DNA of 60,700 nt, counting the filler, from Dirinaria sp. TL-2023a (lineage: Eukaryota), in the NCBI GenBank assembly GCA_051941275.1. It is 11 parts of 11 records of this genome, joined end to end, with 100 filler letters (N's around TTAATTAATTAA, not from the genome) between each part and the next. Parts side by side here need not be neighbours in the genome. Positions count along the whole stretch, not along the records: positions 16,624 to 22,054 come from JAVEBF010001659.1; 10 more parts are not named here. One strand, 5' to 3'. A program made the position numbers and the translations under genes. Of the stretch, positions 1 through 60,700 are shown piece by piece. Numbering within the stretch: position 1 is the stretch's first letter; the number at the start of each line of letters is the position of its first letter. Under the pieces are notes generated by a model that had not been told where the DNA came from, searched no databases, and worked only from the letters and a program-made list of their open reading frames with translations.

Positions 1-884
1 GTCAAACAGTCAAAGAAACGAACGATTTTTACTGAGATTGATGGGTAGGATCTTATAAGCAAAGCTACCTACAGACAGCCAACACTCAGTCTGTATCTAT
101 TGCTTGCTCTTGATGAATGCCGCATATGAAATCGTGACAGCTTGAGGCAGCCGGTAGACAAAGTATTTGGGGATAGCCCGTCACTGATACCAACAAGACA
201 GCCGAATCAGACTGAACTCGGGGCCCAGGACAGCGATTTAACTGGAATTGGGTAATGAACGCTCTGGTGTTCGATATGTACGGCCGAAGACTTGGGATAT
301 ACTAAGCACTCAAAGGGGATGGAGGTTGGATTGGGTTTAGATGGTGGAGGGAAACCCTGGGTAAGGTAGGTAAGGTAAGTCCGTAAGGCTTCGCTGTCCA
401 ATGAGGAAAGACTGGCACCCGCACGCATTATTGTTGGTAGGCGGACCTGGTGGACGCGGTTAATCTTTTAGCTGCGAGCCGCCTATAATGTACCTAGGGT
501 TTGCCGACAACCGAGGTCCGCCGGAGGGGAAAGGAGCAATACCTTAAGCTACAAGTATCTTAAGGTATCGGAGCTCGCTGGCGGGTGATTGAATATTACC
601 AAGGAGCTAAATGTGATTGGTACAGTGGGTTTGTGAGATTTGGTCAAGAATACAGTGGCCTAGAACAATGAATCGAATCTCTCATTCTACACGAGGCGAA
701 TCAAGGCGCCAGACTCCATTGCCTGTTTGATACTTGATACATGGAGCAGCTGTTATCTGCGTCTGCCCTCCCGAGAATATCAACCAGCGCTTGATGTAGG
801 TGAACCCATAGACCATTCCCCAATGCCTGAGATGCTGCAAGAGCGGAGTATTATAAACGTGATAAGAAGCGAAAAGTGCCAGAT

Positions 885-1711
885 TCAAGCCACCATTGGC
901 GATCGTGATTGTTCCGATGATGCAGGCGGTGGTTGAGAGGGCGGTATCGGCACCTGAGAGGTCGGACAACGTGTCAGTACAGAAATTGCCTTAGAGCATA
1001 GCGCTGGGTGTCGGGTGAGCAAGACGTACATCTAATCGAGTGTTTTCTGCCATCATCCGCTGTATACCGATACCGACTCCTTCTATTACAGCCAACAGGA
1101 TGGCGCACCCTATTGCTGAGTTCCGAGCTGACCTCACACCCCCGCGTACGGCCAATGCGCCACCCGTGAAGAAACCTGCGATGACTGTAGGTGAACGCAT
1201 GTCAGCCAGGATCCCCATCTCCTCGAGTCCAGCCGCGGGCGGTTGAGAGACCTACTCGCATTGTATGGATCCTCTTTTTTCCGGATTCCCTTGACGGCGC
1301 AGTCGAATGTTGAGAATAAGCCTGACGGTGCCTATTTAGCATTGTTTTGTCTGAGCTACCGCCAAATCCATACCACCCCAAACACCAAAATTGCCACCCA
1401 GTACCGGCGCTCTGGCTTTGATCGCTGTTAATGCCCCAATACGTCGCTCGCCGTATGGTGAATTTCGGAACCCCTTGACACCGTGCCATACCGCACCTCC
1501 AATGCCCTAGAACGAGGAAGATTAGCTATAATTGCCATGTTGACGAGGAACATGTTGTAGAGGTAGGCGCATAGCATGCATCCTCGTGAGTTCGAATGCA
1601 GCGGAAAGTGCCCATAAACCGCCAGAGAACAGGATAACTTACGCCCATACAGAAAGCACCCCCAAAATCCGACAGTGCCACCCAAGGGCACGGGTCTCTC
1701 GAATGATCCAT
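885..1711 (-). CDS. TIM17: Mitochondrial import inner membrane translocase subunit Tim17 (5 exons: 1711-1643, 1506-1374, 1321-1256, 1184-1030, 953-885; 163 aa)
   Basis: The spliced translation [105 protein letters not shown] matches Tim17. All four introns are GT-AG and the frame is consistent (492 nt). Confidence 0.96.
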
Positions 1712-2127
1712 TATGCTATGGGGAAAGTAGATTAGGAGGTGGTCGGTTAGGCAGGGGGGTTTTGCGAAGGATGTTCGGTGCCAACTGCCTAGACGACGAG
1801 CAACGACAGTACCGAGTGACCGATCAAGCAGAAAGGATGTGGTATGAGAGACTAGATCCTCTGCGCTTATAAGCAGCTAGTACTGACGATAGTCTGTATG
1901 ATTCTGCTGGTTCAGTGTTCTACTCGACTTTGGCTGTGATGTTCGCCGCCGCAACATTTTCGCGCTACTCCGGCTAATGTTCGGATCAGTTTCTTGAAAC
2001 AAGATCTTGATTGGAGGACAGACCAGAAACTTTTTCATTGAGGCGATCCGAGATAATTTTGCTCCATCCCTGGTCTATTCCATGTTGTCGAGTCTTCCAA
2101 GTCTGCTCCAAGTCTGCGGCGTTCTCT

Positions 2128-5090
2128 ATGCAGCTTGGCTCCTGGAGGGTTGTTACTCGGCGGATAAATTTGGCCAAACCGTCCCTAATTCACGCCAAGC
2201 GGTGGTTTAGTATTTCACGCGTCAGAGCAGCTAAAGAACTGCATAATGACTCCACCGACCTCGATCGTACGAGAAATATTGGTATTATTGCCCATATCGA
2301 TGCGGTAGGTATTTGATATCCCCACTTCAACACCAATACTCACCTTCACACAGGGCAAGACCACCACCACAGAGCGCATGCTCTATTACAGTGGGCATAC
2401 GCGTCGAATAGGAAGTATGTAAGTCCCATAATCTCCTTGTTCGATACTTCATCTCATTATTTCCCGAAGAATTTGTTTGCAATGGAGAACTCACGTGATT
2501 CTTATCCAAATCTCTACTCCATTTATTTTTGTTCTCCCGGATTGACTCTTTTCTGTCAGATGTCGATGATGGATCGACAATCACCGATTTCTTACCTGCC
2601 GAGCGAGCAAGAGGCGTGACGATTCAGGCTGCCGCAATTACCTTTCACTGGCCACCCATCGATCTAGGGAGTGATGGCACAGCCCAGGGAACGCCAAATG
2701 CAGGATCTCTGCTGTCAACGTCCCAAGCACCTCACACCATAAATCTGATCGACACCCCCGGCCATGCCGACTTTACATTCGAAGTCGTCCGCTCGCTGCG
2801 CATTCTAGACGGCGCAGTGTGCATTCTGGATGCCGTTGCCGGGGTTGAAGCCCAGACAGAGAAGGTCTTGCAACAAGCTGCACGGTATCGTATACCTAAG
2901 ATTGTTTATGTCAACAAGCTTGATCGGGATGGCGCAGCGTTCGGGAAAACGGTCCAGCAAATCGCATCAAGGCTGCACACATGGCCTGCTGTCTGCCAAA
3001 TCCCTATTTACAGAAGCAAAGGGGAAGGCTTCTGTGGTGTTGGTGATGCGATCAACATGCAGGCTTATCGATGGGAAGAAGGTGGGAACGGCAAGCAAGT
3101 GCAAATATCAGACCTCAACTCCCTACGAGATGAGGATCCGGATCTTTTTACCGAGCTCAATAAAGCCAGAGCTGCCCTTGTTGAATTACTCGGCTCCCAT
3201 GATGAGCAAATGGTCGAAAAGTACCTCGACAATGGGGAAGACTATCTGAAAATCTCTTCCGCGGATGTAGTGGCTAGTCTGAGGCGTTGCGTCCTTGACC
3301 CGTCTACGAACATGATCCCGGTCTTTGCTGGCGCAAGCCTTCGAAACATAGGTGTGCAGCCGTTGCTTGACGCTGTCGTTAATCTACTACCCAGTCCGAG
3401 GGAAACCCCTGATCCAGAGATAGCTCTAGGGAGCGCCCATGGTACCCTCTCAAAGCTACTTGAAGGCAAAATGCTATTGGATCAGCCGCAGCCGGTGTCG
3501 GACGGAACGCCAGCTGCTGCGCAGGAATCGAGTACTGCATCGATACAAAATCTTGAAGCTTGTGCGTTGGCATTCAAAGTTGTCAATGACCCTCATCGCG
3601 GAGCCCTCGTCTACGTACGAGTCTATTCCGGCAGTATCAGAAGCGGTAGTCTGCTGTTTAATACGAACCTCCAACTCGCAGAGCGAGCACCCACGATACT
3701 CAAGATGCTTGCTTCAGATTCTGTCGAGATCGAAGATTTACCAGCAGGCCAAATCGGTGTTATCCTTGGCCTCAAACATACCCGGACCGGTGATACTCTG
3801 ATATCCTACACTGGTGCCACATCACAGACCAGTCCGCCAGCACCTCTCGATACCCTACAACTCCGGCCCATCGAGGTCCCACCCGCTGTCTTCTTCTCCA
3901 GCATTGAGCTCCGTAGCTTAAAGGACGAAAAGTCCGTCATGGATGCCTTGGCGATGCTGATCCGAGAAGATCCCAGTCTCCAGTTGTCTGTTGACGATGA
4001 CTCTGGTCAGACCCTTCTGAGCGGTATGGGTGAATTCCACCTCGAAATTGCCAGAGACAGGCTTGTCAACGATCTCAAAGCAAAAGCCGACATGAGCGGA
4101 GTCAAAATTGCGTATCGCGAGTCTGTCTTGGCAGCCTCTGGCCCGGAAACCTTCACTTTTGACCGCGACATCGCAGGCCGTCGTGGCAAAGCCGGCTGCA
4201 CAGCTACAGTCAGCCCACTGTCCGATTCCCCGTCCTCCACCGATGAAACTCCCACCGCAGACACATACACCAATATCTCAATGCAAGATGGCAATCGCAT
4301 TATTGCCACCGTCGAAGGGTCCGGTTCCCATCTCTCCCTCCCCGTACTTCACTCTGCGCTTGAAAGTGGTGCTCGTGCTGCCCTCAGCCGGGGCATCAAT
4401 CACGGTTTTCCCCTGACAAACACCCTCGTCTCACTGACCGTGGACCCTTGTTCCCAGCTCTCGCGCAACGATACCAGTCCCGCGGCTCTCTCCTCGGCAG
4501 CACGGTTCGCGACTCAAGCCGCATTGGTGAGCGCAGCTCAGCAGAGTAAGGATCGAGTCGGGGGCAATGGGAGCGCGCTGATGGAGTTGGTGATGAACGT
4601 GAGCATAAGCTGCGACGGCCCCAGCTTCGGGCTCGTGATGAACGACATCTCTTCCGCGCGGGGCGGGCATATCATCTCCATCGACGATGCCGCTTCCCCT
4701 TCTTCTTCTTCCTCCTCCAATAACAACCAGCCGAATATAGACCTCAGCAACGTCTACACCCCACCAGACCCTTTCTCAGCCACGGCAGCCCATCCCACAA
4801 CAACAAAAACCGCAAAAACAGACGGAAGCCAAGAACCCGTTCCGGATCCCACTCTAGTAGACTCTGGCTCCGGAGGAGAAGGGGGAGGCGCCCCGGAAAC
4901 AGGCGGCACGACGACGCGGACGATCGTGGCGAAAGTGCCCCTGGAGCAGATGGTCGGGTATCTGAAGCACCTGCGCAGCTTGACGGGGGGCAGGGGCACG
5001 TTCGTCATGAGCCCGGACCGGTTCGAGCGCGTCGTCGGGCCGCGCGAGAAGGAGCTGCTGAGGAAATTGAGCGGTGGTGGTGGGTGTTAG
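2128..5090 (+). CDS. MEF2: Mitochondrial ribosome-releasing factor 2 / EF-G2mt (3 exons: 2128-2304, 2354-2414, 2560-5090; 922 aa)
   Basis: Basic N-terminal presequence; G1 motif [64 protein letters not shown] and C-terminal [15 protein letters not shown], typical of fungal EF-G2mt. Confidence 0.93.
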
Positions 5091-5445
5091 GGGTTTTGAA
5101 TGTATGTAATGTACTTTATGTACTTGTACATCACTCGCATGGAAATTCATACCTTTTTTTTTTTGTTTTCTAAGAAGTTCGCCCTTGACTTTCTTGTCCT
5201 CGTACTCGTTACTCGTCCTCCCCCGTACCCCTCACTACATGCCCACCTGACCCCATCACATATTTTCCCATGTAAGTAAATGTAAATTTCGTCCCAGAAA
5301 TCAGACAAAGACCTGTTGAAAATGCTATATTGGGTTAGTGCGGTGCGTCAACTGGGTACTCTTTATTCCTATCTACCTTGTTACATGAGAATGATCGGGG
5401 GAAGATGGATAGGATTATGTAATATAAGGTATGTGAATAGGAAGG

Positions 5446-5545
5446 NNNNNNNNNNNNNNNNNNNNNNNNNNNNNNNNNNNNNNNNNNNNTTAATTAATTA
5501 ANNNNNNNNNNNNNNNNNNNNNNNNNNNNNNNNNNNNNNNNNNNN
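5446..5545. other. Artificial contig spacer
   Basis: N44-TTAATTAATTAA-N44, with stops in all six frames. Confidence 0.99.
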
Positions 5546-5983
5546 TCACCTATATTTAATTTTCTTTTTAGAGAGAGAGAGAGGTTTCATCATCTTCACC
5601 TCCCCCTCCCCCTCAAAACCAACACAACATCTAAATCTCACAAAATTTCCTCCCGAATCGAGCAAAACCAAAAGCAAAAGCAAAGAAAGAGTTTCCACTA
5701 AAAGTCCCCCCCTTACTCCTCAATCCCATCTATATCAACCCCTTTTTATCTCATAATCTCAAGATCTCAGTCAGAAATAAACTTAAACATATAAGAAACC
5801 ATTCTATCCCTCTCTACTTTGACTCTGACTCTGTTAGAATGACGACAAAAACTTTTCAAGGCTCACCCACAAAGAAAAAAAAAAGAAGAAGAAAAAAAGG
5901 AAACCCTCCCCCCCCCCAAAAACAAAAAAAAAAGATTTTTGGGGGCGGGAGAGTAGGTAATCGATAGATGAAAGCGAGTTAGA

Positions 5984-5997
5984 AAGAGAGCGAGAGC

Positions 5998-6030
<33 letters not shown>
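5984..6030. repeat. (GA)n microsatellite, imperfect
   Basis: AGAGAGCGAGAGCGAGAGAGAG... with a pure run at about 5998-6021, in a homopolymer-rich flank. Confidence 0.9.
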
Positions 6031-6031
<1 letters not shown>

Positions 6032-6327
6032 ACGAGGGAAGGGGTCAGTAGTGAAGCGGCAAAAAGTAAAGATGAGGCGAGGGCGAGGGCGTCTGATGTG
6101 TGTGGGTTCGCATACACCATTAAAAACAAATTTCTGCCTGATCTGGCAAATGAGCGTCGTTTCAATATGGTGGGAATACGTCACAATCCATCATCTTCGT
6201 GGATGCGGTTTTGGGGCTGGCTGGTGGGCTTAATATCGGCACCTTTGCCCGGGTCATGTATGGAAGCTTCCGCGAAAAAGGAATATAGAATTTTCATTTC
6301 GAGTCTAATATTACTACTACATGCTAC

Positions 6328-7737
6328 TCAAGACCGGATATAATCTCCATTCGTCAAACCATTGGCCAAGCCGTTGGCGTGGTTCTGATACCCGATCTCC
6401 AGCATCGACAACGTGCTGCCGTGCGCAGAGCGGACATTTCTCAAGACCAAGTTCCCCTCCGCATCGCCCGCTCTCTCCAGGATATCCCTGAACTCGCCCA
6501 GTTCGCGTTCCTTGGTGTTGAAGACTTGCATCATGGTCATATCACGATAGCGCATGAGCGACTCGTCGACGGCATTGGTGGTGCCCGGATCCGGCAGCGC
6601 GGTGTCCATGATCAGGAGACGTGCCGAAGGATTGGTCTTGAGGGCGGGGACGAGGTTCGTGAGGATCTGAACCGCTTCGCTGTCTGGGTGATTGTGCAGC
6701 ACCATGCGGAGTAGGTAGATGTTCGCGTGCCGGATGGGTTGCGGCTTGAAGAAATTGTGGACCGAGGTTGTGATGCGGCTGCTGATGGATTCCGGTTGCG
6801 TCTTCAAGAAGCCCGCGCAGTTGCCGATCGTATCTGGAGTGTCCTGCACGATGAAGCGCAGCTGGGGGAAGGCTTCCGCAAGCGTGATGCATCCAGTGCC
6901 GGGAGAGCCTCCGATATGCACGACGATGCCGTTGCCAACGCGTTCCCAGTCGTAGCAGCTGACTACGTGTCTCATGTTCGTCCCCTCGCTGGCCTGAACG
7001 CCTTTCATGTACGCCGCGAATCGTCGACCCAGGTCTCGGTTTCGAGTGATATAGTCAAAGGATGACAGTTCAGTGTTCATGGCGAGATTGGCGGCAGTCT
7101 CATTCTTGGCCTCTGTGGTGCCCCATTTCTCCGTTGCTTCAACGAACTTGGAGGACACTGGCATGTAAAACCGAGCCATGAAATCCACCCAGCCAAGGTA
7201 AGCGGGGTTGGTCAGGAACATGCGGGAGACGGCGTTGTGGGCGATTTCGCCCGGTGTGGGCTCGCAGAGGAAGTTGCTCGTCATGGCCATTCGAGCGATG
7301 CCCCGGAGCTGGCGCTCGGGAACACTGCAGATACTGGCAACGTCGACGTAGGGTACCGAGCCTTGGTGGGGAATGCAAGCTAGGACTTGGAAGTGACACA
7401 GCCATCGGATGGCGGAGGTGCGTTGGTACTAGGTCTGGGTGAGCCAAAGATTTTGAGAATTGGGCACAATGCATAGACATACCTGGACGGCTAAATTGGG
7501 GAGGTATTCGCACGGCTCGGTAGCTATCTGCTGGATCCTCGCCGCCGCGCCCACCATTCTCTCTCGTGCTGCGTGAACATTCTCAGGTGCGTCGTGTGGG
7601 ATTGTGATTGAGGGCGCTTCAGGATCGAGTGAGGGATGGGGAGAGCCTTCCAGACTACAGTATCCGCTGATTATCTTTGCTGCCGCACAAATTTCGTGTG
7701 CGTATGCCTCCAAAGGCGAATCTTGACACATGGCCAT
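6328..7737 (-). CDS. Fungal secondary-metabolite O-methyltransferase-like protein (Methyltransf_2; AurJ/AflJ-related fold; exons 7737-7483 and 7428-6328; 451 aa)
   Basis: 54-nt GT-AG intron. N-terminal dimerisation region (LAVQ|YQRTSAIRWLCHFQVLACIP...RMAMTSNFLCEP), then YDWERVGNGIVVHIGGSPG, FIVQD, HNFFKPQP, YLLRMVLHNHPD and KERE motifs. Confidence 0.88.
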
Positions 7738-8445
7738 GGAGATATGGGGAAAGATGCGGATGGGCAGTAGTTCCACAAGAAAAAAAATCGTCGAGGACAA
7801 CGAAGTCCTACAGCATTCGATCTATTGTTTCTGAGTCTTTTGATACCTTAGTCAGCTATATAAAATAAAAGATCGAGTATGGACAATGGACTGCATTGTC
7901 CCTATCCGATGCCCAGGCTTGGAAACACAGAGCTCCGTAGTCCAAATGACTGCATGCCGTCTGAGAAGCCATATTCGGAGCACTGCCCATGGACTTGGCT
8001 TTGTGGTGAGACCCCGATGGGACGATGATTTCGCGAGTATCAAACACGCCGTCGTCGGCTAGGGGGCGTTGGGTGGTTTGGATTGTTCTCTGGCCTGGTG
8101 CTTTGCAAGCTCAATGGATACACAGATTGAGTTTGCGGAGAGCGAGTGAGAATGATACTTTACAGAATAGTGATACACCTACAGTCACAAGAGCTTGTAG
8201 CGAAGTTGCTTGGCAGGCGCTTGGCATTCGCCTCGCTTGGAGTCTTCACGATTACCAAATACGGTATTAGCCCGATGCGCCAAGCTGAAGAGGTTCAACT
8301 GATGGCAACATCATCAAACCGCCCTCGGATGATACCGTCCCATCTCTTTCCGATATCTGACCATCTATTCCGCAGATCATCATACCATATGGTCTTAGAT
8401 TCTGGACCGTTGGGTTGCGCGTACCCTAGCGCCTTCATGAGGCTG

Positions 8446-8475
8446 CTAGGCCCTTAGAATCTAGGCCCTTAGAAT
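8446..8475 (+). repeat. 15-bp perfect tandem duplication (CTAGGCCCTTAGAAT)x2
   Basis: Read directly at 8446-8460 and 8461-8475. Confidence 0.95.
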
Positions 8476-8491
8476 CGAAGATGGAGGATTC

Positions 8492-8502
8492 TCGGTCTCC
8501 GA
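8492..8502. promoter_or_regulatory. Candidate AflR-type Zn2Cys6 binding site TCGGTCTCCGA
   Basis: Matches TCG-N5-CGA / TCGSWNNSCGR and lies in the shared promoter of the OMT and hydrolase genes. Confidence 0.4.
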
Positions 8503-8972
8503 TAACCGTCACTGGTCTCAATTGAGTATGAGGCTCATTCAGGTTCCCTCCGCCTTCGCCGCAAGCAATTGGCCAAGCTTGAAGCTAGTAACCAAAAGCT
8601 CGGTCCGAACAATGTGCAGACGGGGCCGGTTCAAACAAACCCTCCGCCCTTGAATCATCTACTTTGGTGAGCTTGGGCTAGGAGCAAGTTCGTCTAGCCT
8701 TCGCTTTCCTGGCACTGGGCTGACCTGGTAAGCATTACCGGACCTCTTCGGCCACGCGATCATCGTCGCTTCAATTCCCACAGCTGCTGACAGAGCTCGT
8801 GTCGTAGTATCCATGGCCTGGCGATGACCCGCACGAACTGTAACCTCTAATACCGGGGCAACAATTCGAAATATCAACCTTTGAGCGTTTCCGGCTACGA
8901 CAGAAGAAATAACTGCCACCAAGAATCAGAAAACGAACCAGTGACTCCTGCCACCTGCTGGCAGACTTCCAG

Positions 8973-9950
8973 ATGCCTGGGCGGCTCCACGGGGAGAAGG
9001 TGAAAACGATGAGGTTCCTTTGTCTCCATGGCATGGGAACGAGCGGTTCCATTTTCGCTACCCAGACCAGTAAGCTCGTCGTCCATCCTCAACAAGACGC
9101 TGCAATATCCGCAGACTGATCTGTTTCGAACACAGCTGCATTCCGCTCCCAACTCGACCCTCAAAAATACACCTTCGACTTCGTCGACGGCCCGCACCCG
9201 TCCGGCCCAGCCTGGGGTGTCGAAGCTTTCTTTCCCCCACCAAACTACACTTTTTGGCAGTCGCTCGACCCAGGGGACATCGCCGAAACACACCGATGGG
9301 TCCTGTCCCTGATGGCAGAAAAAGGCCCCTACGACGCCGTTCTCTGCTTCTCGCAAGGCTGCGCCGTCATCTCCTCCCTGATCCTGCACCACAACAACGA
9401 ACGCCCGGAAGAACCCCTCCCCTTCAAAGCCGCCGTCTTCGTCTGCGGCGGCATCCCGCTCGCCATCCTCGATCGCATGGGCCTCCCTGTCTCCCCCGCC
9501 GCATGGGACATCAATAACCGCACGGGGCGCGGGCTTCACGAAAAGGCCGGCGCCGCAGGTAAGGAAATCGAGGCTTTGCTCAAAGCCGGGAACACAGCCG
9601 GTGCCGCGCGCAAAGGGCTGTGGGACCGCACCGACGACCTCGTGCACCAGGTTGCCTCAAGCCTCGATCCTGAATACGATCCGCATGAATTACCGAAAAA
9701 CGATCCGTCGGACATTTTCGGTCTGGATTTTACCCGGATCCCGGAGTGTCTGAGGATTAATCTCCCGACGGTACACATCTATGGGATCAAGGACCCAAGG
9801 TATACGAGTTCCATACAGTTGGCGAGTTTCTGCACGGCGGACAAGAGGAGGGTGTTTGATCATGGTGGGGGCCATGATATTCCGCGGACGACGAGGGTGA
9901 GCGAACAGATTGCTGTTGCGGTTAGCTGGTTGGAGAAGATGATCCGATGA
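8973..9950 (+). CDS. FSH1/DUF341 serine hydrolase (LovG-like polyketide-associated esterase; exons 8973-9069 and 9136-9950; 303 aa; alternative ATG at 9009)
   Basis: RFLCLHGMGTSGSIFATQT, GPYDAVLCFSQG (nucleophile Ser), PTVHIYGIKDP (Asp) and HGGGHDIP (His); 66-nt GT-AG intron. Confidence 0.92.
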
Positions 9951-10986
9951 TTTATGCAGCTCGTCTTGGTCTTGTTAAGGGGTTTTTCTTTTTCTTTTCC
10001 TATTTAGCATCTGGGGTTACATTAGAAGTCTAGGGCTAGGCGTGGTTTAAAGGGCGTAACATTTGTCTTACCTACTAAGCATGTTGTGGTAGCTTAGAAA
10101 AGCATGATATATGTTCCATCACGAGAACCTCTTCCTTCCGCTTTCCCCCCCCCCCCCAAAAAAGGAGAGTTAGAATTTTCTTAGTATCGCTCACCATCAT
10201 CACCATCTAACCTTAACAAGTACTTTTTAGTTTTAGTAAGCCTGATCACCTTAATGAAAAGATCTCATATCCCATCTTACACATAATTCCCCCAAATCCC
10301 CCCTTTCGTAACCGAAGAAAATAAAAAAATTTTTTTTGCTTCATTTCAGTTCCTTTTTTGTCTCTCTATGTGTCTCTTTATAGCATTCAGAACGACTTTT
10401 TCGTTGTTTTGGGGGCGGGGTTTAGAAAAAAAGAGCACAGAGAGAGAGGAAATACAGAGATCTAGGACATTACATCATGTAATCAAGATTCAGGATTCAA
10501 GCTTCAAGATTCAACGTTCAAATTCAAGGAGAAGTCGAATTGTGTATTTTTTTTTTTTTTTTCTTTTTTCTTTTTCTACTTTTCTTTTTTATGGTTGCAT
10601 TATATTTAAATTAGAACAGGATGATGGAGATGAAGTATTGCAAGTATCTAAAGGAAAAAAGAGGAATGTAAGAGATGTAAGGCAGATAAATCTCGCATAC
10701 TGAATCTTCTACTTCGAATCCGAATTTTTGAAAAAAATACAGGGTAAAGAAAAAAAGAAGGGGGAGAGGATTGTTTGTAATGGGGGTTTGTAGGATTGAA
10801 AGAGTGAAAATGTGAGAGGGAGGATGAAGGAGTGTGTGTATGTGTGAGAGGGAGAAAGGGGGGGGGAATGTATAGAAAGAAAAAAGAGATGATTGGAATT
10901 AAGGGTTATAAGTGTATATGGTTGTGGCTAGGGTAAGATAGGTGCACGACATGGCGTGATATCCGTGTTGCGAGTGTAAATATAAG

Positions 10987-11086
10987 NNNNNNNNNNNNNN
11001 NNNNNNNNNNNNNNNNNNNNNNNNNNNNNNTTAATTAATTAANNNNNNNNNNNNNNNNNNNNNNNNNNNNNNNNNNNNNNNNNNNN
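10987..11086. other. Artificial contig spacer
   Basis: N44-TTAATTAATTAA-N44. Confidence 0.99.
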
Positions 11087-12221
11087 GGGGAGGGGTGAGT
11101 CATGGAGGGGGATGATGCCTGATGCAACGGTGATTGGGTTGGGAGATGTGCAAAGGATATATGAAAGGTGCTTGAGGATGTAGAGATGCAGCGTTGGTTT
11201 TTTGAGACAGGTTTCCTGGATAGAACATAGAGTTCAGATATGTCTGATACAATAGCATATCCCTGCTGTATGAGATGTTGGAAGTAAGCATTGTGTTTAT
11301 GTTTCAATCACTTTTTGGGTATGTTTTACTTTTCATGGATTTTTCTTTAATCTCTGTCATCGTGTTTGCAGGCAAAACGTCAGGCGCCGAGATTTCCTTT
11401 CCTTAGAGGTCATCAAATTTAGATGATTTTCAACAGGAGAAAAATGTGGAACCATGGTTTGCATTTCTCTCTTGGGAAGGTGGGCAATACGGGTCGAAGA
11501 ATCATAGCTCTAGGTCTGTGAGCTTTCTCCGATGCTTGCTTTTGCACCTGTAATTTTTCGTACCCATGATTATGATTCCGAATCAACGGTTAATACGAGC
11601 AGACTCCAGTCACCAAGTCGACCATTCGCACTCTTCTAAGCCATCAATCTGTCCTTCTATCTCTAAAGAAAAATCCGCCGCAGGTACTCGATGCAGACAG
11701 AGTGTAAACTATCGCTGCAATCAACGTAGAGGCATGCTTGGCTTCTGGTAATGGTCTGGCAATGTGAATGACTCGAGGAAGAAGGAAATTGGCTCCGGCA
11801 TTTCTCCCCTTCCGAAACGTATTGAAATGAATGATCTGTAATCGAATTTGAAGCCATCGAATGCGTCGCTCTTTGTCTCCGCGATCGTCCCTGATCGAGT
11901 TTTTCTTTTTCCTTGCAGTACCTCGTTCCACACCCTGCTGAGCTTTCTTTCTGCTTCCTAATATTCTGAGGTTGCCGCAAATACTACGCCGTGTTCATCG
12001 CCATTCTCCTTTCAACGATCGTTCCGTGTCCTCTCGTTCTTCCTATTGCAGATTGCACTTCAATATCTAGTACAGATGCTCGGTCGTTCTCTCACCTCGC
12101 TCTTCGATTCGTGCCTTGAAGCCTGTTCACAGAACAGCCGGCACATAATCCTCCAGTACTTACGCTGATGGTCTTCGTTCCAAGGACATGAGAAAAGCGG
12201 GAAAAACCGCTTGCCAAATGT

Positions 12222-14297
12222 TCAGTTCAAGACCCCTTCGTATGGATTATGCGCACGGTCGTACGTCCAATCTTCCGGGAGAGTGTTTGCTAGGTCGCGT
12301 AACAAATCAGGAATTCGCTCCTTCTCACCGTAATAGAGTATACCTGGTACAATGTCGCTTAGCTTTGCTCGCAATGGTTGGCACGCCGATTTCAACATAT
12401 TTATTTGTGACTCTTGATATCGATTAACGGTAAATTTATAGACTATCCAGTGGATGAAGTCCGTTATAGAATCAACATATGGCTTCAAGATGTACTTGGT
12501 GGCAGTCCCGTTGCAGAGGACACCGCTGAGTCTACTTAAGTGATAAGCTTTAAGGATCAGGTCTATCAGGAACTCCATGTCGGATGTTTTTATCGCCTCC
12601 GATGGGAACTGTATTTCTTCAAACCTTTTATTGACGAAACATATAAGACTTCTAGAAAATTCTGCTCTCATGAACCACAGGGCGGCTCTAATCGGCCTCA
12701 TATCACGACGAAGCGCGGATTCTTGCAGGTGAGAGTGTATGAATGGATTCAGCGCATCTATATCTGCAACGCGCAGGTCTTCGAGACCACGCTTCAAGTT
12801 GGAAACCAATGAGAAGCTCACTTGTGGCTTTCGGAGCTTGTCAATAGCTTTCTCGCTCATTCTGGCACTGATGTTCAAGTTCGCGCCATGACCAACGAGA
12901 GAGTGTGCACTGCTCAGCATTAAATGAGAACAGGCATAGATGAGTGGTGTCATGCCCTCATTGTCTTGAGCGTCAATATCCGCGTCGAGATCCAGCAGCG
13001 TTTGAATATGCGCCCAACTTTCAGTATGTAGTGATACTAGATGCAATGGCCGGAGTCCGTGTTCATCAGCGCAGTTGACATCGGCACCAGCCTTAATGAG
13101 CTTTATCATTATCACCGTCATCTCCCACTTGTCCCACTTGTCGGTGCTTGCAGCTTTGAGAAGTTGACGGTCCAAATTGAATCGAGCTACTGGATCGCTG
13201 CATTTCGCAACGGCATCTAGAAGGAGCTGTAGGAAACTAGGATCGGGTTTGACCCAAGCTCTTTCAATCAGAAAGGGCCCTTGTTCTTCCATCAAGTCGT
13301 TTCCAACACTCTCGGAGCTGGTACGCAGAATCGTCTGTGCAACATTGAATCGATCATTTAGAACTGCTTCAGCTAAGCTGTAACGGAAAAGGTCAAATGA
13401 GATATTCTGGAAGTCGGACAAAATAAGTTCCCTGACTGTATCGGCTGCATTCATCTGGCAGGCTTTCATGAACATAAGATCAATGCTCCATGAATGATGA
13501 TTGATCACGGATTCCTGCGGATGGCGCGGGTTTGATGGCGTTCCCGTGTGACTTATAACACCCCTTCCAAGTTCCAAAGCAACTTCTTTTCTACCTCGGT
13601 CACTTCTCGTTTTGAATAGTTGGTGAAATAACCCGTTTCTGTAGTTCCTCTTGTATACTCTCGCGGTGAAAAGCTCGTCTTCGAACGCCAGAGGATGGTA
13701 CTGCAAGGACGCATGTCCGGTGCTTGTTGTACACAGAGATAGCTTCGAAGACGTGCGCGACGGTGCAATGGTATAAGCGCTCTCATCTGACTTGAACAGG
13801 ATTGGCTTAGAGAATTCCAGCAGGCTACCTCGTGTTTCTGGGAGTTCAAGTTGGATCGTCTGTAGCAAGCATGTCATAGCTTGAACCTGATGTCCGAGCC
13901 GGTCCTGGTGAGCATTCAAGGTGCTTTCACTCCAAACGATGCTTGCTTTCCCTCGCAAACCCAATCTATCCAATTTTCGTTGAAAGGGCAACAGGTCCTC
14001 TTCTAGTGCTTCCATGACCAGGTTTCCTACATGGAGTGATGTTTCCAGGCGCTTGAAAAGTTTCTCGTCCTCTTCGCAAAGAGCTTCAATGCCATCTCGT
14101 AAGTATTTCTGCGACCATTTGTCAATCCGTTCCCACGCTAGCTGTACGATCTCCAGATTTTGCACCATTGACAGAATTGTGAGCCTTGCTTCCCTGAACT
14201 TCCCTGAGATATCGCTGAGGGTTTTGGCGAGGCTGATACATTTGATAGCCAAGCCGCCTGCGCCTTCGACAATGGCAAATATGGAAACTGGATCCAT
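12222..14297 (-). CDS. Protein with N-terminal HeLo-like (fungal STAND N-terminal) domain and ankyrin repeats (691 aa, single ORF)
   Basis: N-terminus MDPVSIFAIVEGAGGLAIKC...KFREARLTILSM; internal motif FEDELFTARVYKRNY; ankyrin repeats (GADVNCADEHGLRPLHL, DADIDAQDNEGMTPLIYAC, GANLN); no Walker A motif. Confidence 0.8.
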   Translation of the reverse strand: MDPVSIFAIVEGAGGLAIKCISLAKTLSDISGKFREARLTILSMVQNLEIVQLAWERIDKWSQKYLRDGIEALCEEDEKLFKRLETSLHVGNLVMEALEEDLLPFQRKLDRLGLRGKASIVWSESTLNAHQDRLGHQVQAMTCLLQTIQLELPETRGSLLEFSKPILFKSDESAYTIAPSRTSSKLSLCTTSTGHASLQYHPLAFEDELFTARVYKRNYRNGLFHQLFKTRSDRGRKEVALELGRGVISHTGTPSNPRHPQESVINHHSWSIDLMFMKACQMNAADTVRELILSDFQNISFDLFRYSLAEAVLNDRFNVAQTILRTSSESVGNDLMEEQGPFLIERAWVKPDPSFLQLLLDAVAKCSDPVARFNLDRQLLKAASTDKWDKWEMTVIMIKLIKAGADVNCADEHGLRPLHLVSLHTESWAHIQTLLDLDADIDAQDNEGMTPLIYACSHLMLSSAHSLVGHGANLNISARMSEKAIDKLRKPQVSFSLVSNLKRGLEDLRVADIDALNPFIHSHLQESALRRDMRPIRAALWFMRAEFSRSLICFVNKRFEEIQFPSEAIKTSDMEFLIDLILKAYHLSRLSGVLCNGTATKYILKPYVDSITDFIHWIVYKFTVNRYQESQINMLKSACQPLRAKLSDIVPGILYYGEKERIPDLLRDLANTLPEDWTYDRAHNPYEGVLN

Positions 14298-14698
14298 TCT
14301 AAAGCGTTGTGAAGTGTTTTCTGACTACTGGTCTGTCAGCCAAGTCTGCACAGACTGTGCTGGAATAGGCTTTACATCTGATGGAAGCGTCCGAGAATTA
14401 TTAGCTTTCGGTCTCTTGTATCAAGGCGGGTAGGACGGAGATCCTCTGCTCAAACCAGACAGCAACAGGGAGTGAAAAACCTGCTTCATTAGACTTGGCT
14501 GAGCAGAGGCTGATAGTAAAGGATCGCAAGTCGAGGAGTGTACAGTCCGCAAGGCTGAATCGGCCTTGTGCATGAATACTCTTGGCAGCTCGCATTTACC
14601 AGTCAAGATCGAGATCTTCAGATACAGCTCGATTAATGCTGGAACGGTAAAGCTACTTCCTTGCACCAGTCTTGCTCAAGATCTTGAAAGGACGACGA

Positions 14699-16269
14699 CT
14701 ATGGCATAAACCGCTTGAAGCACAGGCTAGCATTGGTCCCACCGAATCCAAAGCTGTTAGTCAAAACCACATCCACATCATCTCTCTTCTGAGCTTCCAA
14801 TGCGACATAGTTACAGCTGAGCTTGTCTTCCTCTCTCATCGCCGTCAGATTGAGTGTTGGGGGAAGAATACCCTGAGCAGGTGATTAGCCAATTGAGCGT
14901 CGAACGATTGCCGGGAGAGTAGCTGACTCACGTAGTCCATAGCTTGTACACTCCAGATAGCCTCTACACTCCCAGCTGCGCCCAGCAAATGGCCTACAGC
15001 TCCTTTTGTACTGCTGACATTGATCTCCTCAGCATGCTGCTTGCCTTCTCCAAGAATTTCCCCTTCGTTACCCAGCATTAAAGTTTGAATTGCTCGATTC
15101 TCAGCCACGTCCCCTAGGTTTGTGGAGGTTGCGTGCGCATTGATATACGAGACTGCCTTTGGCGGCAGTCCAGCATTGCGCAGAGCAAGCCGCATAGCTC
15201 TCAAAGCGCCATGACCTGACTCCGGAGGCGCAGTCATATGGTGAGCATCCGAAGAGGAGCCGTAACCGGCAAGCTCAGCGTAGATAGGCGCCTTACGTGC
15301 GAGAGCATGGTCAAGAGCCTCAAGCACCATGACGCCTGCCCCCTCGCCGATGACAAAGCCGCTCCTCTTCGCATCGAAAGGTCTTGATGCCTCTTCCGGT
15401 GCATCATTGAAATCAACGGTGAGAGACCTCGATCGCTCAAACCCCGTAAAAGAAAGAGGATGGATGCACGATTCTGCGGAGCCGGCAATCATGACATCTG
15501 CATCCCCGAATGCAATGAAGCGTGAGGCGTCACCGATGGAGTGAGCACCAGTTGTGCATGCTGTCGTGACGGTATGCGAAGGCCCTTTAAAGCCGTGTCT
15601 CATAGAGATGTGCCCGGCAGCAAGGTTTATGAGCAATTTAGGTACGAAGTAGGGGGAAACTTTCTTCGCACCCTGCTCAGGGGTTAGACTGGCATTTGGT
15701 GAATAGGAATGCTGGACTCACACCTACGGAGAATGCAATGGATGTGTCGTAAACCTCTTCGAAGCTGCCTATACCGGAGCCTAGACACACACCCTGTGTA
15801 TTTAGCTCTTAGCCCGGGGAAATCCAAGGAAAATCACATACCGTCATCTCCCTTTGGCGCTCATCTTCTGGGTGCCACAGTGCGTCGTCCAACGCTTCCC
15901 GAGTAGCTGCGACAGCATACTGCATGAATCTTGACATTCGACGTTCATCCTAAAGCCTATCAGACGCCGCTTATGCTTTGCTGACAGCACCACTGTACGT
16001 CTTTACTCAACCAGTCGCTAGCTTGCCATCCACCATCTTCCCTCCTGCCCAGCGGGACCAGGCCTGCCACCTGACATTGTTGCTGGGAAAATTCAGGTCC
16101 TCGGCTTCCAGTAGACGCAAGACCGCTGTGTCCTTCTATCAGTCGGGACCATGAGCGCTGAGCACCTGGTGGATATTAGCGTTGCACTCCACTTAAAGCT
16201 TGCGACTAGAAATATACCAACACCTAATGGAGTCACGGCGCCCAGTCCAGTGACCACAACTCTTCGCAT
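14699..16269 (-). CDS. CEM1: Mitochondrial 3-oxoacyl-ACP synthase (type II FAS ketosynthase; 6 exons)
   Basis: [46 protein letters not shown], catalytic [32 protein letters not shown] and [15 protein letters not shown]; five GT-AG introns. Confidence 0.95.
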
Positions 16270-16523
16270 CGCATTTTTCTACGCTTTTAAGTACGCCGAA
16301 ACTCGAAGCATCTCACACAAGTAAGAGAGCAGTACGTTCATTAAGGGGAAAGCCCAAGCTCGGAAAATCAATATCAGAACTACCACCCTAAAAGGGTTTA
16401 GTTCCATATATCAAAAAATGTCCTAGACGCAACTCCGAACTTTCTGAATCTCGAACCCCCAACTTTCAATGTCGCGCCGCAACAATGTAGCCAGGCACCT
16501 AGCCACTCGAACAAGTATATCTC

Positions 16524-16623
16524 NNNNNNNNNNNNNNNNNNNNNNNNNNNNNNNNNNNNNNNNNNNNTTAATTAATTAANNNNNNNNNNNNNNNNNNNNN
16601 NNNNNNNNNNNNNNNNNNNNNNN
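16524..16623. other. Artificial contig spacer
   Basis: N44-TTAATTAATTAA-N44. Confidence 0.99.
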
Positions 16624-18195
16624 GAGCTCCCCCCCCCCCCCCCCCCAATCCTCCCATTTTCATGACTTCAACCGGCGCTAACAGCACTAGGGACTAGGTT
16701 TTTACCTCGAAAACCTACCCGAAGCATATTTACAACCCGGCAGAGCACCTTGTGAAGCCCGAAAGGGGTTTAGCTTACTTCTCCCTTTTCTCTCCTAATG
16801 TCGATACATCGCGTGAGGAAACCCTTGGATTGCGCGCTCTCGAGAGAGAGAGAGGCCGCCAACACGGGAAGGGGGAAAAAGCAAAAAAAAAAAACAACAA
16901 CAAAAACAAAAACAAAACACAATGAACTCCAATTGCTCGGTACATAAGTACCCGGAAAAAAAAAAACAATTGTGAACCATCATAGATTAAGGTAAAGTGT
17001 ATAGTCATTCCTACAAAGTCCCCCCTTTTTTTTCCCAGCATCCACCATCCATCCCTTCTCTCATCCTCAGATATATATATATCTCTCTCCATTTTCCACA
17101 TTCCAGATCTTAATCTCCAAACCTTTCTCGCTCTATTTGTAATATGTTTATCTCCCATCTAGTGACTTCAACCTCGTTTTTGAAAGTGCCATAACAATTA
17201 CCTTCCTTTTTTTTTTTTTTGGAGCAACTTAGTATACTAAGATGAAGAGAAACAAAAGCGTGTATTTTGCATCACTGAACAGATGAGAATGTGATCGGTA
17301 TTATTTCTTGACGTAGGTTGGACCTGATCGGTATTTATGATGGGATTCGAGAGGAAATGGGAAGGAAAGAGCAAAATGAGAGAACATGGTTCGGAAGGAA
17401 TATTTTTGATGGTGTGTGATGGTAAATAAAAGTCCAAGAATGGCTTACACGCTGTCAATTAGAGATAAGGTGTAGGATAGTTCCTATCAGGTTTTCTCTC
17501 GTCCGGAATAATGACGGAGAAGGGAGGAATATACCTTGCTCGTGGGAATTGTGATGATGGTATATCTAATCGAAAAATCATAAAGCCCCCGGCTGATGTA
17601 GATTCTCCCCCATATTCGCCAATCATATCCGGCAAAACTCATAGATCCTTTTTTTCCCTGATATTTTCCTCGCGAAGGAATACTTAGCTAGTGGATTTTT
17701 TCTTTCTTTTTTTTTTTTTTTTTTTTTTTTTTCATAAGATCGCTGAAGAAGCGTGCTGTTTCCTTTTTTTCCCCCTGTTTTTATTGTGGTAGTTAGTTGC
17801 CTCGACAATGGACCGGCTTGCGTATGTATGTATGTATGTGCTATACGGTTTAGCTGCTCAAATTCGGGCGCTGGTTTATTATTGCGTGGGTACGATAGGT
17901 GCTCGAATTGTTTCGTTATTGGATTGGATCAGGAGTATGTATTCTTCTTATCTACCGAAAATATGAGACGAGTACCTGGTTTTGTAAGCTGGTAATTCCG
18001 CTGGTAAGATCCAGAGTAGCTAGGTAGCTCGTTGGATATGTACACTGATCCAAGAGTTTTTATTTATGTATGTATTTGTTTGTTTCTTTTTTTTTTCTTT
18101 TCTTTTTTTTTCTTGGGTTTTCGGCTTGGGTTAACGCCAATTTTAGATGCCGAGCTGAGAGTGGGAAGCCCTATTCTGACCTCTATTTACATTCT

Positions 18196-19026
18196 TCATA
18201 GCCCGCCATTCGGTTTCGAGAAATCAAACACCTTGCCATCCTCACTCTGATAAACCTCACCCCCCGGCGTCTCAACGGTATAATTCGTCCCGTTGAAAGT
18301 AATCAAATCGGGCAAAACCTGTGCACCTTTCCCAGGAGGCTGCGCCCACAGGTATCCCTTCTCGCCTTTAATGATCCCTCTCTTCTGGACCCAACTACTC
18401 CTCTTCATAACCCCGACTCCAGCAGCCAGCATATGCTCCTGGATCCAATGGCGTTTCTTTGAGCCTGGTTTCAGGCCCAGAGCCGCGTTCGCAGCTTCCT
18501 GCAATAGATTCCGCGTAGCCGAATTCGAAACCCATTTCCCGCCGCCAGTGACGGTGCCCAGAATCCCTTCTGCCTCCAACATTGCGGACTGGCCTGGGTC
18601 CTGGGGCAGCCGGGTGGGCAGTCTGAGGTAGCTGCCCCCCGTGATGATGTTCGGACTGTTCCCGTTGTCGGGAAATTTCCAATACCCGGGGCCTGGACGC
18701 GTCGCGATGGGGACCCCACTGCAGCCTCCGACGTCCTCCTGCGGTATCCATGTCGAGGCGATGTCCATCGGTTGCAGATGCGAGAATTCGGCAACCCGGT
18801 AGTTCTGGAACGGGTACGGTGCTGCCATGGGTCCTTGCGGTGGCATTGGGCGTGATTGGCAGCACCGTCCGGGAGGTATGTCACGGCAGACTTGGGCCTG
18901 CATTTGCACCATGGCTGGGAACGGGTGGTTGTCGCTGAAGCGTAGAGTGATGTCCACTGCGAGAAGGGGAGAGATGAGGAGGAAGAGGGAGGGAAGGAGT
19001 GTCGTATAGAAGAGCGACAGACGCAT
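18196..19026 (-). CDS. Secreted protein of unknown function, CxxIPPGxCC family member A (276 aa, intronless)
   Basis: Signal peptide MRLSLFYTTLLPSLFLLISPLLA-VDI; four Cys; three KR sites; NGT sequon; colinear similarity to 25944-26648. Confidence 0.88.
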   Translation of the reverse strand: MRLSLFYTTLLPSLFLLISPLLAVDITLRFSDNHPFPAMVQMQAQVCRDIPPGRCCQSRPMPPQGPMAAPYPFQNYRVAEFSHLQPMDIASTWIPQEDVGGCSGVPIATRPGPGYWKFPDNGNSPNIITGGSYLRLPTRLPQDPGQSAMLEAEGILGTVTGGGKWVSNSATRNLLQEAANAALGLKPGSKKRHWIQEHMLAAGVGVMKRSSWVQKRGIIKGEKGYLWAQPPGKGAQVLPDLITFNGTNYTVETPGGEVYQSEDGKVFDFSKPNGGL

Positions 19027-20750
19027 GGTGTTTCTCACGGAAAGTTGTGAGGGTTAGTAATAGTCGATGGTGCAGACTATCGCATTGTAGCAAGAGTGTA
19101 GATAAAAGACTGTAAGTTTCTGCACTGCAAATTGAGAGAGCGGTTATAAAAAAGTAGAGAGAATTCGATTACTGAATACCCCCAGTCCCAGAGCACTTAT
19201 CATCGACTTCGAAGAATAGCCATCATATTCTCATACCGTGCTCGGCGCAAATGCGCTTGCGCAGGAACCACCCACGATTCGCGCAGGCGAGCCTTTCTCG
19301 AAAGGTCTTCCGATCTCCACATGTGGAGCCTGATGCTCCAAGTATGGAGCATGCTGAGAGCCTGAGACACCTTGGGTTTCGTGCGCATCAAGCCGTGGTG
19401 GCGAAGATTCAGACGCGACAAGCGCAGGAGCTAATTCGAATGGATAAACCACAGTAACAGCAGCAGTGACGGAAAGATGGCAGTCCGCTTAAAGGACGAT
19501 TAGCGATCAATGCCCGAGAGATGGCAACCTTTCATTTTGATAAACTGTGCCGGCATACCTGAGGTCTCTGAAATGCGAGTAGCTCAATAGTAGAAAAAAG
19601 TCCCGGATTTTGTACTAGTTCAAAGTACTAGTCAGGCTTGTCCGCTAGAGACATCGCTAAAGTATTAGACTGACACTCCAAAACTGTTCCAGCTTGTATT
19701 ATTATTGAATCCTGGAAGAGTGAGACTTTCTGTCAGCAGAAGGAAAGGAGCATTCAGTAGGAAATGATCCGGAATGAAAGGAAATTTTTGGTGATCTCTT
19801 TCGAGCTCTCGGTGCCTTGAGCCAACGAAGCGTTGCTAAAATTCATTAGTAATTTTATGGGAGTCGTCACTTGCAAGAGAATTCGCGGTAGTCTGCGGCT
19901 TCGTAAAATTTTGCTGGACCAGCATTGCCGTGGCAGTATCTGGCGCAAGTACACAAGCAGAAAAAGAAGAGCAAGCCTGAGAAGTGACGAATTGAGATGG
20001 AAGCTAACATAATACCATGCTAACGGAGCACGAACTCCGGACAAGCCAAATGCAATGTCAATCGAGAACTCTATTGGATGAATATTACTTGTCAATGTTG
20101 AAGCAAGCAGATTAGGTAGGTCAATCGCAGCTGATAACGCCTGTACGATTGTTTGGGCTTTGTTTCAACTTTGCTCAATGAACAAATTTTCAAAGCCAAA
20201 CATGCAGCGACAGTAGCAGATAGCCGGCATTGCGGTCCTGAATCGACAGATTCATAAAATAGGCCTAAAATCCACGTAGTAGGAGGTGTAGAACCTGTAC
20301 CCATTTAATTTCCATGGCTGGCGAAGGGATGAAGAATGCCCCGGAGTCGCCGTCAGCGTTATTACGCTTTGCCGATGAAGAACGATTAAATCTTCGGGGT
20401 GAGACTTCTGTAGTATAGCTGCAACTTAATTGTTGCCGAAGCCTAACTTCCTATGTGGTACTGAAGAATAGTGGAAAGTGGGAGGACAATATCGTCGTGT
20501 AAATATTAAAGTGTCCTGGCCGGAAGATCTTTTGGACAAGTTCAAGGCGATGAATATTGAACCTCGGCATCTTGCAAGGCTACGCAAAAGGCAGTCGTTG
20601 AAGCCGTCAATCTGCATTATTCGTAATGTATTCCTCGAGCGCTACAAATTGGTCAGTTGTTCTTGTTTTCCTTTCTTCTTCTCCTTCTTCTCCTCCTCCT
20701 CCTTCTTCTTCTCTCATGCTGTGTCTTTTGCCTTCTACTTTCCACCCATC

Positions 20751-22054
20751 ATGCCTGGCCCAACATTAATACGCCAACCCCCGGCGGACGCCTCCAAATC
20801 GCCTATCGAGAATGTGCTGGATTTGATCCCTCTCTCAGACATTGGGCCCGCACGTTTCACCTTAGCCTGCGTCCAGACCCTTACTGACAATTATTCAGGA
20901 CATCTTCACGAATACTCGGTACCGCCAATCCCAACCCATTCATCCCTATCAGCCCAAGTCTGCCCCGCTAATACTCAGCAAGGGAACTCTGGCACCCCCC
21001 AGGTGCACGGGGGATTTTCGGCGGCGCCGTCATAGCCCAATGTCTCTCCGCCGCGCAACGCACCATCCCCTCCCCTTCGTTCCTGATCCATAGCATGCAC
21101 TGCTACTTCGTGCTTGCGGGTGATGCTTCGATCCCGATTCTATACCACGTTGAGCGCGTGCGTGACGGGAGGAGCTTTATCACACGAACGGTCCAAGCAA
21201 GACAGAGGGGGAAATGCATATTCACCACGACATGCAGTTTCATGCGGGAAGGGAGCGGGGGCGCAAAGACGGTGGATCATGAATGGGGCATGCCGGAGGG
21301 TATGAGGGAGGGACTGGAGGGCATGGAGGAACCGGACGGCAAAGACGAGGGAGAGGACGGAGAGGGGAATGGAGTGCAGAGTGAAGGACCGTTTATAATC
21401 CTGAGATTGGGCGTCGCGAATAGTATGACTTCCCCCTTTTACTCAAGTTCCGCATATTCTTTCTCTCTCTTTTTCAGTAATAATAACTTGTGAGGGGCGC
21501 CCAAAAGGTGACTCTCCATATCCGCACATCAAACGCCCTCAATCCTGGCACCGAGCCCGCGGCAAAATCACAGCGTCGGCAGGACCGCAGGCCCACCTCT
21601 CCGCTCTGGCATACATGTCCGACAGCTACTTCATCGGCACCGTGAGCCGAGTGCACAATCTATGGCGCTTCGGTCGGCCGCCCCCTGCAGACCCAAAGCC
21701 ATCTTCTCTTCAAACCCTGCAACAACACAATCTCGACGCCATCGAAAAAGAACTGAAACCTAAACCTCTTCCTCCTCCTCCTCCTCCTCCTTCTCCCTCG
21801 TCTTCGCCCACCAACCGACTCGCAGCTCTCGAAGCGGCCGAGAACAACGCAAATCCCAACTCGTCCGAGACCGACGAGCCCCGCAAGATCGGAATGATGC
21901 TCTCGCTCGACCACACCATCTACTTCCACCAGCCGAGGGAGGTGAAAGCGGACGAATGGCTGTGCAGCGAGATGGAGAGCCCGTGGTCCGGGGAAGGGCG
22001 AGGGCTGGTGTTGCAGCGCATCTGGAATAAGGAGGGCAGGTTGTTGGCTACTTG
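20751..22054 (+). CDS. TES1: Acyl-CoA thioesterase II (TesB/PTE1 family), 3'-truncated (exons 20751-20849, 20899-20918, 20983-21422, 21508->22054)
   Basis: DIFTNTRELWHPPGARGIFGGAVIAQ, HSMHCYFVLAGD, RVRDGRSFITRTVQARQ, AYMSDSYFIG and SLDHTIYFH. Confidence 0.92.
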
Positions 22055-22154
22055 NNNNNNNNNNNNNNNNNNNNNNNNNNNNNNNNNNNNNNNNNNNNTT
22101 AATTAATTAANNNNNNNNNNNNNNNNNNNNNNNNNNNNNNNNNNNNNNNNNNNN
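22055..22154. other. Artificial contig spacer
   Basis: N44-TTAATTAATTAA-N44. Confidence 0.99.
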
Positions 22155-22403
22155 GCGGTGGCAGGATTGGAGGGAGGGGGAGAGGAGAGCTTAAGGCGGT
22201 CATGTGCAGGGAGGACCTTGATTGAAGAACGGTAGAGGGCTGGGAGTAATCATGATCCCCCATTTTCTATTAACAAGTCGTCGTTGCTACTTTTGTTTTG
22301 TGCATGGTCGAAAATGCGCTACATTTTTGGAGAAGGTGCCGAGCACAGTCCGTACATTTTGAAGGTACTTTTTACCAGATGCAATCAAAGAACACTATAA
22401 CCA

Positions 22404-23831
22404 CTAAAAGGAAACGTACCCAAGCCGCAACCCCTCTGTAAATGCTTCTTCAGTCATGCACGAATATGGCCTCTCATCCTTCCCATAAAGCCCTGTCTGG
22501 CCATAAGGACCTTTGCCAGAGACAGAGCTGTCAGCAGGCCAGGTATAGTCTGATAGTGCTTGCCCTGCTTCGATATTGCCATGGACCAATGACTGCTTAG
22601 GTTCAAAAATCCAATAATCGATAAAAAGCTGGATGTCGAGGTCAACATTCTCTTTCTCACTGCGCGCGGCCATCAGTGAGCGCGCAAGATCGAGGATGCG
22701 CCAAAACCGGTGTTGAGCCTCCACCTGGCCCTGACGGTGATTACACAGGCGTTCGGCACGGATCTGAACCTCGCCGCTCCAATTGACGGAGGCGTCCTCG
22801 AAGAGATGCTCACACACTGAGGGCAAGGAGACGGCCAAACTCTGCAGTCGTGGACACTGAAGTAGTTTTGTGCACAAATGACCGCACTTTTGGGTATCGG
22901 ACGTCTTTGGATGCACAAAGCCATCTCCAGCCAGAGGCGAAAATTCCAGAACCTGTAAGCTGCATCGGGAGGCCTCTACTAAAGCCATCACTCCAGCAAT
23001 GGTAATCGTACAAGTGGCTGTGACGTGGACCTCACGTAAATTCTTGGCGGTCCTTGCTATAGCGAAAAGGTCATCATCCGTGATGGGCTTGAAATTGGTG
23101 TTTCCAAAGATCTTCAATCGCTCGAGGTATCTGAAGTCCACCACCGTCGCATCCAAAGGGTGGTAGTCCACCTGATTCCGTAAGTCATAGATCTTCTTTT
23201 CTCCAAGATTTACGGCTAAGAACTCTAAAGACAGAGGCTTGCAGGCTAAAGGTGCTCTGCTGAGGAATCGTGACCAGTCCTCTTTCGACCCATATCTCAA
23301 AGTCGTCCACGGTAAGGTCAGGTGATCTACGTGAGAGCAATGGTTGAGTATATTGAGTATTAAGGCGTTGGCCTCTTGAGTGTAGTATCCATTGAACCAG
23401 AGCCTCTGGACAGACGCAGCCAACGCGTGATGGCTTGCAAATAGATCCGCTGTTTTCCTCAGCGAGAGATATGGGTCCCGATATACGGCGATGCTTGATG
23501 GTTCTGCCGTGAGGCGGTCGAGACTCCGTGATTGAAGCCATCTTTCGCTGCCCCTCCAACGTGAAATGTAGAGACTTCTGAAGGCGTATTGGATGGCCCA
23601 TTCATGCCATCGTTGGTTCACTTTTCTCAACCCTTCAATGGCTTGCCACGCTAGCACGTCTGGAGTCGTCTGTCCTCTGACTACACGCTGCAGCCGTGTA
23701 GACAGCCCCAGCTCTGCGGCATGGCTAAGACCATATGTGAATGAGGGAAGCTGGTGGAGGTTATCTCGAGCTACTTCCTCTAGAATTATGCATAAGATTT
23801 CGAATGGGAGGTCTTCAATTGAAGTAGGCAT
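22404..23831 (-). CDS. F-box-like protein with LRR-like repeats (475 aa, intronless)
   Basis: N-terminal IEDLPFEILCIILEEV followed by a split F-box remnant (LRKVNQRWHEWA); LxxL repeats (LERLKIFG, LREVHVT, LQVLEFS, LQSLAVSLP). Confidence 0.75.
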   Translation of the reverse strand: MPTSIEDLPFEILCIILEEVARDNLHQLPSFTYGLSHAAELGLSTRLQRVVRGQTTPDVLAWQAIEGLRKVNQRWHEWAIQYAFRSLYISRWRGSERWLQSRSLDRLTAEPSSIAVYRDPYLSLRKTADLFASHHALAASVQRLWFNGYYTQEANALILNILNHCSHVDHLTLPWTTLRYGSKEDWSRFLSRAPLACKPLSLEFLAVNLGEKKIYDLRNQVDYHPLDATVVDFRYLERLKIFGNTNFKPITDDDLFAIARTAKNLREVHVTATCTITIAGVMALVEASRCSLQVLEFSPLAGDGFVHPKTSDTQKCGHLCTKLLQCPRLQSLAVSLPSVCEHLFEDASVNWSGEVQIRAERLCNHRQGQVEAQHRFWRILDLARSLMAARSEKENVDLDIQLFIDYWIFEPKQSLVHGNIEAGQALSDYTWPADSSVSGKGPYGQTGLYGKDERPYSCMTEEAFTEGLRLGYVSF

Positions 23832-24713
23832 GGTCACTGAATGTCAGCTTCGCAAGAAGTAAAATGGGGGAAGAGGCTATTATGAAGATGGCCGGTTTTG
23901 TACCCTTCTACAGTCATATGGACTGGACATCTGCCTTTTATAACCAAACTGGACTCGCAATAAGCACGCCATCTCTGGGAAGGTTTTGTCCATGGGGTCA
24001 TTCGGTCATTCGCCATGCAGATAGCAGCGACCAGGAAGACTCAAAGAGGACCTCGAATCCTCTTGTTGGAGCATCAAACATGAACATTGGGTAATAGTGG
24101 ATGCGTTGATTGGACGAGGACATTGAAGATTGAGTAATATTTCGTAATTTTGCCATTGCCAAGTGCCATTTTCCTTGGCTTCACCTGATGGGCCGAGTTT
24201 GTCGGATGGGGAGCACGGACTTTTTCATTGCTAATAATAACATCGGTTCCATCGGTTCAGACAATGTATCATCATTAAAAGAGATCTATCTCTTCATTGT
24301 ACAGAGAATGACGGGAATACACTGTGAATAGAGGGAAAATCTTCGCTTTAAGTTCCGGAACCCGATATCCGAGAGGATTTAGAAACCGAGGGTTTCGGTT
24401 AGGGTTGCACCATCAGGATTTTAGATGTCTCAGTGAAGACCATCTGACCATCATCGAGGCCTGCATTTATTGGCGATTTGCCGGTTTATGCGAGGTAACT
24501 TCTTGACCTATTTAGCAGTTCCCTACACCCAGACTTCCCGGCTCGTCACTATTGCACCATGTGGGACATTAAGAATTTAAGATACATGCATACCTTGCTT
24601 ACGTACACATACTAGGTTCATCAGGTTCATCAGGCCTTAGTAATAGGGTATGATTATCTTGGCATACACAGACTCAGCGAGTCAGCTTCGAACATGGTTA
24701 TTTATCTAAGGTA

Positions 24714-25189
24714 GGCTCCCACTACTGCCGCCACACCACCCTACTCTACTGGCACACCACCCTCTCGCTCTAACTACTACTCATTATAGCGTGATAATGC
24801 ATCCGACGTCTTTGATGCCTCGAGTTGAAGATCCATCGGTCTCCCTTACTCTGACAGAGTGCGAAGTTTCAAGCAACGATGATTTCACGAGATGACGATG
24901 AACTGATTCACCACGAACGTGCCATCGTCAAATAGGCAAACCGTTAAAGCAAGATTGAAGGTGTTAGGGGAAAAATTTTTGGAGAGAGGCATTGATAGAT
25001 TTCACCACGAACGTGTCATCGTCAAATAGAAAATGGTTAGAGTAGACTGAGGTTGTTAGGGGGAAAAAAAAACTTTTGAGAGAGAGAGGTATTGATAGAT
25101 GAAAAACAATAAGTGAAGAGGGCGGCGTGGGCGGCAAAAGTGAAGGTGGTGTGTCAGCAAAGTAGGGTGGTGTGGCGATAGTGGTTGCC
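24714..25189 (+). mobile_element. MITE / non-autonomous TIR DNA transposon, copy 1 (476 bp)
   Basis: Imperfect TIRs of about 47 bp (GGCTCCCACTACTGCCGCCACACCACCCTACTCTACTGGCACACCACC ... GGTGGTGTGTCAGCAAAGTAGGGTGGTGTGGCGATAGTGGTTGCC); no ORF; end-to-end homology with 34847-35181 in the opposite orientation. Confidence 0.88.
24907..25100 (+). repeat. Diverged tandem duplication (94 bp + 100 bp) inside MITE copy 1
   Basis: TTCACCACGAACGTG(C/T)CATCGTCAAATAG...ATTGATAGAT at 24907-25000 and 25001-25100; present once in copy 2. Confidence 0.92.
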
Positions 25190-25943
25190 TTTATCTACAT
25201 GTAATTTGGGTAAACGCTCGAGCTGCTCTTGACTAGTACTAAGGTAAGTACCTATTTTACATATCCTACCTTAGGGTATCACATTAACTTAGGTACACAG
25301 TAGTACCTTAATCCGGTTCAGCGTAGATCGAATAACAATAATGGTGAGAATACGTTCCAAGCGGCCTTGGGAAGTGTATCTCTTCTTTTAACTTGAGCTA
25401 TCAGATACACAATGTGTACGGTTGACGCTCTTATTCTAGCCTTCTCCCTCACACCTTCCAGCATTTCCTTTTCCCAACATTCAACTCCATTGATCGTGCT
25501 GGTCCGGACCCTTGCGCTTTATTGCTATTGACCAAATTCTTGCGCTTCGTTGCTGTACCATAGAAACAATTCTATGCACCAGTCTCTGTCTGTAGTCGCT
25601 CGCCATTGAGCTTCTTCTCATATTCGAGTGCCAGTGTTACCTCTTGAAGGTCTTTATACAACGCACGGTTGGTGGCGGAAGAGCAGTAAGCGACAATCTT
25701 GCTTCTCTCTCTCTGAGGTCCATTAGCGCTTCATCCGCTCCGGTCGAGCGCTTTGAAGGGCCAGGGATATGTCAAGCCTAGATTTCACCCCATCAAATGT
25801 TTTGCAAGAAGATTCTCATAGGAAGAGTCTCTCATGGCAAGACGCTGTCCATTTCTTCGAAGCCCTGATAAAGGGACGGGGAAGATCTTTAGATAACCAA
25901 GACTTGCTCCGTGAGTAAGAGTCCCGTCATCTTATTCGTTAGA

Positions 25944-26648
25944 ATGCCTGCAGGTACATTCGTATGTCAAAGCGCCGCCTCGCTCTGTATCCTGTTCTTT
26001 CTAGTCACTTCCACACTTCAAGTGGACATTAGAATGGCCATGAGTCCGTCGTACGCGATCACGTGCAGTGGCATCCCTCCTGGGTACTGTTGTGCCGTAC
26101 CTGTTGGCTTGCAACATACTTTTCCTACCATTTTCCCTTTCGCCGTGAGCATCGGTCCGCTCCATGTACGAGATCTTGGTGTTGTGTTTGAGGCCCGTGG
26201 CAACCTCGGGGGCTGTGCCGCTATCCCACCAGCAAAAAGAGTGGCCGGACCTGGTACCTTTATCGTTCGCAATGCTCCAGTGTTCCCACGGAGCGAGCCT
26301 TTCCAATTCACAGGCGCAAGCTATGTGACCTTACCCAATTCGATTCCTGCAGACATTACTTCCTCCGAAGTACTGGCCGTTCAGGGGCTATTGGGCCTCG
26401 CGACGGCAAGAGCAACCTGGTCCGCTCCCAATACGAAGTGGAGAAAGTTCCGGGGACTTAGGCATAAAGGCCGGAGAGATATCATAAGCGGTCAGAAGGG
26501 CAATGCCTACGTTGGCCCTCCCCCACAAAGCAGATATCCCGACATAATCACTATCAACGGTACAGATTACCATTCAACGAATACTTCGGCGCTCAATTAC
26601 CAAACCGCTGATGGACAGCCATTGGACACCGCAGACCTAGGTTTCTGA
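25944..26648 (+). CDS. Secreted protein of unknown function, CxxIPPGxCC family member B (234 aa, intronless)
   Basis: Hydrophobic leader (SLCILFFLVTSTLQ-VDI); CSGIPPGYCC, GGCAAIP, GPG, TGASYVTLP, QGLLG, RR-DIISGQKG, PDIITINGTDY and YQTADG. Confidence 0.85.
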   Translation: MPAGTFVCQSAASLCILFFLVTSTLQVDIRMAMSPSYAITCSGIPPGYCCAVPVGLQHTFPTIFPFAVSIGPLHVRDLGVVFEARGNLGGCAAIPPAKRVAGPGTFIVRNAPVFPRSEPFQFTGASYVTLPNSIPADITSSEVLAVQGLLGLATARATWSAPNTKWRKFRGLRHKGRRDIISGQKGNAYVGPPPQSRYPDIITINGTDYHSTNTSALNYQTADGQPLDTADLGF

Positions 26649-27582
26649 ACGACGTATACTTGCTTTGTACGTGGCGCCCCAGCCTTCAGTGACACCGCCT
26701 TTCTGGATTCCAACGGTAGCCATGGGTATATCGATGATTCCACAGCGGCAATCATATTCTTCAATGTGAATCGTTGCAAAGCGAAAGAAGCTTGCCGACG
26801 CATTGGCAAACCCAAGGATCCTTTTGGCATGCGATAGATCGCCGAGTCAAGGAATGAGCAGCATGTCTGACGCAATTCGTGGATTACCATCTCAAACCCT
26901 TTTGCATGTGTTGCCCGCCAAGACATCAAAGCTTCACAAACCACAAACTTCTTATGAAGAGCAGCGTGAGGAAGTAAGCCGGAGACTTAGAATGGAGTTG
27001 GCCCAGGGATGACTACGCCAGCACCTTAAGTAATAAAAAATTTTAGACTGTACTATCTGTTAGAGGAGCATTACGTGCAATAGACTAGAAGGTTGTATGT
27101 ATAATTAGAGCTTGGCACGAATATCAAAGAACCTAGAAGCAACCCATAATTAAAGTACCCCAAGACAGCACTATCAATATTCGACCTAAGAATCTTCCAC
27201 TTAACAGGTCCAAGTCAGGTCTGAAACTAATGTAATAGATTGAATCCTACGAGATATGTGTGGCACGGGCAAATGAGACGGTCAAGTCGGCCGGACTACC
27301 TTACCTTGACCTGTCCCGCTCCATTTCCATGTCGTATATCCAGCAGGTCGTGAAATACATACCTTACACAATTATCCAAGAATATACCTAGCCTGCACTA
27401 TACGCCCACACGAACCAGCATCGGTAGGTAAAGTAGCATTCAGACCCAGCATAAAATCAGCACAGCAGTTAGATCCTCCCTCATCAACCCTACTCCCTAC
27501 TATCCATCTAGAACAAAATCCTCCCCTCCCCTGCCCTCCAGCGTAGAAGGAAAAGCAATCAACCAGCAGCACCGCCGGCCCC

Positions 27583-27682
27583 NNNNNNNNNNNNNNNNNN
27601 NNNNNNNNNNNNNNNNNNNNNNNNNNTTAATTAATTAANNNNNNNNNNNNNNNNNNNNNNNNNNNNNNNNNNNNNNNNNNNN
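27583..27682. other. Artificial contig spacer
   Basis: N44-TTAATTAATTAA-N44. Confidence 0.99.
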
Positions 27683-28069
27683 CTTCCAAAATTTTTTGTT
27701 ATTCACTCTACTTGAGTTCTGGTCGGTGTCTGTTTGCATTGTTGCATATCGAACCCTTCCTTTCCTTTGATCCCGTGCTTGCTTGCCATGCATATACGCA
27801 GGCGGGCAAAGCAAACCAGCAAGGAAGCTGTAAAGCAAAAGTAAAAGGAGAGGAAAGCAAAACCGAACGCCCCGCCCCCCAGATGCCCTACTGTACCTAA
27901 GTATGCCGCATGTGTGGTGGTGGTCTTCTTGCAAGAAAGAAATCGTGGGTCTCGTTAGTTAGTTTCTCCATTATTGCGCATTCGTATGGAAATTTGTTTT
28001 TCTGCTTTTCTTTTTTTTTTGGGAGGGTGTTGGAGAAGCGATGAAGAAATTTCGGTGTCTATCAATCAA

Positions 28070-30331
28070 TTAATCGAGCATGCAATCCCCTTTTCCCTCA
28101 TCCATCGGCTCCTCCCCACCACTACCGCTCGTTCTGGCTTGGGCCTGCACCTCCCCGGTATACAAAGTATCCATAGGCGCCACACTCGGTTCTCGATCCG
28201 CCGCCGCTTTGTTGACGTCTAGCATGATATGGTCGCGCGGTGGTAGTGCTGCTGCAGTTGCAGCGCTCGTAGTAGGAGCACCGCCCGGAATGGTGTTTTC
28301 GAGCCTCATCTCCTCGAGTGGGCGGAAGTCCCAGACTTCCATGATGGTGCGGCTGCCGCGGCTGGCCATGACGACGGCGGTCTCGTTTTCGAAGGCGACT
28401 CGCCAGACCGCCTCGGCCGGCTGGCTGAGTTCGCGGATCAGATTGCCGGTGCCGAGATCCCAGACCTTGACGCGGCCGTCGGAGCCGCCGGAGACGATGC
28501 GCGATTCGTCGAATTGAAGGCTGGTGACGCTGTTGTCGTGCGCTGCGAGGCGGTGGATCGGGGAGAAGGAGTCGAGGGACCAGACGCGGACGGAGCCGTC
28601 CGAGCCGCCGGTTACGAGCTTGTTGGAGGACATTTGGAGCTGGCCGACGAGGGAAGTGTGGCCTTGGAGGATGGCGAGGCATTGACTGTTGTCTTGATTT
28701 AGTTTTACTCAAGTTGGAGGCTCGAGAGAAAGAGAGGTGCTTACCCATCGTGAGGATTCCATATCCTGACGCTGGTATCCAAACTTCCTGTCGCGATTCT
28801 GTCACCGTCAAAGGCAATGGCATAGATCTGACTAAAGTGACCTTGAAGGGTCCGCAAGCATTGCCCGGTGGAGATACTCCATATTTTGGCTGTAGTGTCG
28901 TAGCTGCCGGATACGACCAAATCACCATGGATCTCGAGGCAGCGCACACTGGCCTGATGCCCCATCAGAACGCTAGTGCAAATCCCCGATCGCAAATCCC
29001 ACACTCGAAGCGTAGTGTCTCGTGATCCCGAAATGGCCGTGTTTGCGTCTGAAATTTTCAAGCAGCGGACTGTGGAGGTATGGCCTCGTAGCGTGTGTAC
29101 ACTGGCTCTGCTCAACCATTAGTATTTGGCATCCGACAACCAATATCAGCACATACCCAGTAGCCATGTTCCAGACTCGGACGTCCCGATCGCAGCCACC
29201 ACTGACCAATATATCGTCCCAGGGTATCATAGCCCACACCCCCATAACATGTCCCTGTAAAGTCCTCTGATGATCACCCCTGGTATTGAAAACATGGATT
29301 TTGGCATTGTCCAATGCAACCACAATATACTTCTTGGTCAGATGCAGGCTTGTAACCACCCCTTGATCCGGAGTGATATGTCGAGCAGTCATATGGCCTC
29401 CCTTCCTCCAGGCCGATTCGACCAGGTATCGGTGCTTAAAATGCGACCTATGAGTAGATTTCGGTCTTCCTCTCTTGCTCTTACGTGACGACGGTCCACC
29501 AACTAGCGGATTAGACAACTCTGCATCAGAAGTCTCCGCGATCGCGCTCATACCATCCATATTGCGTGTTGGCGAAGAAGATCGTGGGAATTGACTGAAC
29601 AGCATCTGACTCGGAGTTGACGCCTGATTAAAGCCGGACCCGATTGAGTCACTGGACATCCTCCGATATCCGAGCTTATCAGAGAGCGTCTTCCATGCCT
29701 GGTCGTCACTGACGACTTCTCGCCACCGCCTCGAAACCTGTGAGGCCCTAGCAAAGGTTTTTGGATCATCAACAAACTCTAAAATCTAGCCCAGGAGGTC
29801 AGCTGCTTTCCTTCGATGTAAGGCTGCCATTTCCCCAAACCTTACCTTGAAGCATATCTCGGTCGGCAGTGCCTTGAATGGATCTTTCTTCAGTTTTGGA
29901 CTGATCAAATGGTGGAGAAAGCTCAACGAGTGATTATCGCACACGTCCACAAGTGAAGCCAGCCATGTCTCCTTTGCAGCTGTGTCTAACTGGCCAAAGA
30001 CTAGCCTTGCGTCCCTCAATATTGGATCCTCTTCGTCTTCACTGGCAGAGTGCCATATGGGAGCTCGCTGATGGGGTGTGGGACTCGGAGCAGGAGTAGG
30101 TGGTGACGCTGGAGCGGAGGGGAGCAGTGGGTTAGGGATGGCTTGCGGCATCGAGGAGGTATTTGGTGTCAAGGGCGGCTTAGGATGCTGAAGCGAGTCT
30201 TTCCTCCTCGACGTGCGGTGCCCAATGGTGACCGGTGAAGGAGGTTTTCGAAGATGGATATTGGTAGAAGGGTCGTTGCTCGATTCTATGGACACGTGCC
30301 GTGAGCGGCTTTGGTTATTGCGATGCTCCAT
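28070..30331 (-). CDS. F-box/WD40-repeat SCF substrate adaptor, Cdc4/Fbw7-like paralog (exons 30331-29846, 29785-29157, 29107-28745, 28685-28070; 697 aa)
   Basis: F-box DPFKALPTEICFK|ILEFVDDPKTFARASQVSRRW; multiple GH...WD repeats (GHTSTVRCL...SGSRDTTLRVWD, GHQASVRCL, GHFSQIY, GHTSLVGQL). Confidence 0.93.
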
Positions 30332-31961
30332 TTTCGATCTAATGCTGGCTGTTTGTAGCTAAGTAGGCATAGAATTGGATGCCTAATGAGGAACTGGTGG
30401 CTGATGAGCAGAGTATGTGATCCCTTCAGATCTCGTGACCTTGACCGATCGAAAAAACTGCGCACATGTGCAACGGTTCAGCAGACTCCCCAAATATGGA
30501 GCTTGCTTATGAATGGAATCTCTAATAACTTCACAGGAGTGTAAAGGAATCAAGACAACGCTTCAACACCGGATAATGAATGCGATGGAGAAGTTTAGCA
30601 ACAATAATGAGGTAACCAAGGCGATCTTCCAAAAGAACCAATAAAGCGGCGCGGCAACTGCTGTGTTGTACTGATTATGACTGTTCTCAAGACCGAATCA
30701 TCTATGCAACAATGCGACTCGGTTCAGCATAAGATGAGGTTGTCTTTTTCGCAACTTCTCGAACAAAGCACGATTTGCTGAAGCTAAGCATTAAGGCATT
30801 CAAGGACGATAATGTATCGTAAAGGTACCTTAGTTCGCTTGCGCGGGTAAAGTGGAACGTCCATTGCAACGCCAAGCCTTTCTGACGCAGGGATTCCCGG
30901 CCCCTCTCGCGTCCACCTTCCCGTCGGAGAGAAGTCGGTCAACCGCAGTCCATCAAGCCGGACATTCGCATTCGCAAGCCTGGCTTCAATAATGGGCCTC
31001 CTTAAGCCTACATGATCCTCGAATCCTCTGATTCCGGGATGGTACCCCAAGGAGAGCCAAGAGCAATTCCATCACCTGGCCCGATGCTTTACTGCTACGC
31101 TACAAATAGTAGTAGGCTTTCTCTTTCAGTCTCATGTTTCCTATCAGCCTTCAACTACCTGCTGTCCAATGACACCTACGAGATCCTTTCCTGCCGATGA
31201 ACAATAGTGGATAGTATAACAACAGTAGCTTTGCTCGGGAGACTTCTCAGAGCGATAGTTCCCATTCAGCAAGAAAATCTGCAAGATGTGCTACTATACA
31301 GTGTCCCTCCCACGTCCCCATGATTCGCTCCGATGATCCAGGCAAAGATAAAGCTAGGCAGTAGCCAAGAAAGCAATGGGATATGTCAGCCCTCTGAGAA
31401 GGTGGTCAGCAATATACATGTATATTGCTTTCACTGTAAGGCATTGTCTCATTATGTGAATGGCCGAACTGGAGGAAGGAAAAGTGTTATTTGCCGATGT
31501 TGGACACTTGGTTCTACTTGTAGACTCTTGAAGTCTACCTACTTCGCCCTAGATTTTCATCATACTTAAGGATGCCCATAGACTGTGGGTATTGAGTACA
31601 AAAATGATAGCTGGAGAGTGCAAGAAAGCACTAAGACGTCCTGCCCTTAAGGTCGGGTATCTCAGCAAGCTTCCTCTACTTTACATTACTGTACCTCGTG
31701 CTCCGGAGTAGAATCAATAAGCACGTGCCACGCTAGCTAAGCGAGAAAAGGAGAAAGATTAGAAAGAGAAAGCGTGTGTGAAATGGATTCAAAACCTCAC
31801 TTCCGGCTCCTGGCAACCATCATCATCAACAGTCATCCAAGTGCAGTCAAGAGCTCAGCTCCAAGACTATACAATATCGATCGCAAGATCTGACTGCCAA
31901 TCCTCAACGCCGCTTCGCAACCACCTCTATCCGCCTTCAGCTATCGGTCTGTCAAGTCAAC

Positions 31962-32640
31962 ATGCCTGAATTCCGCACCCACAGATCGAACGAAGGCCGC
32001 TTGTACCTGCATTTCCGCCCCAGCAAGTCGTGTGTCCTGGCGATGCGCGCCCTCGAAATGATGACCGCGGTGGGCTTTATCTCTCTGCTGCTCTACAGCG
32101 CGTTTCACAAAGGCTGGTGGTTCAACATCACCTCGCCTCTCGTGGTCGGCAGTAAGTCCATACCTGCTTTTCTCCCAGAATGGCGCGTCTTTTCCATCCA
32201 TCTCCCTTCTACTTCGCACACACATCGATAAACTAACACCAAAACCCCACAACAACAAAAGTCATCGCCACCACCTTCACGATCCTGATCGGCATGCACG
32301 CTATCGTGGGCGAGGCCAAAGGCAGCTACGAGGGCCTTTTTTCAACGCCGAACACGCTCATCATGGACGGCGTCGCCTTCGTGGCCTGGGTCACGACCTT
32401 CATCACCATGTGCTTGGGCAAGGGCAAGGATTACAGGCACCTCTTCGACACGCCCCCTTACACCACCTGGGTCTGCAGCCTCGTCCTCGTGATCTTCGAG
32501 ATGTAAGTTCCCCGATCATCATAAATCCCCTTCCCCTCCTCGCTACTAGTACACGCGCTGATTTTAACTCTCACAAAAAAAGCTGCTCTTTCTTCGTCTC
32601 CTTCGCTGTTCTCTGCGGCTCGACTACGTCTAGCCGTTAG
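31962..32640 (+). CDS. Small four-transmembrane (MARVEL-like) protein (exons 31962-32151, 32262-32502, 32583-32640; 162 aa)
   Basis: Two GTAAGT...AG introns give a continuous 489-nt frame with four hydrophobic segments; the MARVEL assignment is inferred. Confidence 0.7.
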
Positions 32641-33106
32641 GCTGCCGTGCTGCGGTGTGTAAGTTTTTCCCTGCCCCCTGAAGAGTTTTACCTTTGACCT
32701 TTAGATACTGATTCAGAGACAGAGTTCTCGAGTACGGTGTAGAACTGGATAGGAGCGTTTTAGGGAGGAAGGATAATGGAGCAACTCGATGCTCCTCTTC
32801 AATTTTTTTTTTTCTTTAAATTCTACAAGACCCCTTGTTTTAGTAACTATTTGTCACCTGGTACTCAACTCAACCCAACCTGTACTCGTACACAAAACAG
32901 CAAACTTTGTAATTTGTAAATAATAAACAATGACAAAGTCGATCCTCCATCCAGTCAGTTGAACGAGGATACCTACGTACATCGTATTAATCCTTCCTTT
33001 TTTCTTTTACAAAAAAGCTCTTTTTTTTACATTTTACAACGATACAAGTCATGTTGGGTTGGGTGGTTGAGGGGGTTCTTTCACCTAACATCGTACTACA
33101 TAGGGA

Positions 33107-33206
33107 NNNNNNNNNNNNNNNNNNNNNNNNNNNNNNNNNNNNNNNNNNNNTTAATTAATTAANNNNNNNNNNNNNNNNNNNNNNNNNNNNNNNNNNNNNN
33201 NNNNNN
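33107..33206. other. Artificial contig spacer
   Basis: N44-TTAATTAATTAA-N44. Confidence 0.99.
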
Positions 33207-34065
33207 GGCCAAGGGTCGGATAGTACGTTCTCCTCTCACTCACTACTCTCACGCTACTCATTATCCCTCCACACAATTCCACCCTGTGCAGGTAGATACA
33301 ATCGCTAACCAATCCTCCCCACCGCACCAGACTACTACAACCAAAGCAACACCTTCTCCTCCGCCGGCGGCGGCGGTGGTCGCGACGAGCGCTACGGCCA
33401 CGGCGGCGGCGGCTATGGCGGCGGCGGCGCTGGGCCAGGAAACAACCTCAACTTCCAAGGGGGCGGGGCGCAGGCCGATTTCAACGGGGCGATGTCGCAC
33501 GCGCAGCAGCACGGCAGCGGGCACGCGGACGAGCAAGGCATGTTCAGCTCCGTGCTCAACCATCTCCAGGGGAACCAATCGCGCATTTCGGACGGCGACG
33601 TGGATGAGCAAGGCATGGTCAACGCGCACCAGAGCATGTACGGGAATCAATCTGGAGGAGGGCGGACACATGGGAGCGAGACCGTGGGGGCTGGCGCGGC
33701 CATGCAGGCACTGAAAATGTTTTCTGGTGGAGGAGGAGGAGGAGCTGGAGGTCAGTATGAGTTTGTGGGCATGGCGATGGGCCAGGCGAGTAAATTGTTC
33801 GATCAGCAGAGTAGCCAGGGGAATCTGGTATGTATATCCCCCTCCTCTCTCTATTCTCCTCCCAAATTCCTCCCCCACAACAAGAGAATTTCTAAACTCG
33901 CATCTAAAATCCACTACTAACATTCAACAGAGCTCCGGAGCCACGAAGGAATCCGCGGTGCAGAAAGCAGGCGAGATGGCGCTCAAAATGTACCTCAAAG
34001 GCCAGGGGGGCGGCTCGGGAGGTGGTGCTGGAGGATTGATGAGCCTAGCTAGCAAATTCATGTAG
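33207..34065 (+). CDS. Glycine-rich beta-flanking-protein-like gene, 5'-truncated (exons <33207-33222, 33331-33827, 33931-34065)
   Basis: GAGAAMQALKMF, FVGMAMGQASKLFD, SAVQKAGEMALKMYLK and C-terminal GLMSLASKFM are hallmarks of this conserved fungal family. Confidence 0.82.
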
Positions 34066-34290
34066 TTTTTTGCCCGGGCTTCGATTTGTTGCTCCATTTC
34101 ACATTCCAGAGTCAGCCAAGGAACAGGAAGGAGAAAAGCTCAAGGGCATCTAGAAATACACCTTAGGGGCTATGTACTGTAGACAGACAGATTTAAAAAG
34201 CGAAAATCCCCAAATTTCCAACAACAACAACCTGATTTAAACGTAGTTGGTGACTTTACATAAAATAGGTCCTGAACCGAATCGAACCGA

Positions 34291-34313
34291 ATGGATGGAT
34301 GGATGGATGGATG
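34291..34313. repeat. (ATGG)n microsatellite
   Basis: ATGGATGGATGGATGGATGGATG. Confidence 0.9.
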
Positions 34314-34766
34314 CAAACACATTTATTTGTGGCAGGGCACACCTTACCCGGCAGAGCGGGCGCTAGGCCCAATCGGGGCATAGACCTCCGCTCATAAGGG
34401 TTGTCATGTAAACACCTACCTACCTTAGATACCTCCCACACACACACACAAGGTACAGCCCCGAGGGGGCCACCTCTCTGGAAGTAGACTCACGTGCATA
34501 CCCTTCGGGGTGGGACACTAGACTGAACACACTACCACCACCACTACCACTACCACACCCACACACATATAGAAGAAACAACAATAGACGGTATGCGAAG
34601 TACAATTAGGCCACCAAGGTCAAAGAAAAAAAAAGAAAAAGAAAAGAGAGAGAGTGAGAAATCGGGATGTCCATCAACAAAAGTAAGATACTACTATAAG
34701 TAAGTCCAGGAAGATAAGATGAACATGAGGGATAAATCCAGGACTGCCTGCAGTAAAGTAGGTAGG

Positions 34767-34792
34767 TAGCTAGCTAGCTAGCTAGCTAGCTA
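34767..34792. repeat. (TAGC)n self-complementary microsatellite
   Basis: Six TAGC units plus TA. Confidence 0.9.
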
Positions 34793-34846
34793 AACCGGGG
34801 GCATCAATAGATTGAAATAAGGTACCTAATCTTACAGTGTTATATA

Positions 34847-35181
34847 GCCAACCACTACCGCCACACTACCCTACTTTGCTGCCACACCACCTTCAATTTT
34901 GCTGCCCACGCCGTCCTCCCCACTTCATTTATTGTTTTTCATCTATCAATGCCTCTCTCGAGAAAATTTTTTCCTAACACCTTCAACCTGCTTTAAAGAT
35001 TTGTCTATTTGACGATGGCAAGTTTGTGGTGAATCATTTCATCGTTCGAGCAAGAGAGATCGATAGACTTGAGCTCGAGGTATCAAAGAAGTCGAATGCA
35101 TTATCACGCGAGAATGAATAGCAGTTAGTGAGAAAGGGTGGTTTGCCAGTATAGTAGGGTGGTGTGGCGGCAGTGGGAGCC
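34847..35181 (-). mobile_element. MITE / non-autonomous TIR DNA transposon, copy 2 (335 bp)
   Basis: TIRs GCCAACCACTACCGCCACACTACCCTACTTTGCTGCCACACCACC ... GGTGGTTTGCCAGTATAGTAGGGTGGTGTGGCGGCAGTGGGAGCC, flanked by TATATA on both sides; reverse-complement homologue of 24714-25189. Confidence 0.9.
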
Positions 35182-35803
35182 TATATACTATATACACCCC
35201 GAACCTAGGATCTACGATTGCCATTCTGGGTCAGGAAAGGGAGCAGGGCCGCTTCATAGGGAGCGGCAAGGGAGCACGAGGGAGCATCGAGGGAGCAGAG
35301 GGGCGCAGCAAGAGAGGTTCTGGCTCCTCGGTGAGCCTGATCTGGCTGCACTCTACTCGGCTACAGCTGCTCCTGCTTCGTGTATGTCAAGATGCCAGTC
35401 ACATTCTTACTAATCATTCTTGATCTAGTTAAAATGTTCATACAATCACCGAGTGCGGTTAGCATGCTATCACACCACTATATAATTTTGGAGCGAACTT
35501 TGGAGCGCGATGAAATCCGACACAAAATACCGCCCAATCATAGCAGAGAACTTTCTTGTCCGAAATCAGCTACAACACGCACTGTATCAGGTCTGAAATT
35601 GAGGGCATTTACATGATGACCTGTCTATTATGCAGGCTGCATATCAAAATGACCAAAACTGCAAGCCGTATCGGCATTGATGGCACAGTAAATGCCGTTT
35701 TAGCCACGTTCGCGTATATAAAAAGGACGACAAATATGCCCTCCGCCAGAAAATCTTCAGGCTTTCCCCTATCAACATTTTGACAAAGCAAATTGGCTCG
35801 AAG

Positions 35804-37247
35804 ATGGAGAAACAAATACCTCAACGTTGCGACAACCTTGACAGTGAAGCCAACGTAGCCCTTGAGCATTTAGACCGCAACAGGCGTACGCCATCCAGAT
35901 ATACCGGATGGTTCCAGTGGATCTCAGGGAAGGTCATTCTGGTGTCCATCATCGGAGCACTTATCCTCGTCGCTCACACCTTCTTCCATCTTCCCGCAAA
36001 ACGGCAAAATAGCTGCCTCCATGGTTCTCATGTTGCCAATACTAATCCTAAGATCGGCATCACTAAAGCTATCAAAGCCTCTCAGTCGGCATGGAACTAC
36101 GGCGTACAATCCGAATGATCCGCTCCAGCCTCTGGGCTTTCCGTCGCCGTAAGCGTTGACCCTGATTCTAATGTCCAACTCTACGATCTCGATTCTACCG
36201 GCAATCTGCGTGTCCGTAGACGAACGAATAGCAACGATCAGAGCAATACCCAGTGGACCGACCCACAAACCATTGCTACCGATCCGAAACCAAAAACGTC
36301 TTCTCCACTCGCAGCTATTGCGTTTCAGTTTGAGCAGGGCGTCACAGTAAGTGTAAAAGGCTTCTTTATGATCTTTCATATTATGAGATGAAATACTCTT
36401 AGGAGATGAGCCCATAAGCCGTACTCACGTTCGGCGGTATAGGAGCTTCGAGTCTACTATCTCGATAACTCGAACCGTGTAGTCGAGTACCAAACCTCCT
36501 TGTCCTCTCCTTCCGACCCTTCTTGGTTCAGGGGGCGATACTTCCCCGACGGCTCCACCGGTGGCCTTGCCGCTCTCTGGCTTGGTAGTGAGGGCATCAG
36601 GCTCTATGTTATTGACGAGAATAACACCGTTGCCGAGATCGTCTGGTATGACGGTAGCTGGGGAACCGCTCATTCAATCGAACTACATGCACAAGCGGGA
36701 ACGGCGGTGGCGGTTCAGGATTTCACCCTGAATGGCAAACTGTCTGCGATCAGCCTGCTGTATACGAACGTAGAGGAGGACTTGGTGGAAGGCACCTACG
36801 ATCCTTCAGTCGATCCTAACAGTTTCCTCGAGCGTAAGTGATGAACCATTGCGGATTTCGGAAACATCCTCTTCGTTTTCATCCGTATGGGGTTTGAATA
36901 TTCGTTTACTTTCTATTGCAGGCCGTGTCGTGCATCCTGGCTATGGCATCGGTCAACTTGCTATCGCCATCGACTATAATGAATATAAATGGCGAGCATA
37001 CGGTCTCTCTAAGGGAAATGGTCTCATGCAGAAATGGGCACCTCCCTACGGAGACTATTCATCATATTGGGACGTAATTGATCATTCGCCAAACCCAGAT
37101 GCCAGTCTCGGACCGGTCGCGGCGTTGGCTTGGAAGAACAACGTGAGAGTCTTCTATACTAGTGCAGGGGTTCTTGTTGAGGAGGGGTACTTGTACACAT
37201 CATCCGGAACGGAGGGTAAATGGGTTCATCTGGGGGCCATTGCGTGA
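35804..37247 (+). pseudogene. Membrane-anchored fucose-specific-lectin-like beta-propeller gene with an in-frame TGA at 36116-36118 (exons 35804-36346, 36443-36833, 36922-37247)
   Basis: The TM segment VILVSIIGALILVAHTFF is followed, past the TGA in the same frame, by propeller blades SGLSVAV...VQLYDLDSTGNL, SPLAAIAF...ELRVYYLDNSNRVVEY, GGLAALW...IRLYVIDENNTVAEIVWYDGSW, GTAVAV and GPVAALAWKNNVRVFY. Both introns are canonical. Confidence 0.72.
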
Positions 37248-38629
37248 CTGTGAGATGATTTAAAAAGCAGAATGTATGCACAATTCGCGGATAGATGGTC
37301 TTGTATGAATCGATGATGCATGGCTTTAAACTCCTAAGAGGGTGTATTATTAAATGAAAGATGCAATTCGCCGAACAGATAAGATTATAACAGAATATTG
37401 CCTAAAGAGATATACATAATGTTATTAGCTAATTCTAATATTTGCTATTAATTTTTTTTTTTTTTTTCTTTAAACAACAAATCTTGTAAATATCCCACTT
37501 TTATATAGATGGCAATTTGTACACAGATGCAGTAGAAAAGCACACGTATATACATTTCTGAATTTCCATGTGTCACCTTTTTATCTAATAATGCTCGACA
37601 TATCATCAAATAGGTTTGACAAGATTCAACCATTCTGCCCCCCAAAAAAAAAAGGTTTAGAATATGAATAATATCATTAGATCGAAATTTATATAATACA
37701 ATCTTAACTCTGTTGAAGTGTCCTCCTTGCAGGTATCATAAATGAAGACAGCTCACGAAATCAACAAAAGTGCGTATTATCGAGCGAAAACGATCATAAA
37801 TATCTAACATTCATGAAGTGTGCACAAGCGTAAAAAGACAGATATTTCAATCTCAATGATTAATTATGTGACCAGAGCTAACCACGATTGAAAATAATAA
37901 TCGAGAGCATATATCATCGTGTAAAGTATCCAGAACCAGTTTTCTCTTCAATCAGACAATTGATCTTCCGTATGCTATCGTGCGCATTCATGTCAGCTCA
38001 AGGAAATGTGATATAGATAGTTTGGCGCCGATGATAAAGTCCTGCATTATTGCCCACTCAAAAAAGCGTTTTTAATAATCGTTACGCAGACTAAACTTTG
38101 TTATCATAAGCTGATAAGATAGGTGCTGAATGATCGAGAATATTGCCTAAAGCAGCACTATCTATTTCACGATCTACACGTTTACGATACTGTGCCAGCA
38201 GAAAACTTTTTCAACTGGTTCTTATCTTAACTGCTGACAGTATCTCAATCATGAGACGAGAAGACTTACGCGACTAATCTCGTCAGTCCTACGGGGCAAT
38301 AATTCGGTGCTGTGGAGATGTCAAAAGACTTCATAAATTACTGTACCGCTGATATTGAAGCAGAAAGGCAACCGGGAGTAATTAAATTCAGAGACGAGAT
38401 TTCGATGGGCTAGACAAATTCGAGATCTCTCTCATCTTTGGAGAGAGATATCAGAATGATCGATCTCTCCGTCACGGCCAAGAATGTTAAAAAAAACTAG
38501 TCAAGGTAATAGAATGAGTTTGTTTCGAGCCCTTCTATCCGTTTTGTTGAATGATTTCTCAAAATCATCTAAATTAGTTAATTGCTCTCCAGCTTCGCTG
38601 CTTCTCTTCAGGCCTTCTAGATACCGCTC

Positions 38630-38729
38630 NNNNNNNNNNNNNNNNNNNNNNNNNNNNNNNNNNNNNNNNNNNNTTAATTAATTAANNNNNNNNNNNNNNN
38701 NNNNNNNNNNNNNNNNNNNNNNNNNNNNN
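38630..38729. other. Artificial contig spacer
   Basis: N44-TTAATTAATTAA-N44. Confidence 0.99.
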
Positions 38730-41700
38730 AGGTCTCACAGATGGCAATCAAAGGCATGCAAGGGGTGCCAGTGGAAATGAGCCTCCGCACGAGAGGATAT
38801 CACATGATCTGTCGCTGACAGACAACCCTCGATATTCGGTGGTGGACAACATGCTCAATTCGCTCAACCCAGACCACCCTCGACTATCTTCTCCAACTTC
38901 TGCAAAGCCACCGCGATCCGCTGGTTCTCAATTGAGTTCCACCAGGAGCCTGCGCCACCGCGGCCATCTCCCTTCCTCCTCATCCGCCTCCGATACCACC
39001 TTTACCATCGGCGAATCTACCAGCCGCCTTGCCTCGCAATTGACCCGCGGCCGTCGCAGTAACAGCAGCTCGACTTTTCAGTCGACGCTTGGCAGGACTG
39101 ACAGCGCACGGCCCAACGAGGATCATGGCCCTACAAGAAGATCCAATGCCTTGAACTCCCAGCGTACAGGGACAAACGATCGCTTCTCAGTCCCGACCAC
39201 AAGAGTGCGGACCAAGAGCAGTAAGAGCAGTGGGTCGTCAAGCGTGGACTTGGGAAAAATGGCTGGGACTTTCAAATGGCAGCAACCGCTGGGACAGCGC
39301 CCATCAAGTATCGACCATGGGCACGGGCCGCACTTCTCTGGTTCTGAACCATCGGTAGCCATGACCAAAAGCGGTCCCCAGTCACATTATCACCCTCCTA
39401 CCGATACCGCGCCTACACCGGTCATACGCGGTGGCCCAAGTACCAGGGACCCTTCCTCTGCCATCCCCACTCGAGCCCAATACCCCAAGTCACAAACGCT
39501 TGCCTTAAACCACAAAAGCAGCACTGGGTCTCTGAAGGGCAACAGGCTGAAAAAGAGCAGGGTAGATGCGATGGATAGGCCTGGTCTACGTTCAAGTGGG
39601 AGTCGATCTCCGGAAAAACGTCGAGGTTCAGAGAGCATCCCTCCATCGCAGCCGTACACCAACTCGCGCGCAGGGAGCCGCGCGGAAAGCCGAGGTGTGA
39701 GCCCTTCCGGAGCCTGCGTAGAACTCCCGACGTCCTCTGGGCACGAGAAAGCTGGCACAGCGAAGGAGCGACCTGGATTCTTCAGAAGGGTTTTCGGCTC
39801 TACCAGACAGCATAACTACAACGTGAACGAGCTCCGGCACCCTCCACCACCATCGATTAGGAACAGCGTGAGGGCAGATAGCCGAAGCGGGTTCACGGTG
39901 CCTGACATGTTGCACAAGTCAATCGAGGCAGAAGAGGGCAACAATGCTACTCCAAAAGCATCACATCCCACGGTCGTCAAGAAACCGTCATCGTTCTTCA
40001 GGCGGCGGAAGAAGTCGGTATCCGAACCCAACCCGGCTCCCATTCTCCCTTTTCGTCTACCCTCCCATCTGGCCTCGAACGGGGCTGCTGAACCGAACTC
40101 TGCCGGCAGTCTGCGTCAAGTGATGGATCCATTCCTACGAAGCCCACCCAGTGCAAACATTGACGGGCCTCGACCTCGAGATGCGCTGGGCTCGGAAGAT
40201 ACATATGTACCTCTCCACTCCACACCGCAAAGACCATCTCCCAAACGGGCATCACCAAGACAGCGCTCGCTTCAAGATGTCCAGAAGCCTCTCAACACCC
40301 CTGACCCACCTCGGATAGCAGCCTCGCGTACGCGGGAAAGCCCTAATGCTAGTACTATTCCGAATCTCAAATCGGACTCCATCTCTCTCCATCCACCCAC
40401 CGATTCATTCCTTCACGACAATAGTAGCAATGAGGGGAGGAGTTCGGATTTGGACCACAACAAAACCGCGAAGCAGGCTGATGCCATGCCTTCTGAGCGT
40501 GCGCCAAGCAGTTTCTCTGGCGATGTCGCCTGCGCAAAGGACCGAGACCCTCGCGCACAAAGTCCGAAGCTCTCCCCTTCTGACCGCCGGCTGAGACCCA
40601 CGCGAAGCTCTAATGCATTAATCAAGCAAAGTGGCGAATCGTCAAACTCTGTTGCTGATAAAATGACGAGGACGCCGGAAACCCAGGAATTGCTTAAAGC
40701 TGAAAATATCCCCCGGACCGATCTTAACCCATCGCCTGCGGGTTCGGCCAAGGGTTCCGATCGTGTCTGGCTGCAGCCCACCAAGTCAGACGAAGATCTC
40801 CACCGTTCAAGTGATGTTTCCCTGCCGATTGAAGGCGCTGAGGTGTCGACCGTGGGCGAATGCCATCCAACTGCCTTGGTATCGAGGCTGGATGCGCACA
40901 AAGCTGCACCTGCCGACGCTGGTATTGAGGGAGGTAAAGCATCCACCAGTGGCGTGGACGGATTTGAGCCATCTGCGGAGGACCGCGAGGTTGCCAGGGG
41001 AATCTATAATGGGGAGGAATCTCTGGTCGAAAAAGCTAAGGCTGCAGCCTGGCTTGGCGACGAAGGTGCAGAGCGAGCTCGAACAAGGCGGGCCTTCATG
41101 GAAAACTTCGAGTGGCAGAACCTCAATATTCTTGCGGCTTTGCGCGACTTGTGTAGTCGGCTCTGGCTGAAAGGCGAGACACAGCAAGTGGACCGATTGT
41201 TAGATGCCTTCTCAAATCGTTGGTGTGCCTGCAACCCGAATCACGGCTTCAAGGCTACAGGTATGTCCTTCTCGAGCAGTCATTATATAGCTACTAACGC
41301 GTAGATAGACGTGGTTCACACCTTGTGCTACTCGCTGTTACTGCTCAACACTGACTTGCATATGGCGGATATCGAGGCAAAGATGACAAGGGCGCAATTC
41401 CTTAGGAATACTATGCCGACCATCCGCCGCGTTGTGGCAGATGCTGCTCCTGACGCATTTGAGAACAAGCGAGCCTCGACAGTCCCACAGAACAAGTCTT
41501 GGGCCGAGTCTCCAACTGCAGAACGTCCAGAACCCGTCTTTCCCAGTGCACGTAGCTCGACTGAAGCGCGACGGTCTTTTGAGGGCCAAAGACCAATATA
41601 TAGGTTATCTTCCAGACCGTCCGATCAATCTCCTAATGCTTACTCTTCTAGCTCAGCCCTTACACCGCTTGACTATGATACCCCGGCCGATGACTGCGGA

Positions 41701-43498
41701 CCTCTTGTCAAGGCCCCTTTCCGAGGCAAGATGAGTACTTGGGAAGTCCAAATCGAAGTTGTGCTCAAAAACTTTTACAACTCCATACGGCAGCAACGCT
41801 TGCCGAACCACATGGCCGAAGCCGAGAAGCCAGCTCCTGAGGCGTCCGCTCCAGTCACACTCTCAGCAGTGACTGGCAGCATGCTTCGTCGTACCCCAAG
41901 CATGCTGAGCAAAGCGGGTTCGGAGCACCTGAGCTTCAGAGGCCGAGCGTCAGAGCAGCGGTTCGCGACGGGGCGGTGGACATCCAAAAGCCGTCAACGG
42001 CCTCGTTTGTATCCAGCATCTACGGTTGGGTCGAGTCGAACAAGCTTGGACGAACAGCAATCATCCATCTGGAGCCCAGCCGCGTCTAGCACGTGGAGCA
42101 AAAACTCCTTCAGTAGGACCCAGACTTCATTTTCTGTCGACTCCTTTGGCTCCAGCTTCCCCGATGGCGGCTACCAGCAGTCGATCGGGTTTGCGAACGC
42201 TCTCAGCCAGGCCATCATTCGCGAGGAAGCTGCCACCGGTGAGCCAGTTGAAGAAACCATGCGCGCCACTCCACTACTCGAAGACGAAAGTCTCGAGCTC
42301 GCTGGCGCCCCTTGGGCTAAGGAAGGGATACTGAAACATAAGCACCACCTCGAGGCCGTGGACAAGAAGTGTAAGGATAGGAACTGGGTCGAGAGCTTTG
42401 CTGTGATTGAGAAGGGCTGCATGCGGCTCTTTTCATTCAGCATGAATGCCAAGTCCATGCGGTCGAAAGTGAGAAACCAGAAGATTCCGGGAGGCGTAGT
42501 TGGCGGCGGCAATTGGATGGATAGCGCGGAAGCACTCGGACAATTTTCTTTGCGCCAGACGCTTGCCAGTGCACTCCCACCGCCTGGATACTCCAAGAGC
42601 AGGCCCCATGTCTGGGCTCTCAGCTTGCCCACCGGCGCTGTACATCTCTTCCAGGTTGGAACGCCGGAGATCGTCAAGGAGTTTGTCACGACTGCCAATT
42701 ACTGGAGCGCTCGCCTTTCGAAGGAGCCCTTTGTTGGAGGCGTCAGCAACATCGAGTATGGCTGGAGCGGTGCTGTCATCAATGCCGCTTTAATACACAA
42801 CGATAACACACCGGCTGTTTCCAGCGGGGCTAATCCGCGGCCTAGTCTGCAAAGCTCGATTCGCAGCTCGCTCGACCAAGGCAGCTCGCGGCCGAAATTG
42901 CCCGGCGACAAGATCACAATCAATGACTGGATGCCGCCTTCGCAGAGCATGGTCGCCAGCGTCCTGATGGAGGTTGACCAACTGCGGGCATTGACGGCGT
43001 ATGTTAAGAACATCGAGGAGGAGCTATCGAAGCACAATGAACTGCGGCCGGCGATGCTGCTTGCTGTATGTATCTCGCCTCATTTCCCTTTCATCCCACC
43101 TAATCCCCTCCAAATCAAGAGATTGAATCACCCCCAGAAAATGCTTCGTACGTGCTGACACATATCCATAGTTCTCTCCCCGCCACACGAACAGCACGAA
43201 AGCAATGGCCAACTGGGAGCGTAAATCGGCCTACCTCCTGCGCGAAATCGTCAAGTTCCGCACGTACATCGATTGCCTGCAGGCAGCGCAGGCGCAGAAG
43301 GAGAAGATCTATGCGGAACGAGCGGTGCCTGCCGCTTCAAAGACCGAGGAAGGAAAGGAAGATGAAGCTTCCGTAGAGAAACCTAATAACCAAACCACCG
43401 CAGAAGCCACAGAACAGGAAAAGAAGCAGGAAATAGTAGATGACGAGAAGGCCAGCGTGAACTCCAGCGGGGCTGGCCCCGTGGACATTCACACCTGA
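38730..43498 (+). CDS. SYT1: Sec7-domain + PH-domain ARF guanine nucleotide exchange factor, Syt1-like, 5'-truncated (exons <38730-41260, 41309-43065, 43172-43498)
   Basis: Sec7 glutamic finger LWLKGETQQVDRLL and YSLLLLNTDLH; PH domain WAKEGILKHKH...PPPGYSKSRPHVWAL; C-terminal NWERKSAYLLREIVKF. The frame is open from the contig start. Confidence 0.88.
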
Positions 43499-43537
43499 GG
43501 GCTCGGCGACGGTTTTTTTACTTCGTTTCACTGTATA

Positions 43538-43561
43538 TGATTTGATTTGATTTGATTTGAT
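43538..43561. repeat. (TGATT)n microsatellite in a 3' UTR
   Basis: TGATTTGATTTGATTTGATTTGAT. Confidence 0.85.
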
Positions 43562-44150
43562 GTGGCTATGATGTTGTTGTGCCTCCGCTTGGCTTGGGTT
43601 CGGCTTGGAGGAAACGAACGAGAAAAGCTGGTCTTTGGTACGGGACGTCCGATTGTGTTTTGCTCTTGAGTTCGAGATACCCCCTTTATTCGCGTCGCGT
43701 CGGCGCCGCGCCTGCTTCACGTTTTGAATTCTTGTTGAGATGGGAAGGAAGGGGGGGGGGGGTTTGTTAGCTCCTCTTTTTTTTTTTCCCCCTCTCTTCT
43801 CTTCTCTCTTCCCGTTCTCTCACCGCTCAGATGTTGACGGGCTACGGTAGAGTGTGCTTTTATATAAAGCAAGCATGGAGAGGCGGGGCGTGGAGGGCAG
43901 GAAAGGAACCTCTGGTTCTATAAAGTACTGTACAGTATGTAAAAGGAATGAATGAAATGTGTTGCCTCGCTCGCACCTATGACTTCCTACCTTAAGGTAC
44001 TTTTTTTTACTCCGATCTCTGAATCTGAAACTTCGGTTTGCGTGCAAATCAATGATTGCTCTTTGACTTTCAAATCTCTTCGAGAATTTAAAAGAAAGGG
44101 GAAATTAGGTTTTGGCCAGCGAGGACAAGGTTCAGGAGATACCTCAACAC

Positions 44151-44250
44151 NNNNNNNNNNNNNNNNNNNNNNNNNNNNNNNNNNNNNNNNNNNNTTAATT
44201 AATTAANNNNNNNNNNNNNNNNNNNNNNNNNNNNNNNNNNNNNNNNNNNN
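44151..44250. other. Artificial contig spacer
   Basis: N44-TTAATTAATTAA-N44. Confidence 0.99.
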
Positions 44251-44278
44251 AAAAAAGGGGGGGGGAGGGGGAGCTTAC

Positions 44279-45488
44279 TATCGAGACAGCAAAGGAGCAA
44301 GCAGAGCCAGAAGTCCTCGTGTTCGGACAGAGCTATCATCAAGATGAGGTTTGCCGCGGTTCCGAGGACGATCAATCCGGAGCCGACGATGGACTTCGCC
44401 ATCATATGTTGTAGGGTGTCGGCATGACCGGGCAGAGCGCCATAATTATGAAACGGCATCGCCCCGGCAATTATCTTCCCGATCGCAGTCCAGGTCATGT
44501 TCCTCGCTAATCTATTACACAGAACCAGGTATAGAGCTATGACAGCGATGTTGATGAAAATGTCGTATCCTAGTAAAGAGATGAGAGCTGCTTTTCGAGG
44601 ACCAATCCGACAAGTTCCTGTCTTCTCCGACTCCTGCGCGATTGGCGAAAAAAAGCAGAGCACCCCTATTGCCCCAAAGCCTAAGACGATGATGAAAAAC
44701 CCTACTATAAAGTAGGGGTCCTTGTATCGGCTTTTGTTATTGAGCGTTACGCCGCGTTCTAGCAGAAAGAGGTACAGGACCATCTTCGAGCAGATATAGA
44801 ACGCAAGGCAGCACATCACAGTCGCATAACAGATGCCTCCTGCAACATATCGTCTTTGTTCTATGAACAAGTTGGCTGCAAACACGAAAAGGATGGCGAT
44901 GGGATAGCTCAGAAGGGTTAGGACTCGCGATAAGTTGATCTTGTCCATAGGCACATGTCGCAAGCATTTGAGACGTGTAGCTATCACTCATGGTTAGTCA
45001 GAGACTCTGCTAGAAAGGTTGACGCATTGTGCTAAAAGTCGAGGCAAACATAAGAGGACTATGTTGGATTGGGCGATATCAATGAGAGAGACACAGTGCA
45101 TTCTTTTACATGCTGGAAGACTTGGATTACAACTATAATATCAAAATCTGCCGCAAAGAACAAACATTTTCAGCACATGGAGATGAGGCAGCAAATCAAG
45201 AACTGTTCATGACGCAGTTCGATAATTTGTGATCAACACCTCATGAAATAGGAACTCTCACTTACCAAACAATGCACTCAGGCAACAGGTCATGAGTAGG
45301 CTGAACACAGAGACGAGAGCACGGCCATACAACGGAGAGCGAAGACCGCCAACGATCTTGTCGTCCGGAACCACATAATCGTCGCGAGGATGCAGTGGCA
45401 GAAAAATTGTGGTGCCCACAACTTGATTCAAAAACAACATCATCATCATAGCGATCACGATCTTGATATCAACACCGAGATAACCCAT
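44279..45488 (-). CDS. Seven-transmembrane GPCR-like membrane protein, 3'-truncated (exons 45488-45266 and 44980-44279)
   Basis: Signal-like N-terminus then about 7 hydrophobic helices; CLAFYICSKMVLYLFLLER, CRIG, YDIFIN, TAAN and WLCLLLCCLD; 285-nt GTAAGT...CTAAC...TAG intron; the next intron runs off the contig. Confidence 0.75.
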
Positions 45489-46312
45489 GTCTGTTCTGGT
45501 TCAAGAGACTGTTATGATTAAGATAACTTCAACAGATGATATTCGATAGCAGTGCATGCAACGAGACGATATCACTAATGAATGCTGTTTTGATGTAGCA
45601 GTCGAGATAAAGATGATAATGGGCAGAAATCGACGCGATGTGAAGACTTACACTCGACTTTGCTAAGCGAGACACGCTAACACTACACGATTCTGCCATA
45701 TCATTCACATGAACAGATCAACGATTTTACGTTGACGTTATGGGAGGACAAAGATCGAGCAGGATCACAACATATTGGAGACAACCTGGATAATCCGGAT
45801 AAAAGATGGCCCAAAACGGGAACATTTGCCTTGTTGAGACGTTCTTTGATCATGATTCAGATCACTGCTAAATTATAAAATAAAATCTTCTCAGAGCATA
45901 TCTGGAGAAGGCAGTGAGGATTTGGTAGTGAAAGAGGTTTGATCTCTACAGCGAACAAGTACACGGTTACCCATAATCTGTTGTAGGACTTTCATAGGAT
46001 TACAGGCATGGTATACGCGAAATCAACATGCGAGAATACTAGGTGGATTTGGACAAAACACTTTCCATGTTGGATTCCCACACTTGCTCTCCTAGATCTT
46101 GGAGAAGAAAATGCTATGAGGTCGCTCGAGCCAATCAGTACTAGGGCCACTCACTAAGGTCCATAACATTATGTAATCGAGTCCCGTGACACATTATCCA
46201 GTTGCTACTGCTACCTACATGTGCTAAGCCTAGACACTAAAAGAACTCGCAACCACTATTACATTCCCAGCTTTCCATCACTCACCTACTCTCCGAGTTA
46301 TTAACTACTAAG

Positions 46313-47355
46313 ATGCCTCGAGCGGAAGTAGGCAGCACCAAGTATCTGAATAATAAGCTGAAATCGAAAGGACTTCAAAGGCTTCGATGGGTGAGTCTCT
46401 TCCCACTTCACTCGCACCCGGTCAGGACTGACCTCCTTGCCAGTATTGTCAAGTATGTGAGCGCCAGATGCGCGACGAAAATGGCTTCAAATGCCACACA
46501 CAGTCGGAGTCGCATGTACGACAAATGCTGCTCATTGGCGAAGACCCTCGCAAACACATCAACGACTACAGTAACCAGTTCCAGCGTGATTTTCTCCAGC
46601 TTTTACGCACGGCACATGGTGAGAAGAAGGTGCACATCAATCACTTCTACCAGGAATACATCTCGAACAAAGAGCACATCCATATGAATGCCACGCGTTG
46701 GCCCTCGTTGACCGAATTCGCCAAATACCTTGGCAGAGAAGGGATATGTCGTGTTGAGGATAACGAAAAGGGAATACATGTCTCATGGATCGACAATAGC
46801 CCTGAAGCTTTAAGGCGGCAAGACGCGATCAGGAAAAAGGAGAGGCAGGATCGAGGGGACGAGGAAAGAGAGCAAAAGCTGATCAGGGAGCAAATAGAGC
46901 GAGCCGAGATGGATGTGGAGCAGAAGGCGATAGAAGAGGGCGAGCAGCGGACTCAAGAGCTACAGAGACAAGAGGGTGAGACAATCAAGCTGAACTTTGG
47001 CAAGCCAAAAGAGAAGCAGGAGGCGCCAGTACTCGAACCCAGCGAGGTACAGGATGCAGACCAGAAAGATAGGTCTGGCGAGAGCGACCAAAACCCTGCC
47101 TCGCCTCCTGAATTCGTACCTACTCCGCCGCCGGAGAAGGTGTCTTTGAAGATGAGTACCACAAGTAAGCCGAAGAATGTTTTCGCTTCGGCCAAGAAAA
47201 ATGCTCTCACTGGATCTAAACACATCGCGAAGGAAGCGCCTAAGAAGCCTATGAGTGAGGCCGAGAGGATTATGAAGGAGGAGATTGAGAGAAAGCGAAT
47301 GAGAGAGGCCAATGGATTCTCTGGACTGAACGCGAAACGGCAAAGGGTATCATAG
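46313..47355 (+). CDS. KIN17: DNA/RNA-binding C2H2 zinc finger protein Kin17/Rts2 (exons 46313-46390 and 46444-47355; 329 aa)
   Basis: KGLQRLRW|YCQVCERQMRDENGFKCHTQSESHVRQM and HIHMNATRWPSLTEFAKYLGREG. Confidence 0.95.
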
Positions 47356-48220
47356 AAAGGGATCATCTCATTATGCTTTTGCAATCATAAGCATGGTGTT
47401 GGTGGGCACATAGTTATTCTATCATCTGTTTTGCATGGAGCCGGCATTGTTTTGGCGATAACGCCGATATTGGCATTGCGGTATCTACGCCTCGGTACCT
47501 CTCACTCGCATGTGCTCAATGATCTTTGAAGCATGTTAAAACAGACTTCAGTGTACTAGCTAAATGAGTCGATATGAACAGCAAGCACAGAGTACTGCGC
47601 AAAATGCTGAGCAGAGTCACGATGCTGGCCCAACTACTTAGGAGGAGGGACCAGCATACTCGGACGGACAGCAATGGAAGATATCTCCGATAGCTCTGAT
47701 GATGACATAGGCCATAGCAACGGTGTGCACTCCAGCCATGGTTGTCAGATCTACGATAGCATCGATTCCTCTACCGGTGAATTGTCTCAATGCTCGGGCT
47801 GGTAACAACGTCAGCTTCCACTGCAGCAAGATTAGCCTTACCAAAACCGTTTGTACCCATCTTTGTTTGAGCGCACGTAAACGGGAGAACGTTGCCTTCG
47901 CAAAAGGATCGAACAAAGTGCTGCCGATTGTGCGGCCAGTCTTCCGGTCAAAGAGAGCAAGTGCCGACGAGGAGAAGGGTTTTGATGCGGCCTACGACGC
48001 TACCAATGCCAACAAAGGGTTGCTTCAGAGACTGTCCACAAGCAATTGGAATGTGCGCTCTATACTAGCCGTTTCAATACCAAGCCGGCTTCCAGTTCTC
48101 AGTCAAGCCTTGTCTAGTCCACCCACTGGAGATGGCTATCATCTTCCGAGAGTGCTATGAAGGTTTAAGAATCGCTAATCTCTTCATCAGCCGCGTAGTT
48201 TCGAAGTGTTTGGCGCTGGG

Positions 48221-48227
48221 TGAGTCA
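48221..48227. promoter_or_regulatory. Candidate Gcn4/CpcA site TGAGTCA
   Basis: Perfect consensus about 655 bp upstream of the LYS9 ATG; a 7-mer, so it could be chance. Confidence 0.3.
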
Positions 48228-48881
48228 AGACACATTGCGCGTGGGCACTTAGAGGAGTTAAGGGACAAATGTTGATATGAGCGTCAAATGCTGCAATGGG
48301 GATGCTGTAGGTCACTGCACTCGCGATTGCTGGAAACCTTAATGGAGCGAACTCCTATCCCGCAACTACAGGCAATGTAGGTCCACTGCTGGAGGCACGA
48401 AGCCAGCTTCCGCTCAGAACGTGGAGAGCAAGAAGTACAATGTAGATAGGCCACTCCACGAAGGAATGACCAAAGGTGTTGCAAAGAGAATGCCCATCAG
48501 GTGGCGTCGAACAAATAGATGAAGGAGACAGATCAGCCGGCAGTAGATTCTGAAACTTGACAAGATATATCATATTTCAAGGTGCCTCTGAAAGACCAAG
48601 AAATATGTGTGACTTCTGGCAGGCGCGATGTATTCCGCTCCACTTCACAGTCTACATCTTACAGGCTGAGAGGAAAGAGGTTCCATTTTCTTGAACTATT
48701 CCGTAAATGGTTCGCTTAACCCTTATCTTATCTACCAAGACCGTGCGGGTCTTCAAGTTTTTAATGTTCACCCCACTAAGGTACTGCGTGATTGAGCTTG
48801 TGCGTACTTTATAGTGTACCAATATCAGGAGTAACCAACAAGTTTCCTCGAAAAATCAACGTCGCTGCTATAGAAGTAGAT

Positions 48882-49669
48882 ATGGCGACCTCGAAGTAGC
48901 GTTGACCGTGCCCGAATGACTACGGCATCCACTGATGTCCAATTGCAGGAAAGTTCTCCTCCTCGGCAGCGGTTTTGTCACCAAACCAACCCTTCAGATC
49001 CTCACAGAAGCCTCTATCTCTGTCACCGTAGCATGTCGTACCCTCGAATCTTCCAAAAAGCTCTGCCAAGGCTGCAAGAATGCCACGCCCATCAGCCTCG
49101 ACGTCAATGATGCGGATGCGCTGGATGCAGAGGTTGCGAAGGTAGACGGTTGGTTTTGATGTTGTGAATACAAGGCATTTGGACTCATGATAGGGTAGTC
49201 GTGATCAGCTTGATCCCATATACGTACCATGCGACGGTTATCAAGAGCGCTGTGAGGAAGAAGGTGAACGTGGTCACGTTAGTGCAAAACGGATACTCAT
49301 CGTGGACGATGCGCTGAGGACAATTCCAGGACAAGCTACGTCTCGCCAGCTATGATGGAGCTTGACAAGGGTGCGAAGAAGGCTTTTCGATACAATTCGA
49401 TCAGAACTGAAACTGACTGCTGGCGCAGAAGTCAAAGAAGCCGGCATCACCGTCCTGAACGAAGTGGGATTAGATCCGGGCATTGACCATCTTTACGTAT
49501 GTTGCGGTCTTCTGCAGGAATCCCCATAATCTATCCTTCAATGGCAAGCTGAAAATGCGCAGGCCATCAAGACCATCTCCGAAGTCCACAAAGCCGGCGG
49601 CAAAATCACCAGTTTCACATCCTACTGCGGCGGCCTTCCAGCTCCAGAAGCAAGCGACAATCCACTCGG
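48882..49669 (+). CDS. LYS9: Saccharopine dehydrogenase (NADP+, L-glutamate-forming), 3'-truncated, at least 6 exons
   Basis: MATSK|KVLLLGSGFVTKP, VTVACRT, VVISLIPYTYH, TTSYVSPAM, NEVGLDPGIDHLY and SYCGGLPAPEASDNPL. Confidence 0.95.
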
Positions 49670-49769
49670 NNNNNNNNNNNNNNNNNNNNNNNNNNNNNNN
49701 NNNNNNNNNNNNNTTAATTAATTAANNNNNNNNNNNNNNNNNNNNNNNNNNNNNNNNNNNNNNNNNNNN
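49670..49769. other. Artificial contig spacer
   Basis: N44-TTAATTAATTAA-N44. Confidence 0.99.
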
Positions 49770-50977
49770 GCTGGGGGGCTTTGGAGCCTCATGTTAGGCG
49801 ACCCGCGTCTTTCAGATGTGGGCAAGTGCCAAGTTGCCAACCACCAGCCGTCATTAAACGACCCGCGCCAAAAAAAGCCCCCCAATTCGGGGAAATATGC
49901 CCACGCGTGCTGAAGCTTGTAAATCGGCCAGTGGCAGGTCATGGCTTGGAACTCACCATGGCCTCAAACTACTATGGGATGGACTTCTCAATGCGCTTTC
50001 CGAGATTGAAATTGATGTGAACTCCATGACGAAGCCGCGAGCGATTGCAGATGATTTAGCATCATCTCAGTCAGTAAATTGGAACGATAGAGTCCCACAA
50101 ATGACACGCGAAACTTGACGCCAGAAACATACAAATCATGCTAGGAGGGAAGATTAATGGAGTATCATCTCTCTACTCTCTATTCCACCTGAAGGGTATC
50201 CCGTAATTCGTTGTAGTCTCGACGCGGAATGGAAGCCACATCAATTCCTAACAGCGCGGAGGAGATGTGAAAGATCGACTAGTGAGAGAGTATGAAAAGA
50301 CTAAATATTAATGAAAGAAACGGAAAGTACTTCCCGTCCAAGATCCACTATTCGGAGCCCGCTAAGCCACGGTAACTACCTTAAGTAGGCGGAGTGACTG
50401 TCGCACTGTCTCACATCGCATATTTGTTTTGTACGAGCAAATTGAAATGAAAGAGCTTCCACGGAAGTACTGCCTTTTTTAGAGATGATACCCAGGCAGT
50501 AGAAAAATAAGATAGCTGTATTGCGGGTATCAGACTGTTCGTATGAAAACGTCCTCAAGCTTTGAAAGTACCATATCTTAACAATGATTGTCATTCCCAC
50601 TTTACCACTAATGGTTTGTGAGTCGTGCTTACTTAGTAACGACTGCTGTCAGACCCAGGTTGGCCCATCAGACAGATCTTCTTCAAACACCTCAGCTCCA
50701 TTGAGCATCTTAATGGCTTGCTCAACGCAGGCACAGTAAACTGACGGCATATCGGGAGAGGACATAAGGTATTGTGTGACGAATATTCATGTTATTCCGA
50801 TGAGCCGTACAAGGTCCCGCAGTATTTAGACTCTAGGTGCCAACATAGCTCGAGGGAATATAGGATTTCTGTAGTTATTACTGAAAGCCATGCTTGTGAG
50901 GCGCTTTACCTAAGGCTATTGAAAAACACTGCGGCAGCCATGCTGTCTCAGCGGTTCAGAACCTTGATCGGTATCCA

Positions 50978-51287
50978 AAATGACAGTCCCGTCAAAAGAG
51001 ATTATTCATCAAGAACGAGAGCTGTAAGTCATCACGCTACCAATATCTAAGTTTTTGTTATCTCTCTGTCAGGCTGAAACCAGGAAAATAATACTTTCAG
51101 ATTCCAAAGGCAGTCCTACGGTGCCCTAGTGGTCAAACCCGATTTTAAAAAGCGCTGTGCCTTTCCTAAGGTAAGGTAAGGAACTTCGAAACTCTCGCGC
51201 TAACCAGTTCCAGATTTTTGCTGGACTTTCGTTGGGTTGTAATGAGAAAAATAATACTTTCAGATTCAAATGACAGTCACGTCAAAA
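50978..51287 (+). repeat. Dispersed 20-bp direct repeats upstream of SCM3
   Basis: AAAATAATACTTTCAGATTC at 51085-51104 and 51248-51267; AAATGACAGTC(C/A)CGTCAAAA at 50978-50997 and 51268-51287. Confidence 0.85.
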
Positions 51288-51524
51288 TCAATTGTCAGTC
51301 CCAGGGCCCAGGGGTCAAAATCGATCGGAAGAAGGCGCCGAGGGGTAACGCTTCGGAAAATCACTCGGCCCAAGACAACAACCATGAGCTGCGCTTTACC
51401 GCATTGGTAATTTACCTACGCGACTACCTTGGCGCGTCTGTATACTTTACTATAGGCATCGAGAAACACAGGGAAGCGTTGTCTACATCCTGTGATATTC
51501 ATCGTCTTTTCGATTCTGTCGCGC

Positions 51525-53504
51525 ATGCCTGTCATGGATGACTACGTCATCGCAGATAGGCCTTCCAAACGCCGTCGTATTAGCTATGAAAGTCGCGACA
51601 GAGACCTTGAAGAGAAGCGACATCGCAATGATCTACGTTTGAAGTCTCATTTTGAATCGATATTCGAAAAATATGGCAAAGACTTTGCCGAGACAGCAGA
51701 TGAAATAGATCTCGAGACTGGACAAATAGTCGTTGACAGGGGTCATCTACTTGCAATGACCGACGAAACAGACACCGGCCACACCCTTCTCTCAAGTAGT
51801 CATCAGCTTTCCGACTACTGTACTGCAGCTGAGGAGCGGGATGAGCAAGAGACAGATTACCTTGAGAGGGAGGAAGACGAAGAATTAGCTTCGTCATCCG
51901 CTGACGAATTGAACGCGGAGTCTATCGTTAGCGGCTTGAGCCCGGCAAGAGATCGAGTAAATACATCCAAGCATTTCCTTCACAGGACCTTTCATAAAAG
52001 CGCTGACAGGCTTCAGCATCGCCACAAGGGCCCCGGTCGTCCTTCGTTAAAGTTCCCTGTCTCTGACTATCAACCCAATGGCACCGAGACGAAAGCAACT
52101 GCCCCTTGTGCTGAGCGCCGATTCATACGTACAAGCGAGCCAGCGATAGAGCTCGCATGGCAAGTTCCGCCATTACCCACTGACAGGCGACACGATATAC
52201 ATGCCCCAGAAATTCGGTTGCAGCATTCAGGAGAGATGAGCCGGAAGCGGTCTCCATCTCCGGATCAAGGTTCCTTATGGGCCTCAGCTGGGAGGCGTGG
52301 TCGTTCAAATCGGTGGACCCGGGAAGAAGACAATCTTCTACGCCACCTGCGAACAACTACGAATTACACCTTCTTAGAGCTGCAACATTATTTTCCGGAA
52401 CGGAGTAAGTTCAGTATCGCCGTTCGGTGGTCACAAAAATTGGGTGGAAGCAGAGCAAATCATCCTCACAGTTGCGACAGTCCTATCAGTCCTCGACCGT
52501 CAACAAAAACTGGGAAGGTTGCGCAGCCGACCCACCAAGAGTGTTCCCCCTCAGGACAGAGTAAACCTTGCAAACCTCTAGTAATAGAATCCGAAGCTCC
52601 TATTCCCTCGAAATTTGACAGCGAAGATGATTTAGAGGGCCAGTGTGTACAAAGGAAGACGACATCGCAGCCGTGGCATGAGAGCGTTGAAAAGCACCAA
52701 CAGAAATTGTCCGATGCACACACCGGAGAAGCGTCACCTAGCAATGCTCGAAAGCTCGGACGTTCTGCTAGCGGGTTACAAAGCAGCTTCTCTGAAACTC
52801 ATAAGGTTCTCGGCAACTCCTCGGGGCACTGTCCACAACCGGCCAGAAAGCGCTCAACCCTCTTATCCCTCACTAGTAAGCCTCGGTCAGAGAAGATGAA
52901 ACCTAATGCTCAAGGAATTTTGGCTGCACAGGAGACCCCACCCGCCAAAGACCTGAGTAATAAATACGCGCCTGTTTCACGAGGCAGCATCAGAACCAAA
53001 GATAATCGGGCTGCCATAAATCGCGAGAGTTCGTCCTGCACTGCTTTGCCTAAACAGAAATCGCCCATGATTTCATCGCAAACCCCAAAAGCCTTAACGC
53101 TCTCTTCACCCGTCCCCTCTAAGCACAATCCGCAGATCTCGAGGTCTTCCGGTATTCGCCCGCTAGAACAGAAGCCTAGAAGTCAAAGTCGTTCGCTACT
53201 AAAAACTCCAAGCGAGGTCGATAAGCATCCTTATTCAGATAGCTGCGAGCTGGGCCTCGATCTTTCTTGCCATGCTTCGTTGACCACTCCTGAACAAGAT
53301 CAACGCAGAAGCATGAAGACACCATTGCCTTTGCGACCTGGGAAAAGGGCCATTTCCAATGCTGGCGGGGGTTCCAGGCCTCAACCCACACAGATCGATG
53401 AAGGAAGCGAAGATGAGCTTTCGACACCAATCAAGACTGTTGGAGCTCCCCAAAATCTACTAGTCAAAGCTGTGGGAAGCAAACGAAGAAAGATATCATT
53501 GTGA
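51525..53504 (+). CDS. SCM3: Centromeric histone (CENP-A) chaperone Scm3 with a Myb-like domain (659 aa, intronless)
   Basis: Scm3 motif RHRNDLRLKSHFESIFEKYGKDFAETADEIDLETGQIVVDRGHL; Myb-like RWTREEDNLLRHL...FPERSKFSIAVRW; basic NLS-like ends. Confidence 0.85.
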   Translation: MPVMDDYVIADRPSKRRRISYESRDRDLEEKRHRNDLRLKSHFESIFEKYGKDFAETADEIDLETGQIVVDRGHLLAMTDETDTGHTLLSSSHQLSDYCTAAEERDEQETDYLEREEDEELASSSADELNAESIVSGLSPARDRVNTSKHFLHRTFHKSADRLQHRHKGPGRPSLKFPVSDYQPNGTETKATAPCAERRFIRTSEPAIELAWQVPPLPTDRRHDIHAPEIRLQHSGEMSRKRSPSPDQGSLWASAGRRGRSNRWTREEDNLLRHLRTTTNYTFLELQHYFPERSKFSIAVRWSQKLGGSRANHPHSCDSPISPRPSTKTGKVAQPTHQECSPSGQSKPCKPLVIESEAPIPSKFDSEDDLEGQCVQRKTTSQPWHESVEKHQQKLSDAHTGEASPSNARKLGRSASGLQSSFSETHKVLGNSSGHCPQPARKRSTLLSLTSKPRSEKMKPNAQGILAAQETPPAKDLSNKYAPVSRGSIRTKDNRAAINRESSSCTALPKQKSPMISSQTPKALTLSSPVPSKHNPQISRSSGIRPLEQKPRSQSRSLLKTPSEVDKHPYSDSCELGLDLSCHASLTTPEQDQRRSMKTPLPLRPGKRAISNAGGGSRPQPTQIDEGSEDELSTPIKTVGAPQNLLVKAVGSKRRKISL

Positions 53505-53705
53505 TGATACAGTCAATTTGTGCTGGCGAAAGTAGTCTCGACCAACGAGGAAAGTAGCTGGAACAGCTTGGCCCGTTCTAGTTGACTCTCGAGCATTTCG
53601 ATCGAAGGGGAAACGATTGTATGGGTGCTCAAGCCAACTTCACCCGCGTCGTGCCCTTGCCTTTCTTCTCGGTAGAGAAGTTGATAGTTGGCTGGATGTC
53701 ATTTT

Positions 53706-55185
53706 TCACTCGTTGCAGTTTAGAATGTCGTCCAAGCTGCTGCAAGCCTGTCTCCCAGCGTCTGTCGCCTCGGCCCAGAATCTAGAAAGATATCTGGAAC
53801 CCGAGTCGCACAGAATCGTGACAATTCTATGCCCAGGGCCTAGCATTCGAGCTACCTTTATTGCAGCGACACCTACAACCCATAAGAAAATAGATCTTAT
53901 TCAACATCTGCAGCGAACACTCACAGTTCACACAGCTGCTGCTTCCTACAAAGATGCCATCGTTCTCGACCAGCCATCTTGCCATCGCTAACGCCTGCTC
54001 ATCAGTAACTTTCATCGCGTCATCCACGAGCTCTCTCCCTGCCTCGAAGTTCGCTGTGACTCGATTGATGCCTATGCCTTCGACAATCGAATCGATCTGC
54101 TGCCGTCTCCTGGTACCTTCCTTTTCTTTCTTGTTGAACATTACTCCGTATTTGATGCGGTTGTACAGGCCGCTACCCTGCGGATCCGCCAGCACAATTT
54201 GCAAATCAGGCAGCCGCGGCTTCAAATATCGCGCCACCCCTGCGATAGTCCCCCCAGTACCTGCACCGGCTACGAATGCATTGAGCTTTCCATCACACTG
54301 TGTGTATATCTCTGGTCCGGTCCCGTCGAAGTGTGCCAGCCAGTTCGCCTCGTTTTCGAACTGATCGGCAAAGTACCCACGACCTCGCTTGGCCGGGTCA
54401 GCCGTATGTTCGGCAGCAAGCGAACGTGCGCGGTTGACGAAGTGCATGGGATCGATGATCGGGGCAGGGGGAACGCGTTCGACTACGGCGCCAAGTTTAC
54501 GGAGGAGAGAGGATTTCTCCAGAGACACGTCCGAAGGCATGCAGATGTACGCGGTGTAGCCTCTAGCTCTACAAACTGTTGCGAGAGAGATCCCCGTCGA
54601 GCCCACGGTGCCTTCGTATATCATATCGCCCGAGTTTGGCGTGAGCAGACCTTGCTGTTCCGCCTGTATGCAATAGGAAATAAGGTAACGCATTAGCTAG
54701 TTTCCAAAACATTTTTTTTAAAAACAAACTTTTGGTCCTTCCCCCCTCGATTGTGAAAACGTTGTTAGAAGCAGCGGCAAGGCAAAAGAAAAAAAAAACA
54801 AGAAAAAGAAAGTAAGCATATTGTTCACCGTGACAATCATCTTCAACGCAACCCGATCTTTCGGACTGCCGCCAGCCCCATTCATGAACTCCGCCTTCCC
54901 CAGTATCTCGCACCCGGTCTCTTGACTCAAGCTCTGGATCCGAAACAAGGGCGTGTTACCCACGCAGCTTTCCAATCCTTCGCCTATCCCTATGTCCCTC
55001 CCTCCTTCATCATCTTTCTCTGACTCCCACTCCGACTCTTGATCCACCAGCTCAATACCTCCCCTTGCTCTTCCTCCCTTGACACCAGTCCCGCCATCCT
55101 GCCCCGCTCGCCCCCAGCTCCGGTACAAGAATGGGATCAAAGGGCGGAAATAAGGCGTTAGGGACGGGAGGGACAGGGTTAGGAG
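53706..55185 (-). CDS. MCY1: Cysteine synthase 2 (PLP-dependent, Mcy1/Cys12-like), 5'-truncated (exons >55185-54829, 54663-53925, 53872-53706)
   Basis: VGNTPLFRI, KAEFMNGAGGSPKDRVA (PLP Lys), EGTVGSTGISL, DQFENEAN, GAGTGGT, VEGIGINR and ILCDSGSRYLSRFW. Confidence 0.9.
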
Positions 55186-55285
55186 NNNNNNNNNNNNNNN
55201 NNNNNNNNNNNNNNNNNNNNNNNNNNNNNTTAATTAATTAANNNNNNNNNNNNNNNNNNNNNNNNNNNNNNNNNNNNNNNNNNNN
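55186..55285. other. Artificial contig spacer
   Basis: N44-TTAATTAATTAA-N44. Confidence 0.99.
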
Positions 55286-55604
55286 GGTGGAGGGGGGATG
55301 ATTTGTTGTGAACGCTTTTTTCTTGATACCATTTTACTCGATGTTCGTCCGGGACCATTATGATATTATTGGAAACATGCATCATTGAAGCTAACTCTGT
55401 GCGGGGGCACTCCGCCTATGTGCTTGGTAACTACACTCGACTCCAAATTTTTGATCCAGGAATGAAGCTTACACGTGAGTAGGAAGACACCAATAATGTA
55501 CCTTATGCATAGCACACAAACCCTTCAGAGCCGTCAACTCCGCCAACATGCATTTTCTCATACCTGGGTCTCCGGACTTGAAAGCGCATGACACGTGTGC
55601 CTTT

Positions 55605-56574
55605 TTATAAGATCGGACACGGCCTCTTCTTCGTCTTCTTGGCCTTCCCACTTATCCCCGCACCGAGCATCGCGTTTTGTCTCTGCGCTGCTTCTCGCGC
55701 TTTCTTCACCTCCAACTCCTGCCCTACCGCGGTGTTCACGGCGAGTTCGAAGACCTCGTCGACGTTCTGCGCCTCTTTACTGCTGCATTCGATGTACTGC
55801 GCGCCCATGCGCTTTGCAACTGCCTGGCCTTGCTCCGGCGTTACAGGTGTCAGTCCTTGTGTCTTGAGCATCTCAATGCAGGAGCGCTTTGTCCGCAGGT
55901 CCGACTTCAGGCCAACAAGGATCAGAGGCGTCGTGGGACAGAAATGGAGGACTTCGGGGTACCACTTTGTAGAGAGTCAGCAGCGCATTCTACCCTAAAG
56001 AGCTGGTCGTGAAAGGAAAATGGAACCGACCTTGTCCATGATGTTCTCCAATGAGTTCGGGCAATCAATGGCGAAGCACACGAAAAGGAGGTCTGTCTCT
56101 GGGTACGATAGGGGCCTCAGGCGGTCATATTCCTCTTGTCCAGCCGTATCCCACAGAGCTAGCTCGACCGTCTTGCCGGTCGGTTGATGCGTGGTGTGAG
56201 AGATGTAATTCTCGAATACCGTGGGTACGTACTTCTGTTGCTGGCCTTAGCATTGCGTTCCACGTGAATCTTGTCCATCTCACCTCGGGAAAGTATCCTT
56301 GACTATAGCTGATCAAGAGACAAGTCTTCCCACATCCTCCGTCTCCTACGACCACGAACTTCTTGGAGAACGAAGGAGGTTGCGTTATGTTTGTGGCGGC
56401 GGAGATGGCTGAGTTGCTGGTGGCTGTACTGAGCGTGCCATCGCTAGTCCTTGTGCTATGGTTCCTGACTGGCTTTCTTCGTGGAGATATTGAGCCTACG
56501 GTGCTTCCAAGATCGTTTCGCACTGAACGGCCCCGTCGCAGAAAATCGTAATTTTCAGTGTTGGGCTGAGACAT
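55605..56574 (-). CDS. RHO4: Rho4 small GTPase (exons 56574-56284, 56234-56031, 55964-55605; 284 aa)
   Basis: N-terminal extension, [54 protein letters not shown] and a polybasic tail ending in the CAAX box CPIL. Confidence 0.94.
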
Positions 56575-56956
56575 GTTGATTGCCTCTGTTGAGAATGTTG
56601 CGGAGCAAATGATGGCGTCAGCGCAGTTGCTTGATCGCTAAGTCCTATGCTGATGCTTTTTAATATGCACAGGAAATGCAAATTTTTCCAATGGTAGAAG
56701 GTGAAGATTGATAAAATCACCACAGGTGGACATGCCATGGGTGATGTGCTTGTGGAGTAAGGAAACCTTGAGTGTTTGGCGCCGTTGCGCGGGGCGATTA
56801 TCTCTGCGTTATCTGATCCGTCTGATTTGGTCAGCGGCCCGACTCTCCGAAGCTGACACTCCTACGAAATTGCATCTTGGCAGGCTCGGAAGGCTCAAAT
56901 GTAAAGTATGTTGGCTAAGCTTCAACGGCCGCCGGAGGAAGAAAGGAAAACGCCAG

Positions 56957-58844
56957 ATGAGGCATCCGAAAGACGCCGATGGAAGGTTGCCCCCACCTGT
57001 CGATTTAAATACCAGTGCGAAGGCTCCCAATGGCACGCCCAAAACACCGAGAAAGCCGGATGCTGGGCTAAGGAGTCAAGATCACTGTTGTTCCCCACCA
57101 TTATGATCAGGAGCTCGTAGGTTGATTGAGAACAGACAAGAGTCGGCTTCCAAGCTGGCGCTATCGTCCACGACAATGGCTACTACCGGTCGTGCGCTGG
57201 GAAACGCCCTATCTCGCGATCCTGCAAACTTATACACGCTGCTCGGGTCTCGATACCTATTTTGCAGTCACTGCGAATCTTGGCACTCATACCTTCTTCA
57301 TGATCATTCTCCCTATACTCTTCTGGTGCGGCTATACCAGCTTGGGTAGAGGGTATGCGCCATTCAACCTCGTTTGTGCTGTGCTTACATCTTCTAGTAT
57401 GGTACATGTTCTGGCTTCCGGAGTCTTCTTCAGCGGTTTCTTGAAAGACCTTTTATGCATCCCTCGTCCACTTTCACCTCCGCTCCAGCGTATCACCCTT
57501 TCCAGCACCACGAGCCTTGAATACGGATTTCCATCCACGCATTCCACAAATGCTGCTTCTGTCGCAGTATACGCACTCTTTTTCCTGAATTCGCCTGGCA
57601 CAGGCATAGACTACCGATTCAGCATTGCTTTGCAATGCCTCTCGTGCGCATATGTACTCTCAATCGTTCTAGGAAGGCTCTATTGCGGCATGCATGGCTT
57701 CTTCGATGTTACCATTGGTACTGCTTTGGGAGCACTTATATCTGTCATTCAATGCGTTTACGGAACCTACCTGGATGATTACATTCACAATGGCTCATAC
57801 CAAGCACTTCTTATCGTCGTACTCATCATCCTTGTCCTCGTCCGCATCCATCCTGAGCCTGCAGATGACTGTCCTTGTTTCGACGATAGTGTGGCTTTTG
57901 CAGGTGTCATGATTGGCGTTGAGGTAGGATGCTCTCATTACGCACGTAGTGGCCTTGCTTGGGATCATCCTGTTCCCGCTACCGCTCCTTTTCGACTGGA
58001 GGAGGTAGGAATGTTTAAAGCTACTTTGCGTATTGTCGCCGGTGTTTTCGTTGTATTTGCCTGGAGAGCATTGATGAAGCCTACGTTGCTCAAAGTCTTG
58101 CCCCCGGTGTTTCGCGTAATAGAAAAATTGGGGCTGAATCTGCCGAGACGGTTCTTTAAGCAAGCTTCGTAAGTCAAACATCGAATTTAATTGTCACTAG
58201 CTGATGGGTTCAATAGTGAGTACAAAGAGGTGCCGAACGATCTCAAAGATGACAGTGTGATCCCGTACGTCTCAGAGATCCCGTCATTGCTGACATCGAT
58301 TCGGCATCCCCGACGAAGCCGTTCCGTCTCCGTCGGCCCGCAGTCGCAAGCTGATGCTTATGAGACTTTGGCATATCGAGAGAAGCGTCGAAGGGAGAGT
58401 ACCTCCGAGATGGCTTCTGCCAATCCTGTAGTAGCAGAGGAGCCCAGCAGTAACGGAAGACCTTCCGGATATTTTGATGTCAAAGCTCACAATGGCGATC
58501 CGGCACGAATCCCGATGTCAGCTCAAATACTGACCCAAGCTACTTCAAATATCGATCTCTATCAACAAATGATGGAAGCCGATATCGCTGTTGCAAGTCC
58601 CCTAACACCGGCAAGCGAAACAAGTTTAATTGCCCCAATGAGTCGTCAGCCCAGCGAGGATCGCCGACAATATGAGAAGGACGAGAAGGAATTGTTTTCC
58701 CAATTACAAAAACCCAGAGTGCGATACGATGTCGAAGTGATTACAAAACTCATTGTTTACACCGGAATCGCCTGGATCTCGGTCGAAGGCAATCCTATTC
58801 TATTCGACTATCTAGGCCTTGGGATGAATAATCCTGGAGGTTGA
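56957..58844 (+). CDS. LCB3: Sphingoid long-chain base-1-phosphate phosphatase, PAP2 family (exons 56957-57086, 57136-57352, 57398-58168, 58217-58844; 581 aa)
   Basis: DAGLRSQDHY, LGTHTFF, KDLLCIPRPLSPP, EYGFPSTHS, GRLYCGMHGFFD, PCFDDSVAF and RYDVEVITKLIVY. Confidence 0.93.
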
Positions 58845-59763
58845 ACACTGCAAGAAGATTCCAATCTGACGAGAATCATTATGCAAGTAAAAAGCTGTTC
58901 TTACCTTTGGGAGGGATTCGACGGAATGGAATTATGTCCTCAGCTAATTGCGGCTATCTCTTGGACGTTTAGGGTAAGTCACCACGAGTTCTGAGTTCTC
59001 AGTCGCCGTATACAGGCCACTGTGAACTTTTCAGCCAGGATTCATTGGAGACGCAGTATCACCGCGAGGATAGTCAAACAGTGGATCACAGCTTGGTCAA
59101 AAAGCCTGGACTTCGAATTCCACTGCGGTGTCAAAGCTCGGAGACAGGTCGCTATTGGTCGACGCCTTGATAAAATCGGCTTCAGTTCGCTCTTCTACAT
59201 CCGAGCTTCACGTCACGCTACAAGAGCAGAAAGTGGACCAAAGCGGCCACTTCTCAATTGTGTTCCCTGGCTTGGGAAAAGATAGGCGCAGAAGATTGGA
59301 TGAAATGGTAAGCTGGGAGAGCAAGTGATCGCGAGCTCGGAATGAAATAGCGTATCTTGTCAGTGATGTATTTAGCCGTTGGCGACATTACGCAAACAGG
59401 GCATAAGGGGCAAAATAGAAAATAGACAATTCGGCTCAGGCTGTTGTAAAGAAACATAGTTGATGTCTTAGTAATGTCTATCAGTTATAGCAGCTGTAAG
59501 GTAACCCTAAAGACTGGACTTGAAGACCTTCTCGTGCGCATCTTAGCATATGTGTTGCATTTGTTTTGGATTCCTTGTAACCTCGGACGTCCTAGCACCG
59601 AAAATATCTCTCTACCTATGTGTTTTATGTCTACTTTAGGCTGATCGTTGCATTTTTGAGCACTGCATCTCTACACTTAATGCTGATATATCAATTTCCA
59701 ATCTCTTTCTACCTACATTAAAATCCTTCAGGAATAGCCCACCTTGCAGCAAGCAATACTAGC

Positions 59764-60700
59764 ATGCATCCCCCCATGTCTCTCACACAGACTTCAAATC
59801 CTGAAGAGCCTCCTCATGCACCACAACCGCCACCACCAATTCGACAAACAGTAGAATTCATAACCCCAGCATCACTGATTCAAACCGTACGAGCCGCGCT
59901 CTCAGAGAATAATAAGCTAGACACATCATGCCCAATCCAACCTCTAAGAAATTCATCATCCTCGGAAGAAAATCCCACCCACTTCCTGATCCCCACAACC
60001 TTCCTGAACACCGAATCTGAGGAGTCTCAAACATCTCGACTATTACTACTGCTGAAGGAGCTCAATCTCGAACATCTGGCTTCCCAGATAGATTGCACAA
60101 TCATCACGCAACCATCACAGACCAACGACAAAAGAGCATCATCCTCCATACCCAAAAGCAATAAACTCGCCAACACGGTCTATTCCTGGCTTCTCTCAAC
60201 CAACAATCTCCCACTTTGCGAAGTCGAGGCTCTCATCTGTAGGACATCTCGTTGGTCTTATAAGATCTACCCACCCCTGCTTCTCCTCCCTTCCACCACA
60301 GCACCATGGCCACAGCTTCTCTCTTCCTCCTTACAACCATATCTTCCTTCTCTGTACGCTGCGATTTGCGCCGCGTACAACGTCTCGCACCTCGCTCTCG
60401 AGGGACCGATCCCTTCTTCTTCTTCTTTTTCGTCCTGTTCCAGCAAGGAGGCAGAAGAGGAAGGGCCGAATATACTCCGCTCCCCCTCTAATCTTACGTC
60501 TTTACATGGGGATTTCGGCCCCGCTCTTCCTTCGCCACAGAATTATTCTCCCAAAGAGAAGGATTTCGAAAATGCATTCTGGTGCTCGACGGCGCAGAAT
60601 GGGATTGCGCAGGTTTGGGCACCAAGATATACGATGTTCTCGCGCGGCAATCTTTCGGAGAAGAAGCGGATTTTGGATTGGGGCTCTGGGAGGGGGGAGG
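59764..60700 (+). CDS. TRM12: tRNA wybutosine-synthesizing protein 2 (Tyw2/Trm12), 3'-truncated; absent from the ORF track because it has no stop codon
   Basis: Open frame from ATG 59764 (or 59776) to the window end: YKIYPPLLLLP, NILRSPSNLTSLHGDFGP and FWCSTAQNGIAQVWAPRYTMFSRGNLSEKKRIL. Confidence 0.87.
   Translation, partial: MHPPMSLTQTSNPEEPPHAPQPPPPIRQTVEFITPASLIQTVRAALSENNKLDTSCPIQPLRNSSSSEENPTHFLIPTTFLNTESEESQTSRLLLLLKELNLEHLASQIDCTIITQPSQTNDKRASSSIPKSNKLANTVYSWLLSTNNLPLCEVEALICRTSRWSYKIYPPLLLLPSTTAPWPQLLSSSLQPYLPSLYAAICAAYNVSHLALEGPIPSSSSFSSCSSKEAEEEGPNILRSPSNLTSLHGDFGPALPSPQNYSPKEKDFENAFWCSTAQNGIAQVWAPRYTMFSRGNLSEKKRILDWGSGRGE

Follow-up and report, generated by a model that had tools for sequence, protein, structure and literature searches.

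Two open reading frames in the window, the whole 60,700-nucleotide stretch of DNA that was analyzed, encode diverged members of one conserved protein family that, judged from its sequences, is very probably a real family of predicted secreted proteins. A full explanation in which these are non-enzymatic extracellular proteins with kexin-type maturation has, in our view, about an even chance of being correct. Gene A (18196–19026, minus strand) is a complete open reading frame of 276 codons plus a stop codon (18196–18198), and gene B (25944–26648, plus strand) has 234 codons plus a stop, both defined by translation. The window is assembled from 11 pieces of about 5.4 kb each (5445, 5441, 5437, 5431, 5428, etc.), with spacers of the form N44-TTAATTAATTAA-N44 between them. 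Gene A lies on piece 4 and gene B on piece 5, so the first-pass annotation was correct in placing them on two independent contigs, and no linkage between them can be inferred. They are the only family members in the window. BLASTP aligned the two proteins with 84.0 bits (E = 5e-24), with 74 of 262 columns identical (28%) and 57 gap columns. The significance of this pairwise match, on which the claim of a family had been made to depend, is therefore established. The alignment is colinear and contains every motif that had been listed for it: VDI, CxxIPPGxCC, GGC, GPG, TGxSY..LP, EG/QG.LG and W, and further along [KR]R-x-II.G.KG, PP, PD.IT.NGT.Y and YQ..DG.

A profile of A, B, and their relatives identified 317 clusters at E ≤ 1e-3 among 1.84 billion protein representatives (218 at E ≤ 1e-10 and 95 at E ≤ 1e-30), so more than two copies exist. 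In a quick tree, A falls within a clade of eight rows (SH-aLRT 96) and B within a clade of seven (SH-aLRT 95), and the midpoint root separates the two. Their placement in separate supported clades indicates that A and B are old paralogues and, with the cluster count, supports the earlier proposal of an old family. We take them to belong to a nuclear gene family of ascomycete fungi, sampled here through a lichen-derived assembly, and the two genes may stem from different organisms. Homologues of B were found at 81–54% identity.

This family is probably already catalogued, and its earlier description as unrecognised is doubtful, since both A and B are nearest to ESM Atlas clusters that bear a named Pfam family. 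The three clusters concerned, all from Ascomycota, have 80, 119, and 255 members, and 74–82% of members carry PF28391 (“ARB_05566_N”, Pfam 38.1). The ARB_ tag presumably denotes the dermatophyte Arthroderma benhamiae. Scores were 0.89, 0.89, and 0.89 for A (178, 175, and 178 of 256 features shared) and 0.89, 0.89, and 0.87 for B (180, 175, and 175 of 256); by the Atlas guide a score below 0.9 is a lead only, members of one family typically share 170 features or more, and the likeness is one of language-model features, not of alignment to the PF28391 HMM. The cluster representatives are shorter than A and B (163–210 versus 234–276 amino acids) and therefore may lack the C-terminal module described below. 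A search of 24,736 Pfam models, Crystall included, matched none of 89 aligned family members at E ≤ 0.01. The set was without PF28391, so this result is uninformative on that family, and the statement that no domain is recognized stands for those models and not beyond them. A full-text search for “ARB_05566” or “PF28391” in one literature library found no paper, and for this reason the PF28391 family seems uncharacterized. The accessible portion of the supplementary text of Burmester et al. 2011 (PMC3091305) does not contain ARB_05566.

Evidence that A is a working gene comes from two contigs, 1005 and 1139 nt long, from RNA libraries; they cover 18175–19103 and 18175–19278. Both are colinear with the A locus, with no joint, and carry an intact open reading frame that translates exactly to P0003, a protein from a lichen sample with 11 residue differences from A in 276 (∼96% identity); the contigs are those of this relative and not of the locus itself, and DNA may occur in such libraries. 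The genes were initially described as intronless. For A this is borne out by the colinear contigs of the relative, and for B it rests on the open frame and on colinearity with full-length homologues. Between A and its relative there are 20 synonymous and 11 non-synonymous differences, and the resulting dN/dS of 0.16, a measure that the first-pass annotation had proposed, indicates that A is under purifying selection. The gene neighboring A encodes an ordinary intron-bearing acyl-CoA thioesterase.

AlphaFold2 gave confident models for both proteins (A: pLDDT 86.5, pTM 0.83; B: pLDDT 87.8, pTM 0.83). In A, whose features all lie on the minus strand, a hydrophobic leader that we presume to be a signal peptide (residues 1–23; 18958–19026) is modeled as a helix over residues 4–22, ahead of the first strand. 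The β-rich N-domain (residues 24–166; 18529–18957) consists of eight strands at 24–135, a helix at 144–152, and a hairpin at 155–166, with pLDDT mostly 90–96. It contains the near-invariant cysteines C47 (18886–18888), C55–C56 (18859–18864), and C102 (18721–18723). The linker that follows (residues 167–216; 18379–18528) is long and basic, is modeled as helical in part, and has three dibasic sites (KKR 190–192, KR 208–209, and KR 215–216), the last of which, K215-R216 (18379–18384), is conserved in the family. Confidence is low here, with pLDDT of 61, 50, and 61 in 10-residue blocks over residues 191–220. The C-module (residues 217–276; 18199–18378) is β-rich and free of cysteine, carries an NGT sequon (18286–18294), and has pLDDT of 90–96 over residues 221–270. 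B repeats this layout on the plus strand, with a leader (25944–26021), an N-domain that is also modeled with eight strands (26022–26423; cysteines at 26064–26066, 26088–26093, and 26214–26216), a linker (26424–26477) with RR at 26472–26477, and a C-module (26478–26645) with its NGT at 26556–26564. The lowest block in the B model is residues 171–180, and the linker is the sole low-confidence stretch in both of these independent models.

Conservation was counted over the 89-row alignment of the family. The layout that had been proposed from A and B, including the dibasic site, holds across the family: a leader, then an N-domain, a basic linker, and a C-module. In 86 of the 89 rows the N-terminus is hydrophobic, with a 10-residue window whose mean Kyte-Doolittle value is at least 1.8 ahead of the conserved V-D-I. 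The four cysteines are kept in 87, 89, 88, and 89 rows. Of the 89 rows, 75 have the [KR]R where the C-module begins and 62 have the NxS/T sequon. The C-module has a median length of 58 amino acids, within the 56–60 originally suggested. Near-invariant columns are confined to G, P, C, W, L, S, Y, and R. Among them there is no conserved His/Asp/Glu/Ser constellation, which argues for a non-enzymatic protein; a binding role is, in our view, somewhat more probable than an enzymatic one.

The linker ranges from 13 to 64 residues across the family, and the position of the dibasic site at the start of the C-module is constant. P1 is arginine in 83 of 89 rows, P2 is lysine or arginine in 78, P4 is lysine or arginine in 42 and aliphatic in 26, and P1′ is aspartate or glycine in 65. 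This pattern agrees with the Kex2 motif as given in the accessible text of PMC8528282, where Kex2 maturation is also described as common among fungal effectors. We lean slightly toward cleavage by kexin at this candidate site. In the maturation that we propose, the hydrophobic leader would direct entry into the ER and would be cleaved off a few residues upstream of the conserved V-D-I. The eight-strand N-domain would then fold, with the four near-invariant cysteines forming two disulfides, and the NGT sequon of the tail may carry a glycan. In the late Golgi, a Kex2-type kexin would cleave on the C-terminal side of the conserved [KR]R with which the disordered, basic linker ends, and in rows with further dibasic sites (29/89, A included) part of the linker may be excised. 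The C-module of ∼58 amino acids could either stay non-covalently packed on the N-domain, as in a nicked two-chain protein, or be released, and the mature protein would work outside the cell through binding and not catalysis. An ESMFold2 complex of A residues 24–216 with residues 217–276, modeled with the alignment unused and the partner fold uncertain, scored 0.00 against a mark of 0.34, a result that speaks neither for nor against packing of the two.

On the models, the N-domain appears to have no clear match among solved structures. Every fold match had a Z score of 5.0 or less, below the level that indicates more than a common arrangement. Foldseek returned nothing at E ≤ 1e-3 for the A and B models (E values of at least 0.27), and a PDB sequence-profile search found no similarity to any chain below E 0.44. 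The match at that value, PsaE over the C-module, was attributed to chance, and cypovirus polyhedrin (Z 3.5–4.3, rmsd 4.6–5.8 Å over ∼140 residues) was set aside as a poor superposition. The highest structural row for A was MiAMP1 (1c01; Z 4.9, 74/76 residues, rmsd 3.2), which was second for B (Z 4.6, 73/76 residues, rmsd 2.6) after 8h0r_B (Z 5.0). Crystallins matched residues 22–139 of A with Z 4.0–4.8, and SKLP (1f53) matched A with Z 3.8. Judged by entry titles and fold class, 17 (A) and 16 (B) of the 50 rows listed for each are of crystallin type. The best rows span nearly the whole target (73–80 of 76–87 residues, rmsd 2.6–3.2 Å, Z 4.6–5.0), and β/γ-crystallin domains (MiAMP1, SKLP, and microbial crystallins) have an eight-strand core in common with the N-domain as modeled for A and B. 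MiAMP1 and the killer-toxin-like members are also secreted and disulfide-braced, as is predicted for A and B. The A/B N-domain differs in being larger (about 115–140 amino acids), in its extra helix-hairpin, and in being followed by the C-module.

The killer preprotoxins K1 and K28 of S. cerevisiae and KP6 of Ustilago consist of a leader, a chain, a dibasic spacer, and a second chain, and are processed by Kex2; the chains of K1 and K28 are joined by an inter-chain disulfide. The KP6 processing layout also appears in the accessible text of 10.1101/127746. The A/B family resembles these precursors in its leader and in the dibasic sites bounding an inter-chain spacer, a likeness of motifs only, and this is the part of the earlier comparison with killer-toxin precursors that survives. 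All four conserved cysteines of the family lie in the N-domain, unlike the inter-chain pairing of K1 and K28, and since the C-module is free of cysteine in 77 of 89 rows, a disulfide of that kind is impossible. Moreover, the killer preprotoxins are borne by dsRNA viruses, whereas A and B are chromosomal nuclear genes beside housekeeping genes. The structural comparison with toxin folds that the first-pass annotation had recommended yielded confident models, but toxin folds were found only at Z 3.8–4.9. SKLP was the sole toxin-like fold row, and no KP6-like α/β-sandwich is among the fold rows listed for A and B. A killer-toxin reading of the family is not supported. In the available part of 10.1101/127746, CfCE72 of Cladosporium fulvum is described with a putative kexin site separating two modules, one of them β/γ-crystallin/MiAMP1-like. 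Compared by description only, and from partial sources, CfCE72, Ecp4, and Ecp7 are fungal apoplastic proteins that carry a MiAMP1/crystallin-like module, and the A/B family would resemble them in this. The module is C-terminal in CfCE72 and has 6–8 cysteines, and its putative counterpart in A and B is N-terminal with four. On the same descriptive basis, and again from a source available in part, K2PP effectors have short, disordered pro-domains at the N-terminus, whereas the A/B site lies three quarters along the protein and precedes a folded module.

The conserved basic pair could instead belong to a single-chain secreted or wall protein, in which it remains uncut and serves either to hold the C-module in place or to bind something anionic (a phospholipid head group, cell-wall polysaccharide, or the surface of a partner), leaving an intact β-sandwich that works as one unit. 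We regard this as unlikely, if far from negligible. The residues that follow the site are conserved to a similar degree as the site itself (P2′ I/V in 66/89 rows, P3′ R in 45, and P4′ S in 58), which fits the start of a structural strand, and the C-module pLDDT of 90–98 in the full-length model, together with the pTM of 0.83, suggests one compact body. An aliphatic P4 is found in just 26 of 89 rows; the exact [KR]R is missing in 14, and where conserved it could have a structural or ligand-binding role. Against an uncut pair, P1 and P2 are both basic in the 75 remaining rows despite lying in the least confidently modeled segment, and extra dibasic sites are concentrated in the linker alone. The density of [KR]R there is 0.061 per residue, versus 0.005 elsewhere (a 12-fold enrichment), and at least two such sites occur in the 29 rows that include A. 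Processing sites would be expected to show this combination, whereas a lone structural arginine would not.

More specific roles are also conceivable, and we consider them less plausible. An antimicrobial or killer-like protein, in which the N-domain is a distant β/γ-crystallin Greek key (as in MiAMP1, WmKT, and SKLP) and the kexin-matured product inhibits rival fungi or bacteria, narrows the first-pass speculation and is improbable. The rank of MiAMP1 in both models, the crystallin type of about a third of the listed rows, and the count of exactly eight strands in each N-domain point in its direction. However, the low Z scores and the Foldseek result stand against it, as does the Pfam search, and a fold in common says nothing on function. 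The β/γ-crystallin signature, [YFW]xxxx[YF]xG in each Greek-key motif, is present in only 4 of 89 rows. The halves of the N-domain show no internal repeat detectable by hhalign (24–86 versus 87–141: probability 0.3%, E 0.23), a comparison that very old duplications can escape, and by hhalign neither half resembles the C-module. In the accessible text of 10.1101/127746, crystallin/MiAMP1-like secreted proteins of C. fulvum are proposed as antimicrobial effectors, and MiAMP1 is given six cysteines, against four in the A/B N-domain. A lichen-specific symbiosis effector directed at the photobiont is a very improbable candidate. All four sequencing runs that contain the A stretch are labeled lichen metagenome (share of sampled words 0.05–0.19, with the source a relative of another strain, ∼4% diverged), and the one named homologue, among four proteins returned after the 8000 best candidates were scored, is from a MAG of the lichen fungus Polycauliona. 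The nearest Atlas clusters are nevertheless broadly ascomycete and, with the dermatophyte origin that we assume for the ARB_ tag, imply that the wider family is not restricted to lichens; a locus search with a family alignment found two metagenome contigs, both with decayed copies, which also counts against such a role. In Xanthoria parietina, 205 of 608 secreted proteins are unannotated, and unannotated secreted clusters are enriched for thallus-upregulated genes (available text of 10.1101/2024.08.16.608140), a result not tied to the A/B family. A term search of a lichen antimicrobial-repertoire preprint (10.64898/2026.09.03.749242) had no match. The most elaborate proposal is a two-chain, kexin-matured, disulfide-braced β-sandwich family, of a fold without a clear solved relative, that diversified into many paralogous lineages in lichen-forming fungi as an extracellular antimicrobial or photobiont-directed weapon or signal at the interface of the symbiosis. 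A glycosylated C-module of ∼58 amino acids would then be released and be active or regulatory. We consider this decidedly improbable.

Hundreds of proteins secreted by lichen mycobionts lack annotation, and one such family now has a defined architecture. The gains for the A/B family are two confident models, a family-wide candidate processing site, the signature of purifying selection, and a testable model of maturation. The family may prove to be an ordinary conserved secreted protein without an assigned role; if it is both cleaved by kexin and active against microbes or toward a partner, it would join the KP4, KP6, and crystallin-like proteins that fungi use on their microbial surroundings.

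Proteins A (18196–19026, minus strand) and B (25944–26648, plus strand) are 276 and 234 amino acids long and align by BLASTP with 84.0 bits (E = 5e-24, 74/262 identities, 57 gap columns). Every motif pair listed for them in the first-pass annotation is present in order, and that observation is confirmed. When the 1275 six-frame ORFs in the window that reach 30 amino acids or more were searched with a family HMM, A (E = 2.5e-70) and B (E = 3.7e-64) were recovered and no third member was found, the best other ORF scoring E = 0.77. The window is composed of 11 pieces of ∼5.4 kb with steadily decreasing lengths (5445, 5441, 5437, 5431, 5428...), joined by N44-TTAATTAATTAA-N44 spacers (5446–5545, 10987–11086, 16524–16623, 22055–22154, and six further sites), so adjacency of features across pieces carries no meaning. 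Gene A lies on piece 4 (16624–22054) and gene B on piece 5 (22155–27582); the two are therefore unlinked and on separate contigs, as had been claimed. The simplest reading would be that both come from one organism. Piece 4 opens with a poly-C run of ∼20 bases (16624–16650), and the contig of B carries a 479-amino-acid open frame (22404–23843, minus strand) with no Pfam match at E ≤ 1e-2.

Parts of the stretch occur in four public runs, each of which bears the label "lichen metagenome"; three of these are RNA libraries from one sample, in which a contig demonstrates presence and is not by itself proof of transcription. Two RNA-library contigs, of 1005 nt (18175–19103, 37 letters different) and 1139 nt (18175–19278, 58 letters different), are colinear with A without any joint in the region examined (17700–19500). 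A therefore has no intron, as first proposed. Repeats at 17700–17741 and 18055–18120 were skipped in placing the run contigs; A/T-rich low-complexity repeats downstream of the gene (17623–17808) read as poly-Lys or poly-Phe. The contigs are from a relative. Applying the 31 differences that fall inside the ORF of A leaves an intact frame whose translation is identical to the database protein P0003. Of these differences, 20 are synonymous and 11 non-synonymous, and the resulting dN/dS of 0.16 indicates purifying selection on A. The nearest recognisable neighbor is an acyl-CoA thioesterase gene (20972–22054, plus strand; PF13622, 3.1e-25; PF20789, 3.6e-31) that contains at least one intron and runs off the end of the piece. 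Since this neighbor is an ordinary intron-bearing gene, A is a nuclear chromosomal gene.

Word-indexed searches gave few relatives (2 proteins among 1104 candidates for A, 5 among 423 for B). Run against all 1.84 billion cluster representatives, a profile built from nine sequences of these searches matched 317 proteins at E ≤ 1e-3, of which 218 remained at 1e-10 and 95 at 1e-30. An 89-row alignment was assembled from A, B, the database protein P0004, and 86 of the best 150 of the 317 matches, selected for a nearly full-profile match; 64 fragments or partial matches and the other 167 were left out. Four close relatives of B were added for a quick IQ-TREE tree (93 rows, with 41 of 90 inner branches unresolved). 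A falls in an 8-row clade (SH-aLRT 96) nested in one of 12 rows (97); the clade of B has 7 rows (95) and is nested in a different 12-row clade (99), and the midpoint root separates A from B. Judged from these sequences, A and B are paralogues that separated long ago; the separate supported clades and the 317 matches bear out the claimed age of the family. The sole named relative found is a hypothetical protein from a metagenome-assembled genome of the lichen fungus Polycauliona. Expansion of the family is plausible because a small family would probably not give two matches in a sample of 11 contigs that are sorted by length and effectively random. Two A-clade copies on syntenic metagenome contigs look decayed: one (L001:5938–6711) is interrupted by two in-frame stops and, near its end, by a one-base frameshift, and the other (L002:5938–6840) has a 117-bp insert with stops (intron or insertion) and a Tyr where the invariant CC pair has its first Cys. 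These copies hint at birth-and-death turnover. Four database proteins (P0145, P0130, P0156, and P0139) end shortly past the N-domain in unrelated tails, which suggests that gene callers overlooked an intron or a frameshift in the linker region of some orthologues.

The layout of leader, N-domain, linker, and C-domain described in the first-pass annotation proved to be family-wide. Of the 89 rows, 86 have a hydrophobic leader ahead of the conserved [Q/A]-V-D-I; the four family cysteines are conserved in 87, 89, 88, and 89, and 68 rows have exactly four cysteines after the leader. The linker (conserved W165 to R216 in A) spans 13–64 residues (median 23) and is closed by [KR]R in 75 rows. [KR]R density per residue is 0.061 in the linker versus 0.005 elsewhere, with at least one such site in 83 rows and two or more in 29 (three in A). 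The C-module (median 58 amino acids) is free of Cys in 77 rows, and in 62 rows an NxS/T sequon occupies the position of NGT. Columns that hardly vary carry G, P, C, W, L, S, Y, or R, and no conserved column in this alignment has a catalytic look.

AlphaFold2 models made with family alignments are confident (A: pLDDT 86.5, pTM 0.83; B: pLDDT 87.8, pTM 0.83), and both contain a leader helix, eight β strands, a helix, a hairpin, a low-confidence linker, and a β-rich C-module (pLDDT 90–98). Ten-residue pLDDT blocks in the linker are 61, 50, and 61 (A, 191–220) and 56 (B, 171–180). Neither model had a PDB match at E ≤ 1e-3 in Foldseek, and an exhaustive VIA-align search gave no structural match above Z = 5. 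The best rows were MiAMP1 (Z = 4.9, 74 aligned, rmsd 3.2) and crystallins (Z = 4.0–4.8) for A, with SKLP at 3.8, and a βB1-crystallin domain (Z = 5.0, 80/87, rmsd 2.8) and MiAMP1 (Z = 4.6, 73/76, rmsd 2.6) for B, all in the range under Z = 8 that may reflect just a common arrangement. Of the 50 best rows listed for each protein, 17 (A) and 16 (B) are crystallin-type domains. Only 4/89 rows carry the crystallin sequence signature, the family has no detectable internal repeat, and the family profile found no PDB sequence match below E = 0.44. Given these weak scores, we regard the modelled N-domain as a possible remote double Greek-key sandwich and do not call it a crystallin.

With a Pfam-A set that did not contain PF28391, neither A nor B matched at E ≤ 1, and none of the 89 rows matched at E ≤ 0.01. 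By ESM Atlas features, A and B share their three closest clusters, all from Ascomycota (80, 119, and 255 members, with representatives 163–210 amino acids long), in which 74–82% of members carry PF28391, "ARB_05566_N" (Pfam 38.1). The 175–180 shared features exceed the 170 typical of the same family, and the scores of 0.87–0.89 fall under 0.9, where a neighbor is "a lead only". No mention of ARB_05566 or PF28391 was found in the literature searched. We consider it rather likely that A and B are members or close sisters of the PF28391 family, which is catalogued but uncharacterised. To call the family unrecognised thus overstated its novelty; A and B are probably a new pair in a catalogued ascomycete secreted-protein family of unknown function.

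The reading of these sequences with the most support is that the protein passes through the secretory pathway and is matured by a protease of the kexin type, which would cut at the conserved dibasic site. This site holds its position while the surrounding linker varies in length and sequence; it is located in the sole low-confidence segment of the models, and extra dibasic sites pile up solely in the linker. Kex2 prefers basic as well as aliphatic residues at P4; the family has K/R there in 42 of 89 rows and an aliphatic residue in 26, with D (41) or G (24) at P1′. R occupies P1 in 83 rows and K/R occupies P2 in 78, which fits the published Kex2 motif, where P1 is invariably Arg and P2 is Lys or Arg (PMC8528282). 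The protein would enter the secretory pathway and be cut at this site into two products, the N-domain and the C-module. The two could not be joined by a disulfide, since every conserved cysteine belongs to the N-domain. That the Cys-free C-module is modelled with high confidence in its full-length context suggests that it packs on the N-domain. We infer all of these steps after translation. Cladosporium fulvum CfCE72 provides a precedent for such a site in a secreted fungal protein: its two modules, of which one is MiAMP1/crystallin-like, are divided by a putative kexin site (10.1101/127746). The proposed likeness to killer-toxin precursors goes too far: the K1/K28/KP6 analogy fails on the inter-chain disulfide and finds no clear support among the fold matches listed, and both A and B are chromosomal genes. 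An antimicrobial or symbiosis role is speculation. The earlier interpretation therefore stands for the family, its age, and its layout, and not for novelty or toxin likeness. The conserved internal kexin-like site is the most testable feature of the family.
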